From positions 1-54,780 of the IMG/VR virus record IMGVR_UViG_3300037307_000593: DNA of 54,780 bases. One strand, 5' to 3'. Each line of letters starts with the position of its first letter. The first letter of the stretch is position 1. The translations under genes were made by a program, and so were the position numbers. The stretch comes from a virus (Duplodnaviria > Caudoviricetes). Under the pieces are notes generated by a model, which was not told where the DNA came from, did not search any database, and worked only from the letters and a program-made list of their open reading frames with translations. Of this stretch, positions 1 to 54,780 are shown in pieces.

Positions 1-2162
1 TCGTTGGACGTGGCCCCGCCGAGGTTGTGGATCGCATCGCCCGCGAGCCACTGATTCGCCCCTGTGGTGTCCAGATCGCGCGTGACGCTGTAGGTGGTGT
101 AGAGCGTGGCGGGTATCAGGGCGGCGCCCACGGCCGCCCACGCGGTCGCCCCGCCCGTCACGGAGGTCGTCCACGCGCCCGCCGAGGTCACCGGCTCCGT
201 GACGCCGCAGCCGCGCATCGTGGTCGAATAGACAGCGGTATACCGCACGACCTCCGTATTGACGGCCGTACAGTTCGTCCCGCCCGTGCTGTTGGCGAAC
301 ACCGCCACGCCCACGTCCCCGATACTCAGGCCGGTGAAGTTGATCGCCATTGTCGCGGACGTGCCGGTCGCTGTGAGATAGGTCCGCAACGGCGTGCGTT
401 GGTCGATCCCACTCAGGACGAGGCTGCCGCCAACGACGCCTGCCGCCGCCGACAGATTGACGGTGATGGTGTTGCTCCCCTCTGGAGGGGCCACGAGATA
501 CCAGAGTTCGGCCCGTGCTGTCGTGCTGTTGGCGACCGCTGTCACGCGGGAGAGGTAGCGGGCCACGCCATCTGGGCCGGTGGTCGAGACGGTGGTCACC
601 GTTTGTCCGGCGTTCGGCACGAGCGAGACACCCACCAGCAGCAGGGTGTTCGTCGCGGCGGGCACGTTCTGGATCCATGTCGCTTGCGTGAACGACCCTG
701 GCGTGTCGGCCGTGGCACTCTGATAGGTCGCCGTGGCAAGGGTATCGACCCCCGCCCCCGCCACCCGCATGAACTCGACCTGTCCCCGCGCCTCTAGGTG
801 CAGCACATCGTTGAGCGCGAGATTGTTGTGCTTGGTCTGGATCGACGTGGCATCCGGTGCGACCGACGCGATGAGTTCGGTCGAGGGCGTCACCATCAGC
901 CACCCGCCGGTCGTGGCGATCTTCTCTCGGCTGATGAGCGTGTCGATGTTGAGTTCCGCCGCGTAGATCGACAGATACTTGGCGAAGGGCGACCCGAGGT
1001 TGTCGGTGTAATTCGACCCAGGCAGGACGAAGGTCGAGTCAGGGTCCGTGATGATATTTGCCGCAGGGGCCAATTCCAGATCGCCCAACTGCGTGGTGAT
1101 CTGCAATCCCGTCGTGCCGACCGCACTGGAGTTTGTGATGTTGCCCGCCCGCACGTCCAGCGTGCCTTGGATGTCGATGTTCTCGCCGATCAAGACATCG
1201 CCGCCGTTGTTGCTCCCGCCATTGATGATGCCGGTCGTGCCACGCACGTCGAAGTCGTTCATGACCGTCAGGCCATCCCCGACGTAGACCGCTCCGCCAT
1301 TGGCGGCCGTGCTGTTGGTGATGGTGCTCTGGAGGTCAAGGGGACCAGTGATCGTGACGCCCTCGGCGTCGTTGATGAGCACCTTGTAACTGTTGTTGCT
1401 GGTGCTGTTGGCGAGGGCGTTCTGGGCATCGATGGTGCCGGTAATGACCACCGCGTCGCCGAGTGTCAGAGGCGAGGCCGTCGTATTGGAGATCGTGCCG
1501 CGCACGTCCATCGCGCCACCGACATAGAGGGCGTTGCTGACCTGCACCCCGTCCGGATCGTTCAGAAAGATGGCCCCAGAGTTGTTGCTACTGGTGTTCT
1601 GAATGTAGTTCCGCAGGTCTGAAATATTGGTGACCGTGAACAGGTCATTGACGTAGACCGCCCCGCCGTTCGCGGCCCCGCTATTGGACACTGACCCAAG
1701 GAGATCAACGGCGCCCGTGACGCCCAACGCGTCATCCACGATGACCGTGGAGTTGTTGTTGAAGATGTTGCCGCGCAGGTCGGACGTGCCCGTGACGACC
1801 AGCGGGTCGTCAATGGTGACGGACCCGCCGCCATTGCTGAGCGTTCCCCGTAGGTCGAGGGTGTCGTAGAACAGGTAGCTCGCGCCGGTCCCGAGGCAGT
1901 CGAGCGTCAACTGCCCCGTGCCACTGACGGCGATGTCGCAGTAGTTCGACCCGTCGTCCCCGACACGGATCTCGACCGCTCCGGCGGGCACCGTCGTCGG
2001 CCCCAGTCGCAGCCGGTCGCCGGTCACGGTCTGCGTCTGCGCCGACAGGTCGCTCAAGCCGAAGGCGATGACGAACAGGATGACGAGGATGATGATGGTC
2101 ACGCCCCACCACCAGAGCGGGCACTCGGCGCACTCGCGGGGACGTGGACAGCGGTCAGACAT
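1..2162 (-). CDS. Tail fibre/adhesin-like beta-repeat protein with N-terminal hydrophobic signal/TM segment; 3' end runs off the window
   Basis: Absent from the ORF track because it has no stop in the window. Hand translation from ATG 2162 (overlapping the TGA of the upstream gene) gives MSDRCPRPRECAECPLWWWGVTIIILVILFVIAFGLSDLSAQTQTVTGDR... open to base 1. It has T/G/N/V-rich repeats of the type TG.xD(L/V)RG.I.N and lies downstream of tail genes. Confidence 0.75.
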   Translation of the reverse strand, partial: MSDRCPRPRECAECPLWWWGVTIIILVILFVIAFGLSDLSAQTQTVTGDRLRLGPTTVPAGAVEIRVGDDGSNYCDIAVSGTGQLTLDCLGTGASYLFYDTLDLRGTLSNGGGSVTIDDPLVVTGTSDLRGNIFNNNSTVIVDDALGVTGAVDLLGSVSNSGAANGGAVYVNDLFTVTNISDLRNYIQNTSSNNSGAIFLNDPDGVQVSNALYVGGAMDVRGTISNTTASPLTLGDAVVITGTIDAQNALANSTSNNSYKVLINDAEGVTITGPLDLQSTITNSTAANGGAVYVGDGLTVMNDFDVRGTTGIINGGSNNGGDVLIGENIDIQGTLDVRAGNITNSSAVGTTGLQITTQLGDLELAPAANIITDPDSTFVLPGSNYTDNLGSPFAKYLSIYAAELNIDTLISREKIATTGGWLMVTPSTELIASVAPDATSIQTKHNNLALNDVLHLEARGQVEFMRVAGAGVDTLATATYQSATADTPGSFTQATWIQNVPAATNTLLLVGVSLVPNAGQTVTTVSTTGPDGVARYLSRVTAVANSTTARAELWYLVAPPEGSNTITVNLSAAAGVVGGSLVLSGIDQRTPLRTYLTATGTSATMAINFTGLSIGDVGVAVFANSTGGTNCTAVNTEVVRYTAVYSTTMRGCGVTEPVTSAGAWTTSVTGGATAWAAVGAALIPATLYTTYSVTRDLDTTGANQWLAGDAIHNLGGATSN

Positions 2163-3714
2163 AGAGCACCCCTAGGGCATAGACGCCAGCGGTGGCGTTG
2201 CTGGGCTGCACGACCAGCCGATATTTCTTGACCCCTGTGACGAGCGTGATCGTGAACTGCTGCGGCGTGGTGGTCCAGTTGGTGTCCAGCGACGAGGCGG
2301 TGCCCGTGCCACAGACGGTGCCGCCATCGACCTCGATGATGCGCGGCGTCACCGTCGTGCCTGCGCTCTCCGTGCGGAGCCACACCCGCGCGGAGACCGT
2401 CAGCCCGCTGTATTTCGCGGAGTCAATGGTCACGTCCACGTAGCCAGGCACAGGCGTGTAGCTGCCGGAGTGTTGGACCGAGATGTGCCGCGACCCGCCC
2501 ATGTAGGCTTGGAAGTCAATCGACCCGCTGAAGGTGTAGTTGTAGGTGGCCCCACTGATGGACACGGTCGATTGATTCGTGCCGCTCACCATCGATTGCC
2601 ACTGGTCCACCCAGTTCTGCCCGCCCGTGAACGACGCCGGAATCTGGTTCCCGCCCAAGGCCTCCAGTTCGGTGAACCAACTGCCCGCGTCGTTGCCCGC
2701 AGTCTGCCGGACGGGGATGTGCTGGTAGCGCACGGCCTGAATCCCATATGTCTCGCTGGAGATGCCATGCTGCGGCATGTTGATCGTGCCGCGCTGTCCC
2801 GGGTGGAACCCGAGCAGGCGCGTGCGGCAGGTCACGACCTTCGGGAGCCACCCGTACCGTTCGATGGTCTTGAGGGCGAGCGCGTTGGCGTCTGCCGCCG
2901 TGGTGACCTCTGGGGCGTTGATGAACCGCATCCAGCGGTTGTAGTACCCCATCTGCGTCACGTCTTCTTGGGAGGTCCACGCGGGTCCTTTATAGAGGAC
3001 GAACACACTGTTGCAGTAGTCCGCAAACTCCTGCTTGACGGTGAAGTCGTTCAGGAGGTTGGTCGTCCCGAGGGTGACGCTTCCTGGGAACGGGCGATTG
3101 GTAGACGTGGGTTGGACGAACTGCAACTGCTTGCTGCTGTTGATGCTCCAGATCCATCCCGAGAGAATGGACAATTGGTTGAGGCAGTCGGTCACCGTCA
3201 CCCACTCGACGACGATGCGGTCGGTGAAGGTCGGGCCATCGAGTTGGGACGGGTGCAGCGTGATGTCGAAGTCGATGCCGCCCGTCTTGTTCAGCCACTC
3301 GTTCACGATGAACTGGGCAATCGCCTTGAGCGTCCAGTTCGCTCCGCCGTTCCCGCCAGGCGCCCACTCCACCGTCCCTGCCCCCGTGCCCGTCCAGCCA
3401 GGAATCGTCAGTGCCCGATCCGCATAGTGGTTGTTGTCCGTCGCGGTGACCGTGATGGCGAGGCCCTTGAACCAAGTGTTCGGCACCCGATCCGTGGAGG
3501 CGCGTTCTTCGATGCCGAGGATCGGCCCTGAGAAGTACGTCGTGCCGTCAATCGCGACGGTGATCTCGTGCATCGGGACGGGCCGCTGGGCGTCGATGCA
3601 ATAGATCTCCCCACGCAAGGTGGCGCGGGCGCCGAGACGCTCCTCGATGGTCAAGGCGCCCGCGTGCGCGAACGTAGACCGGTTGATCCCGTTGATGGTG
3701 ACGACGGTGGCCAT
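2155..3714 (-). CDS. Minor tail / baseplate hub-like protein
   Basis: 519 aa immediately after the tape measure gene; beta-rich, with motifs such as YCNSVFV and GFHPGQ typical of siphovirus tail hub proteins. Confidence 0.65.
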   Translation of the reverse strand: MATVVTINGINRSTFAHAGALTIEERLGARATLRGEIYCIDAQRPVPMHEITVAIDGTTYFSGPILGIEERASTDRVPNTWFKGLAITVTATDNNHYADRALTIPGWTGTGAGTVEWAPGGNGGANWTLKAIAQFIVNEWLNKTGGIDFDITLHPSQLDGPTFTDRIVVEWVTVTDCLNQLSILSGWIWSINSSKQLQFVQPTSTNRPFPGSVTLGTTNLLNDFTVKQEFADYCNSVFVLYKGPAWTSQEDVTQMGYYNRWMRFINAPEVTTAADANALALKTIERYGWLPKVVTCRTRLLGFHPGQRGTINMPQHGISSETYGIQAVRYQHIPVRQTAGNDAGSWFTELEALGGNQIPASFTGGQNWVDQWQSMVSGTNQSTVSISGATYNYTFSGSIDFQAYMGGSRHISVQHSGSYTPVPGYVDVTIDSAKYSGLTVSARVWLRTESAGTTVTPRIIEVDGGTVCGTGTASSLDTNWTTTPQQFTITLVTGVKKYRLVVQPSNATAGVYALGVLYV

Positions 3715-3715
3715 C

Positions 3716-6700
3716 TCAGGCGACGCCTCGTTGCTTCAGGACTTGCGGAATGCGCGAGGCGACGATGCGCGCGATTTCATACCCGTCGAGCGTCACGGGC
3801 ACTTCGATGACAATCGGCGGGGCATCCGTCCCACTGGCGACGCCGGCGCCCACCGCCCCAGATTGCGCGGCGACCTGCGAGAGGAGATGCTCCAGCCCAG
3901 GCTGCGTGAACACGGCTTCTTTCCCGTGCAGCGTTACGTTGCGGCCACGGCCGAAGTCCACAAACCCACGCGTGCCACGCGCGTAGCCCTCGGGGTACTC
4001 GTAGTCCACGCCGCCTTGTCCGGCGAAGGAATCCGCCGTGGTCTGGTCGTGCCGACTCTCAGGCGGCACGTAGGTGACGGGCACCGTCAGGGCGGGCGCC
4101 TCCAAGGCATCGAGCGCCTGCTGGATGCGCTCGATGGCACGCAAGGTCCACCGATCCTCAAACGCGATCTCCAGATCCTCCGGCGACTTGATCCCCACGA
4201 GGGCCTTCTTGACGCGGTCGATGGCGTCCCGCGCCGTCTTGTCCTCCACGGTCACGTTGAGGTCTGGACTCTGTAGGGTCGCCAACACCCGCGAGAGGTC
4301 ATCCACGACGACCTCGGCCTGTGTGCTGCTCAGGCCAATCTCCGTGGGCTGCGTCAGGTCCGCGAGCATCGCCTGCAGCTTCTGAAGCAGCGTGCGCGGC
4401 TGGTCCGTGTTCGCCGCAATCGTGACCGGCGGGACGGTGCCGAGGGCCTCGTCCAGATACGTCTTCAAGTCAGCGATCTGCGCCTCGCCATCGGCCGTCT
4501 CGACGACGAGTTCCCATGGCGCCGCATTGGCGAGCGCACGGCGGGCGTCGTCGAGGTCGCGTTCGGCCCGCGCCGTGTCGGCCTCGACGGGCAGCACCAC
4601 CGGCACATCGGCGAGGTCACGCACCGTCGTCAGGGCCTCTTCCATCGCGAGTGTCCCGTCCTCAATGGCCGTCATGTCCATCTGGAGGGCGAGCGGGGGC
4701 ACCTCATCGAGCGCATCGGTCAGGTCACGGATCCGGTCCCAGAACGGCGTGTCGTCGGCATCCACGGCCAGTTCGGGCGACCGCATCTGCCGCAGCGCCT
4801 CGTTGACCCGTTCCAAGGCGCGTTCGGCGCGGGTCGTCTCGACGGTCAGGGGCGGCGTCTCAGTCAGGGCCGCGAGCATGTCGCGCAGGCGGACGAAGAC
4901 GGCCTGTGGTTGCTGCTCATCGACCTGCAAACTCAGGTCGGGGACATCGATGCCCAGCCTCCGGATGCTCGCCTGCAAGGCCGCAATCCGGTCCTGCGCC
5001 TCGTCGGCATCGATGCGCAACGCCACGCCATCCTTCAGCGCCAACAGGCCGTCCTTGAGTCGCGCAAGCACGTCTCCTGTGCCACCCTCGTTGACCGCGA
5101 CGGTCAATTCAGGGGGATGCGCGAGCGCGTCCTGCAGCCACTGCCCGATGGTCTCCAGTTTCTTCCGGCCCTCCTCCGTGTTGACATCGAAGGGCACGGC
5201 AGGCAGCCGTGACAAGGCCGCCGTGGCGTTCGTGATGTCCGAGACGGCTTGTGCCGTCTCCGCCTGCACGTCGAGGGTGATCGACGCGGTATGGACCTTC
5301 GCGAGTTGGGCCGTCGCCTCCCGCACATCCGTCTCGACCGGCACGATGACGGGGGGCGTCGCGTACAGCGCATCGATAGCTTGAGTCGCCGAGGTCGTGG
5401 CGGCCTGCACCGAGACGGTCAGTGGCGCTTGGGCATAGTCCGTCTGCATCTGCGTGACGGTCCGCTGGGCTTGCGAGACATCCGCATCGACCGGCACCCG
5501 CAGGTTTGGCGGGGTCACGCTGTTGAGCGCCGCCTGCACGCCGCGTGCGCCCGTTTCGGCGGCCGCAGGGAGCGTGCCGCCCAGCAGGACCACCATCTGG
5601 CCCAGCCGCTCGTTCATCTGGTCGAGCGCCTGAATCATCCGGTCTTGCGAGGAGCGGAACTGGTCGCCGACCGTGCCGGCGGCCTCGGCCTGATCAAGGA
5701 GTGACTGGGTGGTCTCATCGAGGGCATAGCCGAAATCGGTGGCCAACTCCCAGAGTTTCTGGAGTTGCGGCCCCATCATCCGCAGGGCGTCCTCGGCCGC
5801 GACGCCTTGCCCCGTCAGCGTGGAGAAGGCATCGGTGACGAGTGTCCCGAGGGCGGCGAAGGAGTCCTGCGTGAGGAGGGCCGAGTTGTGCAGGCCCACG
5901 AGCATGTCATCGACCCCAGACAGGGTCTCAAACAACTCCTTGTTCCCGCCCACGATGCTGCGCCAGCCCATCATCTGCCCGAGGAAGCCTTCAGCCTGCA
6001 ACCCCGAGGCCTTGAGCATGTCCTCGATGCCGCTCAAGCCCGGTTCGATGGCTGCGAGAGCCTCGACGACGCTGCTGCCCTTGGCGAGCATGGCCCCGAA
6101 GGCGGCCCCTGCGAGCGGGCCAATGAGCTTCAACCGGTCGCCGATCTTGGACAGCAACTCGGTGATGGCGGTGGGCGACTTGCCTGCGGCAATCAGCGCC
6201 TGTTCCAGATCCTTGAGCGTGCCCTTGCCCGCCTTGGCGATCTCGCTGATGGTCTCGGCAAACGGCTTGCCTTCCTTTGCGCCCGCGACGAGGATGTCGC
6301 GCAGTTCCTTGAACGCGAAGGTGGACCCGCCGACGTTGCGCGTGATCTCCTGCCAGCCGCTCTGCCCGATGGACGTGATGAGGTAGAACTTCTCGACGAC
6401 GTCGGCCCCCGCCACGTCGAGGTCGCCCATGGCGGCGGCCATCGCCTTGACCTGATCAGACGAGAAGGCGTAGAGCGCGTTCTGTCCGATCTTGTTGAAC
6501 CCCGTCGCGACCTTATCGACCATCGACTGCAGGAACTGCCACTTGGCCTCGTCTACCCCCTCGCCCTTGATGGACGTGAACGCCTGCTGCATCGACCGCG
6601 ACATCAACCCGCCAGTATCGGACAGCGCAGAGAGCTTGGTCTTGAACTCGTCGGCCTTCTTCTTGGCCTCTTCCAGCGCCTTCGTGATGTTCTCGATCTC

Positions 6701-9700
6701 TTTCTGGACGACCTTGCTTTTCTTTGTCGAGAGCAACCGTTCTACTGAGATCCCTGCATCGGCCGCCGCTTTCTTCAGCGCCTCCAGCCCTCCCACTTGT
6801 TGGAGGAACTGGTCGCGCATCTGCTTGGCCTTCTTGGCGTCTGCCCCCGTCAGCCAACCGAAGATCTTGTCGGACAACATGCCCACCACTGGGCCGAGGG
6901 CTGCGCCGATGCCTGGGAGCATCGCGGCGAACGCTCCGGCGATGTTGCTGCCGAACGCATTCATCACGCCGGTGGCCATCTTTTGTCCTATACCGGTCGG
7001 CCCGCTCAGGAGCTTCTCTCCGATGCTTGAGAACAAGCTCGTCATCGACCCCTTCAAGGCGCCGACGATTCCACCTCCCCCCGTGAAGGCGGCGACAAAG
7101 CTGTTGGTCAGGCCCATCAATGATGTCTTGGCGATGTTGCCCCATGTCAGCCAGTCGTCCGACATTTCGCGCAAGGCATTGGCGTGGTCCTGTTGCAGTT
7201 GATCGATTTCGTGCCCAGCTTCAGCAAGGAATCTGAGAGCGAAGTCTGAGGTATCGAGTCCTATTCCGATCTTGCCGAGATTAGCCAATTGGGCCGAGAG
7301 GCGCTGCCGGATCTGATAGATCTCCATCTCCAGCGGCGTCATCGACCGACGCAATCTCCTTTGTGCCGTCTCTCCCAAGTCAGTAAACGCCGTCGTGATC
7401 GCAGCGTTCATCTGGTCGCGCTTGCCCTCAAGGCCTTTGGCGATCACATCGAACTGTTGATCGAGGGCCTCGGCGGCATCCTTGCCAAAGTCCTTCACCG
7501 CTTGCTGGGCCACGGCGGCTTGGAACAACTGCCGGAACCCCTCGGTCATGGGGATCTTGGCGGCCGAGAGCTTCTCCCCGAGGTCGATGATGGCCTTGCC
7601 GTACTCGTCGATGTAAGCCTTGATGTTGGGCGGACCGACGTCGGCGCCACGCATCGACATCGTGGTCATCTTGGCCATGCTCGCGGTGAGCTTCTGGACC
7701 TCCTTGTCTTGGTCGCTCAACGCTGCCTTGGTGGTCTGCAGTTCTTGCTGCAGCAACCGCGCGGCCCGAATGTCCAGTTCGTAGTAGTTGGCAAGGTCTT
7801 CCAGATTGGCCCCAGAGACCCCCATCTCCTTGATGTCACGGACCATGGCCGAGAAGTCGGCGGTCTGCTTGAACTCAGCCAAGGCCGCCCGCGCGTACTC
7901 GACCTGTTCCCGAAACTTCCGTGCGCCCCCTTGGGCCTCGACGCTCTGAGTGATGAACGTCAGCAGGGCCTTGTCCCCTTCGGGGATCAACTCGCCACGG
8001 CCGATGCGCTGGGCGTAGAGGCGGCTCAACTCCTGCCGGAGCTTGTACAGGTCGCCCTCGGTCTGGGCGATGGCCTGTTGGGCCTCCTTGGAGATGACGG
8101 GCGCGGCAAAGGGCGTGGCCTGTGGCATTCCCGCCGCAGGAGGCACCGATGGCATTCCACCGGCGGCGCGCAGCGCGATGTTGCGCTCCAGTTCGTCGTT
8201 GTACTTCCGCGCCGACTCGATGTTCTTGCGCTGTTGGGCCTCGACCTCGGAGAGCGCGCGCATGACGCGCTCTTTCAGATTGGAGGCATACTCGCCGAGC
8301 TTGTCACTCCAGCGTTGCAGCCATGGGAAGTTCTCGGCGAGTTGTTGCCCGAATCCTTCCAAGACGTCCTTGGTAGTCTGAATCGCGTTCTTGACTTCCA
8401 GCCAGATGCCACGGAAGCCTTCGCCGAAGGCCGCCGCGTAGTTCTTCACGATGCCGATGGCACTATCGGTGGCATTGGCCCAGTCGAGCATCGCCTTGAC
8501 GGCGAGGCCGATGCCGAGGGTCACCGCCGCCCACGGGTTGAGGAAGACGGCCAAGGCGCGGCCGACGACCCCCAGCAGCCCGCCCACGGCCGTCAGTTCC
8601 CCAATCAGGGCGCGGAGCATCGTGCCGCGCGTCAGCGGCGCATTGAGGATGGCCGCGATGCGTGCCCATGCCGCGCCGAGGCCGGTCAGGAGGCGCGACA
8701 CGATGGGGATGTTCGCCGCGAGATCCTTCAGGTAGGTGACGAGCCACGCCGACCCGCGTACGGTGGCGGGAATGGTGGCGGCGCTCATCGCCAACCGCAG
8801 GGCGCTCAACTGGGAGATCAGGCCGGCGGCAAACTGCGTCCCCGCGAGTAGCAGATAGGCCTGCCGCAAGGTCTGGACGGCCTTGGTCATCACCACGATG
8901 CCCAACAGAACCGGCCCGCTGACGGCGAAGGCCGCCAAGGCGACCTGCAGGAACGTCTTTACTGGGCCAGGCAGGGCGTTGACCGCGTGGACCACGTCGG
9001 CGATCAGGCCGACGAACGAGGTCAAGGCGCTGACGATCTGGTTCAGCCCCGGCAGGAGCATCGACCCGAAGATCTCGGCGAGTTCGGCCACCGTCGCCTT
9101 GAGCCGCTGCCACTGGAACGCCGTCGTCTCGGCCGTGCGGGCGAACCCCTCGCCCATCTGCCCGTGGTACTCGCCCATGCGCCGCAGGACATCGGTGTAG
9201 CCTTCGGCGTTGGTCCCTGCGGTCGCGAGGAAGCCCGCCAAGGCGCGGACGTTCGGGACGGCATCCCCGAGGCGCTCGACTTTCCCTGCTTGGTCAAACG
9301 TGTCGTACAGGGTGGTGAGGGCGGCGAGCAGCCCCTTCTCCTTGATGATGGCGCGCAGTTGGTCGGCCGAGAGGCCGACCTCGGCAAGGGTCTTGGCCGA
9401 CTGCCGACTGTTATGCATCAACAGGGAGAGCACGCCGCGCAGGGAGGTCACGGCCTCGGCCGCGTTGACGCCTTGGCGGGAGAAGGCGGCGACGAAGGCG
9501 CCCACCTCTTGGAACGACACGCCCATGGTCGCGGCAATGGCCATGACGCGGCCGAAGGTGCCCGCGACTTCCGAGGCGACGAGGTTGCCTTCACGGACGG
9601 TCCCGACTAGCACCTCGGTGGCTTGCGTGGCCGTCATGCCGGACTTGCCCCACGCCTCCATCGCGGCGACCACCGTGCGGGAGATCGTGCTGACCTCGCC

Positions 9701-10342
9701 CAGCCCGATGGCGGAGGCTTGGGCCGCCGCCTTGAGCACTTCCAGCGACTCCGCCCCGCGCAGGCCCGCGCCGGTGACGAAGTAGAGGCCCTCGGCGAGC
9801 TTGGCAGGGCCGACGCCCACATCGCGGGCCATGCCCCGCACCGAGTCTTTCCATGACTCGACGGTCTCGCGACTGACGCCCACCAAGGTCTCGATGCGCG
9901 TCATGTTCGTTTCAAAGGCCATCGCCGCCTGCGTCGAGGCCAGCGCGGCCATGGCAAACGGCACGGTGATGCCTGCCGTGAGAGCCACGCCGACGCCGGC
10001 CATCTGTTTCTGGACCTGCGAGAGGTTCAGGGCAGAGGCGATGGCACTGACGGAGGCGACGACGCGGGAGGCTTGCGGCGCCACCACGTTGGCCATGGAG
10101 GTGGCCGACTGGCCGATGGCGCGGAAGGAGGCGGTCGTCGCGGAGGCGGCCCCCGCGACATTGGTCCCGGCCGCTTTGGCCGAGGCAGCGACGTTATTGA
10201 GCGAAGACTGGGCCGTCTTGGCGGACGGCCCGAGGTTCGCCAACATCCGGTCGAGATCTTTGAGCGCCGCGACGTTCTTCTCGATGACCGCGGACATCTC
10301 GTCCCGCAGCCTGAGCAAGCCTTCTACAGTCGCGACATTCAT
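3716..10342 (-). CDS. Tape measure protein (TP901-like core)
   Basis: 2208 aa, Ala/Leu-rich and helical; N-terminal LRLRDEMS, AMAFETNMTRI...LAEGLYFV..AG core, hydrophobic central region; follows tail chaperone genes. Confidence 0.93.
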   Translation of the reverse strand: MNVATVEGLLRLRDEMSAVIEKNVAALKDLDRMLANLGPSAKTAQSSLNNVAASAKAAGTNVAGAASATTASFRAIGQSATSMANVVAPQASRVVASVSAIASALNLSQVQKQMAGVGVALTAGITVPFAMAALASTQAAMAFETNMTRIETLVGVSRETVESWKDSVRGMARDVGVGPAKLAEGLYFVTGAGLRGAESLEVLKAAAQASAIGLGEVSTISRTVVAAMEAWGKSGMTATQATEVLVGTVREGNLVASEVAGTFGRVMAIAATMGVSFQEVGAFVAAFSRQGVNAAEAVTSLRGVLSLLMHNSRQSAKTLAEVGLSADQLRAIIKEKGLLAALTTLYDTFDQAGKVERLGDAVPNVRALAGFLATAGTNAEGYTDVLRRMGEYHGQMGEGFARTAETTAFQWQRLKATVAELAEIFGSMLLPGLNQIVSALTSFVGLIADVVHAVNALPGPVKTFLQVALAAFAVSGPVLLGIVVMTKAVQTLRQAYLLLAGTQFAAGLISQLSALRLAMSAATIPATVRGSAWLVTYLKDLAANIPIVSRLLTGLGAAWARIAAILNAPLTRGTMLRALIGELTAVGGLLGVVGRALAVFLNPWAAVTLGIGLAVKAMLDWANATDSAIGIVKNYAAAFGEGFRGIWLEVKNAIQTTKDVLEGFGQQLAENFPWLQRWSDKLGEYASNLKERVMRALSEVEAQQRKNIESARKYNDELERNIALRAAGGMPSVPPAAGMPQATPFAAPVISKEAQQAIAQTEGDLYKLRQELSRLYAQRIGRGELIPEGDKALLTFITQSVEAQGGARKFREQVEYARAALAEFKQTADFSAMVRDIKEMGVSGANLEDLANYYELDIRAARLLQQELQTTKAALSDQDKEVQKLTASMAKMTTMSMRGADVGPPNIKAYIDEYGKAIIDLGEKLSAAKIPMTEGFRQLFQAAVAQQAVKDFGKDAAEALDQQFDVIAKGLEGKRDQMNAAITTAFTDLGETAQRRLRRSMTPLEMEIYQIRQRLSAQLANLGKIGIGLDTSDFALRFLAEAGHEIDQLQQDHANALREMSDDWLTWGNIAKTSLMGLTNSFVAAFTGGGGIVGALKGSMTSLFSSIGEKLLSGPTGIGQKMATGVMNAFGSNIAGAFAAMLPGIGAALGPVVGMLSDKIFGWLTGADAKKAKQMRDQFLQQVGGLEALKKAAADAGISVERLLSTKKSKVVQKEIENITKALEEAKKKADEFKTKLSALSDTGGLMSRSMQQAFTSIKGEGVDEAKWQFLQSMVDKVATGFNKIGQNALYAFSSDQVKAMAAAMGDLDVAGADVVEKFYLITSIGQSGWQEITRNVGGSTFAFKELRDILVAGAKEGKPFAETISEIAKAGKGTLKDLEQALIAAGKSPTAITELLSKIGDRLKLIGPLAGAAFGAMLAKGSSVVEALAAIEPGLSGIEDMLKASGLQAEGFLGQMMGWRSIVGGNKELFETLSGVDDMLVGLHNSALLTQDSFAALGTLVTDAFSTLTGQGVAAEDALRMMGPQLQKLWELATDFGYALDETTQSLLDQAEAAGTVGDQFRSSQDRMIQALDQMNERLGQMVVLLGGTLPAAAETGARGVQAALNSVTPPNLRVPVDADVSQAQRTVTQMQTDYAQAPLTVSVQAATTSATQAIDALYATPPVIVPVETDVREATAQLAKVHTASITLDVQAETAQAVSDITNATAALSRLPAVPFDVNTEEGRKKLETIGQWLQDALAHPPELTVAVNEGGTGDVLARLKDGLLALKDGVALRIDADEAQDRIAALQASIRRLGIDVPDLSLQVDEQQPQAVFVRLRDMLAALTETPPLTVETTRAERALERVNEALRQMRSPELAVDADDTPFWDRIRDLTDALDEVPPLALQMDMTAIEDGTLAMEEALTTVRDLADVPVVLPVEADTARAERDLDDARRALANAAPWELVVETADGEAQIADLKTYLDEALGTVPPVTIAANTDQPRTLLQKLQAMLADLTQPTEIGLSSTQAEVVVDDLSRVLATLQSPDLNVTVEDKTARDAIDRVKKALVGIKSPEDLEIAFEDRWTLRAIERIQQALDALEAPALTVPVTYVPPESRHDQTTADSFAGQGGVDYEYPEGYARGTRGFVDFGRGRNVTLHGKEAVFTQPGLEHLLSQVAAQSGAVGAGVASGTDAPPIVIEVPVTLDGYEIARIVASRIPQVLKQRGVA

Positions 10343-10898
10343 CGCCGTCGGCCTCGCGCACGGGGCGGCAGGGAGGCGGCGCGTGCCTGCTCGCGGTGGT
10401 GGTCTTTCTCCTGTTCGTGGTGTTGATCACGCACCCACTGCGTGAGTTCCTCCACGACGGGGGCGGGCGTCAGCATCAGGTCGGTGTACGACCACCCCAT
10501 GTATTTGCAGAGGGCTAGTTCTCCCCGCCACCGACGGCGGAGTGCCGGGCGTTTTTTTCCTCCTCCATGCGCTTGCTGTGCGCTTCAATGGCCGTCTCGA
10601 TCTCCTTCAGGCGGTCGGGGTCGAGCGCCTCCAGCGAGGCCTCGCTCACCGGCACCGGCTTGTTGTCCCAGTCGGTCAGGGACCACTTGAGCAGGTAGAT
10701 CGCGCAGCGCATGATGCGCCACCGCTTCATGTCGATCTCGACCGTGGGCTGTTCGCCCTCGCGGCCCTGCCGCATCGCGGTGAAGGCCTGCGTGATGGTC
10801 AGTTCCTCGCCTGCGGTCAGGAACTTCTTGACCTCGATCCACTGCCCCTCGGTCAATTCGACGCGCTGGGCTTCCGGCTTGACGAACCACGTTCCCAT
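10339..10898 (-). CDS. Tail assembly chaperone G-T fusion produced by -1 frameshift
   Basis: In-phase slippery heptamer A AAA AAC at 10557-10551. The -1 frame reads KRPALRRRWRGELALCKYMGWSYTDLMLTP...GRRR* and ends in an ATGA overlap with the TMP start. Confidence 0.8.
10515..10898 (-). CDS. Tail assembly chaperone (gpG-like)
   Basis: 127 aa between tail tube and TMP; WSLTD..PVPVS..L..LDP motif; ends EEEKNA over the slippery site. Confidence 0.85.
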   Translation of the reverse strand: MGTWFVKPEAQRVELTEGQWIEVKKFLTAGEELTITQAFTAMRQGREGEQPTVEIDMKRWRIMRCAIYLLKWSLTDWDNKPVPVSEASLEALDPDRLKEIETAIEAHSKRMEEEKNARHSAVGGGEN

Positions 10899-11248
10899 GG
10901 TTTGGGGTCTCCTGCGGGAGGTGAGGCTGGCCCTAGGCCTGAACCCCCGCGCACGGTGATGCGTTCAGGCATCCCCGCGAGGGTGAACCGCACGGACGTC
11001 TCACCGATGACGGCCGTGTCGGGAATCGTCCATCGCCACAACGCAATCGTGTCCGTTTGGGCGACGGGGATGGGCACTTCGACGACCAGCGGGCGGGCGC
11101 GGCTCCACACGGGATGCTGCGACACGACCTCGGCCGCGAACTCAAACACCTGCATGGCCTCGGACTGGAGGGTCCAGTCTCGCAGGACCACGGCCTCGTG
11201 GTAGGTGGCCACGATCCGTGCCCGTGGTCCCGCGAGATCAACCGCCAT
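10853..11248 (-). CDS. Hypothetical protein (tail region)
   Basis: ATG with GAGGAGG RBS directly after the tail tube stop; 131 aa. Confidence 0.55.
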   Translation of the reverse strand: MAVDLAGPRARIVATYHEAVVLRDWTLQSEAMQVFEFAAEVVSQHPVWSRARPLVVEVPIPVAQTDTIALWRWTIPDTAVIGETSVRFTLAGMPERITVRGGSGLGPASPPAGDPKPWERGSSSRKPSASN

Positions 11249-11275
11249 TGGTCCGCGTGCCTCCTCAGCGTCGGC

Positions 11276-11680
11276 TTACCAGTACCTCACCGTCCAGTTG
11301 CCCTTGGCGATGAAGTTGCCCGAGATCTCCGACGCGCCGGTCACCGAGTTGCTCATCGAGATCGAGAGCCACGCGGGGCCGTAGGCATACGTGCTCGGCT
11401 CGTTGCTGGAGAAGTAGAGGTACACGTAGCAGCCATCCGACGAGTTGGCCGCTTGGAACCACTTGTCCTCCGTGTTGTCCCAGAACCCCGTGACGGTGCC
11501 CGACAGGTCGGGCAGGCCCTGCACGTAGGTTTTGTTCACGTCGCCAAAGGCGGTCACCTCGACGGTGTCCGTGCTCATGTCGAGCGTCCACTCGGTGCAG
11601 CCGACCAGCTTGCCGAACCCACCGCCGGTGCCGGTGCTGCTGATGTACACCATCGCGTTCTTGGAGTGATAGAGAGCCAT
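11276..11680 (-). CDS. Major tail tube protein
   Basis: 134 aa with WTLDMSTDTVEVTAFGD...YVQGLPDLSGTVTGFWD, a tail-tube motif; strong AGGAGG RBS; expected position. Confidence 0.85.
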   Translation of the reverse strand: MALYHSKNAMVYISSTGTGGGFGKLVGCTEWTLDMSTDTVEVTAFGDVNKTYVQGLPDLSGTVTGFWDNTEDKWFQAANSSDGCYVYLYFSSNEPSTYAYGPAWLSISMSNSVTGASEISGNFIAKGNWTVRYW

Positions 11681-11780
11681 GGAACTCGTCCTCCTGCGTT
11701 ACCCCACGGAGGCGGTTCGCCATGCAGCCCACACTCGTGACGGGATGGCGAGGCGTACGCGGACTCAAGCCGTCCGTCGC

Positions 11781-11930
11781 TCAGCGACGGGGTGGCGGTT
11801 GTGATGGGGGATGCGGGGATCCCATGCCGAGCGCCTCTCGCTGCTTCCGCAGCCAGTCCTCCACGGCGCGCAGGATGCCAATCCCGTGACGCAACACCCG
11901 CTCCAAACATTCGACCGTTTCGGGAGTCAC
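11781..11930 (-). CDS. Small hypothetical protein (49 aa)
   Basis: GTG start overlapping the GT stop (GTGA); reads MTPETVECLERVLRHGIGILRAVEDWLRKQ... Confidence 0.45.
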   Translation of the reverse strand: MTPETVECLERVLRHGIGILRAVEDWLRKQREALGMGSPHPPSQPPPRR

Positions 11931-13012
11931 AGCGCCTCCAGTTCCCTGAGCATCTGGGCGGCCCGATGCACCCACGTGTGCTCGGCGACGTGCTGTGGCA
12001 AGCGTGCGGCCAATGCCTGACGGGCATCGTCAGCGGCAAGGTAGCGATGCAGCATCGCCTGCAATTCGGCGGAGGTGCCGAACATCGGAATATCGTGACC
12101 GAAGATCTCCTCGACCTCGGGGCGATACTCGGAGACCGTGAAGCAACCCATCGCGGCCAGTTCGTACAGCCGCGGATTGAGGCTATGGGGCCGGTCCTCC
12201 AAGCGCCCGAACCCCGAGAACCCTTTCGTCCAGCGAAACAGGTTCAGGTTGACCTTCGTCACCTGATACATGGCGGACGCGCGGGCATTGGGCATGACGC
12301 CAAGGTGGATGTGCGGCGAGAGCGGACTCCCTTCCGCCACCTCCCACGGCGTGCCATAGATCCCCAGATCGATGCCCGTCCAGTCCACTTGCTCCAGCAA
12401 CTCGATCCGGTCGGTGAACCCCGTGCCGACGAAGACCACGTCGTGGCGCGGCAGCTTGGCCACCTCGGTCAGGAAGTAGGGGTTCTTCCGCGTATGCACG
12501 AAGGGGTTGTAGGCGTGCTGGAGATAGGTCGTCGTGGGGTTGCCCTCGCGCAACTGGTCCACGCTCGACCGTTCGTTCGTCCAGACCTTGTCGGCGAGCG
12601 CGGCGTACTGGATCTCCTTGTCCACCTCGTAGGGCGACTCGGTCAGGAGCATCCCGATCTTGTAGCCTGCCTTGCGGAGCATCGCGTAGGCATCGGGATG
12701 AAAGTACATCCCCGTGACGACGATGACCCACGACCCTTGCGGCAGGTGGCGCAAGGCCCACGTCACGGCTTGCTCGGATACCCAGCAGCACGAGTCGGCA
12801 TAGGACGGTTTCTGCCCCCGCTCTTCCGGCGTCGCGCCGCGCTCCTGCCACGCGAGCGACAGGGCATTGTTGATGACCCGCAGGCGGTTGGCGAACTGGA
12901 ACGGCAGGACGGTCACGCCGTTGGCGACGAGGCCATCGACCATGCCGGAGAACACGTCGGCGACGGACCAGTCGGCGCCGGGATGCACGACCATGAGGCG
13001 GTCGATCTTCAT
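11927..13012 (-). CDS. GT-B glycosyltransferase (CgeB / Glyco_trans_1_2-like)
   Basis: Start MKIDRL at an ATGA overlap; motifs DVVFVGTGF..RIELL, KVNLNLFR, LNPRLYELAAMGCF, HTWVHRA. Confidence 0.85.
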   Translation of the reverse strand: MKIDRLMVVHPGADWSVADVFSGMVDGLVANGVTVLPFQFANRLRVINNALSLAWQERGATPEERGQKPSYADSCCWVSEQAVTWALRHLPQGSWVIVVTGMYFHPDAYAMLRKAGYKIGMLLTESPYEVDKEIQYAALADKVWTNERSSVDQLREGNPTTTYLQHAYNPFVHTRKNPYFLTEVAKLPRHDVVFVGTGFTDRIELLEQVDWTGIDLGIYGTPWEVAEGSPLSPHIHLGVMPNARASAMYQVTKVNLNLFRWTKGFSGFGRLEDRPHSLNPRLYELAAMGCFTVSEYRPEVEEIFGHDIPMFGTSAELQAMLHRYLAADDARQALAARLPQHVAEHTWVHRAAQMLRELEAL

Positions 13013-13599
13013 GCGTCCGCCTTTCGGGCCAGCGCCATGACCGTGCCGTGGCGGTCGTTGTATTCGACCGAGATCGCGCTGAACGGCTTGAGCCATTCGT
13101 AGAGCAGGTCGGGGGTCACGTTCCGGTAGAACTCGTCGTAGGGCGTATCCCAGTCCTCGGGCACGTTGGCGATGGCGCGCTGGACGGTCTCGGCATCGAA
13201 CTTCCCCTGCAGCATGAGGGCGGCCCGCGGCAGGGTCGCATCCGACCGGTGCGGCTTGCGGGGCGGCGCGGCGGCCGTCACGATGAAGACGCCCCCCGCG
13301 GCGAGCATCCGATGCGCGTTCCAGCAGATGGCCTCGGCCGCCGGCGTGTGTTCCAGCACCTCGCAACAGACGACCGTATCGGGGGGCCACGGCGGGGTGT
13401 ACTCCTCGCCACCGGCCACCACGTCCACGCCGTTCCCTGGCTCCGTATCAATGCCGATGTAGTCCGCCTCGGGCGCCGTCACGGCAAACGCCATGCGGAT
13501 CGTCCCGTTGATGATGTGACTGCCGATTTCCACGACCTTGGTACGTGGGGGCAGGGTCCGCAAGACCCGCGCGACGTACCCGAAGCTCACCGCATCCAT
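13009..13599 (-). CDS. Class I SAM-dependent methyltransferase
   Basis: VVEIGS, YIGID...GNGVDVV, VVCCEVLEH, LAAGGVFIVT motifs. Confidence 0.85.
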   Translation of the reverse strand: MDAVSFGYVARVLRTLPPRTKVVEIGSHIINGTIRMAFAVTAPEADYIGIDTEPGNGVDVVAGGEEYTPPWPPDTVVCCEVLEHTPAAEAICWNAHRMLAAGGVFIVTAAAPPRKPHRSDATLPRAALMLQGKFDAETVQRAIANVPEDWDTPYDEFYRNVTPDLLYEWLKPFSAISVEYNDRHGTVMALARKADA

Positions 13600-13995
13600 T
13601 CAGGCCACCTGCTTCCAGATTTCGATATTGAACGCGAACGTGATGTCGTCGCCGTCGCCTTCCCGCGTCAATTCAAAGGGCGATTGCAGGGGTTCGACGG
13701 TGAGATAGAGGACACTGTTGAGGACTTCGTTCTTGATCGAGGCCAAGGCCGACCATGCCGCTTGGGCTTTGGTCCGTCCCGTCACGTACCCGTGCGAGGT
13801 GCGGACCAACACCTGCACGCGCGGTTGTTCCCACGCGATGTCGCCAAAGACCCATGTCGGCGGGCTGCCCCCGTACTCCCCGAGCGAGATGGCGTCTTCT
13901 GGACTGAGGGGCAACTGGCTCAGGAAGATGTCTATGCCGACGGTCCCGACCCCCGCCGTCTGGAGCACGCCCGCCAGATCGGCCAAGAGGCTCAC
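13600..13995 (-). CDS. Tail terminator / minor capsid-family protein
   Basis: 131 aa with EYGG, PRVQVLVR and QSPF..L motifs; last gene of the head-tail connector block. Confidence 0.75.
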   Translation of the reverse strand: MSLLADLAGVLQTAGVGTVGIDIFLSQLPLSPEDAISLGEYGGSPPTWVFGDIAWEQPRVQVLVRTSHGYVTGRTKAQAAWSALASIKNEVLNSVLYLTVEPLQSPFELTREGDGDDITFAFNIEIWKQVA

Positions 13996-14369
13996 CGCAG
14001 CCTCCGCATGATGCCCGCAATCAGGCGGGCATCCAGCCCCTGTTGCGACTCCAGCAAGGGAATCTCCAGAAACTTGTCGCGGGTCGGCGGCTCATGCGTG
14101 TAGATCGGCGGCGGGGTCTCGTGTTGCAGGAGCGCATAGTCCACCGGCCCGCCGCCGAAGGAGAACGTCACCGTGCAGTCACCGCCTCCGCTCCATGTCG
14201 GGCCGTCGATCTTCCCGCTCGCCCGCAAGGCGCCGGTCTCGACCGGACACAGGCGCAGGGCCTCGGCGAGAATCGCCTCGGCTTCCTCGCGCAGCGCCCC
14301 CTCGGCCGCCGCCCGATAGCGGTCGCGGAAGTTCTCCAGTTGCGGCAGGAGGGTGTTGCGGACGGCCAT
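13992..14369 (-). CDS. HK97 gp10-like neck/tail-completion protein
   Basis: CPVETGALRASG...YALLQHE...KFLE motif. Confidence 0.8.
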   Translation of the reverse strand: MAVRNTLLPQLENFRDRYRAAAEGALREEAEAILAEALRLCPVETGALRASGKIDGPTWSGGGDCTVTFSFGGGPVDYALLQHETPPPIYTHEPPTRDKFLEIPLLESQQGLDARLIAGIMRRLR

Positions 14370-14746
14370 CAGAGATAGACCTCCACGACGAAGGCCTGCC
14401 GACTACTGTCCAGCACATTGCGCTCCACGCGCAGAATGGGTTTCGGTTCCAGCATCACCCCCGTGGTGGGGCAGGGACAGGAGAAATGGTCCCGCGGGTC
14501 CACCGTGATGTTGTCGAGAATCGTGTACTTGGACGAGGCCTCGGTGTCGATGCCGACGCCGGTCTGGATGCGCGCCGTCGTCGAATCGGCGACGGCCTTC
14601 CGCGCCACCCGTGGGCCGAAGGTCGGCTCACCGTACTCGTTGTGTCCGGTCCACGGGTACTGGTAGATGGTGACCAGCAGACGGCCGCCATCGAGGATCG
14701 ACTTGGCGACCGCGACGTTGCTCCGAATGATGTCGGCGAGGGCCAT
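14369..14746 (-). CDS. Head closure (stopper) protein
   Basis: 125 aa with NEYGEPTF motif; lies between adaptor and neck genes. Confidence 0.65.
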   Translation of the reverse strand: MALADIIRSNVAVAKSILDGGRLLVTIYQYPWTGHNEYGEPTFGPRVARKAVADSTTARIQTGVGIDTEASSKYTILDNITVDPRDHFSCPCPTTGVMLEPKPILRVERNVLDSSRQAFVVEVYL

Positions 14747-14750
14747 GACG

Positions 14751-15299
14751 TTAGACCGGCGCGAGCGGCACCGTCTTCAGGGCGGGCCGCTGGCTGGAGG
14801 TATTCGCGGTCACCCACGGCTGGATGAACGCCATGACACTGGGCGCGATGATGTCAGGGGCATTGGTCGTGGCCCCTGAGGGGGGCGACCGGAACCCGAT
14901 CTGGATCGAGCCGGCCGTGAGGCTCGCGATGCCCTGCACGTCGGTGTCGGACTCGGCCGTCCGGTCCCGCACGAGCAGGAGACGCGCCTGTTCCGCCGTC
15001 GCCCATTTGACGCGTGTCGGGACGACGTCTTCGCCGATGACCGCATCGGTGATGGGGTCGAGCATCCCCGTGCGCGGCCACGCCAAGGCCTGTCCATCGG
15101 TCGAGGCGAGGCCACTCCATGACAGGTACGCATCGAGTTCGCGGGTCGCCATGATGAGCGCCCGCTTCTGGTCTTCCGGCTCCGCCTCGGTCCATGTCGT
15201 GCCGGAGACGTGCGCCTCGTTGTACGCCGTCGCCTCAGCCACAGTGCAGTAGCTGTTGGCCGAGGCAGACCCAGCGGTCGCGACAATGGTCAAGGCCAT
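14751..15299 (-). CDS. Head-tail adaptor (DnaT-like ssDNA-binding family)
   Basis: ANSYCTVAEA..Y, ALIMATRELD, QALAWPR, VPTRVKWAT motifs. Confidence 0.8.
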   Translation of the reverse strand: MALTIVATAGSASANSYCTVAEATAYNEAHVSGTTWTEAEPEDQKRALIMATRELDAYLSWSGLASTDGQALAWPRTGMLDPITDAVIGEDVVPTRVKWATAEQARLLLVRDRTAESDTDVQGIASLTAGSIQIGFRSPPSGATTNAPDIIAPSVMAFIQPWVTANTSSQRPALKTVPLAPV

Positions 15300-15302
15300 C
15301 GG

Positions 15303-15584
15303 TTATTCCTCGGGCAGCACGCGCGTCTTGCGGCGCGGGGGCCGACGGTAGAACGCGGGATCGACGGCGGCCTCGCGCGGTTCGTCCGTGACGACCACGG
15401 GCGTCTCCTCCTCGTCCACCGGTGCGTGGACCGTGGAGAGGACGGGGGTCGGCGGCGGCGGCGCAGGGACGGCCTGCACGTCCTCGTCTCGCACCCAGAC
15501 GTCTTGGGCTTTCAGGAAATCGCGTTCGTCGAGCAGGAACACGACACCGAGCTTGGCGCGCTTCTGCACTTTGATCAGGGCCAC
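15303..15584 (-). CDS. Hypothetical protein
   Basis: GTG start with AAGGAG RBS; tightly packed in the operon after the capsid gene. Confidence 0.55.
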   Translation of the reverse strand: MALIKVQKRAKLGVVFLLDERDFLKAQDVWVRDEDVQAVPAPPPPTPVLSTVHAPVDEEETPVVVTDEPREAAVDPAFYRRPPRRKTRVLPEE

Positions 15585-15594
15585 TCCGTTCTCC

Positions 15595-15789
15595 TTAGCT
15601 CAGGGCCACGGCCTCGGCCGCTGCCTTGACGATGGCGACGTTGTCGTCGCTGTCGGAGGTGATGACATCGTTTCGGCCGGTGTAATGGGCCGCGAGGAGT
15701 TGTCGGACGAACAGGCGGATCTGTGCCTCCACGTCCTCTTGCGCGGTCGTGAGTGTTGCCTGCTTGTCGTAGAGATCGGACAGCGCCAC
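15595..15789 (-). CDS. Hypothetical protein
   Basis: AAAGGAGG RBS with GTG start; 64 aa. Confidence 0.55.
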   Translation of the reverse strand: MALSDLYDKQATLTTAQEDVEAQIRLFVRQLLAAHYTGRNDVITSDSDDNVAIVKAAAEAVALS

Positions 15790-15869
15790 ACCTGCCTCCT
15801 TTCACCTGTGCGGGCCGGAGGCGTCCCAGCACGCCCCCGACCCTGTCAGGTGTCACGTCCGACCCGCGC

Positions 15870-17054
15870 TTACGCGAGGTACGGCACGCGGCAGGCGAGG
15901 CGGCCGTCGAGGATCTTGACGCCGTAGAGGACGTCAATCGCGACGTACACCGCCGAGTTGGCCCCATCGTAGTACATGCGCGAGCGCAGCGACAGGCCGG
16001 TGATGGGGTCGGTGACCGTCTCCACCATGGCGCCCAGTTCGCGCGGCAGCGTCGTGAGCGGCGCCATCGCGAGGCAGGCGTAGTTGCGGTGGAAGAACAG
16101 CGGCTGCGGGTGCGCCCCGCCGCCCGACCCGCCGACCAGCGTGGCCGTGACGACGGCGTTGCCGAGCGAGGCCACGCGCAGGCCCGGCTCGATGGTCAGG
16201 TCGGTGATGGCGCCGCCCGAGGCCGTCTTGTCGGCGGTCACGGCGTAGCTGCCCGTCGTGTCGCCCGTGATCGTGATCAGGTCGCCCGTCTTGATCGTGC
16301 CCGACGCCTCGTAGGCCGTGATCGAGAGGGTCGTGGCGCCGAGGGCGTGGTTGCCGTTCAGGGCCGCCACCGTGTCGGCCGCCGTGCCCGGCGTGTGGGT
16401 GTAGTAGTTCTGGTTGGAGAAGAACTCAAACCCGTACCGCGTGCCCATCGAGCCGCGCATCAGGCTGTCCACGCCCGCGGTCCCCGCCGTGTTGTACTGC
16501 GTGAACTGCGCGAGACCGAGCATGTCGGCCTCGGCGGCGCCGTGCAGCATCGCGTGCAGGAAGCCAGGGTCCATCGGGCACTTGGCGTCGAACAACGCCT
16601 TGCGGGCCGCGAGCACGTCGGCGATGTCCATCGCGCCGTTCGTCCCGCCGGACTTGGCCGTCGCGTTGACGACGCTGGGGGTCAGCGCCACCAGATCCTG
16701 ATCGATCTGGTCGGCGATGGCGTAGGCCGCCGGCCGGATGTGGTCGTTGATGATCGCCTCACCGGTGTAGGCCAGTTCCTGATCGGTGATGACGAACTTC
16801 ACTTCCTTCCATTTGTCCAGCGTCACCTGCACGATGGAGGGCTGCAGGGCGGAGGCGGCGGCGGGCGCGTTGGCGGCCGTGAAGACGCCGGGCCGACGGA
16901 TCTGGATCACCGAGCCGATATTCTGGGGCCGGTTGTCGTAGCCGCGATGCACGCGGGCCGCGAGACCGAGGGCTTTCTCCAACTGGATCAGCGCCTCTTG
17001 CGCGTACCAGATGGGGTCGTACGGGGAATACACGTTGTTCGTGGTCAGGGCCAT
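15870..17054 (-). CDS. Major capsid protein (P22 coat-like, HK97 fold)
   Basis: 394 aa with GSVIQIRRP, IRPAAYAIADQID, FFHRNYACLA and IDVLYGVK motifs; follows the scaffold gene. Confidence 0.9.
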   Translation of the reverse strand: MALTTNNVYSPYDPIWYAQEALIQLEKALGLAARVHRGYDNRPQNIGSVIQIRRPGVFTAANAPAAASALQPSIVQVTLDKWKEVKFVITDQELAYTGEAIINDHIRPAAYAIADQIDQDLVALTPSVVNATAKSGGTNGAMDIADVLAARKALFDAKCPMDPGFLHAMLHGAAEADMLGLAQFTQYNTAGTAGVDSLMRGSMGTRYGFEFFSNQNYYTHTPGTAADTVAALNGNHALGATTLSITAYEASGTIKTGDLITITGDTTGSYAVTADKTASGGAITDLTIEPGLRVASLGNAVVTATLVGGSGGGAHPQPLFFHRNYACLAMAPLTTLPRELGAMVETVTDPITGLSLRSRMYYDGANSAVYVAIDVLYGVKILDGRLACRVPYLA

Positions 17055-17220
17055 GGAAGGTCACCTCGTTCGTCTGAAAAGATCAACCGCACAAAACGGC
17101 CACCGCTGACCGGCACGGTCTTTCAGACGGCGAGGCCGCTCCGACATGGAGCGGACACCCTCCACGCGTCGTCGCGTGGCCCGGTGCAGGGGAACACCGA
17201 GCCAGAGAGGCTGGCGTGCC

Positions 17221-18018
17221 CTACTGCTTCGTAATCACGATCTCGGTGCCGTCCTTGAGCGCCTGCTCGCGTGCGGCCCGATACGTGCGCGGATCTCGGG
17301 CCTGATCCGCGGTCAGCACGACCTTGCCCGCCAAGGTGCGTGCCTTGCCCGCTTCGGCGCCCCCGCCGGCGGACACTTCAAACAAGTGGGCGGCCTCCGT
17401 CGCTAACGAAGACACCCACTCGTCCATCGAGACGGGCGTGCCGTTCTTGCCGTAGAGCACGTTCCCGTCGGGGCCATACGGGGTGGGACGGCCGTCTTCG
17501 ACCTTCCAGATCTCCCGCGCGCGCGACAGCACGTCGCGCACCGCCACCGGCCGCACACCGGCCTTCTGGGCGGCTTGCGTGATCCCGTTCTCCACGACGA
17601 CGGTGTGGAGATTGGTCGTCAACGCCCCCGTCTTCTGCCGTTCCTCGTCCAGTGCCCGCATGATGGCGGTGATCTCGGCGTCCTTCGCCTTGATCACCGG
17701 ATCCATGCGCGCCTTGACCAGCCCCTCGACGTCGTTGCTGTCGATGAGCTTCTTTTCCTGCCGCTGGCGGCGCTCGTCGATGGCCGCCGCGATCTCTTCG
17801 GGGGTCGCGTTGAGCTTCTCGTACTCGGCGACCCGTTGGTTGGCCTTGTCGCGCTTGAGGCGCATGTCCTCCAGCGTCTTCTTCAGGCCGGTCACGTCTT
17901 CGACGCCCTCGGCATCCAGCAGAAACCCGTCGCCTGACGGGGACTGCCGGTAGAGCGCCTTCAACGACTCGTCGAGCGCCTCATAGTCGGCGGTGGAGAG
18001 TTTTGCCTTGAGTGCCAT
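17221..18018 (-). CDS. Capsid scaffolding protein
   Basis: MALKAKL...LY....DGFLLDAEGVEDVTGLKK, coiled coil, EWVSSL...AHLF; precedes the capsid gene. Confidence 0.8.
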   Translation of the reverse strand: MALKAKLSTADYEALDESLKALYRQSPSGDGFLLDAEGVEDVTGLKKTLEDMRLKRDKANQRVAEYEKLNATPEEIAAAIDERRQRQEKKLIDSNDVEGLVKARMDPVIKAKDAEITAIMRALDEERQKTGALTTNLHTVVVENGITQAAQKAGVRPVAVRDVLSRAREIWKVEDGRPTPYGPDGNVLYGKNGTPVSMDEWVSSLATEAAHLFEVSAGGGAEAGKARTLAGKVVLTADQARDPRTYRAAREQALKDGTEIVITKQ

Positions 18019-18096
18019 ACGCTCCTTCGGGGCGCGACACGCGCCCATCTCCTACTGGTGGCGAATGTAGGCGCGCACCTGCGCCCTGTCAACAGC

Positions 18097-18264
18097 TTAG
18101 CCGCGACGCCTGCGCGATTTCCCAGCGAGACTCAACGCTATCGCTATTGCCTGGGACCGCGACCGCACGAGTGGCCCCTTTCCCGGCCCGCGCTTGCCGG
18201 TGTGCAGCGTCCCGCGCTTGTACTCGCCAAGCACTTTTTCGATCTTGCTCTTGCGTTTGGCCAT
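18097..18264 (-). CDS. Small basic protein (DUF6496-like)
   Basis: KIEKVLGEYKRGTLHTG...VRSRSQAIAIALS motif; GGGAGG RBS. Confidence 0.7.
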   Translation of the reverse strand: MAKRKSKIEKVLGEYKRGTLHTGKRGPGKGPLVRSRSQAIAIALSLAGKSRRRRG

Positions 18265-18277
18265 GACGACCTCCCTG

Positions 18278-19102
18278 CTAGGCGGCCCGTATGCCTGATG
18301 CGCGCACGATGGAGATTGTGCAGCGACAGGAGCTATGAGCCGGCGGATGCTGCCCGATCCAGCCGCGCGACGAGGTAAAGGGTTCATCGAGCCGCTTGGT
18401 CACGCCCTCCAGATCGCGGCAGACGGCGCAGCGTCGCTCATCAGCGGCCGTCACCCACTTCTTTCGCACCAAGGGGTCACCGGCCATGACGCCTTGCTGG
18501 GCATCGGCGAGCTTGCCCGCGTTGAAGGCGGCGATGGTCTCGGTGCGGGCAATCAGGACCGCCCGCGTGCGCCGGACTCGGTCGCGGAACTGGTCGGTCA
18601 GGGCCTCGATACGGGCGGCGGGCAGGGCCACGTCCCGCGCGAGCAGGCCCCGCCGGTAGGCGGCCACGGCGGCCTCCTGTCGGGCCGTCAGGCCCACGGT
18701 CTCGGTCAGGGCATGGGCAGCACTGCGCACGGTCAACTCGCCCGCCATGGCGCGGGTGATGACCTGCTGGAGGGCGATCCGCTGCTGGTCGGTGATCTCG
18801 CGGACGAGGCGGGCACTCTGGGTCCGTGCCCACGTCACGGCGGCATCCCCCAGCGGGTCGAGGCGTGGCCCCCCGCCGAGGATGACCCCGTCGAGGAGTA
18901 CGCGCGTCAGGGTGCGTTGCAGGGTCTGGGCCTCAGGCGCCCATGCGGTGGCGACGGTCGTCGTGAGGTCGCGGGCGGGGGCAGGCGTCCCCAAGACCCG
19001 CCCGAGGCCCAGCCGACGCAGGCGGCGGGTCAGGGCCGCGAAGGCAAGGGACAGGGCACGCGCGAGGCGGCGGCTCTGTCGGCGTTCCTCCTCGGGGGTC
19101 AT
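18278..19102 (-). CDS. Head morphogenesis protein (Mu gpF / SPP1 gp7 family)
   Basis: RAVLIARTET, KKWVTAADERRCAVC, PPAHSSCRC. Confidence 0.9.
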   Translation of the reverse strand: MTPEEERRQSRRLARALSLAFAALTRRLRRLGLGRVLGTPAPARDLTTTVATAWAPEAQTLQRTLTRVLLDGVILGGGPRLDPLGDAAVTWARTQSARLVREITDQQRIALQQVITRAMAGELTVRSAAHALTETVGLTARQEAAVAAYRRGLLARDVALPAARIEALTDQFRDRVRRTRAVLIARTETIAAFNAGKLADAQQGVMAGDPLVRKKWVTAADERRCAVCRDLEGVTKRLDEPFTSSRGWIGQHPPAHSSCRCTISIVRASGIRAA

Positions 19103-19111
19103 GGGCGGCGC

Positions 19112-19282
19112 TCAGGCGACCTCGTCAGGGGGCGGCGGCGTCTTCTTGGGGCGCTTCGGCTTGGGCCGCCGACGGCCGGCCCACTGGGCGAGGTTCTTCA
19201 TCTCATGCGGCTTGGCCCCACGGGCCTCCAAGATACGCTTCATGGCCGCAAAGCGGCTCCCCACCCCAATCCCGTGTGGCAT
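19112..19282 (-). CDS. Small basic hypothetical protein (56 aa)
   Basis: Below the ORF-track cut-off; AGGAG RBS; reads MPHGIGVGSRFAAMKRILEARG...PKKTPPPPDEVA*. Confidence 0.5.
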   Translation of the reverse strand: MPHGIGVGSRFAAMKRILEARGAKPHEMKNLAQWAGRRRPKPKRPKKTPPPPDEVA

Positions 19283-19291
19283 GGTGCTCCT

Positions 19292-20827
19292 CTAGGCGGG
19301 CGCCACTTCCGTAGCGGACTCCGCTTGTTCGGTGACGCCGGGTTCGACGGGTTCGAGGCCTGCGGCCTCGGTCTCCTCCGCCGTCTCCTCGGCCACCTCG
19401 TCCGTGGCGTCTTGCTGCAGCAACTGGGCCTCGGCCTGCTCCTCTTGGATCTCCTTCAGTTCCTCCTCCGCGGTGACGCCCGGGCGCGCGAGTTCGCCGC
19501 GCTGGAGGTTATAGAAGAAGGTCTCGTAGCTCATCGCCCCGCCCTGCCATGCGGCCATCAGGTTGGCGAGCGTCGAGGCGTCGAGTTGCGTCTCAAAGAA
19601 GTCGCGGTTGAGGTCGATGCGGATCTCGGCGTCGGGCTGCCCGTCCACCTCAAAGGCGAGCCACCATGCGTGCCACTGGACGGCGCGGCTGAACCCCTCG
19701 TTCAGGGCCGCGACGACCGAGCCAAGCGTGGCAGCTTCCCCCGCGTGGCGCATCTTCACGGCCTCGGCGGTCTCAGCCTGTCGGGGCTGGGACTCCAAGA
19801 GCCGCGCCCCGAGGATGGCCATCAACTGCTCCTTGTGGAGGGCCGCCTCGCGCAGTTCCTTAAGGCCCGCGCCGGAGAACTCCAGCATCCCGACCTTGGC
19901 CTGCGGGTCGGGCATCGTCCATGCGGTCCCTGCGCCGATGGCGAGCTTGCCGGGCTTGCCGTCGGGGCCGATGACCTCGCTGTAGCCCGTGACCCACGGC
20001 GTCGGCAGGGCGGTGAAGTGCCGCCCATGCTCCAGATCGGCCATGGTGCGGTAGTGCGAGACGTTCACATCCACGAGGTCGAGCAGGGGCGGCTTGTCCA
20101 CAGACGCTTCGATGTTGCGCGGCCCGAAGAAGACGAAGGGGATCTGGGTGAGCGGTTGACCTCGGCGCACCGGCGTGTAGGTGGCCTCGCGGAGGAACTG
20201 GGTCTTGTCGCTCGCCGAGGGCCGCCACAAGGTCTGGGTGTAGACCCCGTTGACCACGCGGCACTCGCGATACTGCATCGTCGCCACGCTCTTGTAGGGG
20301 TCGGTGGGATCGGGCACCCACAGCGTCTCGCGCAGGACGAGTGCGATGAGTTCCATCTGGCCGGTGACGGGGTTGCGCGCCTCGGCCCAGTTGAGGATGT
20401 CTTCGGCGTCGTAGAGCACCCAGTAGGGCCGCGACTCGGGCGTCGCCTCGGGCGGCATGTCCACGAGGGTGCCGCACCGGCCGGTGATCAGGACTTCCTG
20501 CACGGCCGCGAGCACGTACCCGTCGAGGGAGGTGCCGGTGAGGGTGACGTCGCTCATCTGGTCGCGCACGACGTCGTTGGCCGTGACGACGGCGGGGCGC
20601 CGGACGATCATGCCGCTGAGGCCCGAGACCGTGCGCTCGGTGGCGGGATAGAAGAGCGCCCGCAAGACATAGTTCTCGTACTGCGTCTCGTCGGTCATGC
20701 CTTCCAGTGCGGGCAGGTAGGTGCGCTTCCGCGCCTTGATGGCATCGGTGCCGAGATACGCGTCTCGACAGCGCAGCCATTGATGGGCCGCCGCACTGTA
20801 TTCCCGATGAGGCGTGCTGATGGGCAT
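19292..20827 (-). CDS. Portal protein (DUF4055 type)
   Basis: 511 aa with YLP..., RA.FY..T.RT, IPFVFFG, KPPLLDL...N..HYR..ADLEHG.H, GARL motifs; follows TerL. Confidence 0.9.
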   Translation of the reverse strand: MPISTPHREYSAAAHQWLRCRDAYLGTDAIKARKRTYLPALEGMTDETQYENYVLRALFYPATERTVSGLSGMIVRRPAVVTANDVVRDQMSDVTLTGTSLDGYVLAAVQEVLITGRCGTLVDMPPEATPESRPYWVLYDAEDILNWAEARNPVTGQMELIALVLRETLWVPDPTDPYKSVATMQYRECRVVNGVYTQTLWRPSASDKTQFLREATYTPVRRGQPLTQIPFVFFGPRNIEASVDKPPLLDLVDVNVSHYRTMADLEHGRHFTALPTPWVTGYSEVIGPDGKPGKLAIGAGTAWTMPDPQAKVGMLEFSGAGLKELREAALHKEQLMAILGARLLESQPRQAETAEAVKMRHAGEAATLGSVVAALNEGFSRAVQWHAWWLAFEVDGQPDAEIRIDLNRDFFETQLDASTLANLMAAWQGGAMSYETFFYNLQRGELARPGVTAEEELKEIQEEQAEAQLLQQDATDEVAEETAEETEAAGLEPVEPGVTEQAESATEVAPA

Positions 20828-20915
20828 GAGACCGTCTCCCCGCTATAATGAGCGGGACGTGAAGTGGTGAGACACCTCACGCCCCTCGCCGCACGCCAAC
20901 ACCGGAGGTTGACGC

Positions 20916-21567
20916 ATGGTTGCCACGCAGTATCTCACCGTTCCGCATCTGGATCGCGCCACCCTCACGCGCCTCTTCAGCAAAATCACCGTCGATCCTG
21001 TGACCCAGTGCTGGCTGTGGACGGGGGCACTCGCGCATGGCTATGGGCAAGCGTGTTACACCGCTCCGCGCCAGCGTAAACGCACGGTAATGACCCACCG
21101 CTTGATGTACGCATGGCTGGTGGCTCCCCTCCCTCTCGGGTTGGGCCGTGACATTCCCCCAGATTGACCATGCAGGGTGCGACACCAAACGCTGCTGTAA
21201 TCCCGCACATCTCAAGCTCGTGTCCCCGCGCGAGAATATGCTCCGCGCCCCAACAGTCTCTGGCATCAACGCCAGAAAGACACACTGCCCCCATGGGCAT
21301 CTCTTGCCAGAGACGCCTAATGACGGGATGCGTCGCGCTTGCTTGATCTGTCGCACGACTCAACAACGCTATCGCTATCACAAGAATAAAGAGAGGCACA
21401 GGCAACTCGCCCGCAAGAGTTACTTGGCTCATCATGCGAAACGTCTTCAACGGCAACGCCAGTACTATCGTGATCATCGCGATGAAGTGCGCGCGCGAGC
21501 GAACGCCGCGAGACGACAAGCTAAAACCCAGACAACTTCTGCATTCGTGCCGGACCATGACGTGTAA
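20916..21567 (+). pseudogene. HNH homing endonuclease split by a 1-nt frameshift
   Basis: Frame 1 gives CWLWTG...GYG...THRLMY and frame 2 gives QIDH..C....CCNPAHL.......EN..R...KTHCPHGH. The halves join if one C of the C5 run at 21156-21160 is removed. Confidence 0.75.
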
Positions 21568-24500
21568 GGTCATTGAATGCGCCGGCTGTCGCATCGGCGA
21601 TGTCGTCGTACGGTGAATCAGGGACGTGCCCCATCTCATCGAGAAACTCTCGATTCCATGCCGCCATCACAATCGAGACGTGGCCGACCTGCGCTTGGGC
21701 AGCGAGCGGCTTCCAGCGCGAGACCTTGTCGCCAGTGGTCGCTACGCCGCGGAAATCAAAACCAACAAGTGATTTCGCGTGCTGGGCAATGACCGACTTC
21801 CCAGAACTCCCAGACTCTTGTTCCTCTCTGATGCGCACGCCGTAGCCGTCAGTCTGCGCCGTGTGGACGATGATCTTTTCCACGTCTCCAGGCGCCCATT
21901 GCCCGCGGATCATGTCCTCAATCACAAACATACCATCGGCATAGCGCGCCATACGGACGCCTACGGTGAAGTCCCCTCCAGCCGCTGTGGCCGCGCAATC
22001 CCAGAAGCGCGTACGCGCCACCGGTTGTCCTGCAAGCACGGTCGGAATGACAAGAAACCAGATCCGCTGAAACAAGCTCCCCGTGGACTCGCGGACGTTC
22101 CAGTTGCCCTTGCGCAAGCGCATCCGCTCGACGTAGGGCAGCGACTCCAAGGTGCCGAGGTACTGGGGATCCTTGGCGAGGAGGGTGGGATTGTCCTCAA
22201 TCGCCATCGGGACGAAGGAGAGCGACTTGACGAGGGCGGGTTCCGTGCCGGGAAACTGGGCGAGCACCTCATCGCGCGTGTCGCCCCAGAAGAGTTGCTC
22301 GCTGCGCCGCAGGAACCAGCGCAACTTCCCTGCGCGCTCAGGAATCGGGTAACCGGACTCGGGGTCAATCCACCACTGCAGCAACTCGTGGAGCCAGCCG
22401 CCGGTCTCGTCGTCCACAGGGACGGGGTTGCAGTTGTGGGAGAGCACGCCTCCGGCGACGTACGTATGCACGTCTGGGAGGACAAGATCATAGACTGGCA
22501 TGGGACCAGTCTCTGAGATGTCCGTGACACGCTGCCATGCCCACGCGATCCATGTCGAGAGGGGGCCTGTGGGGCGTCCGTCCGCCTGCGCGAGATCAAA
22601 GAGGCGCATGGCGGTGCCACGTCGCATGACGGCGTTGCGATTCCACCAACTTTTGCCCACGAGATCGCGCAGATGCCAAAGGGCATGGCGGTCGATAGGC
22701 ACGCCATCGACCTCGCGGTTGCGCGCCCATGTCAAGCGTTGCGTCCAGCGAGGCAGCGCCATGTCCAAGACCGCCTGCTTGCGGACCATGCGGAACCCTA
22801 TGCACTCCGCGTAGCGTATGGCCTGTTGGCCGCAGAGCATTACCGTGAAGACCGGATGGCGAGGCGGCGCTCGGTGTTGCACACGCAACCGCGCGATGAT
22901 GCCGAATCGACGCAGGAAGACAATGACTTGATGCGCGAGTTCTCGGCTCGTCACCGCGAATTCAATCGCGTCTCGGCCAACGTACCCTTCGGCGTCGAAC
23001 AACCCTTGCACCACCGCCCGTGTGGCCTCGGCATCCCCCTCGGTGTACTCCCACGGCACGGCACGGGCCGGCTGCGGCACCAAGGCATCTCTCCACCTCG
23101 ACATCAACTGAGAGACGTAGTCGTTTGGGGCCGTTGTATAGACCGCGATGCCCTTGCTCGTGCGCCGCTGGTGACACCCAATCTTGGTTCGACACACCCG
23201 TCGTGCGACCTCCGCGATGTAGGCGGCGTGGGGGCCGTCCGCTTCTGACCAACACAGCCTTGCGCGATGTCGCCCAGTAATGCCCCCATCTCCAGCGGTA
23301 TAGCCCACCAGATAGGCTTCGTCGGGATCGAACTGACGCGGTCCCATGGGAAGCGTCCGAGGAGTTGCCAGATAGTCGCCGACCCGTAATGCGTCGGCGC
23401 GCACCTCGGCGACCCCTGTCGGGGTCCACCGAAAGACGCGATGATCTGGGGAACACAGAATCTCGCTCTGATTGGTACGAATTCGGTAGCCCACGTCGAT
23501 CATCCGCGTGATGGTATCGACGGGCTGCTGGGTCACCGCACTCGCGTCGGTGGGCTGCAACGAGAGGATGCGGTCCTGACGGCGGCATTGGTCCAGCCTC
23601 CGCACCCCGCCCGTGGCGGTGACGACGAGCGTATCTCCAGCCATGCACGTTGCGCGTGTATATGGCCGGACGCCACAGACCGAGCGGTTGCGCGAGAGCA
23701 GGTACCAGAACTGCCGCGCCGTGAAGTCTTCCAATTGGTCGAAGAGGATCAGCGCAATCTGCGCCCCCTTCCAATCCAACCGGTTCTTCTCGTGCTGCAG
23801 ATGGGAGAAGCGGATCGTCGCGCCCGAGTCCCACTTCCACTTCATGTAGGCCGAGGTCGCGCCCGTATACGGGTAGATCTTCTCGCTCTCCGCCCATGGC
23901 CCGCCCGCCGCTTCCAACTGCGAGAACGTGCGCCGGAAGAGCACGGCATCGAAGTCAGGCACCGCGATGTGCCGCAGCGGCTCCATCAAGAGGCTAAACG
24001 TGTTGTGCGTCGGGATCATCGCCTCGCTGGCGAGGTAGAGATGATCGGGCGCATCAATGGCGATGCAGCACATCTCGGCCTCGGGGACGCGCTCGGCGGA
24101 AACGATGTACCGGAACTGCGTCGTGCGCCGCGTGGCGATCTTCTGCGCGTCCCGCTTACGCGGGATCCGAAACAGCGGGCGGTTGGGGACAAACTTCAGC
24201 GTCCAGCATTCGCCCACATCCTGTCCGTTGAGCGACATGCGCTTGGAGCGGAGCGTGACCTTGTGGCCAAGTGAGACGGCGAGGTGACGCACGCCCTCCG
24301 CGAGGGCATAGACGGTTGAGCAGAAGGAGACGCCGGATCCATCGTTTCCGCCGTCGGTGTCCATCAGCCCTTGCAGGAGCGCCTCGCGCTGGGCGATGGA
24401 GGCCCAGAGGTAGGCGGTGGGGATGTGTTTGTGCCCAAAGAGTCCCATCCGTTTCAACACCGCCGTCAAGCCGACGATGTTTCGCATCTCGGCGCGACCA

Positions 24501-25222
24501 CACTTCGCGCTGTTGGCCCACGGTTGGCTGACGACCCAGCCTGCGGCACGGAACGCGTCAAAGACCTCGGGGTCCGCACTCGTGATCGCGCCGCCACTCG
24601 TGTTGCCATCTCCCAGCCAGACGCCGAGCAGGTAGGGATCGAGCGGCAGGACGTGCTCCGGCAACCGCAGTGGGGCCGCGACGGGAATCGCGTGGTTCGC
24701 GCGGCGACCGTCTCGTACGCGGAGCGTGGCGACAAGGGTGCGAGTGTCTCGCACGGTGCCAGTGGGCGGGGGAAACGGCGGATTCCCATGTCCCCTCTTC
24801 CCCGAGCGGTTCCGCCTCGCTCGGCGACGAGCACGCCACTGGGGCGTCCGCGTCGTCAGTTGGTGGAGTTCCGCAGCGGTGAAGGTTAGCCAGAGGTGCT
24901 CGTCGTGGGCGACGATCTGACTCCCATCATCGAAGGTGAGGCGCCACGCCTCGTCTACGATCCGCCGTGAGACCTGTGTGACGGTGTACGCATGGCCGTC
25001 GCGCCCATAGACCGCCTCGCCGGGACAGATGTCGCCGATGGCCCGCCACCCCGTGGGCGTCGGGAGGGGCGTCGAGACCTCCAGCAGCTTGCCTCCGCCG
25101 GCCGACCCCCCGCCGATGCAGATGTCGGCGGGATTGGACAGGAACGCTTCCTGCGGCCCCGCGTGCGGCCGAATGTCGGCCTCATCGCGCAGGTCAGGCG
25201 TCGTCGGGGTCGGGAGGGTCAC
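21521..25222 (-). CDS. terL: Terminase large subunit containing two inteins (about 466 aa after splicing)
   Basis: Walker A GGSAGGGK|T, Walker B ILFDQ, RAT|CNP motif, nuclease FWD.A...GDF and DDIADA. Confidence 0.93.
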   Translation of the reverse strand: MTLPTPTTPDLRDEADIRPHAGPQEAFLSNPADICIGGGSAGGGKLLEVSTPLPTPTGWRAIGDICPGEAVYGRDGHAYTVTQVSRRIVDEAWRLTFDDGSQIVAHDEHLWLTFTAAELHQLTTRTPQWRARRRARRNRSGKRGHGNPPFPPPTGTVRDTRTLVATLRVRDGRRANHAIPVAAPLRLPEHVLPLDPYLLGVWLGDGNTSGGAITSADPEVFDAFRAAGWVVSQPWANSAKCGRAEMRNIVGLTAVLKRMGLFGHKHIPTAYLWASIAQREALLQGLMDTDGGNDGSGVSFCSTVYALAEGVRHLAVSLGHKVTLRSKRMSLNGQDVGECWTLKFVPNRPLFRIPRKRDAQKIATRRTTQFRYIVSAERVPEAEMCCIAIDAPDHLYLASEAMIPTHNTFSLLMEPLRHIAVPDFDAVLFRRTFSQLEAAGGPWAESEKIYPYTGATSAYMKWKWDSGATIRFSHLQHEKNRLDWKGAQIALILFDQLEDFTARQFWYLLSRNRSVCGVRPYTRATCMAGDTLVVTATGGVRRLDQCRRQDRILSLQPTDASAVTQQPVDTITRMIDVGYRIRTNQSEILCSPDHRVFRWTPTGVAEVRADALRVGDYLATPRTLPMGPRQFDPDEAYLVGYTAGDGGITGRHRARLCWSEADGPHAAYIAEVARRVCRTKIGCHQRRTSKGIAVYTTAPNDYVSQLMSRWRDALVPQPARAVPWEYTEGDAEATRAVVQGLFDAEGYVGRDAIEFAVTSRELAHQVIVFLRRFGIIARLRVQHRAPPRHPVFTVMLCGQQAIRYAECIGFRMVRKQAVLDMALPRWTQRLTWARNREVDGVPIDRHALWHLRDLVGKSWWNRNAVMRRGTAMRLFDLAQADGRPTGPLSTWIAWAWQRVTDISETGPMPVYDLVLPDVHTYVAGGVLSHNCNPVPVDDETGGWLHELLQWWIDPESGYPIPERAGKLRWFLRRSEQLFWGDTRDEVLAQFPGTEPALVKSLSFVPMAIEDNPTLLAKDPQYLGTLESLPYVERMRLRKGNWNVRESTGSLFQRIWFLVIPTVLAGQPVARTRFWDCAATAAGGDFTVGVRMARYADGMFVIEDMIRGQWAPGDVEKIIVHTAQTDGYGVRIREEQESGSSGKSVIAQHAKSLVGFDFRGVATTGDKVSRWKPLAAQAQVGHVSIVMAAWNREFLDEMGHVPDSPYDDIADATAGAFNDLTRHGPARMQKLSGF
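22433..23647 (-). mobile_element. Class 1 intein with LAGLIDADG endonuclease (405 aa)
   Basis: Starts CMAGDT; block B CSPDHRVF; LVGYTAGDG and VQGLFDAEG motifs; ends VYDL...VLSHN before a Cys+1. Confidence 0.9.
24002..25087 (-). mobile_element. Class 3-type intein with LAGLIDADG endonuclease (362 aa), Leu at position 1
   Basis: Starts LLEVSTPLPTPTGW; block B HDEHLW, block F MCCIAID, block G PTHN before Thr+1; LGVWLGDG and LQGLMDTDG motifs; inserted in the P-loop. Confidence 0.88.
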
Positions 25223-25862
25223 AGGCAGGGGTCACCTCGGCGTCCAGCGCCTCGGGCAAGGCTGGGGTCGCGGGTTGCTGCCGCACGATGACGCCCGTCG
25301 TCACGGTCCCGTCACGGTGATTGCTCGGCAGATACACGGACACGGTCGTCCCGCCAGTGGTCGGCGCCTCCTCCGCGGGCAGGGGCCGCTTCCCATACAC
25401 CTCGGGCCACCGCCGCTCCAGCATCCACGCCGCCGCCTGCCACGTCCGACCGGCGTGCTTCCGAATGTAGCTGAGATACGAGACTTCCGCATTGGCGTGG
25501 GCCATCTGCACCTTCTCGGCGAACTTCGCAAGGCCCACCATGTCCGGCGGCTCGACGTACTCATGCCACCGACTCTCGTCCCCGCCCGCGAGCCGACATC
25601 GCCCCACGGCCGCCCACATCTCCTTGCTGCCCCGACGCAGCCACTCGTAATACGTCCGCTCCCCAATCCCCGCCACGTCACACGCCGTCCGAATCGGCGC
25701 CCCGAGGCTCAACGCCAACAACACCGCCTGCGCAATCTCATCGGTGAACGACCAGTTCGGCGCCTTCAACAGCCCGCCCCGCCCCCGCGCATTCCGCACA
25801 TGCGGCTGCTTCGGCGCCGGCGCCACCAACACCTCGTCGTCAAATCTCGGCTTGGGACTCAT
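25194..25862 (-). CDS. Terminase small subunit-like HTH protein
   Basis: LGAPIRTACDVAGIGERTYYEWL HTH and WQAAAWMLERRWPEVYG motif; directly upstream of terL. Confidence 0.75.
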   Translation of the reverse strand: MSPKPRFDDEVLVAPAPKQPHVRNARGRGGLLKAPNWSFTDEIAQAVLLALSLGAPIRTACDVAGIGERTYYEWLRRGSKEMWAAVGRCRLAGGDESRWHEYVEPPDMVGLAKFAEKVQMAHANAEVSYLSYIRKHAGRTWQAAAWMLERRWPEVYGKRPLPAEEAPTTGGTTVSVYLPSNHRDGTVTTGVIVRQQPATPALPEALDAEVTPACDPPDPDDA

Positions 25863-26251
25863 GCCGCCTCCCTCGGAGGCAAATAGCGCGCCGACGAGCA
25901 CAGGCACGGCCCGTAACACCCGCGCAGAAAATGCTGCCCCTCCTCATGCCCACACCGCCGACACCGCTTCCCGCCCGCCACCGGCGTCGGCCCCGCAGGC
26001 ACAGGCCGTCGCGTCTCGGCCCGCGGCGGCTCGACCGGCCGGTCCGGCACCGCCCGCACGGCCGGAGGCGGCAGCCCCTCCACGCCCGTCGGTGCCGTCA
26101 CCCCCTCCCCCCGCCCTTGCCCATGCCGGTAGATCCGCATCGCCTCCTGCAACACCTCCACCACCGACCGCCCCGTCACCTCCGCCGTCCCCCGAAACCA
26201 CTCGTACAACGCCTCGTCCGTCAACTGCACCGACACCCGCTTCGCCGCCAT
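25859..26251 (-). CDS. Ribbon-helix-helix-like protein with C-terminal Cys/His zinc-binding motif
   Basis: KRVSVQLTDEALYEWF...GRSVVEVLQEAM followed by CRRCGH...H....C...CLC; ATGA overlap with terS. Confidence 0.55.
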   Translation of the reverse strand: MAAKRVSVQLTDEALYEWFRGTAEVTGRSVVEVLQEAMRIYRHGQGRGEGVTAPTGVEGLPPPAVRAVPDRPVEPPRAETRRPVPAGPTPVAGGKRCRRCGHEEGQHFLRGCYGPCLCSSARYLPPREAA

Positions 26252-26260
26252 GCCCCCCCC

Positions 26261-26343
26261 TGTCTACACGCCCGTGTCTACACCCCCCCCAGCCCCCTCC
26301 CTCTCCCCCTTGTATACACGCCTTCCCCCCCCCTTGTATACAC
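26261..26343. promoter_or_regulatory. Four copies of TGT(A/C)TACAC, putative operator sites
   Basis: Copies at 26261, 26275, 26311 and 26335 separated by C-runs, immediately upstream of the RHH-like gene. Confidence 0.45.
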
Positions 26344-26965
26344 CTTCCTCCGTCCCCCCATCCCGCCAGGACGATCCGCCCTCCCCCTCCCCAGATCAAC
26401 AACTCCCCCTCCTCATCTCCGACCAAACCAGTCGCCTTTCCGTCACGAGATCTGATCTCCGGCCGCGCCTGGCGCCCTTCGGGCGCTTCGGTTTTTGGGT
26501 CTCGGTTTTTCGACACGTCGGCGACCGAGTTTCCGACACGGCTGTCGGAGAACTGCCACGGTGTCAGCGAGTTGACGCGATGTCGGCCAGCCGACAGCCG
26601 CGTGGACGTCCGGCCGACGATCACGGATCGGTCGCGCGCGGGGTCGGCGCCGCGGCACGTGGGCAGTGGGCCGACAGGCCTCTAGACTCGCCCAGGATGG
26701 CGCAGGACGCGAGATCGATCGCGCCACAGCACGCCATCGGCGCGGCCGCAATGGGGTTCTGTAGGCGCAGGCGTGGAGGTTCACCGGCCGGATCTGCAGG
26801 GTGAGTGACGTGCTAGCGCGGCGGAAAGGCGCGGCGAGCGCGGAGGGGCGGCTGGCGAGCGGGGCGAGCGGCGGAGGAGAGGCGGAGGAGGCGTGTAGGC
26901 GCGCGGGCGTACATGGCACGGGGCCGGAGGGAGGCCGGCCCCGTGGGAGAGAAGGAGGCGCGCGG

Positions 26966-27283
26966 TTATGTAGGAGGAGGCGCGCGAGGCGAGGCGGAGA
27001 GGCGGAGGCGGAGCAAGGAGAGGAGGCGGGAGAGGAGGCGCGCGCGGAGGCGCGGCAAGGCGTGAGGGGACCATGGGCGAGGCGCGATGAGGATGGCGAT
27101 CATGGCCTCGTCAAACGCGTCATGGCAGCCCCTGTAGGGCGAGGCGAGGCGGAGATCATGTGTGCGTGTAGGCGAGAGGTACGCAAGGTGCCGATCCCGA
27201 TCCGGATCGGCATAGCGGATCGTGACGATGTGTGATCCATCTGGAAGGCGAATGATCCGGCGGAGGCGGGAGCGGGCGATCAT
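26966..27283 (-). CDS. Hypothetical protein
   Basis: ATGA overlap with the peptidase stop; C-terminal part is low complexity. Confidence 0.35.
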   Translation of the reverse strand: MIARSRLRRIIRLPDGSHIVTIRYADPDRDRHLAYLSPTRTHDLRLASPYRGCHDAFDEAMIAILIAPRPWSPHALPRLRARLLSRLLSLLRLRLSASPRAPPPT

Positions 27284-28236
27284 GCGCGCCTCCAGCGATC
27301 ATCATCGTCGGCTAAGGCTTTCTCATACGCGGCAAGGGCTTCGTATTCCTCGGAGAGATAGATCGATCCTTCGCGCGGATCGACAAGCCACGCGGGATCC
27401 CAGAAGGCGTGAGCCTCGCGCGCCACGATCAAGGCCTCCGGATCAAGCGCAATCAAGGCACGTCTGAGGCGCATAAGGTGCCGTACGTCTAGGTACTCGC
27501 GAGCGGTATGCTGGCGTCCATAGCCCACTGAGAGGTTGGTACACTCCGCCACGTGATCGGCATATTCGGCGGAGTCCGTGTACACGCCGCCCCTGCACGG
27601 ACGATAGGAGAGACGCGGATCGATCCGCATGATCTCGCGTGCAAGGGACTCGGCGAATGTATCGGAGGCGGTACGCCTGCCGTACTGATGTGTGATCACA
27701 TCAGACGATCCCGCACGATCAAGAGCAATCACGATCCGCTGATGTGCCATCCAGGTTGTTTCCTCACATGCGAGGAATGACGATCCGATCCCGCCTCTCT
27801 CCTCTCCGGTGTGAAAGACAAAATGGCCGGTGACGCCTGCGAGGATCATCTCCCGCGCTAGCCACACGCCAGCGGTATCGTCGGCCCCCAAGCAAGATGA
27901 GTCTGACTCCAGCGGGAGATACAACGCGGAGAGACGCCGATCATAAAGTACCGATTGCCGACCCTCATCGTCATGCACGGTATCGGTATGTGTGCTCCAG
28001 ACGATCCCGCGCGTCGGTTCGCGGATCACGTGAATGTTGCCGATCCGATCCTCATACGCTCCGGAGAGAGAGAGGAGATAGCGATCGATAAACGCCCGCT
28101 CGGTTGCCGATCCATGCGGGCGTTTGTAGCCGTGCATTGTGATCAATGCGGAGAGGCGTCGGCCGATCCCGCGCGTCCTATGCTGCATTGTCGGCCTCGC
28201 AATCGTCGCTAGGCGTGCAATCCTCGCATCGGCCAT
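27280..28236 (-). CDS. M28/M20-like zinc peptidase
   Basis: Metal-ligand motifs HTDTVH, LGADDTAG, GEERG, ALDR, YTD, NLSVGY..QH...E. Confidence 0.8.
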   Translation of the reverse strand: MADARIARLATIARPTMQHRTRGIGRRLSALITMHGYKRPHGSATERAFIDRYLLSLSGAYEDRIGNIHVIREPTRGIVWSTHTDTVHDDEGRQSVLYDRRLSALYLPLESDSSCLGADDTAGVWLAREMILAGVTGHFVFHTGEERGGIGSSFLACEETTWMAHQRIVIALDRAGSSDVITHQYGRRTASDTFAESLAREIMRIDPRLSYRPCRGGVYTDSAEYADHVAECTNLSVGYGRQHTAREYLDVRHLMRLRRALIALDPEALIVAREAHAFWDPAWLVDPREGSIYLSEEYEALAAYEKALADDDDRWRRA

Positions 28237-29518
28237 CGGCGTCGCACGTATCCTCGTGTACTATCTCGCGGCAATCGGTACACCGATCATGGTGGCGCGC
28301 GCAATCGGGACAATATGCTGTCACGCCACGATCCCGCCGATCTCGTCGTGTCTCGCGCGAGAGAGAGGCCTCGATCCACTCCTCCTCACAATCGGGCGCG
28401 ACGCACGTTTGCCGCGCATTGTCGGCGCATGATTCGCAGAGGTAGCCGTTAGCTACTGACTCGGCGCCATCGAAAAAATCCTCTCCGCATTCACAACAGT
28501 TATACACATCGTCGGCGCATGACGGGCAATATTGCAAATGCCCATCATTCTCGTGATACCGATAGGAGCCGGCGCAACGCTCGCACGTGTAGATCTCCGC
28601 CTCCCATGCCGTGCCGTTTGTGATCCCGGTTTCCAGCTCTCCCTCTTCGCTGAGCACAAGATACTTGCCTTGCCGCTCAGCGAAGGTGGATCTCCCGTCG
28701 ATATACGGCATTAGGTAGCCGGTCCCATCAGGAATCGCGCGGATCCGCGCGCCCTCCAAATCTCCGCGCGTGTAGCCGTTCGCCTCCAAGAGTGTTTCGA
28801 TCAACGTCGTGTGGCCATACGTGCGGCTGTACGTCTGATTCGCTGGCCAGACAATCGCGCGGGCGGACGCGTGATCGGGATCGCCGGTGTACGCCAGTGC
28901 GAGATCCGGAGAGTTGCCATAGGCGCGCGTAGGATGTACGTGAGAAGTAAACACGCGGCATCTCCCGCCACGGCATGATGTGTGTCGGCATGTGCGATCC
29001 GCATCAAACGATCCCGCATGGCTCATACAGGATTGCGGGCCGCCGATATACACGCGTTCGATTGTGTCGGGATCGGTCGTGAAGTGTAGTTCCATCGCAG
29101 CGGCGCTACACTCTCCGGCATACCGCGTGATCTCGTCATGCGAGAACACATCGCCGAAAAACTCCGCGAGATAGCGGCCGACTTTCATGGTCGTTTGCCG
29201 ATCCGCGATCCCATGCTCGTCGTTTTTGGTATACGCGATCATGCCGGGCGTTTTCACCGACATATGTGCAAAATGTGTATACAGCTGGCCCCATGGGTGG
29301 CAATAGCGCGCGTGATCGTGCCACGGCACGCGCACATACTCGCCAGTAGCGAATCTAGAAGCCTCGCGATTGTGCCATGCGGTACGTTCCTCGTCGGAAC
29401 ACACAAACGTCACAATCTTGTCGGCATGTGCGGCGCGAGCCTCGTGTGCGTCGCGCGCCGTTTCAAACGATTCGCCAGATTCGGGCGCCGATTCCTTGTC
29501 GTGCAGCATGTACGGCAT
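28178..29518 (-). CDS. Hypothetical protein with multi-CxxC C-terminus
   Basis: 446 aa; QSCMS, SARAIVW..YSRTYG, MPYID, then roughly eight CxxC pairs; AGAGGAG RBS. Confidence 0.7.
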   Translation of the reverse strand: MPYMLHDKESAPESGESFETARDAHEARAAHADKIVTFVCSDEERTAWHNREASRFATGEYVRVPWHDHARYCHPWGQLYTHFAHMSVKTPGMIAYTKNDEHGIADRQTTMKVGRYLAEFFGDVFSHDEITRYAGECSAAAMELHFTTDPDTIERVYIGGPQSCMSHAGSFDADRTCRHTSCRGGRCRVFTSHVHPTRAYGNSPDLALAYTGDPDHASARAIVWPANQTYSRTYGHTTLIETLLEANGYTRGDLEGARIRAIPDGTGYLMPYIDGRSTFAERQGKYLVLSEEGELETGITNGTAWEAEIYTCERCAGSYRYHENDGHLQYCPSCADDVYNCCECGEDFFDGAESVANGYLCESCADNARQTCVAPDCEEEWIEASLSRETRRDRRDRGVTAYCPDCARHHDRCTDCREIVHEDTCDADGRCEDCTPSDDCEADNAA

Positions 29519-29537
29519 TAGATGTTCTCCTCTCTCT

Positions 29538-29642
29538 TTAGTGAGTCAGGATGTACCACTGACGGTACGGTAGCGGGCGCGCGCCGTTCGCGCGCATGAC
29601 GCGCGCATACTCGTCGTAACTGGGAGGGATCCGTTTTCTCAT
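29538..29642 (-). CDS. Small hypothetical protein (34 aa)
   Basis: GAGGAGCGACG RBS behind promoter 29706-29734; reads MRKRIPPSYDEYARVMRANGARPLPYRQWYILTH*. Confidence 0.55.
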   Translation of the reverse strand: MRKRIPPSYDEYARVMRANGARPLPYRQWYILTH

Positions 29643-29705
29643 CTCTCGTCGCTCCTCGTGTTTTCGGCACCGCGTCACGGTGCCGTGATCTACTACCGAT
29701 CCCAC

Positions 29706-29734
29706 GTTATAGCACTACGCGCAAGCGATTGCAA
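29706..29734 (-). promoter_or_regulatory. Sigma70-type promoter
   Basis: TTGCAA-17 bp-TATAAC with CGCGTAGTG in the spacer. Confidence 0.6.
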
Positions 29735-29791
29735 CTCGAACCACTACCATGCATAGCAAGGCAATCGGCGCGCGCGCGATTTCCATGCATA

Positions 29792-30109
29792 GATGAGTCG
29801 GAGAACTAGCCTCTCTATGTACATGCACGCCGATCCCTCGGATCGGGATCGAGTTGAGCGTAGGCGTATCAAGGCGTACAGGCCTCTAGCTGGGCGTACC
29901 GCGCGAGATTTTTTCGGCCATAGCGCGGTAAGGATCGATCCGAATCGCGCGTCCTAGCGCAACGTCGTGCCATTTACAGCTAAGTACTTTTTGCACGATT
30001 TTTGACGATTTTCTGGTACGCGAATTGCTACTACGCGACAGTCCAGTTTTATAGATGAGTCGGCGTGACCGGAGTCGGAAATGGATGAGTCGGCCTATGG
30101 ATGAGTCGG
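29792..30109. repeat. Four direct copies of GATGAGTCGG in a non-coding region
   Basis: Exact copies at 29792, 30054, 30084 and 30100; partial GGAGTCGG at 30071. Confidence 0.7.
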
Positions 30110-30214
30110 GCCTTTTCCCCCACGCCTGTGCGCGAGACCCCCCCTAGCGCCTAAATTTTTGCCCCAGCAACTGAGGCCTCCGCGCGAGGCCCCCCCTAGC
30201 GCCGAAATTTTTGC

Positions 30215-30367
30215 TCAGGCGCCCGCAGGCGGGCCGATTACCTGCAGGAGGATGGCGAGGGTCAGGAGGAGGCCGAACGCGCGCCAGTCGCCCGCCAGGG
30301 CGGCGAGCGGGGCACCCACGAGGGCGATGAGGGCGAGCAGGGCGAGGCGCAGGCGCTCAGGCAGCAT
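30215..30367 (-). CDS. Small two-TM membrane protein
   Basis: MLPERLRLALLALIALVGAPLAALAGDWRAFGLLLTLAILLQVIG. Confidence 0.5.
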   Translation of the reverse strand: MLPERLRLALLALIALVGAPLAALAGDWRAFGLLLTLAILLQVIGPPAGA

Positions 30368-30743
30368 CGGGCGCCTCAGCGAGGCGGGCCGCCGCCTCCA
30401 GCACCGCGGCGAGCACCGCCGCCTCAGACGGCAGCACGGCACCCTGCACGGCGACCGCAAGATACCCCGCCGGTCCCGTGCCGTCCGGTGTCGGGGCGCC
30501 CGCCTGCAGGTCCACCGAGGCGAACACGAGCGGCCCCGAGGTGTAGCGCACGTGGCGGTCGCCGAGGCGCGGATAGATCGTCCCCTCGACCGTCACCACG
30601 CCCGCCGTGGGCTGGGCAGGGTCCACGAGCACCTCGACCACCACGCTCGATGGGGGCGCGGCCGCGCCCACGTGCCACGCCTGCCGCGTCGCGGCCACAA
30701 GGCGCAGGGCCAGTCCACTGGCTGTCGCTGTCTTGGCTCCCAT
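30357..30743 (-). CDS. Hypothetical protein
   Basis: Preceded by GGGAGCGACGACGATG and a promoter at 30818-30846. Confidence 0.6.
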   Translation of the reverse strand: MGAKTATASGLALRLVAATRQAWHVGAAAPPSSVVVEVLVDPAQPTAGVVTVEGTIYPRLGDRHVRYTSGPLVFASVDLQAGAPTPDGTGPAGYLAVAVQGAVLPSEAAVLAAVLEAAARLAEAPDAA

Positions 30744-30817
30744 CGTCGTCGCTCCCTCTGGTCGGCGTCACCCAACCCGTCGCGCAGGGCGCGTCATGCG
30801 CTCCGACCTCACACATA

Positions 30818-30846
30818 GTAGTAGCAAAACGCGCCTCTGGAGTCAA
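30818..30846 (-). promoter_or_regulatory. Sigma70-type promoter
   Basis: TTGACT-17 bp-TACTAC(TAT). Confidence 0.5.
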
Positions 30847-31014
30847 GGGGCAATGTGGCGGCAGGCTCCGGTTACGTCTCCAAAACCCAATCGCTCACGG
30901 CGATCTGTGCGGCATATACAGATACGGCGCAGCGACCGGCTCATCACAACGTCGCGCGATGCGTCTTGCTGAAGCAACCGCCCATGCCCAACTTCGCCAC
31001 CTGTGATCCTGCCC

Positions 31015-31086
31015 TCAGTCGTCCCATGGCAATGGGATCACCCCGTCCGGATGCGTCGGTAGCACATACCTAGACACAGATGCCAT
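31015..31086 (-). CDS. 23-aa peptide
   Basis: GGGGAGCGACGATG start behind promoter 31139-31167; reads MASVSRYVLPTHPDGVIPLPWDD*. Confidence 0.45.
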   Translation of the reverse strand: MASVSRYVLPTHPDGVIPLPWDD

Positions 31087-31138
31087 CGTCGCTCCCCTTT
31101 GCGTCTCAGGGCCGCTCGTCACGCGACCCAACGAACAC

Positions 31139-31167
31139 ATCATACCACTACTACGCGCAGGTGTCAA
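31139..31167 (-). promoter_or_regulatory. Sigma70-type promoter
   Basis: TTGACA-17 bp-TATGAT with TG extension; CGCGTAGTAG in the spacer. Confidence 0.8.
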
Positions 31168-31246
31168 GAGGAGACCCACGCAGAGATCCGCCGCCTCGCC
31201 TGCGTGGGCGCGAGGCTGACCCGAGGGACTGGCGCGGAGCGCGGCG

Positions 31247-31453
31247 TCAGTCGCTCGTGGCGGGTGCCCGAGGTCGGTTGGCTTCACACGCCGCGCAGAC
31301 GCGGTCGCTCAGAACTTGTGGGCGCGCATCCCGCAGGACGCGCTGACACAGGGTCCGCACCGGCTCCCCGTCACGCCATGTGCATGGCGGCGTCATCGTC
31401 AGATGGGCGACCACGCCTTCGCGGAGGGTCACTCCGTAGAATTGCTGCTTCAT
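31247..31453 (-). CDS. Small His/Cys zinc-binding hypothetical protein
   Basis: MKQQFYG...AHL...TLC...VCAAC. Confidence 0.5.
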   Translation of the reverse strand: MKQQFYGVTLREGVVAHLTMTPPCTWRDGEPVRTLCQRVLRDARPQVLSDRVCAACEANRPRAPATSD

Positions 31454-31589
31454 AGACACCCCCCCCGTCAGACAAAATACTGGGAGACACTCCCCCATGC
31501 GAAGCCCCCCATCGCACCGAAGTTTTTGGATTTGTCGTCGCTCCGTCGGCCAGACGCGGGCGAGGACGTCACCCCACCCGCGATGAGCC

Positions 31590-31619
31590 ATGATACTACG
31601 ACGCGCCTTCTGGCGTCAA
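31590..31619 (-). promoter_or_regulatory. Sigma70-type promoter
   Basis: TTGACG-18 bp-TATCAT with CGCGTCGTAG in the spacer. Confidence 0.55.
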
Positions 31620-31687
31620 GCTCGCTGGCCGGCGAACTTGGGAAGTGCGCCAAGTGCGTATATAGATACGCACGCTTCCGCACTTCC

Positions 31688-31909
31688 TCAGATCCGCGAA
31701 CTGCGCCACACGGATGAGCCGTGGGTGCCAGAGGACACATACCCAGAGGCGGCGGTCAGGCGGTCCTCAAGGACGCTCACCCCGTCGGTCGCCTTGGCCT
31801 GCGAGAAGGCCTCCTCCAGCAGGTCAGTGGCCACCTCCGCCACGAGCCGGAAGCCTCGCGGAAAGGCCCATGGCGAGGCGCCCACGTCGGTGCGCCAGAG
31901 GGCGATCAT
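31688..31909 (-). CDS. Hypothetical protein
   Basis: ATGA overlap with the upstream ORF; MIALWRTD..., 73 aa. Confidence 0.5.
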   Translation of the reverse strand: MIALWRTDVGASPWAFPRGFRLVAEVATDLLEEAFSQAKATDGVSVLEDRLTAASGYVSSGTHGSSVWRSSRI

Positions 31910-32127
31910 CGCGCCACCTCGACGCTGTGTTCCCAGATCTGGGCGCGCTCCTCGTCGGCAGGCATCCCTCCGCCCACCGGCGCGGGGTCCAAGACGGCCG
32001 CCGCCGCGCGCAGGACGCTGCTCACCGCGCCCATCGAGCCGCCGCTCGCGAGATACGCGGCGGCATTCAGGGCGTCCCTGAGCGCCCCTTCCAAGTCGGC
32101 AATGCGAGTCACCGGATCCATTGTCAT
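31906..32127 (-). CDS. Hypothetical protein
   Basis: GGGAGG RBS; 73 aa. Confidence 0.55.
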   Translation of the reverse strand: MTMDPVTRIADLEGALRDALNAAAYLASGGSMGAVSSVLRAAAAVLDPAPVGGGMPADEERAQIWEHSVEVAR

Positions 32128-32133
32128 CCTCCC

Positions 32134-32229
32134 TCAGCCCGCGAGACCCAACACGGTGAACACCACGGGCAGGGCGAAGAACGCCGCCACCCAGATCCGC
32201 GCTTTCACTTGCTCCTGCCGCGTCAACAT
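32134..32229 (-). CDS. 31-aa single-TM peptide
   Basis: GGGAGCGACGATG start; reads MLTRQEQVKARIWVAAFFALPVVFTVLGLAG*. Confidence 0.55.
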   Translation of the reverse strand: MLTRQEQVKARIWVAAFFALPVVFTVLGLAG

Positions 32230-32274
32230 CGTCGCTCCCTTCAGGGCCGCGCGTCACCGCGACCCAACGAAGGC

Positions 32275-32303
32275 ATCATAGCACTACTGCGCGCTGGTGT
32301 CAA
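32275..32303 (-). promoter_or_regulatory. Sigma70-type promoter
   Basis: TTGACA-17 bp-TATGAT; nearly identical to 32572-32600. Confidence 0.8.
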
Positions 32304-32307
32304 GCCT

Positions 32308-32520
32308 TCAGCAGTTGCCGAAGATGGCGACGGCCCGCTCGTGCAGCGTCTCCTCGCGCGCCGCCTTGGCCATCACGCGCGCCTGCCGCTCGGCGATCCT
32401 CGCACTGGTCGCGGCCCGCTCAGCCGTCCGCAGGTCACCGGCTGCCCGCATCTCGCGCTCGTAGGCGCGGAACTCGGCGGCCGTCTTCTTCGCGGCTGCG
32501 ATGTGTTCTGCTAGAGTCAT
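32308..32520 (-). CDS. Hypothetical helical protein (70 aa)
   Basis: GAGGAGCGACGACATG start behind a promoter. Confidence 0.6.
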   Translation of the reverse strand: MTLAEHIAAAKKTAAEFRAYEREMRAAGDLRTAERAATSARIAERQARVMAKAAREETLHERAVAIFGNC

Positions 32521-32571
32521 GTCGTCGCTCCTCGTGTCGCTGAGGCGCCCGTCTCGCGCCCCAACGAAGAC

Positions 32572-32600
32572 ATCATAGCACTACTTCGCGCTGGTGTCAA
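32572..32600 (-). promoter_or_regulatory. Sigma70-type promoter
   Basis: TTGACA-17 bp-TATGAT. Confidence 0.8.
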
Positions 32601-32612
32601 GCGGCGTGGGTA

Positions 32613-32699
32613 GCGGGGCTGGTTGCGGGAGTCGAACCCGCGGCCAGTCCATGGGCCGCCACACGAGACGCAGCATCACCTGTGCTCGACCAGCCCCGC
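32613..32699 (-). ncRNA. tRNA-like structured RNA (non-canonical)
   Basis: An 11-bp closing stem GCGGGGCTGGT/ACCAGCCCCGC encloses a D-like arm AGCA-CAGGTGA-TGCT and a canonical T-arm GCGGG-TTCGACT-CCCGC; no clear anticodon arm or CCA. Confidence 0.4.
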
Positions 32700-33096
32700 C
32701 TGCCCATCGGTCGTCGGCCTCTCACCGACTCGGAGGGTTAGGTCAGGCTTTCCGGCAGGCTGGGCGGTATCTTCCTCTTATCCCCGTCCTCTCCCGTAGT
32801 GCGCCTGCCGGCGGCCACCCTTGTCCCCTGTATGCGCAGCTACACCCGGTGACTAGGCCCGCGCGGAAGGGTGTCGTTTACTGCATCGTCGTCGCTCCAG
32901 TTGAGGTGATGTCGGTCGGGGCGCCGTCTCACGCCCCGACCCACTACACGCGCCCTTGTCAACCCCCCTTTCTCGCGGTGCCGGAATTCCGCGGTCGGAC
33001 AACAGAGGGGTCTGCCCCTCGGTGACTGCCGTCGCTCCCTGTCGGAACTGCTCCCCGCGGTCAGCGGATCCTAGCGCGGTCCCGACGAGCACCTAC

Positions 33097-33125
33097 ATAC
33101 TACTACCACGCGCGGCGGATGTCAA
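33097..33125 (-). promoter_or_regulatory. Sigma70-type promoter
   Basis: TTGACA-17 bp-TAGTAT with CGCGTGGTAG in the spacer. Confidence 0.75.
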
Positions 33126-33243
33126 GCCCTATTGTGTGGCAGGGGGAGCGGCGCCCCTGCCTACCGGACGCGAGGCGAACTGGGCGAGGGCGGCCCCCGT
33201 CCCACCGCGAAAGATGGCCCCCCCCTAGCGCCTAAATTTTTGC

Positions 33244-33801
33244 CTAGAAACTGCGGCTCTTCGTCAGGCCCCACGAGGTGCGGCTGCGCGGCGCGACCCG
33301 CAGGCGCTGCTCTCGCGCCCACTGTCGGACCCCTGCCTCGACGGTCGGCCAAACGAAGTCATGGCCCGCGAGCAGGCCCCCCACCTTGACCTTCGGCCAC
33401 CACGCCTTGCACTCGCGGTACACGTGCGCCGCGGAGTGATCATCGTCGAGGAACACGAGGTCGAGGCTCTCGTCGGCATAGGTGGCGGCTGCCGCCAAGG
33501 CATCGCCCACACAGATCCGCACCGGCAGGCCCGCGAGCGTCGCCCGCACCTCGGCCTGATCGATGGGCGTCCAGTCCGGCTGCCCATGCCCTGGGTTGGT
33601 GCCGAGATAGTTGTCCCACGTGTCGAACTGGATCGCCTTGCCGCTCGCCTGTATCAACGTGCCCATGACGTAGGCGGAGCGCCCGTGGTACGTGCCGCAC
33701 TCAACGAAATACGCCCCCGTCTCCGGCGCGACGTCCACGCAGGCGGCATACAGGTCGTCGAAGTCGCAGAACCCCTCGATGTTCGCTAGCGTCGTCGCCA
33801 T
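33244..33801 (-). CDS. Class I SAM methyltransferase (Methyltransf_24-like)
   Basis: FVECGTYHGRSA, DTW, LDLVFLDDDH, KVKVGGLLAGHDF. Confidence 0.85.
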   Translation of the reverse strand: MATTLANIEGFCDFDDLYAACVDVAPETGAYFVECGTYHGRSAYVMGTLIQASGKAIQFDTWDNYLGTNPGHGQPDWTPIDQAEVRATLAGLPVRICVGDALAAAATYADESLDLVFLDDDHSAAHVYRECKAWWPKVKVGGLLAGHDFVWPTVEAGVRQWAREQRLRVAPRSRTSWGLTKSRSF

Positions 33802-33904
33802 CGTCCCCGCCAATCCGCCGACATGTACAGAAACGCAGGGCGCGTCCACCACGCGTGGACACGCACCAGCACGTTGAGGACCAACAGGCGCAGCACGTCC
33901 ATGG

Positions 33905-34147
33905 TCAGCCCCCCTTGGGATACTTGCGCGGGCCGTGGAGTCGGTAGCAATCCCAGCCGGACCGGCGCCGCGCCTTCGGCAACTGGCGCCGCACGGCGAC
34001 GACGTCCCCGCGCGCTACGCTGTCGAACTGGAGCCAGCGGGGGTCAGGCGTGGACTCGACCTCGGCCCCCAAGCGTCCGCCCCGTACGCCATTGCCGTCC
34101 TGATCGGTGCGCGGCCAGAGGACTTCCCAGTCAGGTTTGTCACCCAT
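33905..34147 (-). CDS. Hypothetical protein
   Basis: GAGCGACGATG start; MGDKPDWEVLW... Confidence 0.5.
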   Translation of the reverse strand: MGDKPDWEVLWPRTDQDGNGVRGGRLGAEVESTPDPRWLQFDSVARGDVVAVRRQLPKARRRSGWDCYRLHGPRKYPKGG

Positions 34148-34210
34148 CGTCGCTCGTCCCGTGCGCGGTCGTCGGTGCATCCACGTCTCATACCAGAGGC
34201 CTCACGCCTC

Positions 34211-34441
34211 TCACCGACTGAGGCCGAGCGCACGCTCGACCGCCACGAGCGCCCGTTGCGGGTCGGACCGGACCCCGCGCAAGACCGGCAAGACCTCCCA
34301 GCGCAGCACCTCGCGCAGGGCCGTCACCTCGGCCTGCAGCCGCGCGATCTCGTCCGTCTCCGGGCGGCGCGGCGGGCAGGGCACGCCGAACCCATGGGTC
34401 ACCCCGCAGATGGGACAGTGGATCGTCTCCCCGTAGCTCAT
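34211..34441 (-). CDS. Hypothetical protein with CPIC..H..C knuckle and coiled coil
   Basis: 76 aa with a G-rich RBS. Confidence 0.5.
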   Translation of the reverse strand: MSYGETIHCPICGVTHGFGVPCPPRRPETDEIARLQAEVTALREVLRWEVLPVLRGVRSDPQRALVAVERALGLSR

Positions 34442-34594
34442 CCCCCCCCCTTTGCCCCGCCCAACACGACCACCCCCCTCGCGCCTAAATTTTTGCTCAG
34501 CGGGAGCGGCCCGTGGTCAGATGGCGCCACCAGTCGAGCGCAGCGAGGATCCCCACCCAGAGGGCCATCAGGAGCAACCCCTCTTCGACCCACG

Positions 34595-35440
34595 TCATCG
34601 GACCACCCCGCACGCGCGGGCCTGCTGCGCGATCTGGTCGTCATAGACCGCCGCCATCTCCCATTCCAGATCGAGCATCTGCTGCCACGACCGGCGCAGC
34701 CCGTTGTCCGCGCGCGGCTGATTCGCCTTCTTGAAGGCTTCCTGCTTGCTCTTGGTCCAGTAGTGGTTGAGCACCAGCCCCGAGTCCGACCACGTCAGCC
34801 CCTCGACGAGGAGATGATGCGGCGTCGGCGGCGGGATCAACGCCACCTTGCTCGGCTGCACAATCGACTTGCCCGCCTGCATCTCAATCGCATGGAGCCG
34901 CGAGGCGTCATGCGCGCGCCACAGGTAGTTCTGCAGCACGCCGCCGGCGGGACGCACCTCGTGCGGCTTCCACCCGAACATGCGCCACGGCACCCACACC
35001 CGCTCGACCCGTTCGCCCTGATACTGCGCCGTGGTCTCGGGCAAGATGGTGTCGATCCGCCGCCCCGCGGGATCAAAGAGGAACTCGTCGAGGTCGATGA
35101 AGGCGAGCCAGTCTACGGCAGGCCGACTCCGCAGACAGTGCGCATAGGCCGCCATCTGCTGCGAGTAGCCCCGCCACGACGTCACGGTGACGTCCGCGCC
35201 GGTGCAGCACGACGCGCCCCCGTCGGTGGAGTCGTTGTCGTAGAGGAAGAACCGGCTGATCCCGATCTGCCGATGCCACGCGAGCCACTCTGGGAGATCG
35301 CGGCCCTCGTCCTTGAAGATGGCGCAGACCCCCACGGTCACGCGTCCCGCAGGCACCCCCCCGATGTCCGCCGTGGTGGCCCCACCCACCGGACGGCCCG
35401 TGCGCTCGTCCGTGACCTGCCACCCGCCAAGGTCAGCCAC
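34595..35440 (-). CDS. GT-A glycosyltransferase (GT92 / Glyco_tranf_2_4-like)
   Basis: CAIFKDE..L.EWL.WH..IG..FFLYDNDSTD, QMAAY.HCL, WLAFIDLDEFL, LNHYWTKS. Confidence 0.85.
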   Translation of the reverse strand: MADLGGWQVTDERTGRPVGGATTADIGGVPAGRVTVGVCAIFKDEGRDLPEWLAWHRQIGISRFFLYDNDSTDGGASCCTGADVTVTSWRGYSQQMAAYAHCLRSRPAVDWLAFIDLDEFLFDPAGRRIDTILPETTAQYQGERVERVWVPWRMFGWKPHEVRPAGGVLQNYLWRAHDASRLHAIEMQAGKSIVQPSKVALIPPPTPHHLLVEGLTWSDSGLVLNHYWTKSKQEAFKKANQPRADNGLRRSWQQMLDLEWEMAAVYDDQIAQQARACGVVR

Positions 35441-35645
35441 GCGCGATGACCTCGCGCATCCACACCGCCTCCCCAATCTCCCACTCGGTCGCGGCCTTGC
35501 GTGCCCGCTCCTCGGCCCCGCGCCCCGAGAACGTCAGCGCATAGCGGTCGATCCCGTCCACAAGAAAACGGACGAGATGGTCCGACGAGGCTGACCCGCG
35601 CTGCTGTGCATACCCACGCGCCTCGATCACCACGGTGCGTTCCAT
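35433..35645 (-). CDS. Hypothetical protein
   Basis: 70 aa, translationally packed between two GT genes. Confidence 0.45.
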   Translation of the reverse strand: MERTVVIEARGYAQQRGSASSDHLVRFLVDGIDRYALTFSGRGAEERARKAATEWEIGEAVWMREVIARG

Positions 35646-35653
35646 GTGTCCAC

Positions 35654-36208
35654 TCACTCCACGTCGCGGGGGTCGCCCTTGCTGATGCGTTGGACGCGCT
35701 GCATCACCTGCGGGAACGTGATGCGTCCACTCGCTTCCTCCCATGCGCGCGTGATGAAGGCGTAATCGCCCTCGTACTCCCCAGTCCACGCGTCGCGCGC
35801 GCGCCGATAGAGGTCGGCACGCAGAACGAGACTGCCGCCTCCAATCTCCCGTACTGGTGGCAACGTACGCCAGCGGTTGCGTGGCGGCAAGACCCCGATA
35901 GTGCGGCCATGATCGACGAGCACCATCACCAGATCGATGTCTGCAGGGAGCGAGGCGAGCCAGCCGACGAACTCAAAGTGCTCGCAGACCACGTCGTCGT
36001 CATCCACCAACCAGATCCACTGGGCCTGCGGCTCCACAGTGCGTAGCCATTCATTGGCCCATGCCAGCCCGCGCTGCTCATGGTCCACCATCACCGTGTG
36101 CAGGACGCCCGTGGGGCCAAGCCCTCGGAGGCTCTTCACCATCCGTTCTAGGGCGATCCGCCGTGAGGGCAGATGGCGCGTGACGATTTCCAGCACCGCG
36201 TCAGGCAT
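35654..36208 (-). CDS. GT2-like glycosyltransferase
   Basis: WIWLVDDDD DxD motif, IGGGSLVLR, YEGDYAFI. Confidence 0.7.
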   Translation of the reverse strand: MPDAVLEIVTRHLPSRRIALERMVKSLRGLGPTGVLHTVMVDHEQRGLAWANEWLRTVEPQAQWIWLVDDDDVVCEHFEFVGWLASLPADIDLVMVLVDHGRTIGVLPPRNRWRTLPPVREIGGGSLVLRADLYRRARDAWTGEYEGDYAFITRAWEEASGRITFPQVMQRVQRISKGDPRDVE

Positions 36209-36848
36209 CGTCGGCCTCGCGCTGCTGGTCTTCCTGCTGGTCCCATAATGGGCGACCTCGCCGTTTGATGGCGTGCCGCATGTGGCTGTACTGGCTAATG
36301 CCCGTCCCGTCCACCGAATCCACGCCGAGGTCGTCACACCAATGGGCGCGATCCGCCGTATTGACGCGCCCGACATGGACGTGCTTGCCGAGCACCTGCG
36401 CGGCCCGGATCACCGCTTTCGCCGCTTCGCTGGTCTTCCACCGGGTGCTGCCGCCGACAAAGACCGCCGCACACCGCGACCAGGGGATGGGCAGGTCTTC
36501 CGCCCCGTCCTGCGCGGCATAGGCCAGCGGCCACGCTCCTAGCTGCGGCGCCCACATCTCAAAACACTCATTGGTTCGACGCGCGGAGCCGACCACATCA
36601 GGCACGACCACAAACAGGCAGCGCGCCCGCTCAGGGACCTGCCGGGCCAACAAGGCGAAAAACGCACGGCGGTCGAAGTGAGCGAATGCGCCGTTGTCGA
36701 TGGCGTAGTGCCGACATCCCATGTCTCGCCGCTGCGTCAGCGGAGTCAGGAGTTGCCCCACGGGCAGGCCCAGTTCGCGCTCCGCGTCGGCATACTCCCG
36801 CGCCTTGGCATCCAGAAGCACCATCATCGCCATATCACCGTCAGCCAC
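36201..36848 (-). CDS. TGT/DpdA-like TIM-barrel protein (putative)
   Basis: YAIDNGAF, VVPDVVG, VFVGGST.WK, HVHVGRVN, DSVDGT resemble transglycosylase-type catalytic Asp motifs. Confidence 0.5.
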   Translation of the reverse strand: MADGDMAMMVLLDAKAREYADAERELGLPVGQLLTPLTQRRDMGCRHYAIDNGAFAHFDRRAFFALLARQVPERARCLFVVVPDVVGSARRTNECFEMWAPQLGAWPLAYAAQDGAEDLPIPWSRCAAVFVGGSTRWKTSEAAKAVIRAAQVLGKHVHVGRVNTADRAHWCDDLGVDSVDGTGISQYSHMRHAIKRRGRPLWDQQEDQQREADDA

Positions 36849-37013
36849 GCGTCGGCCCGGTCAGGCGGCGGGATCATCATCCCTCCAGCGCCTGGGCAAT
36901 GCGCGCCCGCAGCGCCTGACTCGCCGCCAGCAGACGCAGCGGCTCCTCGCACTCGCGCAGGAGCGCCTTGAGGGCGTCTACCGCCGCCCGCAACCGATCC
37001 ACGAGGTCAGCCA

Positions 37014-37367
37014 TCACCCCAGCTCCCGATCAGCCAACCGCTCCATGTACTGCCGCCAATGCGCGGCCTTTTGCTCCAGCCGCGCAATCAGGTCCGCGAG
37101 GATCTGCCGGTCGTAGGTCACCCACTCGCGCGGCAGCCGCTCGACCAACTCCACGACGGCATCCATCCCCGCCAAGCTCCCGCTCATCATGAAACTCGTG
37201 CCGGTGAGCCGAATCTCGCGCCCCTCGTTGAGCGCCTGCTGATACTCCCACGGCTTTAGCCCCAGCAAGGCCGCGCCCGCCGAGGCACACAAGTTCGCCT
37301 GCTCGTCGGTTAGCACGGTCCCTGCTGGAATCACGATGGTCAGGACGAAAGTGTCCTTCTCCACCAT
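37014..37367 (-). CDS. Hypothetical protein
   Basis: AAAGGA RBS; 117 aa. Confidence 0.55.
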   Translation of the reverse strand: MVEKDTFVLTIVIPAGTVLTDEQANLCASAGAALLGLKPWEYQQALNEGREIRLTGTSFMMSGSLAGMDAVVELVERLPREWVTYDRQILADLIARLEQKAAHWRQYMERLADRELG

Positions 37368-37485
37368 GTTATTCCTTTCGCGAGAGCGGCGAGGCAGACT
37401 CGTCCCTTACGGTTGGTGGGTAGCAAGAGAGTGGCACCCCTCAGAGTCGCCTGACACCAAGGCACCCTCCTGCTGGTCCCATGCG

Positions 37486-37776
37486 TCAGTCCAGCAAGGC
37501 CTCTTCCAATGCACGCAGCCACGCCTCGTGCCGCTCGGCGTCCACGATCATCGCCATGAGGCCGATGGTCGCAGGGTCCACGACCGCCTGCAGTGCGCGC
37601 TCGACCACGGCCCGATAGCGAGCCACGTCGGCCTGCAATACGCGGCGCTCGGCGACGAGGCGCTCAATCGCCGCCTTGGACTCGGTGAGCGCTTGCTGCA
37701 CGGTCTCCATCACGTGCGTGGCATAGAAGGCGGCAGGAAACCCAGGCGGCGTGTTGTTGTGGGACATCGGCGTCAC
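37486..37776 (-). CDS. Hypothetical coiled-coil protein
   Basis: GTGA overlap with the upstream ORF. Confidence 0.5.
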   Translation of the reverse strand: MTPMSHNNTPPGFPAAFYATHVMETVQQALTESKAAIERLVAERRVLQADVARYRAVVERALQAVVDPATIGLMAMIVDAERHEAWLRALEEALLD

Positions 37777-38102
37777 CGCTCACTCTCGTCGATCTCGGCC
37801 GCGAGGGCACTGCACAGGTCTATCAGCCGGTCGTAGCCTTCGTCGTCATCTGCCGCCCATGCCTGATAGGCGAGACGGAACCGCTGCAGGAGGGCCTCCG
37901 CAGTCTGGGCACGCTGGGCGTGCTGGTCGCGCTCCCGTTCCACGCGGGCTAGCGCCTCGCGCACGTGCGGCAGGTCGAAGACGCTGCCGGGCGAGGTCGA
38001 ACGATGCGTCGGGTCGGCGACACACCGGCCGTCTCGGCCACGCACGGCCCAGCAGGCAGGACAGGTGTCTGCGGTCGTCCTCACTCCCCAATCCTCCGCC
38101 AT
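37773..38102 (-). CDS. Hypothetical protein (CxxC plus coiled coil)
   Basis: MAEDWGVR...CPAC; start uncertain. Confidence 0.45.
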   Translation of the reverse strand: MAEDWGVRTTADTCPACWAVRGRDGRCVADPTHRSTSPGSVFDLPHVREALARVERERDQHAQRAQTAEALLQRFRLAYQAWAADDDEGYDRLIDLCSALAAEIDESER

Positions 38103-38323
38103 TGCTCGCCCGCCCAGTCCGCCGCCCCAATCTGCGCCATCCGTTTCAGGAACTGCCCGAGGCGGCAAGTCGGGTCATGGCGGCGCACGGCGAGCTTGGC
38201 GCACAACGGGCAGCGCCCCTCGCCGGACGCCGGAGCGTTCAGCGACCACTCGATTTCGCGGAGCAACTCCACGGCCTCGCGCAAGTCGCTGAACGGCAGC
38301 ACGACGTAGGACGTGCCCGTCAT
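38081..38323 (-). CDS. Hypothetical protein with CPLC..H...C motif
   Basis: EW....CPLC.....HDPTCRL, a small phage Zn-binding pattern. Confidence 0.55.
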   Translation of the reverse strand: MTGTSYVVLPFSDLREAVELLREIEWSLNAPASGEGRCPLCAKLAVRRHDPTCRLGQFLKRMAQIGAADWAGEQWRRIGE

Positions 38324-38327
38324 CGGG

Positions 38328-38399
38328 CTACGCCTTCTTCGACGACTTCTTGACTGTCGCCTTCTTGGCGCCCTTCTTGGACTTCGACTTCGTGGCCAT
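38328..38399 (-). CDS. 23-aa Lys-rich histone-tail-like peptide
   Basis: Perfect SD AAAGGAGGTGA; reads MATKSKSKKGAKKATVKKSSKKA*. Confidence 0.6.
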   Translation of the reverse strand: MATKSKSKKGAKKATVKKSSKKA

Positions 38400-38531
38400 G
38401 CCTCTCACCTCCTTTCCTCTGTGATCTCCGGCGGCGGGTGTCAATCCAGTCACGATTGGCGTCAGCCGCGCAGACCAGCCGATAGAGACACCCCAGCATC
38501 ACGATGAGCGCGACCCAGACGACCAGCGCCA

Positions 38532-39170
38532 TCATGCCCCGCGCCGCGTGCCGACCATGTTCAGCATCACGCCCTCGCCCAGAAACGACCCTGGTTGACA
38601 GAGATAGACATCGGACACTGCGCGGCCCTCGACCATGACCCTGCCCTGCCGCAGCAGCGTCGCCAACCGCACCGGCGCCTCATCGGCGAGCGGCGCCGTC
38701 CGTCCGGTCCCCGACTGCCAACATGACCGCGCCTCGTCGAACACGAGGTCCGGAAACAGGACGCGCACCGCTGAGGGTGAGAACCGCCAGTAGTCGGACG
38801 GGTAATCGTGCAGCACCCACGCGAACGGCACCGAGAGCACCAGTGTGCCCTTCGGCGCGAGCAGGGCCGTCATCGCCGCCGCGAGCGTCCACGGGGTCGG
38901 GACATGCTCCAGTGTCGAGAGGCACAAGAGCGTCTGCGCCTGCCCCCAGTAGGGCGCGAGCGCCGCGCCTCCGGTCCCAGTGGCGAGGTCGGCTATGACA
39001 TCCACGCCGCTCCCTGCCTCGATGTCGATCCCGACATAGGGTTGCGTCGGAAACAGGGCGCGGTAGTCGTAGAAGTCGGGATCGTCCGCAACCAGCCGGC
39101 TCCCCACCTCCACCACCGGCCCTGTCAGCCCGAGGCCCGCCACCCACTGCCGTTGGTAGACGTTCCCCAT
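38532..39170 (-). CDS. Class I SAM methyltransferase
   Basis: VVEVGSR, YVGIDIEAGSGVDVIADL, LSTLEHV, SVPF..HDYPSDYWRF. Confidence 0.85.
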   Translation of the reverse strand: MGNVYQRQWVAGLGLTGPVVEVGSRLVADDPDFYDYRALFPTQPYVGIDIEAGSGVDVIADLATGTGGAALAPYWGQAQTLLCLSTLEHVPTPWTLAAAMTALLAPKGTLVLSVPFAWVLHDYPSDYWRFSPSAVRVLFPDLVFDEARSCWQSGTGRTAPLADEAPVRLATLLRQGRVMVEGRAVSDVYLCQPGSFLGEGVMLNMVGTRRGA

Positions 39171-39958
39171 CAGGCGATCCGCAACAGGTAGCCTTCTGGG
39201 CAAAACGTGGTCAGATACCGCTCACAGTACCGCTCGACGCGGAACTCGGGATGACTGGGCAGCCACGCCTCCAAGGCCTCGCGCGGCCCACGCGCGTAGC
39301 GCGGATACTCGCTCGCGTCCACCGGCTCGCCGTTCTTGCTGCACCACCAGTCCTTCGTCAGGTTCAGCGGCACCTCGTGGTTCAGGTTCGTGTCCTCGAC
39401 GATGAGCCACTGCCCCACGCTGACCATCTGGGCGTACAACTCCAGTTCCCGCGCGACATGCTCGGCGCGGTGGTCGCTGTCCAAGATGACCATGACCCGC
39501 GCGGCCCGCGTCGCCATCTCGGCGATGGTGTCGAAGATGACCTGATGCGTCGAACTCCCGATCAGCCGGATCAGCCCAGGTTGCACGACGGCATCCGAAT
39601 ACTGCTTCGGCTCCAGTTCGACCGTGACGACGAGGCCGTCCGTCACGCCCGCCACGCGCTGCATGTCCCGCAGGAACAGCGCCGACCCGCCTTCGGCCGT
39701 GCCGGTTTCGATGATGAGGTCGGGCCGCATCTCCTGCACGATCTCGGCGTACATGAGCACGTCGCTCGGGGCCTTCATCATCGTCTTGCCCCGCCACACG
39801 GCCGTGCGCCACGTACACTTGGCGGCATAGAAGATGCGGTGGAAGGCCGTCAGCACCTCGCCGTGCTCGGCCCAGAGGCGCTCCAGCTCGGCGCGACAGG
39901 TGTCGCTCCAGTCCAGTCCGCCATCGACGACGGCCTTCTCGCTCGTGTGCTCGCTCAT
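39170..39958 (-). CDS. CmcI (cephalosporin hydroxylase) family O-methyltransferase
   Basis: K.P.D...Y.EI.....PDLIIETGTAEGGSALF, VMVILDSDH, WLIVEDT, GP.EA, P.GYL. Confidence 0.9.
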   Translation of the reverse strand: MSEHTSEKAVVDGGLDWSDTCRAELERLWAEHGEVLTAFHRIFYAAKCTWRTAVWRGKTMMKAPSDVLMYAEIVQEMRPDLIIETGTAEGGSALFLRDMQRVAGVTDGLVVTVELEPKQYSDAVVQPGLIRLIGSSTHQVIFDTIAEMATRAARVMVILDSDHRAEHVARELELYAQMVSVGQWLIVEDTNLNHEVPLNLTKDWWCSKNGEPVDASEYPRYARGPREALEAWLPSHPEFRVERYCERYLTTFCPEGYLLRIA

Positions 39959-40218
39959 GCGGCCACCCGTCCCAGAAACTCACCGAGTTTGCAGCCCTGT
40001 CGATGCCCCCGCGTGCGGCTGTTCCACCGCCCACAGAAAGGACAGAGGTCGAGCTCCTGCTCCACCTCGGCGAGCATCACGGCAGCGGCTGAGGGGGGTG
40101 GCGGCGTGTCCAGCACGGGCACGACCGGCCGCGGGTCATTCGTGAAGACGTCCATCAGGGTCTTGCTCTTCAGGGGCTTGCTCTTCTTCGCGGGCTTACG
40201 CGTTCTTGCCACCTTCAT
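39955..40218 (-). CDS. Basic hypothetical protein with CPFC..H..C motif
   Basis: 87 aa; ATGA overlap. Confidence 0.5.
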   Translation of the reverse strand: MKVARTRKPAKKSKPLKSKTLMDVFTNDPRPVVPVLDTPPPPSAAAVMLAEVEQELDLCPFCGRWNSRTRGHRQGCKLGEFLGRVAA

Positions 40219-40486
40219 GCTCCTTTTGATGGCAGGCGGGACAGATCAACATGCACTGATCCGGGTCTGTGGGGTCACCGCCGCGTGACCGAGGCACGAT
40301 CTCATGGACATGCCCCACTTCAAACCACCAGATCGAGGATTGCTTAAGCAACCGCTGGCAGCGTTCGCACCGCCACTTGGCCCGCTCCCAAACGGCGAGC
40401 ACACAGGCCCGACGCTTGGTCGCCTGTTCTCGACGCGCCCGCGCCACCACACGCCGACGCGGTTCGGGTTTCGGGTATCCGATCAC
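40196..40486 (-). CDS. HNH endonuclease
   Basis: RCERC...HVHEIVPRSRGG.....CMLICPACHQKEH; GTGA start overlap. Confidence 0.75.
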   Translation of the reverse strand: MIGYPKPEPRRRVVARARREQATKRRACVLAVWERAKWRCERCQRLLKQSSIWWFEVGHVHEIVPRSRGGDPTDPDQCMLICPACHQKEHEGGKNA

Positions 40487-40767
40487 TTGGCCGGTCGCTC
40501 CCGAATCCACTTCCGCAGTTCGCCCACGCTGCGGCAGTCCACGAGGCTCTCGTAGGGCCGCTCGACACAGATGCGCTGATCGTCGGTGGCATCGCGCTGG
40601 ATCAGCACCGTCTTCGGCAGGAACCCGTCGCGCGGGATCGCCATCACCCCTTGCGGATACTGCACCTGCTGCTGCCCCGAGGCGACCCAGACGACGCTCG
40701 CCACCCACGCCACCAAGATGGTCACCAGCGCCCACCGCGCTATCCCGATCACGGTGTCCTCGCTCAT
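40483..40767 (-). CDS. Membrane-anchored hypothetical protein
   Basis: N-terminal TM helix and two Cys residues. Confidence 0.55.
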   Translation of the reverse strand: MSEDTVIGIARWALVTILVAWVASVVWVASGQQQVQYPQGVMAIPRDGFLPKTVLIQRDATDDQRICVERPYESLVDCRSVGELRKWIRERPAK

Positions 40768-40997
40768 GGGATCACGTTCCTTGCCTTCAAGCTAACGGTC
40801 AACTCGATCAGCGCCCGCTCCTGTGCTCGCTGCTGCTGCGTCATCTCACTGACCTGCCCACGCAACTGCTGGATCGTTTGCTCCTGCTGCACGAGCGTGA
40901 GCGTCACCCCGTGGTAGACCGCATACGCCGTGGTGCAGATCGTGATCAGCAGCACCGTCGTCTTGAGGTCCAGCGTCAGATCCGGGAGTTGCGGCAT
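40764..40997 (-). CDS. Single-TM coiled-coil protein
   Basis: Hydrophobic N-terminus followed by a Q-rich coil. Confidence 0.5.
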   Translation of the reverse strand: MPQLPDLTLDLKTTVLLITICTTAYAVYHGVTLTLVQQEQTIQQLRGQVSEMTQQQRAQERALIELTVSLKARNVIP

Positions 40998-41007
40998 GGC
41001 CCTCTCC

Positions 41008-41235
41008 CTACCAACTCGCGCGCACCATGAGGCCGCCTTGAATCTTCCCCGCCGTGCGGTCGCCCTCCAGCGTGGCCCCGAACAGCCAGTGGTCGCCGGC
41101 CTTCTTCACCACGCAGACGCGCCACACCCCCGACGTGGTGTAGTAGCCGACCAGACACGAGGTGTGCGCCGCTGGAATGGTGTTCAATTCCGCGTCGATG
41201 GCCAGCTGCAGTGCCTCTGCATCGAAGATGCCCAT
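41008..41235 (-). CDS. Hypothetical beta-rich protein
   Basis: 75 aa ending GGLMVRASW. Confidence 0.5.
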   Translation of the reverse strand: MGIFDAEALQLAIDAELNTIPAAHTSCLVGYYTTSGVWRVCVVKKAGDHWLFGATLEGDRTAGKIQGGLMVRASW

Positions 41236-41244
41236 CCCGCCCCC

Positions 41245-41502
41245 TCAGTTGACCGACCGTGGCCATGTCGTCGTAGTGATGACCGCGCGGGACGCCGCCA
41301 CGACCTTGTCGAGCGCCGCCGCGATCTCGCGGTTGCGAATCTTGCCGTAGATGTGCCCTGAGACCGAGAGGCAGACCACACCGGCCACGCCGCAGGCGCC
41401 CCACCAGAGACCGGCATGGTAGAAGCACGCCCCCAACCAGCCCAGCCCTGCGAGGGTGAACGCGAGGGCCAGCGCACGCTCTGCGCGAGACGCGTCATGC
41501 AT
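41245..41502 (-). CDS. Two-TM membrane protein
   Basis: MHDASRAERALALAFTLAGLGW...GVAGVVCLSV. Confidence 0.5.
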   Translation of the reverse strand: MHDASRAERALALAFTLAGLGWLGACFYHAGLWWGACGVAGVVCLSVSGHIYGKIRNREIAAALDKVVAASRAVITTTTWPRSVN

Positions 41503-42052
41503 GGGCTGTCCCCTTGTGGTCGCCGACAATGCGGGCTTTGCGTCCATCGAGGGTGAATCGTTCCACGAGCGCCTCAGCATCCGCCGCGTCAGTGGCCTGC
41601 ACCAGCACCCAGACGGGACGCACGCCGGTGCGTCCCTGCCGCACCTCACGCGCGAGGCGCTCATAGGTCCACGCCCCGCCCTCGGCATCGCCCGCCGCCG
41701 CCGTCGTCAGCAGCACCCGCTGCTCGGCTGGCGGCAATTGTGCCACGACTTTGTGATGGGAGAACGACAGATCCAAACGCCGATTCTCGACGGGCACCCG
41801 CTTGGCGACCCACGCATAGACCTCCAGCGTGCTCAGGGTCCAGCCGGTGGCATCGAGCGCCTGCGCGTACCGCTCCCCGTAGTGGGTCTCGCCAAAATTC
41901 AACCAGTCCCCCACCCACCACTGAATTGATCCGTCCACCGTCCGCAGCCATGCGCCGAGACTTTCCCACGTCTCAAAGGTGCAGTCCTGCGTCAGGCGCA
42001 GACAGGGCGGATGGGCGCAGAGCGCCTCACGAAGCATCAGGTCGTTCGACAC
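41495..42052 (-). CDS. LmbU-like DNA-binding protein
   Basis: WWVGDWLNFGE..YGERY.QA, RR.DLSFSHH..VA motifs. Confidence 0.7.
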   Translation of the reverse strand: MSNDLMLREALCAHPPCLRLTQDCTFETWESLGAWLRTVDGSIQWWVGDWLNFGETHYGERYAQALDATGWTLSTLEVYAWVAKRVPVENRRLDLSFSHHKVVAQLPPAEQRVLLTTAAAGDAEGGAWTYERLAREVRQGRTGVRPVWVLVQATDAADAEALVERFTLDGRKARIVGDHKGTAHA

Positions 42053-42398
42053 CTTCGACCTCCACGTCCAGCGGGTCCAGCGACCCGCCATCCCCGTTGG
42101 TGATCTCCAACCAGTCGGCGAACCGCAGCACGACCAGCCCATGGGTCAGGAGACGGTCGTTTGGCCGCTTGAGCACCAGCACGCCGATGCGCTTGGACCG
42201 CATGGCACTGCCGACGATCCCCGCGAGCCATGCCCAGAGCCACGTCGGGATCGTCTTGCGGCTCTTGACCTGGAACGCATAGCGATCCGACAGCACATCG
42301 GCTCCCGCTCGCTCGCCGGTCACCGGGATTCTGCGTCCACGGGCCAGTGCGGCCACGCGGCGCTCAACGGCCTTGAAGTTTCCCTTCCCGTGTCCCAT
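42027..42398 (-). CDS. PD-(D/E)XK nuclease, Holliday junction resolvase-like
   Basis: K.VERRVA...G...G...ADV......QVKSRK. Confidence 0.65.
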   Translation of the reverse strand: MGHGKGNFKAVERRVAALARGRRIPVTGERAGADVLSDRYAFQVKSRKTIPTWLWAWLAGIVGSAMRSKRIGVLVLKRPNDRLLTHGLVVLRFADWLEITNGDGGSLDPLDVEVEGVERPDAS

Positions 42399-42411
42399 GT
42401 CGCGTGTCCTT

Positions 42412-42915
42412 TCAGGGCGCAGGCGTGAGCACCCGCGCCACCGCATCGAGCTTCAGCGTCGCCATGGGCCAGAGGGCCGCGTGGGGCACGAAGTAACAGG
42501 GCGGCGCCTCCGCGCAATACCACTCCTCCTGCTTGGCGTCCCCTGCGAGGATCCATCCCATGAGCCGGTATTCCGGACAGCGCCCCGTGACCGAGACCAC
42601 CAGATGGGTGTCGTCATCGTCGTGCCGGATCTTCAGGTCGTCCCGTGGACTCCAGCGCACTTCCAGCGGCTGCCCCGCCACGTCGGCCGAGTGAAACGTA
42701 TTGATCCCTGCCCCCCAGTAGATCCCCAGATGCTGCGCCACACACATCTCCGCGAGCGCCGCCTCGATGTGCTGTCCCCAGAACTCGCCAGGGCGCCGCT
42801 CAGGGAACCGCGACGCTCGCTTGCGGAACAGCGCCTCCGCACTGCGATAGAACCCGACCTGCCCCCCGATGAGGGCATCCTTCCATGTCAACGTGATCAC
42901 GACGGGATCGGGCAT
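42412..42915 (-). CDS. PD-(D/E)XK-like hypothetical nuclease
   Basis: ALAEMCVAQHL, ADV....LEVR, MGWI, YFVP...L.P. Confidence 0.55.
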   Translation of the reverse strand: MPDPVVITLTWKDALIGGQVGFYRSAEALFRKRASRFPERRPGEFWGQHIEAALAEMCVAQHLGIYWGAGINTFHSADVAGQPLEVRWSPRDDLKIRHDDDDTHLVVSVTGRCPEYRLMGWILAGDAKQEEWYCAEAPPCYFVPHAALWPMATLKLDAVARVLTPAP

Positions 42916-43790
42916 ACACGCTCCTGATGGGGGATGGACGTGCGTGGGCCACGCACGCGAGGAAAGGTCCGCAGGACCATCCCATAGTTGTCCACACCGG
43001 TCGGCACCACCACGTCCTGACGTCGGCGCAGGCGGGTGGCGCGGAACGGGCGGTAGTCCACCGAGTGCTGCCACCGGCCGAACTTCCAGACGACCTTCAC
43101 AAGGTCGGGATGCTGGGCCGCGAGGGACTCGGCCATCGCCTTGCGGCCGTCGCCGGCGTAGAGCACGTCGGTGTTTCCGCCGCGCATCCGCATCGTCGTC
43201 ACCTTCCCCGCGAGGAAGGCATTGAACAGGACCGTGCAGTACCCCGCCTTGAGCACGCGCAGGCTCAGGTCGGTGTCCTCGTTGTAGCGCCCGCGCCACC
43301 GAAACGGCAGCGACGTGTCGAGCAGGATGCACGAGTAGACCCGTGTGTTCAGGTAGTACGGCGGCACCGGCTCGCTCGCCTTGGCGAAGCAGTAGTAGTT
43401 GAACCCCGCCAACGGCACGTTCTCGTAGCGGTCCACGAAGTCCTCGGCAGCGGCGAACATCGCCCCTGTCTCAACCTCGGGCTTGCAATTACGGTTGAGC
43501 CGATTGAACGCTTCGATGTTGTCGTCCAATACCCAGTGCCGCGCCGCGCCCAGCCGCTCGGCCTCGGCCCACGCCGCGTTGCGGGCCGGAATCGACCCCA
43601 GCCCTTGGTTCCCCTCGGGCAGGATCAGCAAGCGCTCGGCCCCGACCGCGGCGGCATAGGCCTCGGCCTCTTGCGGCTCCACAATCATGCGGTACGGCAC
43701 CCTCATGCGGTCCAAGGCCTTGCTGGTGAGCCGACTCTCCCAGCGCCCCTTCGACAGGACAAAGATCGGATACCTAGGTGTCTTCGCCAT
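42897..43790 (-). CDS. TET-associated / GREB1-like glycosyltransferase (TAGT family)
   Basis: YPIFVLSKGR, IVEPQE...Y, ARN..W, HWVLDDNI, VYSCILL, WRGRYNEDTDLSLRVLK.G, GGNT. Confidence 0.85.
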   Translation of the reverse strand: MAKTPRYPIFVLSKGRWESRLTSKALDRMRVPYRMIVEPQEAEAYAAAVGAERLLILPEGNQGLGSIPARNAAWAEAERLGAARHWVLDDNIEAFNRLNRNCKPEVETGAMFAAAEDFVDRYENVPLAGFNYYCFAKASEPVPPYYLNTRVYSCILLDTSLPFRWRGRYNEDTDLSLRVLKAGYCTVLFNAFLAGKVTTMRMRGGNTDVLYAGDGRKAMAESLAAQHPDLVKVVWKFGRWQHSVDYRPFRATRLRRRQDVVVPTGVDNYGMVLRTFPRVRGPRTSIPHQERVCPIPS

Positions 43791-44043
43791 CGACGTACCG
43801 CTGCACCGTCTGGCTCGACCCGTTGGTCGGCAGGGCCGGATGCCACGTGCTTTTGCTCACAGGGGTCAACCGCTGTCCGATCCGCTGGCAGAAGTCGTCG
43901 AAGTCGGCGCGCGTCCGAAACCGCACCACCACCTTGGCGTACTCCTCCTGTCGGCCTTGTACAAACTCCGGCATCCCGCCCCACTCCTGCTCCCACGCGA
44001 GATCGCGCGTGAACAATTCCGTCTGGTGTGCCCGCCGTGCCAT
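43774..44043 (-). CDS. Small conserved partner protein of TAGT-type glycosyltransferases
   Basis: EWGGMPEFVQ...VVRF...DF..F...IGQ.LT...KSTWHP; overlaps the GT start. Confidence 0.65.
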   Translation of the reverse strand: MARRAHQTELFTRDLAWEQEWGGMPEFVQGRQEEYAKVVVRFRTRADFDDFCQRIGQRLTPVSKSTWHPALPTNGSSQTVQRYVDGEDT

Positions 44044-44048
44044 CGTCG

Positions 44049-45407
44049 CTACTCGTCCTCGCCCTCGGGCGCCATCTCGATCAGCCGCATCGCCTCGCCC
44101 TGCCAGTGCAGATCGACCGCACAGGTCGGCCCCTGCCGGTTCTTCGCGACGATCAGCCGCACCGGCGGCACCCCGTACTTCACCGGCGGGCGCCACAACA
44201 ACCACACCTGATCGGCATCCTGTTCAAGGTTGCCGGATTCTCTGAGATCGCTCAGGCGCGGCGGTTCGTCCTTACGGTTCTCGACCTCGCGGTTGAGTTG
44301 CGCGAGGGCCACGACGACGACCTTCAGATCCTTGGCGAGTTGCTTCAGCCCGAGACTGATGCGGCCGAGGGCCTGATAGCGGTTCTCGCCTTGCTTGGTG
44401 GCGACGTCCATCAACTGCACGTAGTCCACGATGACCACGTCGAGGCCGCCCATGACCCGCTTGTGCTGCGAGGTGCGCGCACGCACCTGTCCGATGGTGC
44501 GCACGGTGTCGTCGGTGCAGATCGGCAACGACTCGTTGAGCGCCTCGGCCATGCGGTCGAACTCGTCGGCGCTCAGCCGCCGCGCCCCGAGACGCGCGAC
44601 CGAGACGCCCGCCATCGCGCCGACGTACCGCTGCCCGATCTGGACGCGATCCATCTCCAGCGACAAGAAAGACACCTTGTGCCCTTGGCGTGCCCAATGG
44701 ACGGCGAGGTTCCCCGCGATGGCGGACTTTCCCTGGCTCGTGCGTGCGCCGATGACCAGCAGGCAGGGCTTGTAGATCCCCCCCACCATCTGCGCGTCGA
44801 GCGTCAGGTACCCCGTGTCGAGGAAGTCGGCCGTCGTCGCGTTGTACGTCTCGATGACGTCGGCCATCAGGTGGTCGAAGTGGTCGGCGGCGGGGTCACG
44901 GTCGAGGCGCTCGGCCCCGTCGAGGGTGGCATAGAGGTCCGAGAGGGCGGCATCGAAGTCCGAGTCGTCCATCAGCCGACGCACCGAGGCCTGCAGAGCA
45001 TAGCCCAGATGCCGCCGGATCGCGGCCTCCTTCAGCCGCGCTGCCATCTGCTCCAGCGTCATCCCCCCATGCAGCGGCGGGCCGTAGTAGCGCACCACGT
45101 CGATGACGGTTGCCGGTCCCGTCCCCTGCCGTTCCACCTCGGCCTTGACGGCCTGCACGTCGGGCAGGCGCCGTTGCCCCACGAGCATCTCCATCACCTC
45201 GATGAGGTGACGGCAGGGCTGGTGGGCGAAGTACTCGGGCCGGACGAGGGCCAAGGCATCGACCGCCGCCGCCGGTTTGTAGAGCAGCCACCCCACGAAG
45301 GCCTCCTCCGTCTCGCGGTCGTACATGTGCCGCGAGGAGAGGTGGTCAATCGCAAGGGGCGGCGGGGCAGGCGCGGGGCCGGTCGGCTTACGTGCCGGAC
45401 TCGCCAT
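44049..45407 (-). CDS. dnaB: Replicative DNA helicase
   Basis: TGY..LD...GG, Walker A GARTSQGKS, FLSLEM, VIVDYVQLM, LAQLNR, DLRESGNLEQDAD, KNRQGP. Confidence 0.93.
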   Translation of the reverse strand: MASPARKPTGPAPAPPPLAIDHLSSRHMYDRETEEAFVGWLLYKPAAAVDALALVRPEYFAHQPCRHLIEVMEMLVGQRRLPDVQAVKAEVERQGTGPATVIDVVRYYGPPLHGGMTLEQMAARLKEAAIRRHLGYALQASVRRLMDDSDFDAALSDLYATLDGAERLDRDPAADHFDHLMADVIETYNATTADFLDTGYLTLDAQMVGGIYKPCLLVIGARTSQGKSAIAGNLAVHWARQGHKVSFLSLEMDRVQIGQRYVGAMAGVSVARLGARRLSADEFDRMAEALNESLPICTDDTVRTIGQVRARTSQHKRVMGGLDVVIVDYVQLMDVATKQGENRYQALGRISLGLKQLAKDLKVVVVALAQLNREVENRKDEPPRLSDLRESGNLEQDADQVWLLWRPPVKYGVPPVRLIVAKNRQGPTCAVDLHWQGEAMRLIEMAPEGEDE

Positions 45408-45885
45408 GGCGCCTCCGGTAGGCCCGCAGTCTGGCGGCAGCCAGCGCCTCGCTCGCCGCCGCAGGCGGGACGGGGACAGGGCGCAGGTCTGGCGGCGCGG
45501 CGATCACGCGTGGGAGGGGCGCTTGGGCGCGTACACGGGCCTCGGCCTGCCGCAGCGCCGGTTGCAGCCGCCACTCGACCAGCAGGTAGCGCAACAGATG
45601 GCCCTGCGACACCACAAACGGACTACTGTCCTCGACCCAGATGTCGTAGATCGCGTGGCGCACCGGTTCCTCCGGCACGAGCGCCTGCAGCCGCTTGATG
45701 GCGCGGAGGTCGTCGGCCATGCTCACGCGGAACAGGGGCGCCTTCCGCACCTCGATGTACCGGTCGCGGAAATAGGTGAACTCGCGGAAGAGCGCCGTCT
45801 GCTGGGCCGTGCGCTTGGGTCGGCGCACGGGACGGGTCGCGTTGAACAACATCGGTTGCGTGAGCGTCGTCTGCGCTCGTGACAT
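45388..45885 (-). CDS. Hypothetical protein (possible replication initiator/loader)
   Basis: AAGGAGCGACGACGATG start; directly upstream of dnaB. Confidence 0.5.
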   Translation of the reverse strand: MSRAQTTLTQPMLFNATRPVRRPKRTAQQTALFREFTYFRDRYIEVRKAPLFRVSMADDLRAIKRLQALVPEEPVRHAIYDIWVEDSSPFVVSQGHLLRYLLVEWRLQPALRQAEARVRAQAPLPRVIAAPPDLRPVPVPPAAASEALAAARLRAYRRRHGESGT

Positions 45886-45961
45886 CGTCGTCGCTCCTTG
45901 AAACGTCATGCGGTTGGCTGAGCGCCAACGGGGGATCGGAGCAGAAATCGCTCCAGCGGCG

Positions 45962-46171
45962 TCATCGCCCAAACACGCCGGTGCGCAGCGCCTGCCGCGC
46001 CGACGCCTCGTCACGGAAGTATTCGGACTCACGACTGTATGGTCCGCAGGCGCACCACGTGCCCACGTAGTAGCCGCCGGCGGACCGGTGGACGTCGAGC
46101 ACCAACCGCTGCTGGCAGGTCGGGCACGTCGTCGGCGCCCCCGTCCGAATCGTCTCGCGCGGCAAGACCAT
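45962..46171 (-). CDS. Small conserved phage Zn-binding protein
   Basis: CPTC...RSAGGYYVGTWCACGPYSRESEYF. Confidence 0.6.
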   Translation of the reverse strand: MVLPRETIRTGAPTTCPTCQQRLVLDVHRSAGGYYVGTWCACGPYSRESEYFRDEASARQALRTGVFGR

Positions 46172-46179
46172 GGTGTCCC

Positions 46180-46917
46180 TCACCCCCTCGGCGTGTCGTC
46201 GTCCTCGGCCGTCCGCCGTCGGCCGCGCGCATACTCTTCCCGCTTCGTCGCCCGCACGCCGGGCACGGCCAACTCCGCGTGCTTCTCTCGGGCCTGCGCG
46301 TTCAGCCACGTGTAGTTGGGCACCAGCGCCTCCATCGGCGCCGTGCCATGCATCCTGACCCACTCCTCCAGAAAGGCCTTGACGATGCGGCAGGCCTCCG
46401 GCGAGGCCACCTCGGCGTGGGCCACCGTTTCGTCCCAGATGTCGAGCAGGACGCCGAGACCCGCGCCGACGATGAGCATCCCCACGTTGGTGACCTCGGC
46501 GCTCCAGTAGTCGCGCGACTGCAAACCAGCGACCTTGGGGATGGTCTCGCCGACGAGACCGAGATCAGGCAGGCGTACCGGCGTCTGCGTGGAGGCCGCC
46601 TGCGCCATCGCCGCTTCCAGTGCCGCACGGCGAGCCGCCTTGGCCTCGGCCTCGTAGGTGCGCATGGCTGTCTGCAGCACGTCGCGCAGATCCTGCCATG
46701 GCCCCAAGGCGAGGCGCTCGCGCTCCTTCAGCGTCTTCTGCACCTCGGTGAAGGGCGCCCGCTCCTCGGCGTACCACGCCGCAATCGCGCGCTCCCGCTC
46801 GATGACCTGCGCCAAGAGCGTGGCTGCGAGTGTGTACTCCTCCGACGATCCGAGATGGGCGAGGGCCTGCACGCGGGCCGTCGCCACCGTCAATTCTGAG
46901 AACGTCTCCTCCGCCAT
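46180..46917 (-). CDS. Coiled-coil recombination-associated protein
   Basis: AAGGAGCGACGATG start; long helices with a C-terminal VPGVR; adjacent to the exonuclease. Confidence 0.6.
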   Translation of the reverse strand: MAEETFSELTVATARVQALAHLGSSEEYTLAATLLAQVIERERAIAAWYAEERAPFTEVQKTLKERERLALGPWQDLRDVLQTAMRTYEAEAKAARRAALEAAMAQAASTQTPVRLPDLGLVGETIPKVAGLQSRDYWSAEVTNVGMLIVGAGLGVLLDIWDETVAHAEVASPEACRIVKAFLEEWVRMHGTAPMEALVPNYTWLNAQAREKHAELAVPGVRATKREEYARGRRRTAEDDDTPRG

Positions 46918-46933
46918 CGTCGCTCCTTGTAGG

Positions 46934-47449
46934 TCACGCGGCCGCGTGCCATGCCGAGAGTCGCGTCAGGAACTCGGCGTAATCATCGGGGTCGTCGTAC
47001 GGCGTCAACGCGAACGTCCCATCGCCGGGCAAGTAGACGATCCACCGTCGTCGAGGCACGGCGAGAGGCACCAGCAAATCGTAGGCCGCCAACTGGATGC
47101 CGTGCCACTTGGCGCGCTCGCCGGTCTTGAGGTCCACCACTGCCGGAGACCCGTCACACCTGCCGATGCGGTCAGGCGTGCCACGAAACCGGAGGCCCTG
47201 ATGCCGGAACGGATGCTCGACATACTGCCAGTGCGTCGTCGTCCGACTCGTCAGAAACTCCAGATACCCATCCACGTAGCCCTGATACTCGGGCGGGACG
47301 GCCGGCGTGGGCCGCCCGAGATCAATCGCCGCCGCATACCGATGCACGGCGGTTCCGCGCGCGCCCCACGTCGCCCCACCCGACGCGCCGTTGCCGACGC
47401 GCCCGTGGATGACCTCACTCACGCGCGGCAAGGGGAGACGATAGATCAT
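46934..47449 (-). CDS. PD-(D/E)XK exonuclease (RecB/Cas4-like)
   Basis: PRVSEVI, RGTAVH, GTPDR, VDLKTG, QLAAY. Confidence 0.8.
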   Translation of the reverse strand: MIYRLPLPRVSEVIHGRVGNGASGGATWGARGTAVHRYAAAIDLGRPTPAVPPEYQGYVDGYLEFLTSRTTTHWQYVEHPFRHQGLRFRGTPDRIGRCDGSPAVVDLKTGERAKWHGIQLAAYDLLVPLAVPRRRWIVYLPGDGTFALTPYDDPDDYAEFLTRLSAWHAAA

Positions 47450-48210
47450 GTCTCGCTGACCTCGACAGACCCATCAGTCCGCACGCGAAACTCGGCATAG
47501 CCCGCGTGATTTGCCGCCGCGTCGAGCATCTCGTGGACACTCCAGAGCAACGTCTGATGCCCAGCGATGCTCTGGTAGATGCCGCTACGAACCGTCGCAA
47601 CCTCATAGCGGTCCTGCCCACCCACTTCCAAGGCCCGCCAGAGCAGGAACAGCCGCGCGAGATCGCGTTCATTCCGCAAGGCAAACACCTTTTCCGAGCG
47701 AATCTTCTCCCACTGCGTTGATCGCAACTGGGCCACGGTGTTATCCATCGCGGCCATGATCGGCGGACGTTCTCGCCCCCGCAACACGGTGACTGCCAAT
47801 ACCCCGTAGGCCAGATCGCCCACCTGCGGCCTCCAGACCTGCCCAATGCCGCGCAGCGTCTGGAGCAAGGGCTGGGAGATGTTCGCACAGGTGTCGAGGT
47901 TCGCCACGACAAGCGGAATCCCGAGGTCGGCCGCCCGCCGAAAGGCCGTCTCCAGTTCCCCTGAGAACGGCAGCACGTGAGGGAAGCGGGCGCGCACGCC
48001 GAGCAGCACGGCGGGGTCTCGGTCCACGACGCAGAGATGCTCTTGCCGAAAGCCCTTCTGCATCGCCACCTCGATCTCGTCGCCGTCCGCCCCAGGCATC
48101 AGCAAGCCATAGGTCTCGGAGGGACGCCCGCCGGCCCGCTTCACGCGCGCGGCGAACTCGTTCCAGACCTGCCGCCGATACTGGCGTTTCGCGCCGTAAT
48201 CCCAGTCCAC
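47446..48210 (-). CDS. Hypothetical protein, possible Rossmann/methyltransferase-like fold
   Basis: LLMPGADG, CVVDRD, ANLDTC pattern; weak. Confidence 0.45.
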   Translation of the reverse strand: MDWDYGAKRQYRRQVWNEFAARVKRAGGRPSETYGLLMPGADGDEIEVAMQKGFRQEHLCVVDRDPAVLLGVRARFPHVLPFSGELETAFRRAADLGIPLVVANLDTCANISQPLLQTLRGIGQVWRPQVGDLAYGVLAVTVLRGRERPPIMAAMDNTVAQLRSTQWEKIRSEKVFALRNERDLARLFLLWRALEVGGQDRYEVATVRSGIYQSIAGHQTLLWSVHEMLDAAANHAGYAEFRVRTDGSVEVSET

Positions 48211-48215
48211 GGTCG

Positions 48216-48983
48216 TTACCGCCGCCCGTTAGCCGCCGTCTCGTCCGACTGGGCGGCTGCCGCCGTCGCCGCCGGTCGCCGTGCCTTGGCGGGCGCGGCT
48301 GCCCGCGACGGGCGCCGCGCGAAGATCGCGAGGATCTCGTCCGCCCCGTCCATCAGGTCCGTGACGGTCTTCTCCGGCGCCAACCCTGCCAAGACCCGCA
48401 ACACCTGTCCGTACTTCGCGGCCATCATGCTTGCCATCGGTGCCTCCTCCCGTCGCGCACCCAACAGGTGCGCGACTACTTCAGCCCAGCACAGGAGTGC
48501 GCCGGACTGTGTTTCCAGAGCATTGGCAGCCTCCACCGCGAGGGCCTGCCATGCCGTTGGCGTCGCGGCGTCAAAGGCCACGCCGTGCAACGCTGCGATG
48601 AGATCTCGTTCCACTGCCTTACCAAGACCTTGCCACACCGAGCCATGGACCACCGAGCCATGACCGCCTAATCGCAACCGCTTGATGGTGATGTAGCCCT
48701 GCTCGTCCCCTGGCACGCTTGGATCGCGGACATAGCAGACCGTGGACAACACGCGGTCCTCCACGGTCACTTGCACCTTCACGCTGCGGATCAAGTTGCG
48801 CGCCTGATCCACCCGATACGCGTGGCCCGCCTTGCTGTCGTCCCACTCGAAATACCCATGCAGTGGGTTTGTGGGCACTTCCGCCGCGTGAACGACGGCA
48901 TCGGGCGTGATCGTACCGGCCCGCGTCTCGACCTGCGCCAACGCTTCCGCGAGCGTGGCCCGTTCTGTCGCTGTGAACACCAT
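48216..48983 (-). CDS. Conserved phage protein (PLH..FEWDD family) reading through a repeat array; the last 73 aa (48216-48437) may be a separate gene
   Basis: N-terminal ITPDAVV.AA....NPLHGYFEWDDSKAG..YR..QAR.LIRSV...YVRDP...QGY; internal GGY-NN repeats, a 10-bp hairpin and GGAGGAGG-ATG at 48437. Confidence 0.6.
   Translation of the reverse strand: MVFTATERATLAEALAQVETRAGTITPDAVVHAAEVPTNPLHGYFEWDDSKAGHAYRVDQARNLIRSVKVQVTVEDRVLSTVCYVRDPSVPGDEQGYITIKRLRLGGHGSVVHGSVWQGLGKAVERDLIAALHGVAFDAATPTAWQALAVEAANALETQSGALLCWAEVVAHLLGARREEAPMASMMAAKYGQVLRVLAGLAPEKTVTDLMDGADEILAIFARRPSRAAAPAKARRPAATAAAAQSDETAANGRR
48452..48669 (-). repeat. Degenerate 5-nt GGY-NN repeat tract ending in a perfect hairpin
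   Basis: Minus strand GGC GGTC AT GGC TC GGT GGTCC AT GGC TC GGT GT GGC AA GGT CTT GGT AA GGC ... AC GGC GT GGC ... AC GGC AT GGC A GGC, then GTCGCGCACC-TGTTG-GGTGCGCGAC. Confidence 0.55.
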
Positions 48984-48986
48984 GCG

Positions 48987-49856
48987 TTACACCTCCATCT
49001 TCCTCGGGCGCCCACGCTTCTTCTTGGGCAACTCCTCCGCCGTCCCGTTGGCGGGCACGAAGACGCCCTCGTTCTGGTCGTCCTTCCGGCCTCGATCCTT
49101 GACCTCCGCGTCATACCACGCGAGGAGATCGAGCGTCTGCTGGTCCCACGGTTTCGGGTGCAGCAGCGCCGCGTCCTGTGCCTCGCGCCCCGCGTGCTGG
49201 ATCAGGTTCAGGAACACGGGGTTGTCCTCGTTCACCAGATCGAACTGCCCGTACGACCCCTTGCCCTTCTGCTGTCGCCAGTCGCCGATCCCGCGCAGAT
49301 CCCCAGCCGCCGCGAGCAGGTCGCCCATCGCCTTCTTGGTCAACCGAGGATAGGAGAACTCGATGTTCACGAAGCACGCCCACTGTCGGAGCTTGGCGCG
49401 CGTCCGCACGTCCGGCTTGGGCGGGAAGCCCTGCAGCTTCACGATGTCCATGCCGATCTCGGGAATCCCGTAGATCGACACGTAGTCGCCCGTGACGTAG
49501 GTGAGTCGCCCGATCTCCGTCTTCGCGGCCCCTGGCATGTCCAGCGCCACATCGCAGAGCGCCGCCTTGAACGCCGTCGCGGGGAACAGCAACCGCGTCG
49601 GCCCATCATCGTTGGGCATCGTGCGATAGACGCTCGCGCGGAACTCCTCCATCGGGAAGTGCTTCATCGTGGATTCCTTCTCCGCCTTGCTCTTCTTCTT
49701 CGGCGCAAGGAGATCCCGCTTGGCCTTCTCGCTCACCGCGTTATAAATGAGTGGCGTGCGCCCCAGAATGCACGCCATGAGGGTGCCCCGCTGCAACCGT
49801 ACGATTTGCAGGGGTTCGCCTATGAGGTCCTTCTCCACTTTGCCTCGTCCAGCCAT
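48987..49856 (-). CDS. Stand-alone Cas7/RAMP-like protein
   Basis: N-terminal strand ILGRTPLI, LLFPATAFKAAL helix, RTRA....W....IEF, and a C-terminal Gly-rich loop AGDLRGIGDWRQQKGKGSYGQF; start chosen at the AGCGACGACGATG motif. Confidence 0.65.
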   Translation of the reverse strand: MAGRGKVEKDLIGEPLQIVRLQRGTLMACILGRTPLIYNAVSEKAKRDLLAPKKKSKAEKESTMKHFPMEEFRASVYRTMPNDDGPTRLLFPATAFKAALCDVALDMPGAAKTEIGRLTYVTGDYVSIYGIPEIGMDIVKLQGFPPKPDVRTRAKLRQWACFVNIEFSYPRLTKKAMGDLLAAAGDLRGIGDWRQQKGKGSYGQFDLVNEDNPVFLNLIQHAGREAQDAALLHPKPWDQQTLDLLAWYDAEVKDRGRKDDQNEGVFVPANGTAEELPKKKRGRPRKMEV

Positions 49857-49886
49857 CGTCGTCGCTACCTTCATTCCTTATCGTGA

Positions 49887-50096
49887 GTGGGCGTTATTGC
49901 CCACGTCGATAAGCCTTACCGTGACCGCCAAACCCTGTCCCATCCTGCCGAATCCTGTCGAAACGTTGCGCGCCCTATCATCCGAGTCGTAACGGATCGA
50001 ACCGAACCGCCCTTGCTGCGTCCTGCCGCATCCGCCGCGTCAGTGGCCTGCACCAAAACCAACCTTGACGGACCTTGACGTACACCGCCAAAACCG
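49887..50096 (-). ncRNA. Candidate guide-like RNA: 5-nt periodic G(G/A/T)Y-NN array plus terminal hairpin
   Basis: Intergenic. Minus strand ...GTC AA GGT CC GTC AA GGT TG GTT TT GGT GCAGGC ... GGT TC GGT TC GAT CC GTT AC GAC TC ... GTT TC GAC AG GAT TC GGC AG GAT GG GAC AG GGT TT GGC GGTCAC GGT AA GGC TT, then GTGGGC-AATAAC-GCCCAC. Confidence 0.65.
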
Positions 50097-50103
50097 TGTG
50101 CTG

Positions 50104-50922
50104 CTACTCCTCCTCTCGGTCGCCGTACTCCGATGCCCGTCGCTGGGCCGTCGCTGAGACGGGCTGCGCCGACGCCTTCCCAGCCTGCGAGTGCACCCAT
50201 GCCAGCGTCTGATCGAACGCGCTCATCGTGATGTCTTCGATCTTCGGCACCAGTTCGTACTGCTCGGCGTACCACTTCAGCAGCCGCTCGCTGCCGACCT
50301 TGGCCTTGCTCATCTCGACGAGCAAATACTTCGCTTGCGCTTGGCTGATCGGACGCGAGGCGACCTTCGGCGTCGGCGTCGTCTGCGTGTGCTCGGCAAG
50401 GCCCTGCGGCGCACTCGCGTCGTCGTCCTGCTCGCTGGCGATGGACACCATGCCCTGCACGGCATACCGTCGCAAATAGGTGATCAGGCCACCGAGGGTC
50501 TGGACCTTAGCGTCCGGCAACCGCGCGGCGAGGGCATTGCTCATCCACTGCCCCGAGGCGTGCATCAGGACGGTCTCGATCTCCAGCCACGCGCCGTCCT
50601 CGTTGTAGATCGTCTTGGGGTGCTGGACCAGCACAAGCCCCTGCTTGGCCAGCGGCTTGCGAATGGCGTCGAGGACCGTCGCCAGATCGCTGTAGGCGTA
50701 GCTGTAGTTGCCCTTCTCGGACCGCACCTGCGCCGTCCGGTCCTTGACGGGGTTCTCGATCTCCAGCAGCGCCTTGGCGAGTGCGGTGGTCAGGTGCATC
50801 AGGTCTGCTGAATGCGCCCACCGCCCCTCGACCACCACCGGCGTGCTCGTCTCGGCGGCCGAGGTCGGCGCATCGAGGTAGTCCACGAATTGCTGGGCCT
50901 GTTCTTGCTCGTTCATGCTCAT
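50104..50922 (-). CDS. erf: ERF-family single-strand annealing protein
   Basis: Y.YSDL, ETVLMHASGQWM, GGLITYLRRYA, DDDA. Confidence 0.88.
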   Translation of the reverse strand: MSMNEQEQAQQFVDYLDAPTSAAETSTPVVVEGRWAHSADLMHLTTALAKALLEIENPVKDRTAQVRSEKGNYSYAYSDLATVLDAIRKPLAKQGLVLVQHPKTIYNEDGAWLEIETVLMHASGQWMSNALAARLPDAKVQTLGGLITYLRRYAVQGMVSIASEQDDDASAPQGLAEHTQTTPTPKVASRPISQAQAKYLLVEMSKAKVGSERLLKWYAEQYELVPKIEDITMSAFDQTLAWVHSQAGKASAQPVSATAQRRASEYGDREEE

Positions 50923-50990
50923 GCTTCCTCTCACCCCCACGGCCTCGTGCGCGTAGGGGAAACCCGTGCTACAGTAGGTGGTGACAACAG

Positions 50991-51109
50991 GAGCGGACTC
51001 GTCACCCGCTCACGACTGTTGGCCCTGCCAAGTCACCACCGTCAGGTGGTGCCCTCCGCATCGCCTCTGTCACTGTCGTCGCTCCGGGCCGCGCCTAGTC
51101 AGCGCGGCC
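50991..51109 (-). promoter_or_regulatory. Structured leader with three UGAC-loop hairpins
   Basis: GGCCGCGC-TGACTAG-GCGCGGCC, CACCACC-TGAC-GGTGGTG and GAGCGGG-TGACGAG-TCCGCTC, plus GGAGCGACG. Confidence 0.55.
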
Positions 51110-51126
51110 TTTCTTTTTCTCCCCCG

Positions 51127-51381
51127 TCAGTTCGCCTTCTTGCGGCGATGCACGCGCGTGGTGTGCGCGGGCAGCAACCGGATCTCCTCCACCCGCTTGC
51201 CGAATCGGCGCAGCAGCACCTCGACCAAGTCGCTCCCGCTCAGGCCGGTCACGTCTCTGAGCCGGTCGAACTCCTTGCGCCCCTCGGTCGTCAACTTGAT
51301 CGCGAAGGGCATTGTGTCCTTCTGGGGATAGACCGTCGGCGGCCCGCCCCCATCCGGCACCACCATCTGAATCGGTTTCAT
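51127..51381 (-). CDS. Small DNA-binding protein (RHH-like)
   Basis: FAIKLTTEGRKEFDRL...GLSGSDLVEVLLR; AGGAGGTGAGG RBS. Confidence 0.55.
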   Translation of the reverse strand: MKPIQMVVPDGGGPPTVYPQKDTMPFAIKLTTEGRKEFDRLRDVTGLSGSDLVEVLLRRFGKRVEEIRLLPAHTTRVHRRKKAN

Positions 51382-51405
51382 CGTGTCCTCACCTCCTCTC
51401 ACTCC

Positions 51406-51831
51406 TCAGTGATAGGTCTTCGGCGTCGGCATTGACGCCAAGTCCATGATCCCGTCGAAGGGATCGCGCCCAGTAGACCCAAGCGCGGACGTCATCCACG
51501 CCTGCGCCCGCGTGATCAGGTCGCTGGGCGAGGTCGCCCCGCGGCACGCCTCCCAGAGGGCCTTCATGTCGGTCTCGGCCAACTGGGCATCGACGAACCG
51601 CCACGCCAGATACGCCACCGCGAGCGACGGCCACGCCGTCTCCATGTGCTGATGCACCGACAGCACGGTCGCCTCCGTGCCGTCCCACAAGAACACCGCC
51701 CACCACACGTCGGTGGGCCGTGCCTCGCAGAGCAGCGCCCCGATGCCGAGACCCGCCGGCATGTCCGGCGGCACCGTCAGCGTCCAGTCGCCGCTCGGCA
51801 GGTCATCCCCGCGCCATGGCTGGTCACTCAT
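51406..51831 (-). CDS. Hypothetical protein
   Basis: GGGAG RBS; 141 aa. Confidence 0.55.
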   Translation of the reverse strand: MSDQPWRGDDLPSGDWTLTVPPDMPAGLGIGALLCEARPTDVWWAVFLWDGTEATVLSVHQHMETAWPSLAVAYLAWRFVDAQLAETDMKALWEACRGATSPSDLITRAQAWMTSALGSTGRDPFDGIMDLASMPTPKTYH

Positions 51832-51892
51832 GTGTGTGCGCTCCCGTGAAGCAGGCGAGCTTCAGAAATTTCTGAAGCTCGCCCACGCCCCC

Positions 51893-52825
51893 TTAGAGGA
51901 CAATCTGCCGCTGGCCCAGCTTGGCCTCGCGCACCAACCCGTTGACCTCGGCGGCGAAGCCCTGCGCCTGCTGCTGGATGCGTGCCCGCAGGGCGTCATC
52001 AGACTTCAGCACCTCGACGTCGAGGCCGCCGAACAGCGCGTCCATCCGAGCGACCATCGCGGCGAGGTCGCTGTCCTGCGCCAAGTTACGCAGGGGGAAG
52101 TTCTCGACGAACTGCGAGATGTTCCCGACCGTGCTCGCATAGAGCTTCTTGCGCTTGCCGTCGGCCGAGGGCGCCAAGGCGTGCGCGAGATGCCCGACCA
52201 GCCCCGCCACCGCCTCGCGGTTGATGACCACGTAGGTCTCCTCGATCTTCTGGAGGTTCTCGCGGAAGGCCTGCAGTTCCGCCTCGTAGGCCGCACGGCT
52301 CACGCGGGCCAAGGCCTCAGGCACGCCGGAGGCGATGAACCGCCACTCAAACGAGAACTCGGCGGCTGCCGCCTCGGCCGTTTGGGGGTAGAGCTTGGCG
52401 CGGAACAGCGGCCCCATGGCCACCCGCGTGCGCTCGATGGCGGCATAGTAGTCCGCCGCGAACTCCTCGACCAGCACCGCGCGCTCCGCCGCACGCCCCT
52501 GCAGGTAATCCAGCACGCGCTCGACCCCTTCCAAGGCCACGCGATATACCCCCTTGCGGAGGTGGGACGGCATCGTGATCATCTGGACCGTCGCCCGCGT
52601 GATCTTGTCGAAGGCCACGATGGCGTCGAGCCGCGGGCTGTCGAGCCTCTTCTGCTTCGCCCGCGTCATCCGCTTGGCGGTCTGCCGCGTCGTCTCGTCC
52701 TCGATATTGGCCACGTTCCAGTCGGCATCGCGCAGCTTGCGCTCGTTGCCGAAGGTGCCGCACTCGACCGAGAGCAGCAGGCTCCGGTCGTCCAAGGTGT
52801 TCTGATCCATCAGCATCGTCGTCAT
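51893..52825 (-). CDS. DUF3150-like helical protein
   Basis: KRL..., GVYRV, LYP......F.FEW, N.......F...NL..D motifs; AGGAGCGACGATG start behind a promoter. Confidence 0.6.
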   Translation of the reverse strand: MTTMLMDQNTLDDRSLLLSVECGTFGNERKLRDADWNVANIEDETTRQTAKRMTRAKQKRLDSPRLDAIVAFDKITRATVQMITMPSHLRKGVYRVALEGVERVLDYLQGRAAERAVLVEEFAADYYAAIERTRVAMGPLFRAKLYPQTAEAAAAEFSFEWRFIASGVPEALARVSRAAYEAELQAFRENLQKIEETYVVINREAVAGLVGHLAHALAPSADGKRKKLYASTVGNISQFVENFPLRNLAQDSDLAAMVARMDALFGGLDVEVLKSDDALRARIQQQAQGFAAEVNGLVREAKLGQRQIVL

Positions 52826-52876
52826 CGTCGCTCCTGTTTTCAAGGCGAGGTCGTCAGCCCCGCGTCACACAAGCCA

Positions 52877-52905
52877 ATACTACGCGAGTTGCGCGTGGGA
52901 GTCAA
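52877..52905 (-). promoter_or_regulatory. Sigma70-type promoter
   Basis: TTGACT-17 bp-TAGTAT, with CGCGTAGTA overlapping the -10. Confidence 0.7.
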
Positions 52906-53156
52906 GCGGATTTGTGACCACCCGCCACCGCAACGGCAGGCGCCACGCAGTCGGCAACGTCATGTCCTGCTCGGCCCGCACGAGGACCACTTGGCCCGCG
53001 AGGCGCACGTGCCCGTGGCGGATGAAGACGGCCTGTCGGTGCGGCGCCCACTGCGGGGCCGGCGTGCGCGCCTCACGCACGTGTCGCGTGACCTGCCGCC
53101 CATCCGGCAGCACAACGGCCTGAGCGGGCCATGTCTGCGTGCGTCGGTGCATGATG

Positions 53157-53402
53157 TCAGTCCTTCACCCACCCGAAGTAATACCTCTCGTGGTGCTGGA
53201 ACATGAGCGTGCCACGCGCCCCGTCCTGCCGCCGCCGCACCAAGACGTAGGGCGCGAGAAAGCTCTGCACCTCGTAGTCCTGCTGCAGTTGCTGGGTGTC
53301 CCAGACCTGCCCATACTGCCGCTCCAGCGTCTCGCGGTCACTGGGGGTCTCGTTGAGGGCGGCGACTATCGCGCGCCGCAGCGGTTCGGTCGTGTCAGTC
53401 AT
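53157..53402 (-). CDS. Conserved small phage protein
   Basis: YGQVWDT..L..DYEV..FLAPYV.VRR..DG.RGTL.FQH..R.YF; GGAGG RBS. Confidence 0.7.
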   Translation of the reverse strand: MTDTTEPLRRAIVAALNETPSDRETLERQYGQVWDTQQLQQDYEVQSFLAPYVLVRRRQDGARGTLMFQHHERYYFGWVKD

Positions 53403-53404
53403 CG

Positions 53405-53599
53405 TCAGTCCTCCACCACGCGCTCGCACCGGTCGCACCCACGCGCCCGTGGCGACCGTGGGTCGTCCAGCCACGTCAGATGCCCGCCACACGCACACCG
53501 GCTCGCGAGCAGGTCTTGGGCCTCGCGCAGGGCCTGCTCCGTCCGTGTGAGCAGGTGACGTAGGCCCGCAATCTCGGCGCGGCGCTGGCGGTCAGTCAT
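53405..53599 (-). CDS. Small zinc-ribbon protein
   Basis: Coiled coil followed by CACGG...CDRC. Confidence 0.5.
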   Translation of the reverse strand: MTDRQRRAEIAGLRHLLTRTEQALREAQDLLASRCACGGHLTWLDDPRSPRARGCDRCERVVED

Positions 53600-53819
53600 T
53601 GAACACCAGCACTTCATCGACGAGGCCGTCGTTCCGGTGGCGCTTATAAATCACGTGCGCCACGTCGTCGTTGCCGCAGTTGTAGACGAACTGACGGCGC
53701 GTCCATTCACCGCCGTCAATCGTGGCGGTGGAGGGCCAGACGCCGGGCGGCCACCCGAGGTCGCTCGCATAGGTGCTGTATTTGCGGTACGTCGGATACC
53801 GCTCGATGAGCGTCAACAT
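53592..53819 (-). CDS. Hypothetical protein
   Basis: MLTLIERYP...ASDLGWPPGVWP...VLVFND. Confidence 0.55.
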   Translation of the reverse strand: MLTLIERYPTYRKYSTYASDLGWPPGVWPSTATIDGGEWTRRQFVYNCGNDDVAHVIYKRHRNDGLVDEVLVFND

Positions 53820-53820
53820 G

Positions 53821-54192
53821 TCAGCAATCCTCCCCACGCGCCCGCGCCGCCGCCGCCTCGCGTCGCGCTGCCTCGGCCTCGCGCTTCCGCCCGCACTCGG
53901 CGCAAAAGACCTCCGTCTGGACGCCGCCTGCGGAGTCCCACGTGCGCGGCTCATAGGCGACCACGTACGGCTCACTCGGCGGATAGAACTCGCCGAGGCC
54001 CTCCTCGTCACAGACGTCCTCGCCGCACAGGATCGGCGGCGTGGCGTGCGGGCACCGCTTGTCGCAGACGGTCGCGCGCCGATGGGCGCTTGCGCTCTCG
54101 CCGCAATACGCGCAGGTCGCGCTCGACGCCCCGCACGCGTAGCAGGCCGGAGCCGTGAGCGCCTCGTCAAAGGTCAGATACGTCGTCGCCAT
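53821..54192 (-). CDS. Cys-rich hypothetical protein
   Basis: AGGAG RBS behind promoter 54237-54265; multiple CxxC motifs. Confidence 0.55.
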   Translation of the reverse strand: MATTYLTFDEALTAPACYACGASSATCAYCGESASAHRRATVCDKRCPHATPPILCGEDVCDEEGLGEFYPPSEPYVVAYEPRTWDSAGGVQTEVFCAECGRKREAEAARREAAAARARGEDC

Positions 54193-54236
54193 GGTCACTC
54201 CTATGGGGGCGGCGTCACCTGCCCTCCACGAGACAC

Positions 54237-54265
54237 ATACTACTACTACGCGACGTGAATGTCAA
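54237..54265 (-). promoter_or_regulatory. Sigma70-type promoter
   Basis: TTGACA-17 bp-TAGTAT with CGCGTAGTAG in the spacer. Confidence 0.8.
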
Positions 54266-54609
54266 GTCCGGTGTCGCCGCTGCGCCCGCCACCGACGGGG
54301 CGGCACGTTGAGCGGAGGCAGGCCCTCGGGTTCCTCATAGCTCAGCCGTTCGCGCAGGAGCATCTCCGTGCCGCAGCGTGGACACGTCGTGACGTCCGGC
54401 GGCGGTTGGCGCGAGACCGTTCGGAGCGTCGGGCAGACGGGGCAGTGCCGATAGCTCTCGGAGACGGGCACCCGCTCGGCCGTCTCGCGCAGGACGGTGT
54501 CGATCTCGCCGATCAATGCCCGCACGGCCCGCCGAGGGCGCTCCCAGTGGTCGGCGACCAGATGCTCCCCCACACGGCGCAGCACGTCCCGCATGTCAAT
54601 CGCAGCCAT
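54262..54609 (-). CDS. Zinc-ribbon hypothetical protein
   Basis: CPVC...CPRCG; 115 aa. Confidence 0.5.
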   Translation of the reverse strand: MAAIDMRDVLRRVGEHLVADHWERPRRAVRALIGEIDTVLRETAERVPVSESYRHCPVCPTLRTVSRQPPPDVTTCPRCGTEMLLRERLSYEEPEGLPPLNVPPRRWRAQRRHRT

Positions 54610-54780
54610 GCTAGCTATCCCTCACAGCTTGATCAGCCGCTTCCCTTGCCGGTATGGCTCCCGTGGGGCCGGTTCCGCCACCTCGACCGGCGCATCGCCC
54701 GCCGGCGCCTCAGGAGGCGGCAGCGGCGGCACCCCCCCATACCAGCCCCGCCGCTGGGCCTCGCGCACCAGCGGCGCATA

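Follow-up and report, generated by a model that had tools for sequence, protein, structure and literature searches.

The window, that is the whole stretch of DNA analysed here, was an entire IMG/VR virus record (54,780 bases, GC about 66%), and phage genes for replication and recombination were present in it. A repeat-bearing spacer was located in this record between erf and a gene for a Cas7-like RAMP protein (vipr), which was followed by a vap-like accessory gene (vap) and, farther on, by genes for an exonuclease and DnaB, with all of the genes around the tract on the minus strand (Table 1). The erf gene is the upstream neighbour and belongs to the context only, outside the system. The spacer measured 229 nt from the erf stop (50104) if the next gene starts with the ATG at 49874, and 247 nt if it starts, as in the protein database, with the ATG at 49856; the length of about 185 nt given in the original prediction was too short.

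Among the sequencing runs listed as containing the sequence, none was of RNA. Four DNA sequencing runs gave one 194-nt contig over the tract (X3, 49870-50063), which was identical to the record and without variants, and the remaining contigs reached only parts of erf and vipr. When the locus was compared by blastn with 50,697 phage records, nothing matched. No Rfam family was found in the region, the best E values (1.2 and 6.3) both lying outside the tract, and a scan for sigma-70-type promoters returned 0 sites with a consensus that may not be that of the host.

Table 1. Features of the tract and of the neighbouring genes (positions in the window)
Feature	Position	Strand	Details
erf, gene for ssDNA-annealing protein	50104..50940	minus	Pfam ERF, 1.9e-22; PHROG Erf-like
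Array segment A, 9 pentamers	50050..50094	minus	GTTTT GGCGG TGTAC GTCAA GGTCC GTCAA GGTTG GTTTT GGTGC; chain score 6.5
Exact same-strand copy, 28 nt, of 41577-41604	50028..50055	minus	source inside a 215-aa ORF of the same phage
Unphased stretch, 41 nt, between the two arrays	50009..50049	minus	direct reading; outside both chains
Array segment B, 5 pentamers	49984..50008	minus	GGTTC GGTTC GATCC GTTAC GACTC; phase-aware chain
4-nt slip unit GGAT	49980..49983	minus	directly after segment B
Central candidate vrRNA guide, 11 units	49925..49979	minus	GATAG GGCGC GCAAC GTTTC GACAG GATTC GGCAG GATGG GACAG GGTTT (10 full) and GGCG(G); chain, with 4-nt slips on both sides
Three in-phase units past the second slip	49911..49925	minus	GTCAC GGTAA GGCTT, running into the hairpin; chain
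Terminal hairpin	49877..49913	minus	CUUAUCG-AC-GUGGGC-AAUAAC-GCCCAC-UCA-CGAUAAG; 7 bp, internal loop, 6 bp (13 bp, interrupted)
vipr, Cas7-like RAMP gene	48987..49874	minus	295 aa from ATG 49874; 289 aa from ATG 49856
vap-like accessory gene, 255 aa	48216..48983	minus	follows vipr; PHROG 15946
Strict GGY-NN-like stretch inside vap, about 11 units	48625..48690	minus	in-frame insertion; starts GGCG/GTCAT

The pentamers quoted in the original prediction were all present on the minus strand (50079..50055, 50008..49984 and 49979..49930). Its parsing of the tract into pentamer runs was borne out for two chains, one of 20 and one of 9 units, but not for the 41 nt from 50049 to 50009, which had no phase. 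The 20-unit chain (50008..49911) was cut by two 4-nt steps, GGAT/GATAG and GGCG/GTCAC. Position 1 was G in 20/20 units, position 3 was T in 10, C in 8 and A in 2 (pyrimidine in 18/20), and positions 4-5 were mixed, in agreement with the predicted pattern of G first, C or T almost always third and variable bases in the last two places. Position 2 was G in 9, A in 7, T in 3 and C in 1 (G = 45%). Tandem GGY/NN repeats were thus found beside vipr and on its strand, in a relaxed form (20 + 9 units) because G stood at position 2 in only 9/20 units.

In segment A, G occupied position 1 in 8/9 units, and a period-10 repeat was detected by TRF at 50062-50080. The 28-nt copy of 41577-41604, a match that lengthens to 33 nt at 94%, overlapped the final pentamer of segment A as well as the 41 nt without phase. 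No further non-coding array was observed elsewhere in the 54.8-kb record and there was no intergenic space after vap, therefore the upstream tract is the only non-coding guide source.

Period-5 autocorrelation against shuffles, suggested earlier as a check, gave a divided answer. At lag 5 the signal was weak (0.304 in the tract vs 0.264 +/- 0.029 in shuffles; z 1.36, p 0.098), but at lag 10 it was strong (z 4.18, equalled in 0/5000 dinucleotide shuffles), and the mean of lags 5, 10 and 15 gave z 4.1 (0/5000 shuffles). The best lag across 2-30 had a p value of 0.0016, and the lag-10 value of the tract region was the highest among all 200-nt windows in the record. The lag-10 excess arose because neighbouring two-unit blocks are duplicated or resemble each other, e.g. 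GTCAAGGTCC/GTCAAGGTTG and GACAGGATTC/GGCAGGATGG, and these blocks were also reported by TRF as two short period-10 tandem repeats. The non-consensus bases shared by adjacent 10-mers suggest recent tandem duplication rather than sequence driven by a target.

A phase-aware test was also applied, in which the best chain of G.Y pentamers (G at position 1, C/T at position 3) was scored with a penalty for slips of 4 or 6 nt. The minus-strand chain 50008..49911 reached a score of 11 with its 20 units, which was seen in 0/5000 shuffles (2.7 +/- 0.7, maximum 7.0), and the maximum in 2152 other windows from both strands of the record was 6.5. For the first 95 nt of the tract, the 9-unit chain 50094..50050 scored 6.5, which was matched by 1/5000 shuffles, and the opposite strand scored 3.0. 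When G.Y units were counted in 12-unit windows through the whole record, values of 9 or 10 were observed only at 49964-49989 on the minus strand. The pentamer phasing of the tract is real, far beyond chance and the strongest in the record.

A signal strongest at about one helical turn, with lag 5 alone weak and with two short period-10 repeats, could also be produced by a DNA-level element, namely 10-bp phased protein-binding sites (an operator, iterons or an origin) that are read as double-stranded DNA, and the tract does lie within a replication and recombination module (erf, exonuclease, DnaB). Yet the lag-10 excess is accounted for by the duplicated two-unit blocks, and the signal was strand-specific here and in the related loci treated below. 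A replication origin had been an early idea and was dropped, as were two-layer G-quadruplexes.

The spacer could alternatively be a small protein gene, if translation took place in the 119-aa open frame 49916..50275, from its first start or from one further in. One frame is indeed open across most of the spacer. GC per codon position was flat across the three frames (0.54-0.64), and GC3 of the spacer was 0.52-0.63 in all frames vs 0.78-0.89 in the six genes measured, therefore the coding reading was rejected, in line with the non-coding array that had been proposed. Past the erf stop the open frame had GC values of 0.65, 0.65 and 0.52 at codon positions 1, 2 and 3, neither period 5 nor period 10 is a codon effect, and no Pfam or PHROGs family was found for the ORF, which makes a translated gene extremely improbable.

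The spacer as a whole did not fold better than shuffles (z -0.23), and the repeat part, not folded beyond shuffles, behaved as a guide tract would be expected to. The stem-loop GTGGGC-AATAAC-GCCCAC that was said to close the tract was present at 49904..49887, but it proved to be the inner part of a longer hairpin. This terminal hairpin had a folding energy of -19.4 kcal/mol (z -3.67), which was equalled by 0/200 shuffles, and the same base pairs formed when the entire spacer was folded. The hairpin may serve the last vrRNA as a 3' tail or cap. Among 11 relatives with upstream arrays, hairpins with z <= -2.2 were found in 4, and 2 more had L077-type hairpins.

The reading frame of vipr was intact, and the C-terminal basic tail of the product contained KKKRGRPRK. 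No Pfam family was found for the protein, while 979 relatives were present in the protein database, the nearest of them 57% identical. By tblastn only 5 Gordonia phage records were hit, at 28-31% identity, and single-protein scans of viral_contigs and metagenome_contigs returned no close relatives. The AlphaFold model (pLDDT 82.9, pTM 0.77) had 69 Foldseek matches in the PDB at E <= 0.001, with a best E of 4.7e-6; those listed were Cas7-family chains of type III and type VII complexes (type VII Cas7, Csm3, Cmr4), with target-normalised TM values of 0.25-0.54 among the matches listed. Judged from this predicted structure, the protein has a Cas7/Csm3-like fold.

With a profile of the protein family, one ORF was recovered from Escherichia phage SUSP1 (E 9.9e-7), which is the annotated CDS 28474-29061 (195 aa). 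Same-strand GGY runs were present on both sides of this CDS, at 29164-29236 and 27618-27966. The hhalign comparison with SUSP1 Vipr covered 51 columns (probability 93.4%, E 2.6e-7), and H17, E71 and M72 of SUSP1 were outside the aligned part. The segment TRA...GIGDWR was aligned here with Y137-R138...G176-D177-W178-R179 of SUSP1, so that identical residues stood opposite R138, D177, W178 and R179. By this alignment, the protein encoded here is homologous to SUSP1 Vipr. All invariant columns of the family were kept as well.

The vap-like protein was longer than its relatives (255 aa vs about 150-170 aa). Neither a Pfam family nor a PDB fold match at E <= 0.001 was obtained for it, and no similarity to the SUSP1 neighbour was detected (E 20). 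A homologue of it followed the Vipr homologue in 75/80 related viral loci. The GGY-NN-like insertion was absent from 25 aligned homologues, had the highest strict-GGY count in the record (7/12) and was the second-best chain region (score 6.5). In the model of the protein, pLDDT was below 50 at residues 103-123 and 133-140.

The arrays themselves were also examined at the 80 related viral loci. Strict GGY-NN arrays lay on the strand of the gene in 63/80 loci and on the other strand in 0/80, which together with the predicted fold upheld the proposed tie between the array and the Cas7-like gene. A relaxed chain of at least 15 units was observed in 72/80 loci, downstream in 69 and upstream in 11, counts which may include coding false positives. 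At several loci the upstream regions contained perfect (GGC/T-NN)n runs, with lag-5 z values up to 7.5, and an erf homologue was close to the Vipr homologue in 3/80 loci. These arrays accordingly show a clean period 5 and travel with the Cas7-like gene, not with erf, and a DNA-level element read as phased binding sites is very unlikely.

In 93 arrays of the family with 6692 units, position 1 was G in 94%, position 2 was G in 73%, A in 12% and T in 11%, position 3 was C in 68% and T in 25%, and positions 4-5 were near even. Slips between segments were of 4 nt in 587/649 cases and of 6 nt in 62, typically GGCA/GGC or GGCG/GTC, and the GGCG/GTC type found in this tract was seen repeatedly in relatives. 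The earlier suggestion that phase slips split the tract into segments, each a candidate guide, therefore agrees with the family, in which 4-nt slips are the usual punctuation. Segments between slips were most commonly of 10-12 units, and the central guide here has 11. The G fraction at position 2 ranged from 0.45 to 1.0 per locus (median 0.725), therefore the 9/20 of the tract lies at the low end of the range.

VIPR was first described in 2026 as a CRISPR-like viral DNA silencer, with phage-borne loci that carry a minimal RAMP (Vipr), an accessory vap gene and GGY/NN vrRNAs (bioRxiv 10.64898/2026.04.26.720920). The lists of the VIPR preprints run to 664/667 loci, and types I-VII are distinguished. 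A Vipr protein combines an RRM core with a G-loop and a thumb, and a VIPR array has 4 repeat units or more. A vrRNA is built from 9-16 YNNGG repeats with a structured tail behind them, and SUSP1 has one vrRNA upstream and three downstream (10.64898/2026.04.26.720920). Internal degeneracy of the arrays is frequent, systems with a single vrRNA exist, and alternative repeat forms (NNNGG, YNNNG, NNNNG) are described, as are "staggered" arrays, in which consecutive vrRNAs share 1 nt, the last of one being the first of the next (10.64898/2026.04.26.720920). In the read-out, NN pairs bind DNA and every third base is skipped, the skipped bases usually falling on the wobble position, and in SUSP1 silencing was abolished by perturbing the GGY motifs (10.64898/2026.04.26.720920). 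The gapped read-out put forward in the original prediction is already part of that work (10.64898/2026.04.26.720920). In the structure, one protomer binds each repeat, G1 is contacted by H17 and D177, G2 by R138 and W178, and Y3 by E71, M72, R179 and others (10.64898/2026.04.26.720927).

The closest known counterparts are the type II systems of Escherichia phage SUSP1 and a Pseudomonas fulva prophage. As in these, a two-gene unit with a lone Cas7-like RAMP was found here on a virus, the record being a whole one with phage genes. The likeness to SUSP1 extends to pentamers, on the strand of the gene, in which G..Y is fixed and NN varies, to an array ahead of vipr and to equivalents of R138, D177, W178 and R179, while the hairpin that closes the tract is a candidate for the structured 3' tail, and the SUSP1 layout described in the preprint matches the GGY runs found around CDS 28474-29061. 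The two systems also differ. Vipr has about 290 aa here and 195 aa in SUSP1, with homology detectable only over about 50 residues, the accessory proteins are dissimilar, no array lies downstream of vap here, and repeat position 2 is relaxed (G 45%). In addition, units are punctuated by 1-nt slips here, whereas in SUSP1 the RNAs are of about 100 nt, each with a pseudoknot tail.

With the staggered arrays of the preprint, the tract shares contiguous pentamers with a 1-nt overlap, which correspond to its 4-nt steps and to the 587 in relatives. Its G-N-Y-N-N form, in which position 2 is free, was not among the three alternative forms NNNGG, YNNNG and NNNNG named in the accessible part of that source.

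Class 1 CRISPR backbones (Cas7/Csm3/Cmr4 filaments on crRNA) are the closest solved folds, and a protomer per short RNA step and a base-flipping thumb are common to both (10.64898/2026.04.26.720927). They differ in the step, which is 5 nt here instead of 6, and in the read-out, which is gapped here. CRISPR repeats of 24-48 nt with spacers were absent in the TRF and repeat scans, and no cas family was detected by Pfam among the 21 neighbouring ORFs scanned, so an assignment to CRISPR-Cas type I/III was rejected. An RNA sponge similar to TRAP was an early analogy as well. TRAP binds (G/U)AG-NN repeats in the trp leader, and the fixed triplet with a two-base spacer, the number of about 11 repeats and the oligomer as reader are alike. 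The analogy was dropped since the neighbour protein has the predicted Cas7 fold and not that of the TRAP ring, and since the information in VIPR lies in the variable bases.

From the homology to SUSP1 Vipr, the GGY arrays and the kept contact residues, the locus is therefore read as a VIPR system carried by the phage, and the tract is probably its vrRNA array, that is an array of guide RNAs. The tract is a new example of an already published class (VIPR/vrRNA, 2026) and not a new kind of system. It would be transcribed on the minus strand, with vipr or just ahead of it. By analogy with SUSP1, each 5-nt unit would be bound by one Vipr protomer, which would hold position 2 together with the fixed G1 and Y3 and present the two variable bases, and the NN string could then pair with double-stranded DNA with every third target base skipped. 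The outcome, if the SUSP1 model applies, would be silencing of the transcription of a competing mobile element. The slips GGAT/GATAG and GGCG/GTCAC may be the borders of adjacent staggered vrRNAs, in which case the central guide would be the 11-unit segment 49979..49925, and the hairpin 49913..49877 would cap the 3' end.

Several features count against the vrRNA reading, among them the signs of tandem duplication in adjacent 10-mers and, in the target search described below, a single match that chance could explain, its codon phase and the lack of convergence of the other segments. In addition, G is found at position 2 in 45% of the units only, though the equivalents of R138 and W178, the G2-contact residues, are kept, and the array is short and broken by 41 unphased nt with a copy of the sequence of another gene.

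The same features could be expected from a decaying relic, which would descend from a vrRNA array whose working guides have been lost, eroding by changes at position 2, by tandem duplications and by a foreign insertion. The 9/20 G at position 2 vs a family mean of 73%, the interruption by the unphased nucleotides with their 28-nt copy, the lack of an array downstream of vap vs 69/80 relatives with one, and the array-like piece that is now within the vap reading frame all point in this direction, as does a candidate target that came from one segment only and is compatible with chance. Free decay, however, would not keep G at position 1 in 20/20 units and a pyrimidine at position 3 in 18/20, and vipr is intact, with the invariant family columns and the SUSP1 RNA-contact residues retained. 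The central segment has the common family length with canonical slip borders, and relatives are equally low in G2 (per-locus minimum 0.45). A relic is unlikely on balance, and a vrRNA array remains the preferred reading.

For the central guide of this array, a gapped target search was performed, as had been proposed, with an NN-x-NN string made from the 10 full units and containing 20 specified bases. In viral_contigs there was exactly one exact match, 20/20, or 21/22 with the 11th unit, so the search did give a match, but one compatible with chance. The matched record was a complete 36,092-base virus record with 60% GC, and the site (29 bp) was at 29329-29357 of it (G001). The matched phage was unrelated to the source phage, with no blastn match and a best tblastx match of 56 aa. 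The candidate site was located inside a 92-aa ORF with CxxC motifs, in a same-strand run of early genes, which encode an excisionase-like protein, a winged-HTH protein, a RecE-like domain, a regulator and RecT. The bases skipped coincided with the first codon position in the operon-strand ORF, and with the wobble position only in a doubtful antisense ORF, which speaks against the match, since wobble is the usual place in the preprint (10.64898/2026.04.26.720920).

Two control patterns of equal composition gave 0 and 0 matches. Markov models from about 1 Mb of related DNA gave a chance rate of 1.3e-12 to 2.2e-12 per position, that is about 0.06-0.5 expected chance matches for an assumed 5e10-4e11 searched positions, the size of the collection being itself assumed. 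With about 0.1-0.4 chance matches expected for 5e10-2e11 positions, likewise assumed, the matched site is therefore only a candidate target. No convergence of the other segments on the same phage was found: segment A had one 3-mismatch site, segment B had 7 one-mismatch sites vs 4 for its backwards control, and the vap insert had no site. Self-targets in the 54.8-kb record itself were 0 at <=3 mismatches for the central guide and segment A. The single match is compatible with chance, and is a candidate and not a finding.

It is also conceivable, although we regard it as quite unlikely, that the locus represents vrRNA arrays under remodelling. Guides would then grow as blocks of two and three units (10 and 15 nt) are duplicated in tandem, the 28-nt gene piece between segments and the array fragment in the vap frame would be further traces of this process, and Vipr would tolerate any base at position 2 (a G-N-Y code).

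VIPR is a very recent class, known from three preprints of 2026, and few of its systems have been studied at the bench. The copy described here belongs to an uncultured phage with 66% GC, with the sole non-coding array upstream of vipr. Its relaxed middle base in the triplet, with the G2 contacts kept, offers a natural test of how strict the GGY motif is, and the segment 49979..49925 with the small early gene of an unrelated 36-kb phage makes a concrete candidate pair of guide and target. The gene fragment within the array and the array-like sequence within vap bear on the origin of guides, and if the remodelling reading were true, they would offer a clue to how guides form and evolve in VIPR in the absence of Cas1-Cas2.

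At a related viral locus (L040), two units were found in succession upstream of the Vipr (Cas7-like) homologue, and in both of them the identical hairpin GTAGCGGGTAGGCACTTCTCAAGAGGTGCCCTCCC comes after a short run of GGY-NN repeats. This arrangement is clearly of the repeat-plus-tail vrRNA form and differs from the staggered arrays in most relatives. In four other related viral loci (L077, L082, L063 and L064), the upstream arrays finished in a common double hairpin, GGTCAGGG-N4-CCCTGACC and then GATGCG-N5-CGCATC, about 60-100 nt ahead of the Vipr homologue. This structure was kept although the arrays vary between loci, and it is a candidate for a conserved vrRNA tail of their sub-clade.

A strict GGY-NN stretch was also identified within the vap-like ORF of the window, opening with a GGCG/GTC slip, the 4-nt step that also occurs in the erf-to-vipr spacer, and containing a tandem duplication of 14/15 nt. 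Together the units made up an insertion, in frame and about 35 aa long, that was predicted to be disordered and was missing in all 25 aligned homologues. Either the gene could have taken up a piece of an array, or the stretch could be a guide that lies within coding sequence. Apart from this, an exact direct repeat of 28 nt, which extended to 33 nt at 94%, was shared by the spacer and another ORF. One copy was located between the two pentamer runs of the spacer, and the other encoded LVQATDAADA close to the C-terminus of a 215-aa ORF without a Pfam family; the repeat did not follow the gapped VIPR code.

Features located in the window and at the related locus L040
Feature	Position	Strand	Remark
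28-nt repeat, ORF copy	41577-41604	minus	
28-nt repeat, spacer copy	50028-50055	minus	
Strict GGY-NN stretch	48625-48690	minus	~11 units, within vap-like ORF
Vipr C-terminus	48987-49060	minus	tail ~40 aa, ending KKKRGRPRK
TET-associated glycosyltransferase	42897-43790	minus	PF20691, 3.6e-46
CmcI-type methyltransferase	39170-39958	minus	
Second methyltransferase-like ORF	38532-39203	minus	
Dispersed direct repeats, first set	30124-30214, 33205-33267, 34458-34520		
Dispersed direct repeats, further sites	31122-31169, 32258-32305, 32555-32602		
Repeat-plus-hairpin units	2214-2497 (L040)		upstream of Vipr homologue

The end of the tail of the window's Vipr resembles an AT-hook motif. Of the 29 other homologues in the alignment, two (P0100 and P0112) have similar basic tails. 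Vipr homologues with 36-49% identity were found in genomes or MAGs (L105-L122, from genome_contigs) labelled as Betaproteobacteria, Phycisphaerae, Binatia, Anaerolineae, Paraburkholderia adhaesiva, Nocardioides, Planctomycetaceae, Flavobacteriaceae and others, and the clade covers many phyla.

Elsewhere in the window, two families of dispersed intergenic direct repeats of 39-48 nt, CCCCCCTAGCGCCTAAATTTTTGC and CGCGACCCAACGAAG...GGTGTCAAG, have the appearance of phage regulatory signals present in several copies. The genome also carried a TET-associated glycosyltransferase and two methyltransferase-type genes, and the phage DNA is probably hypermodified, which, if true, could affect any DNA-targeting system directed against the phage.
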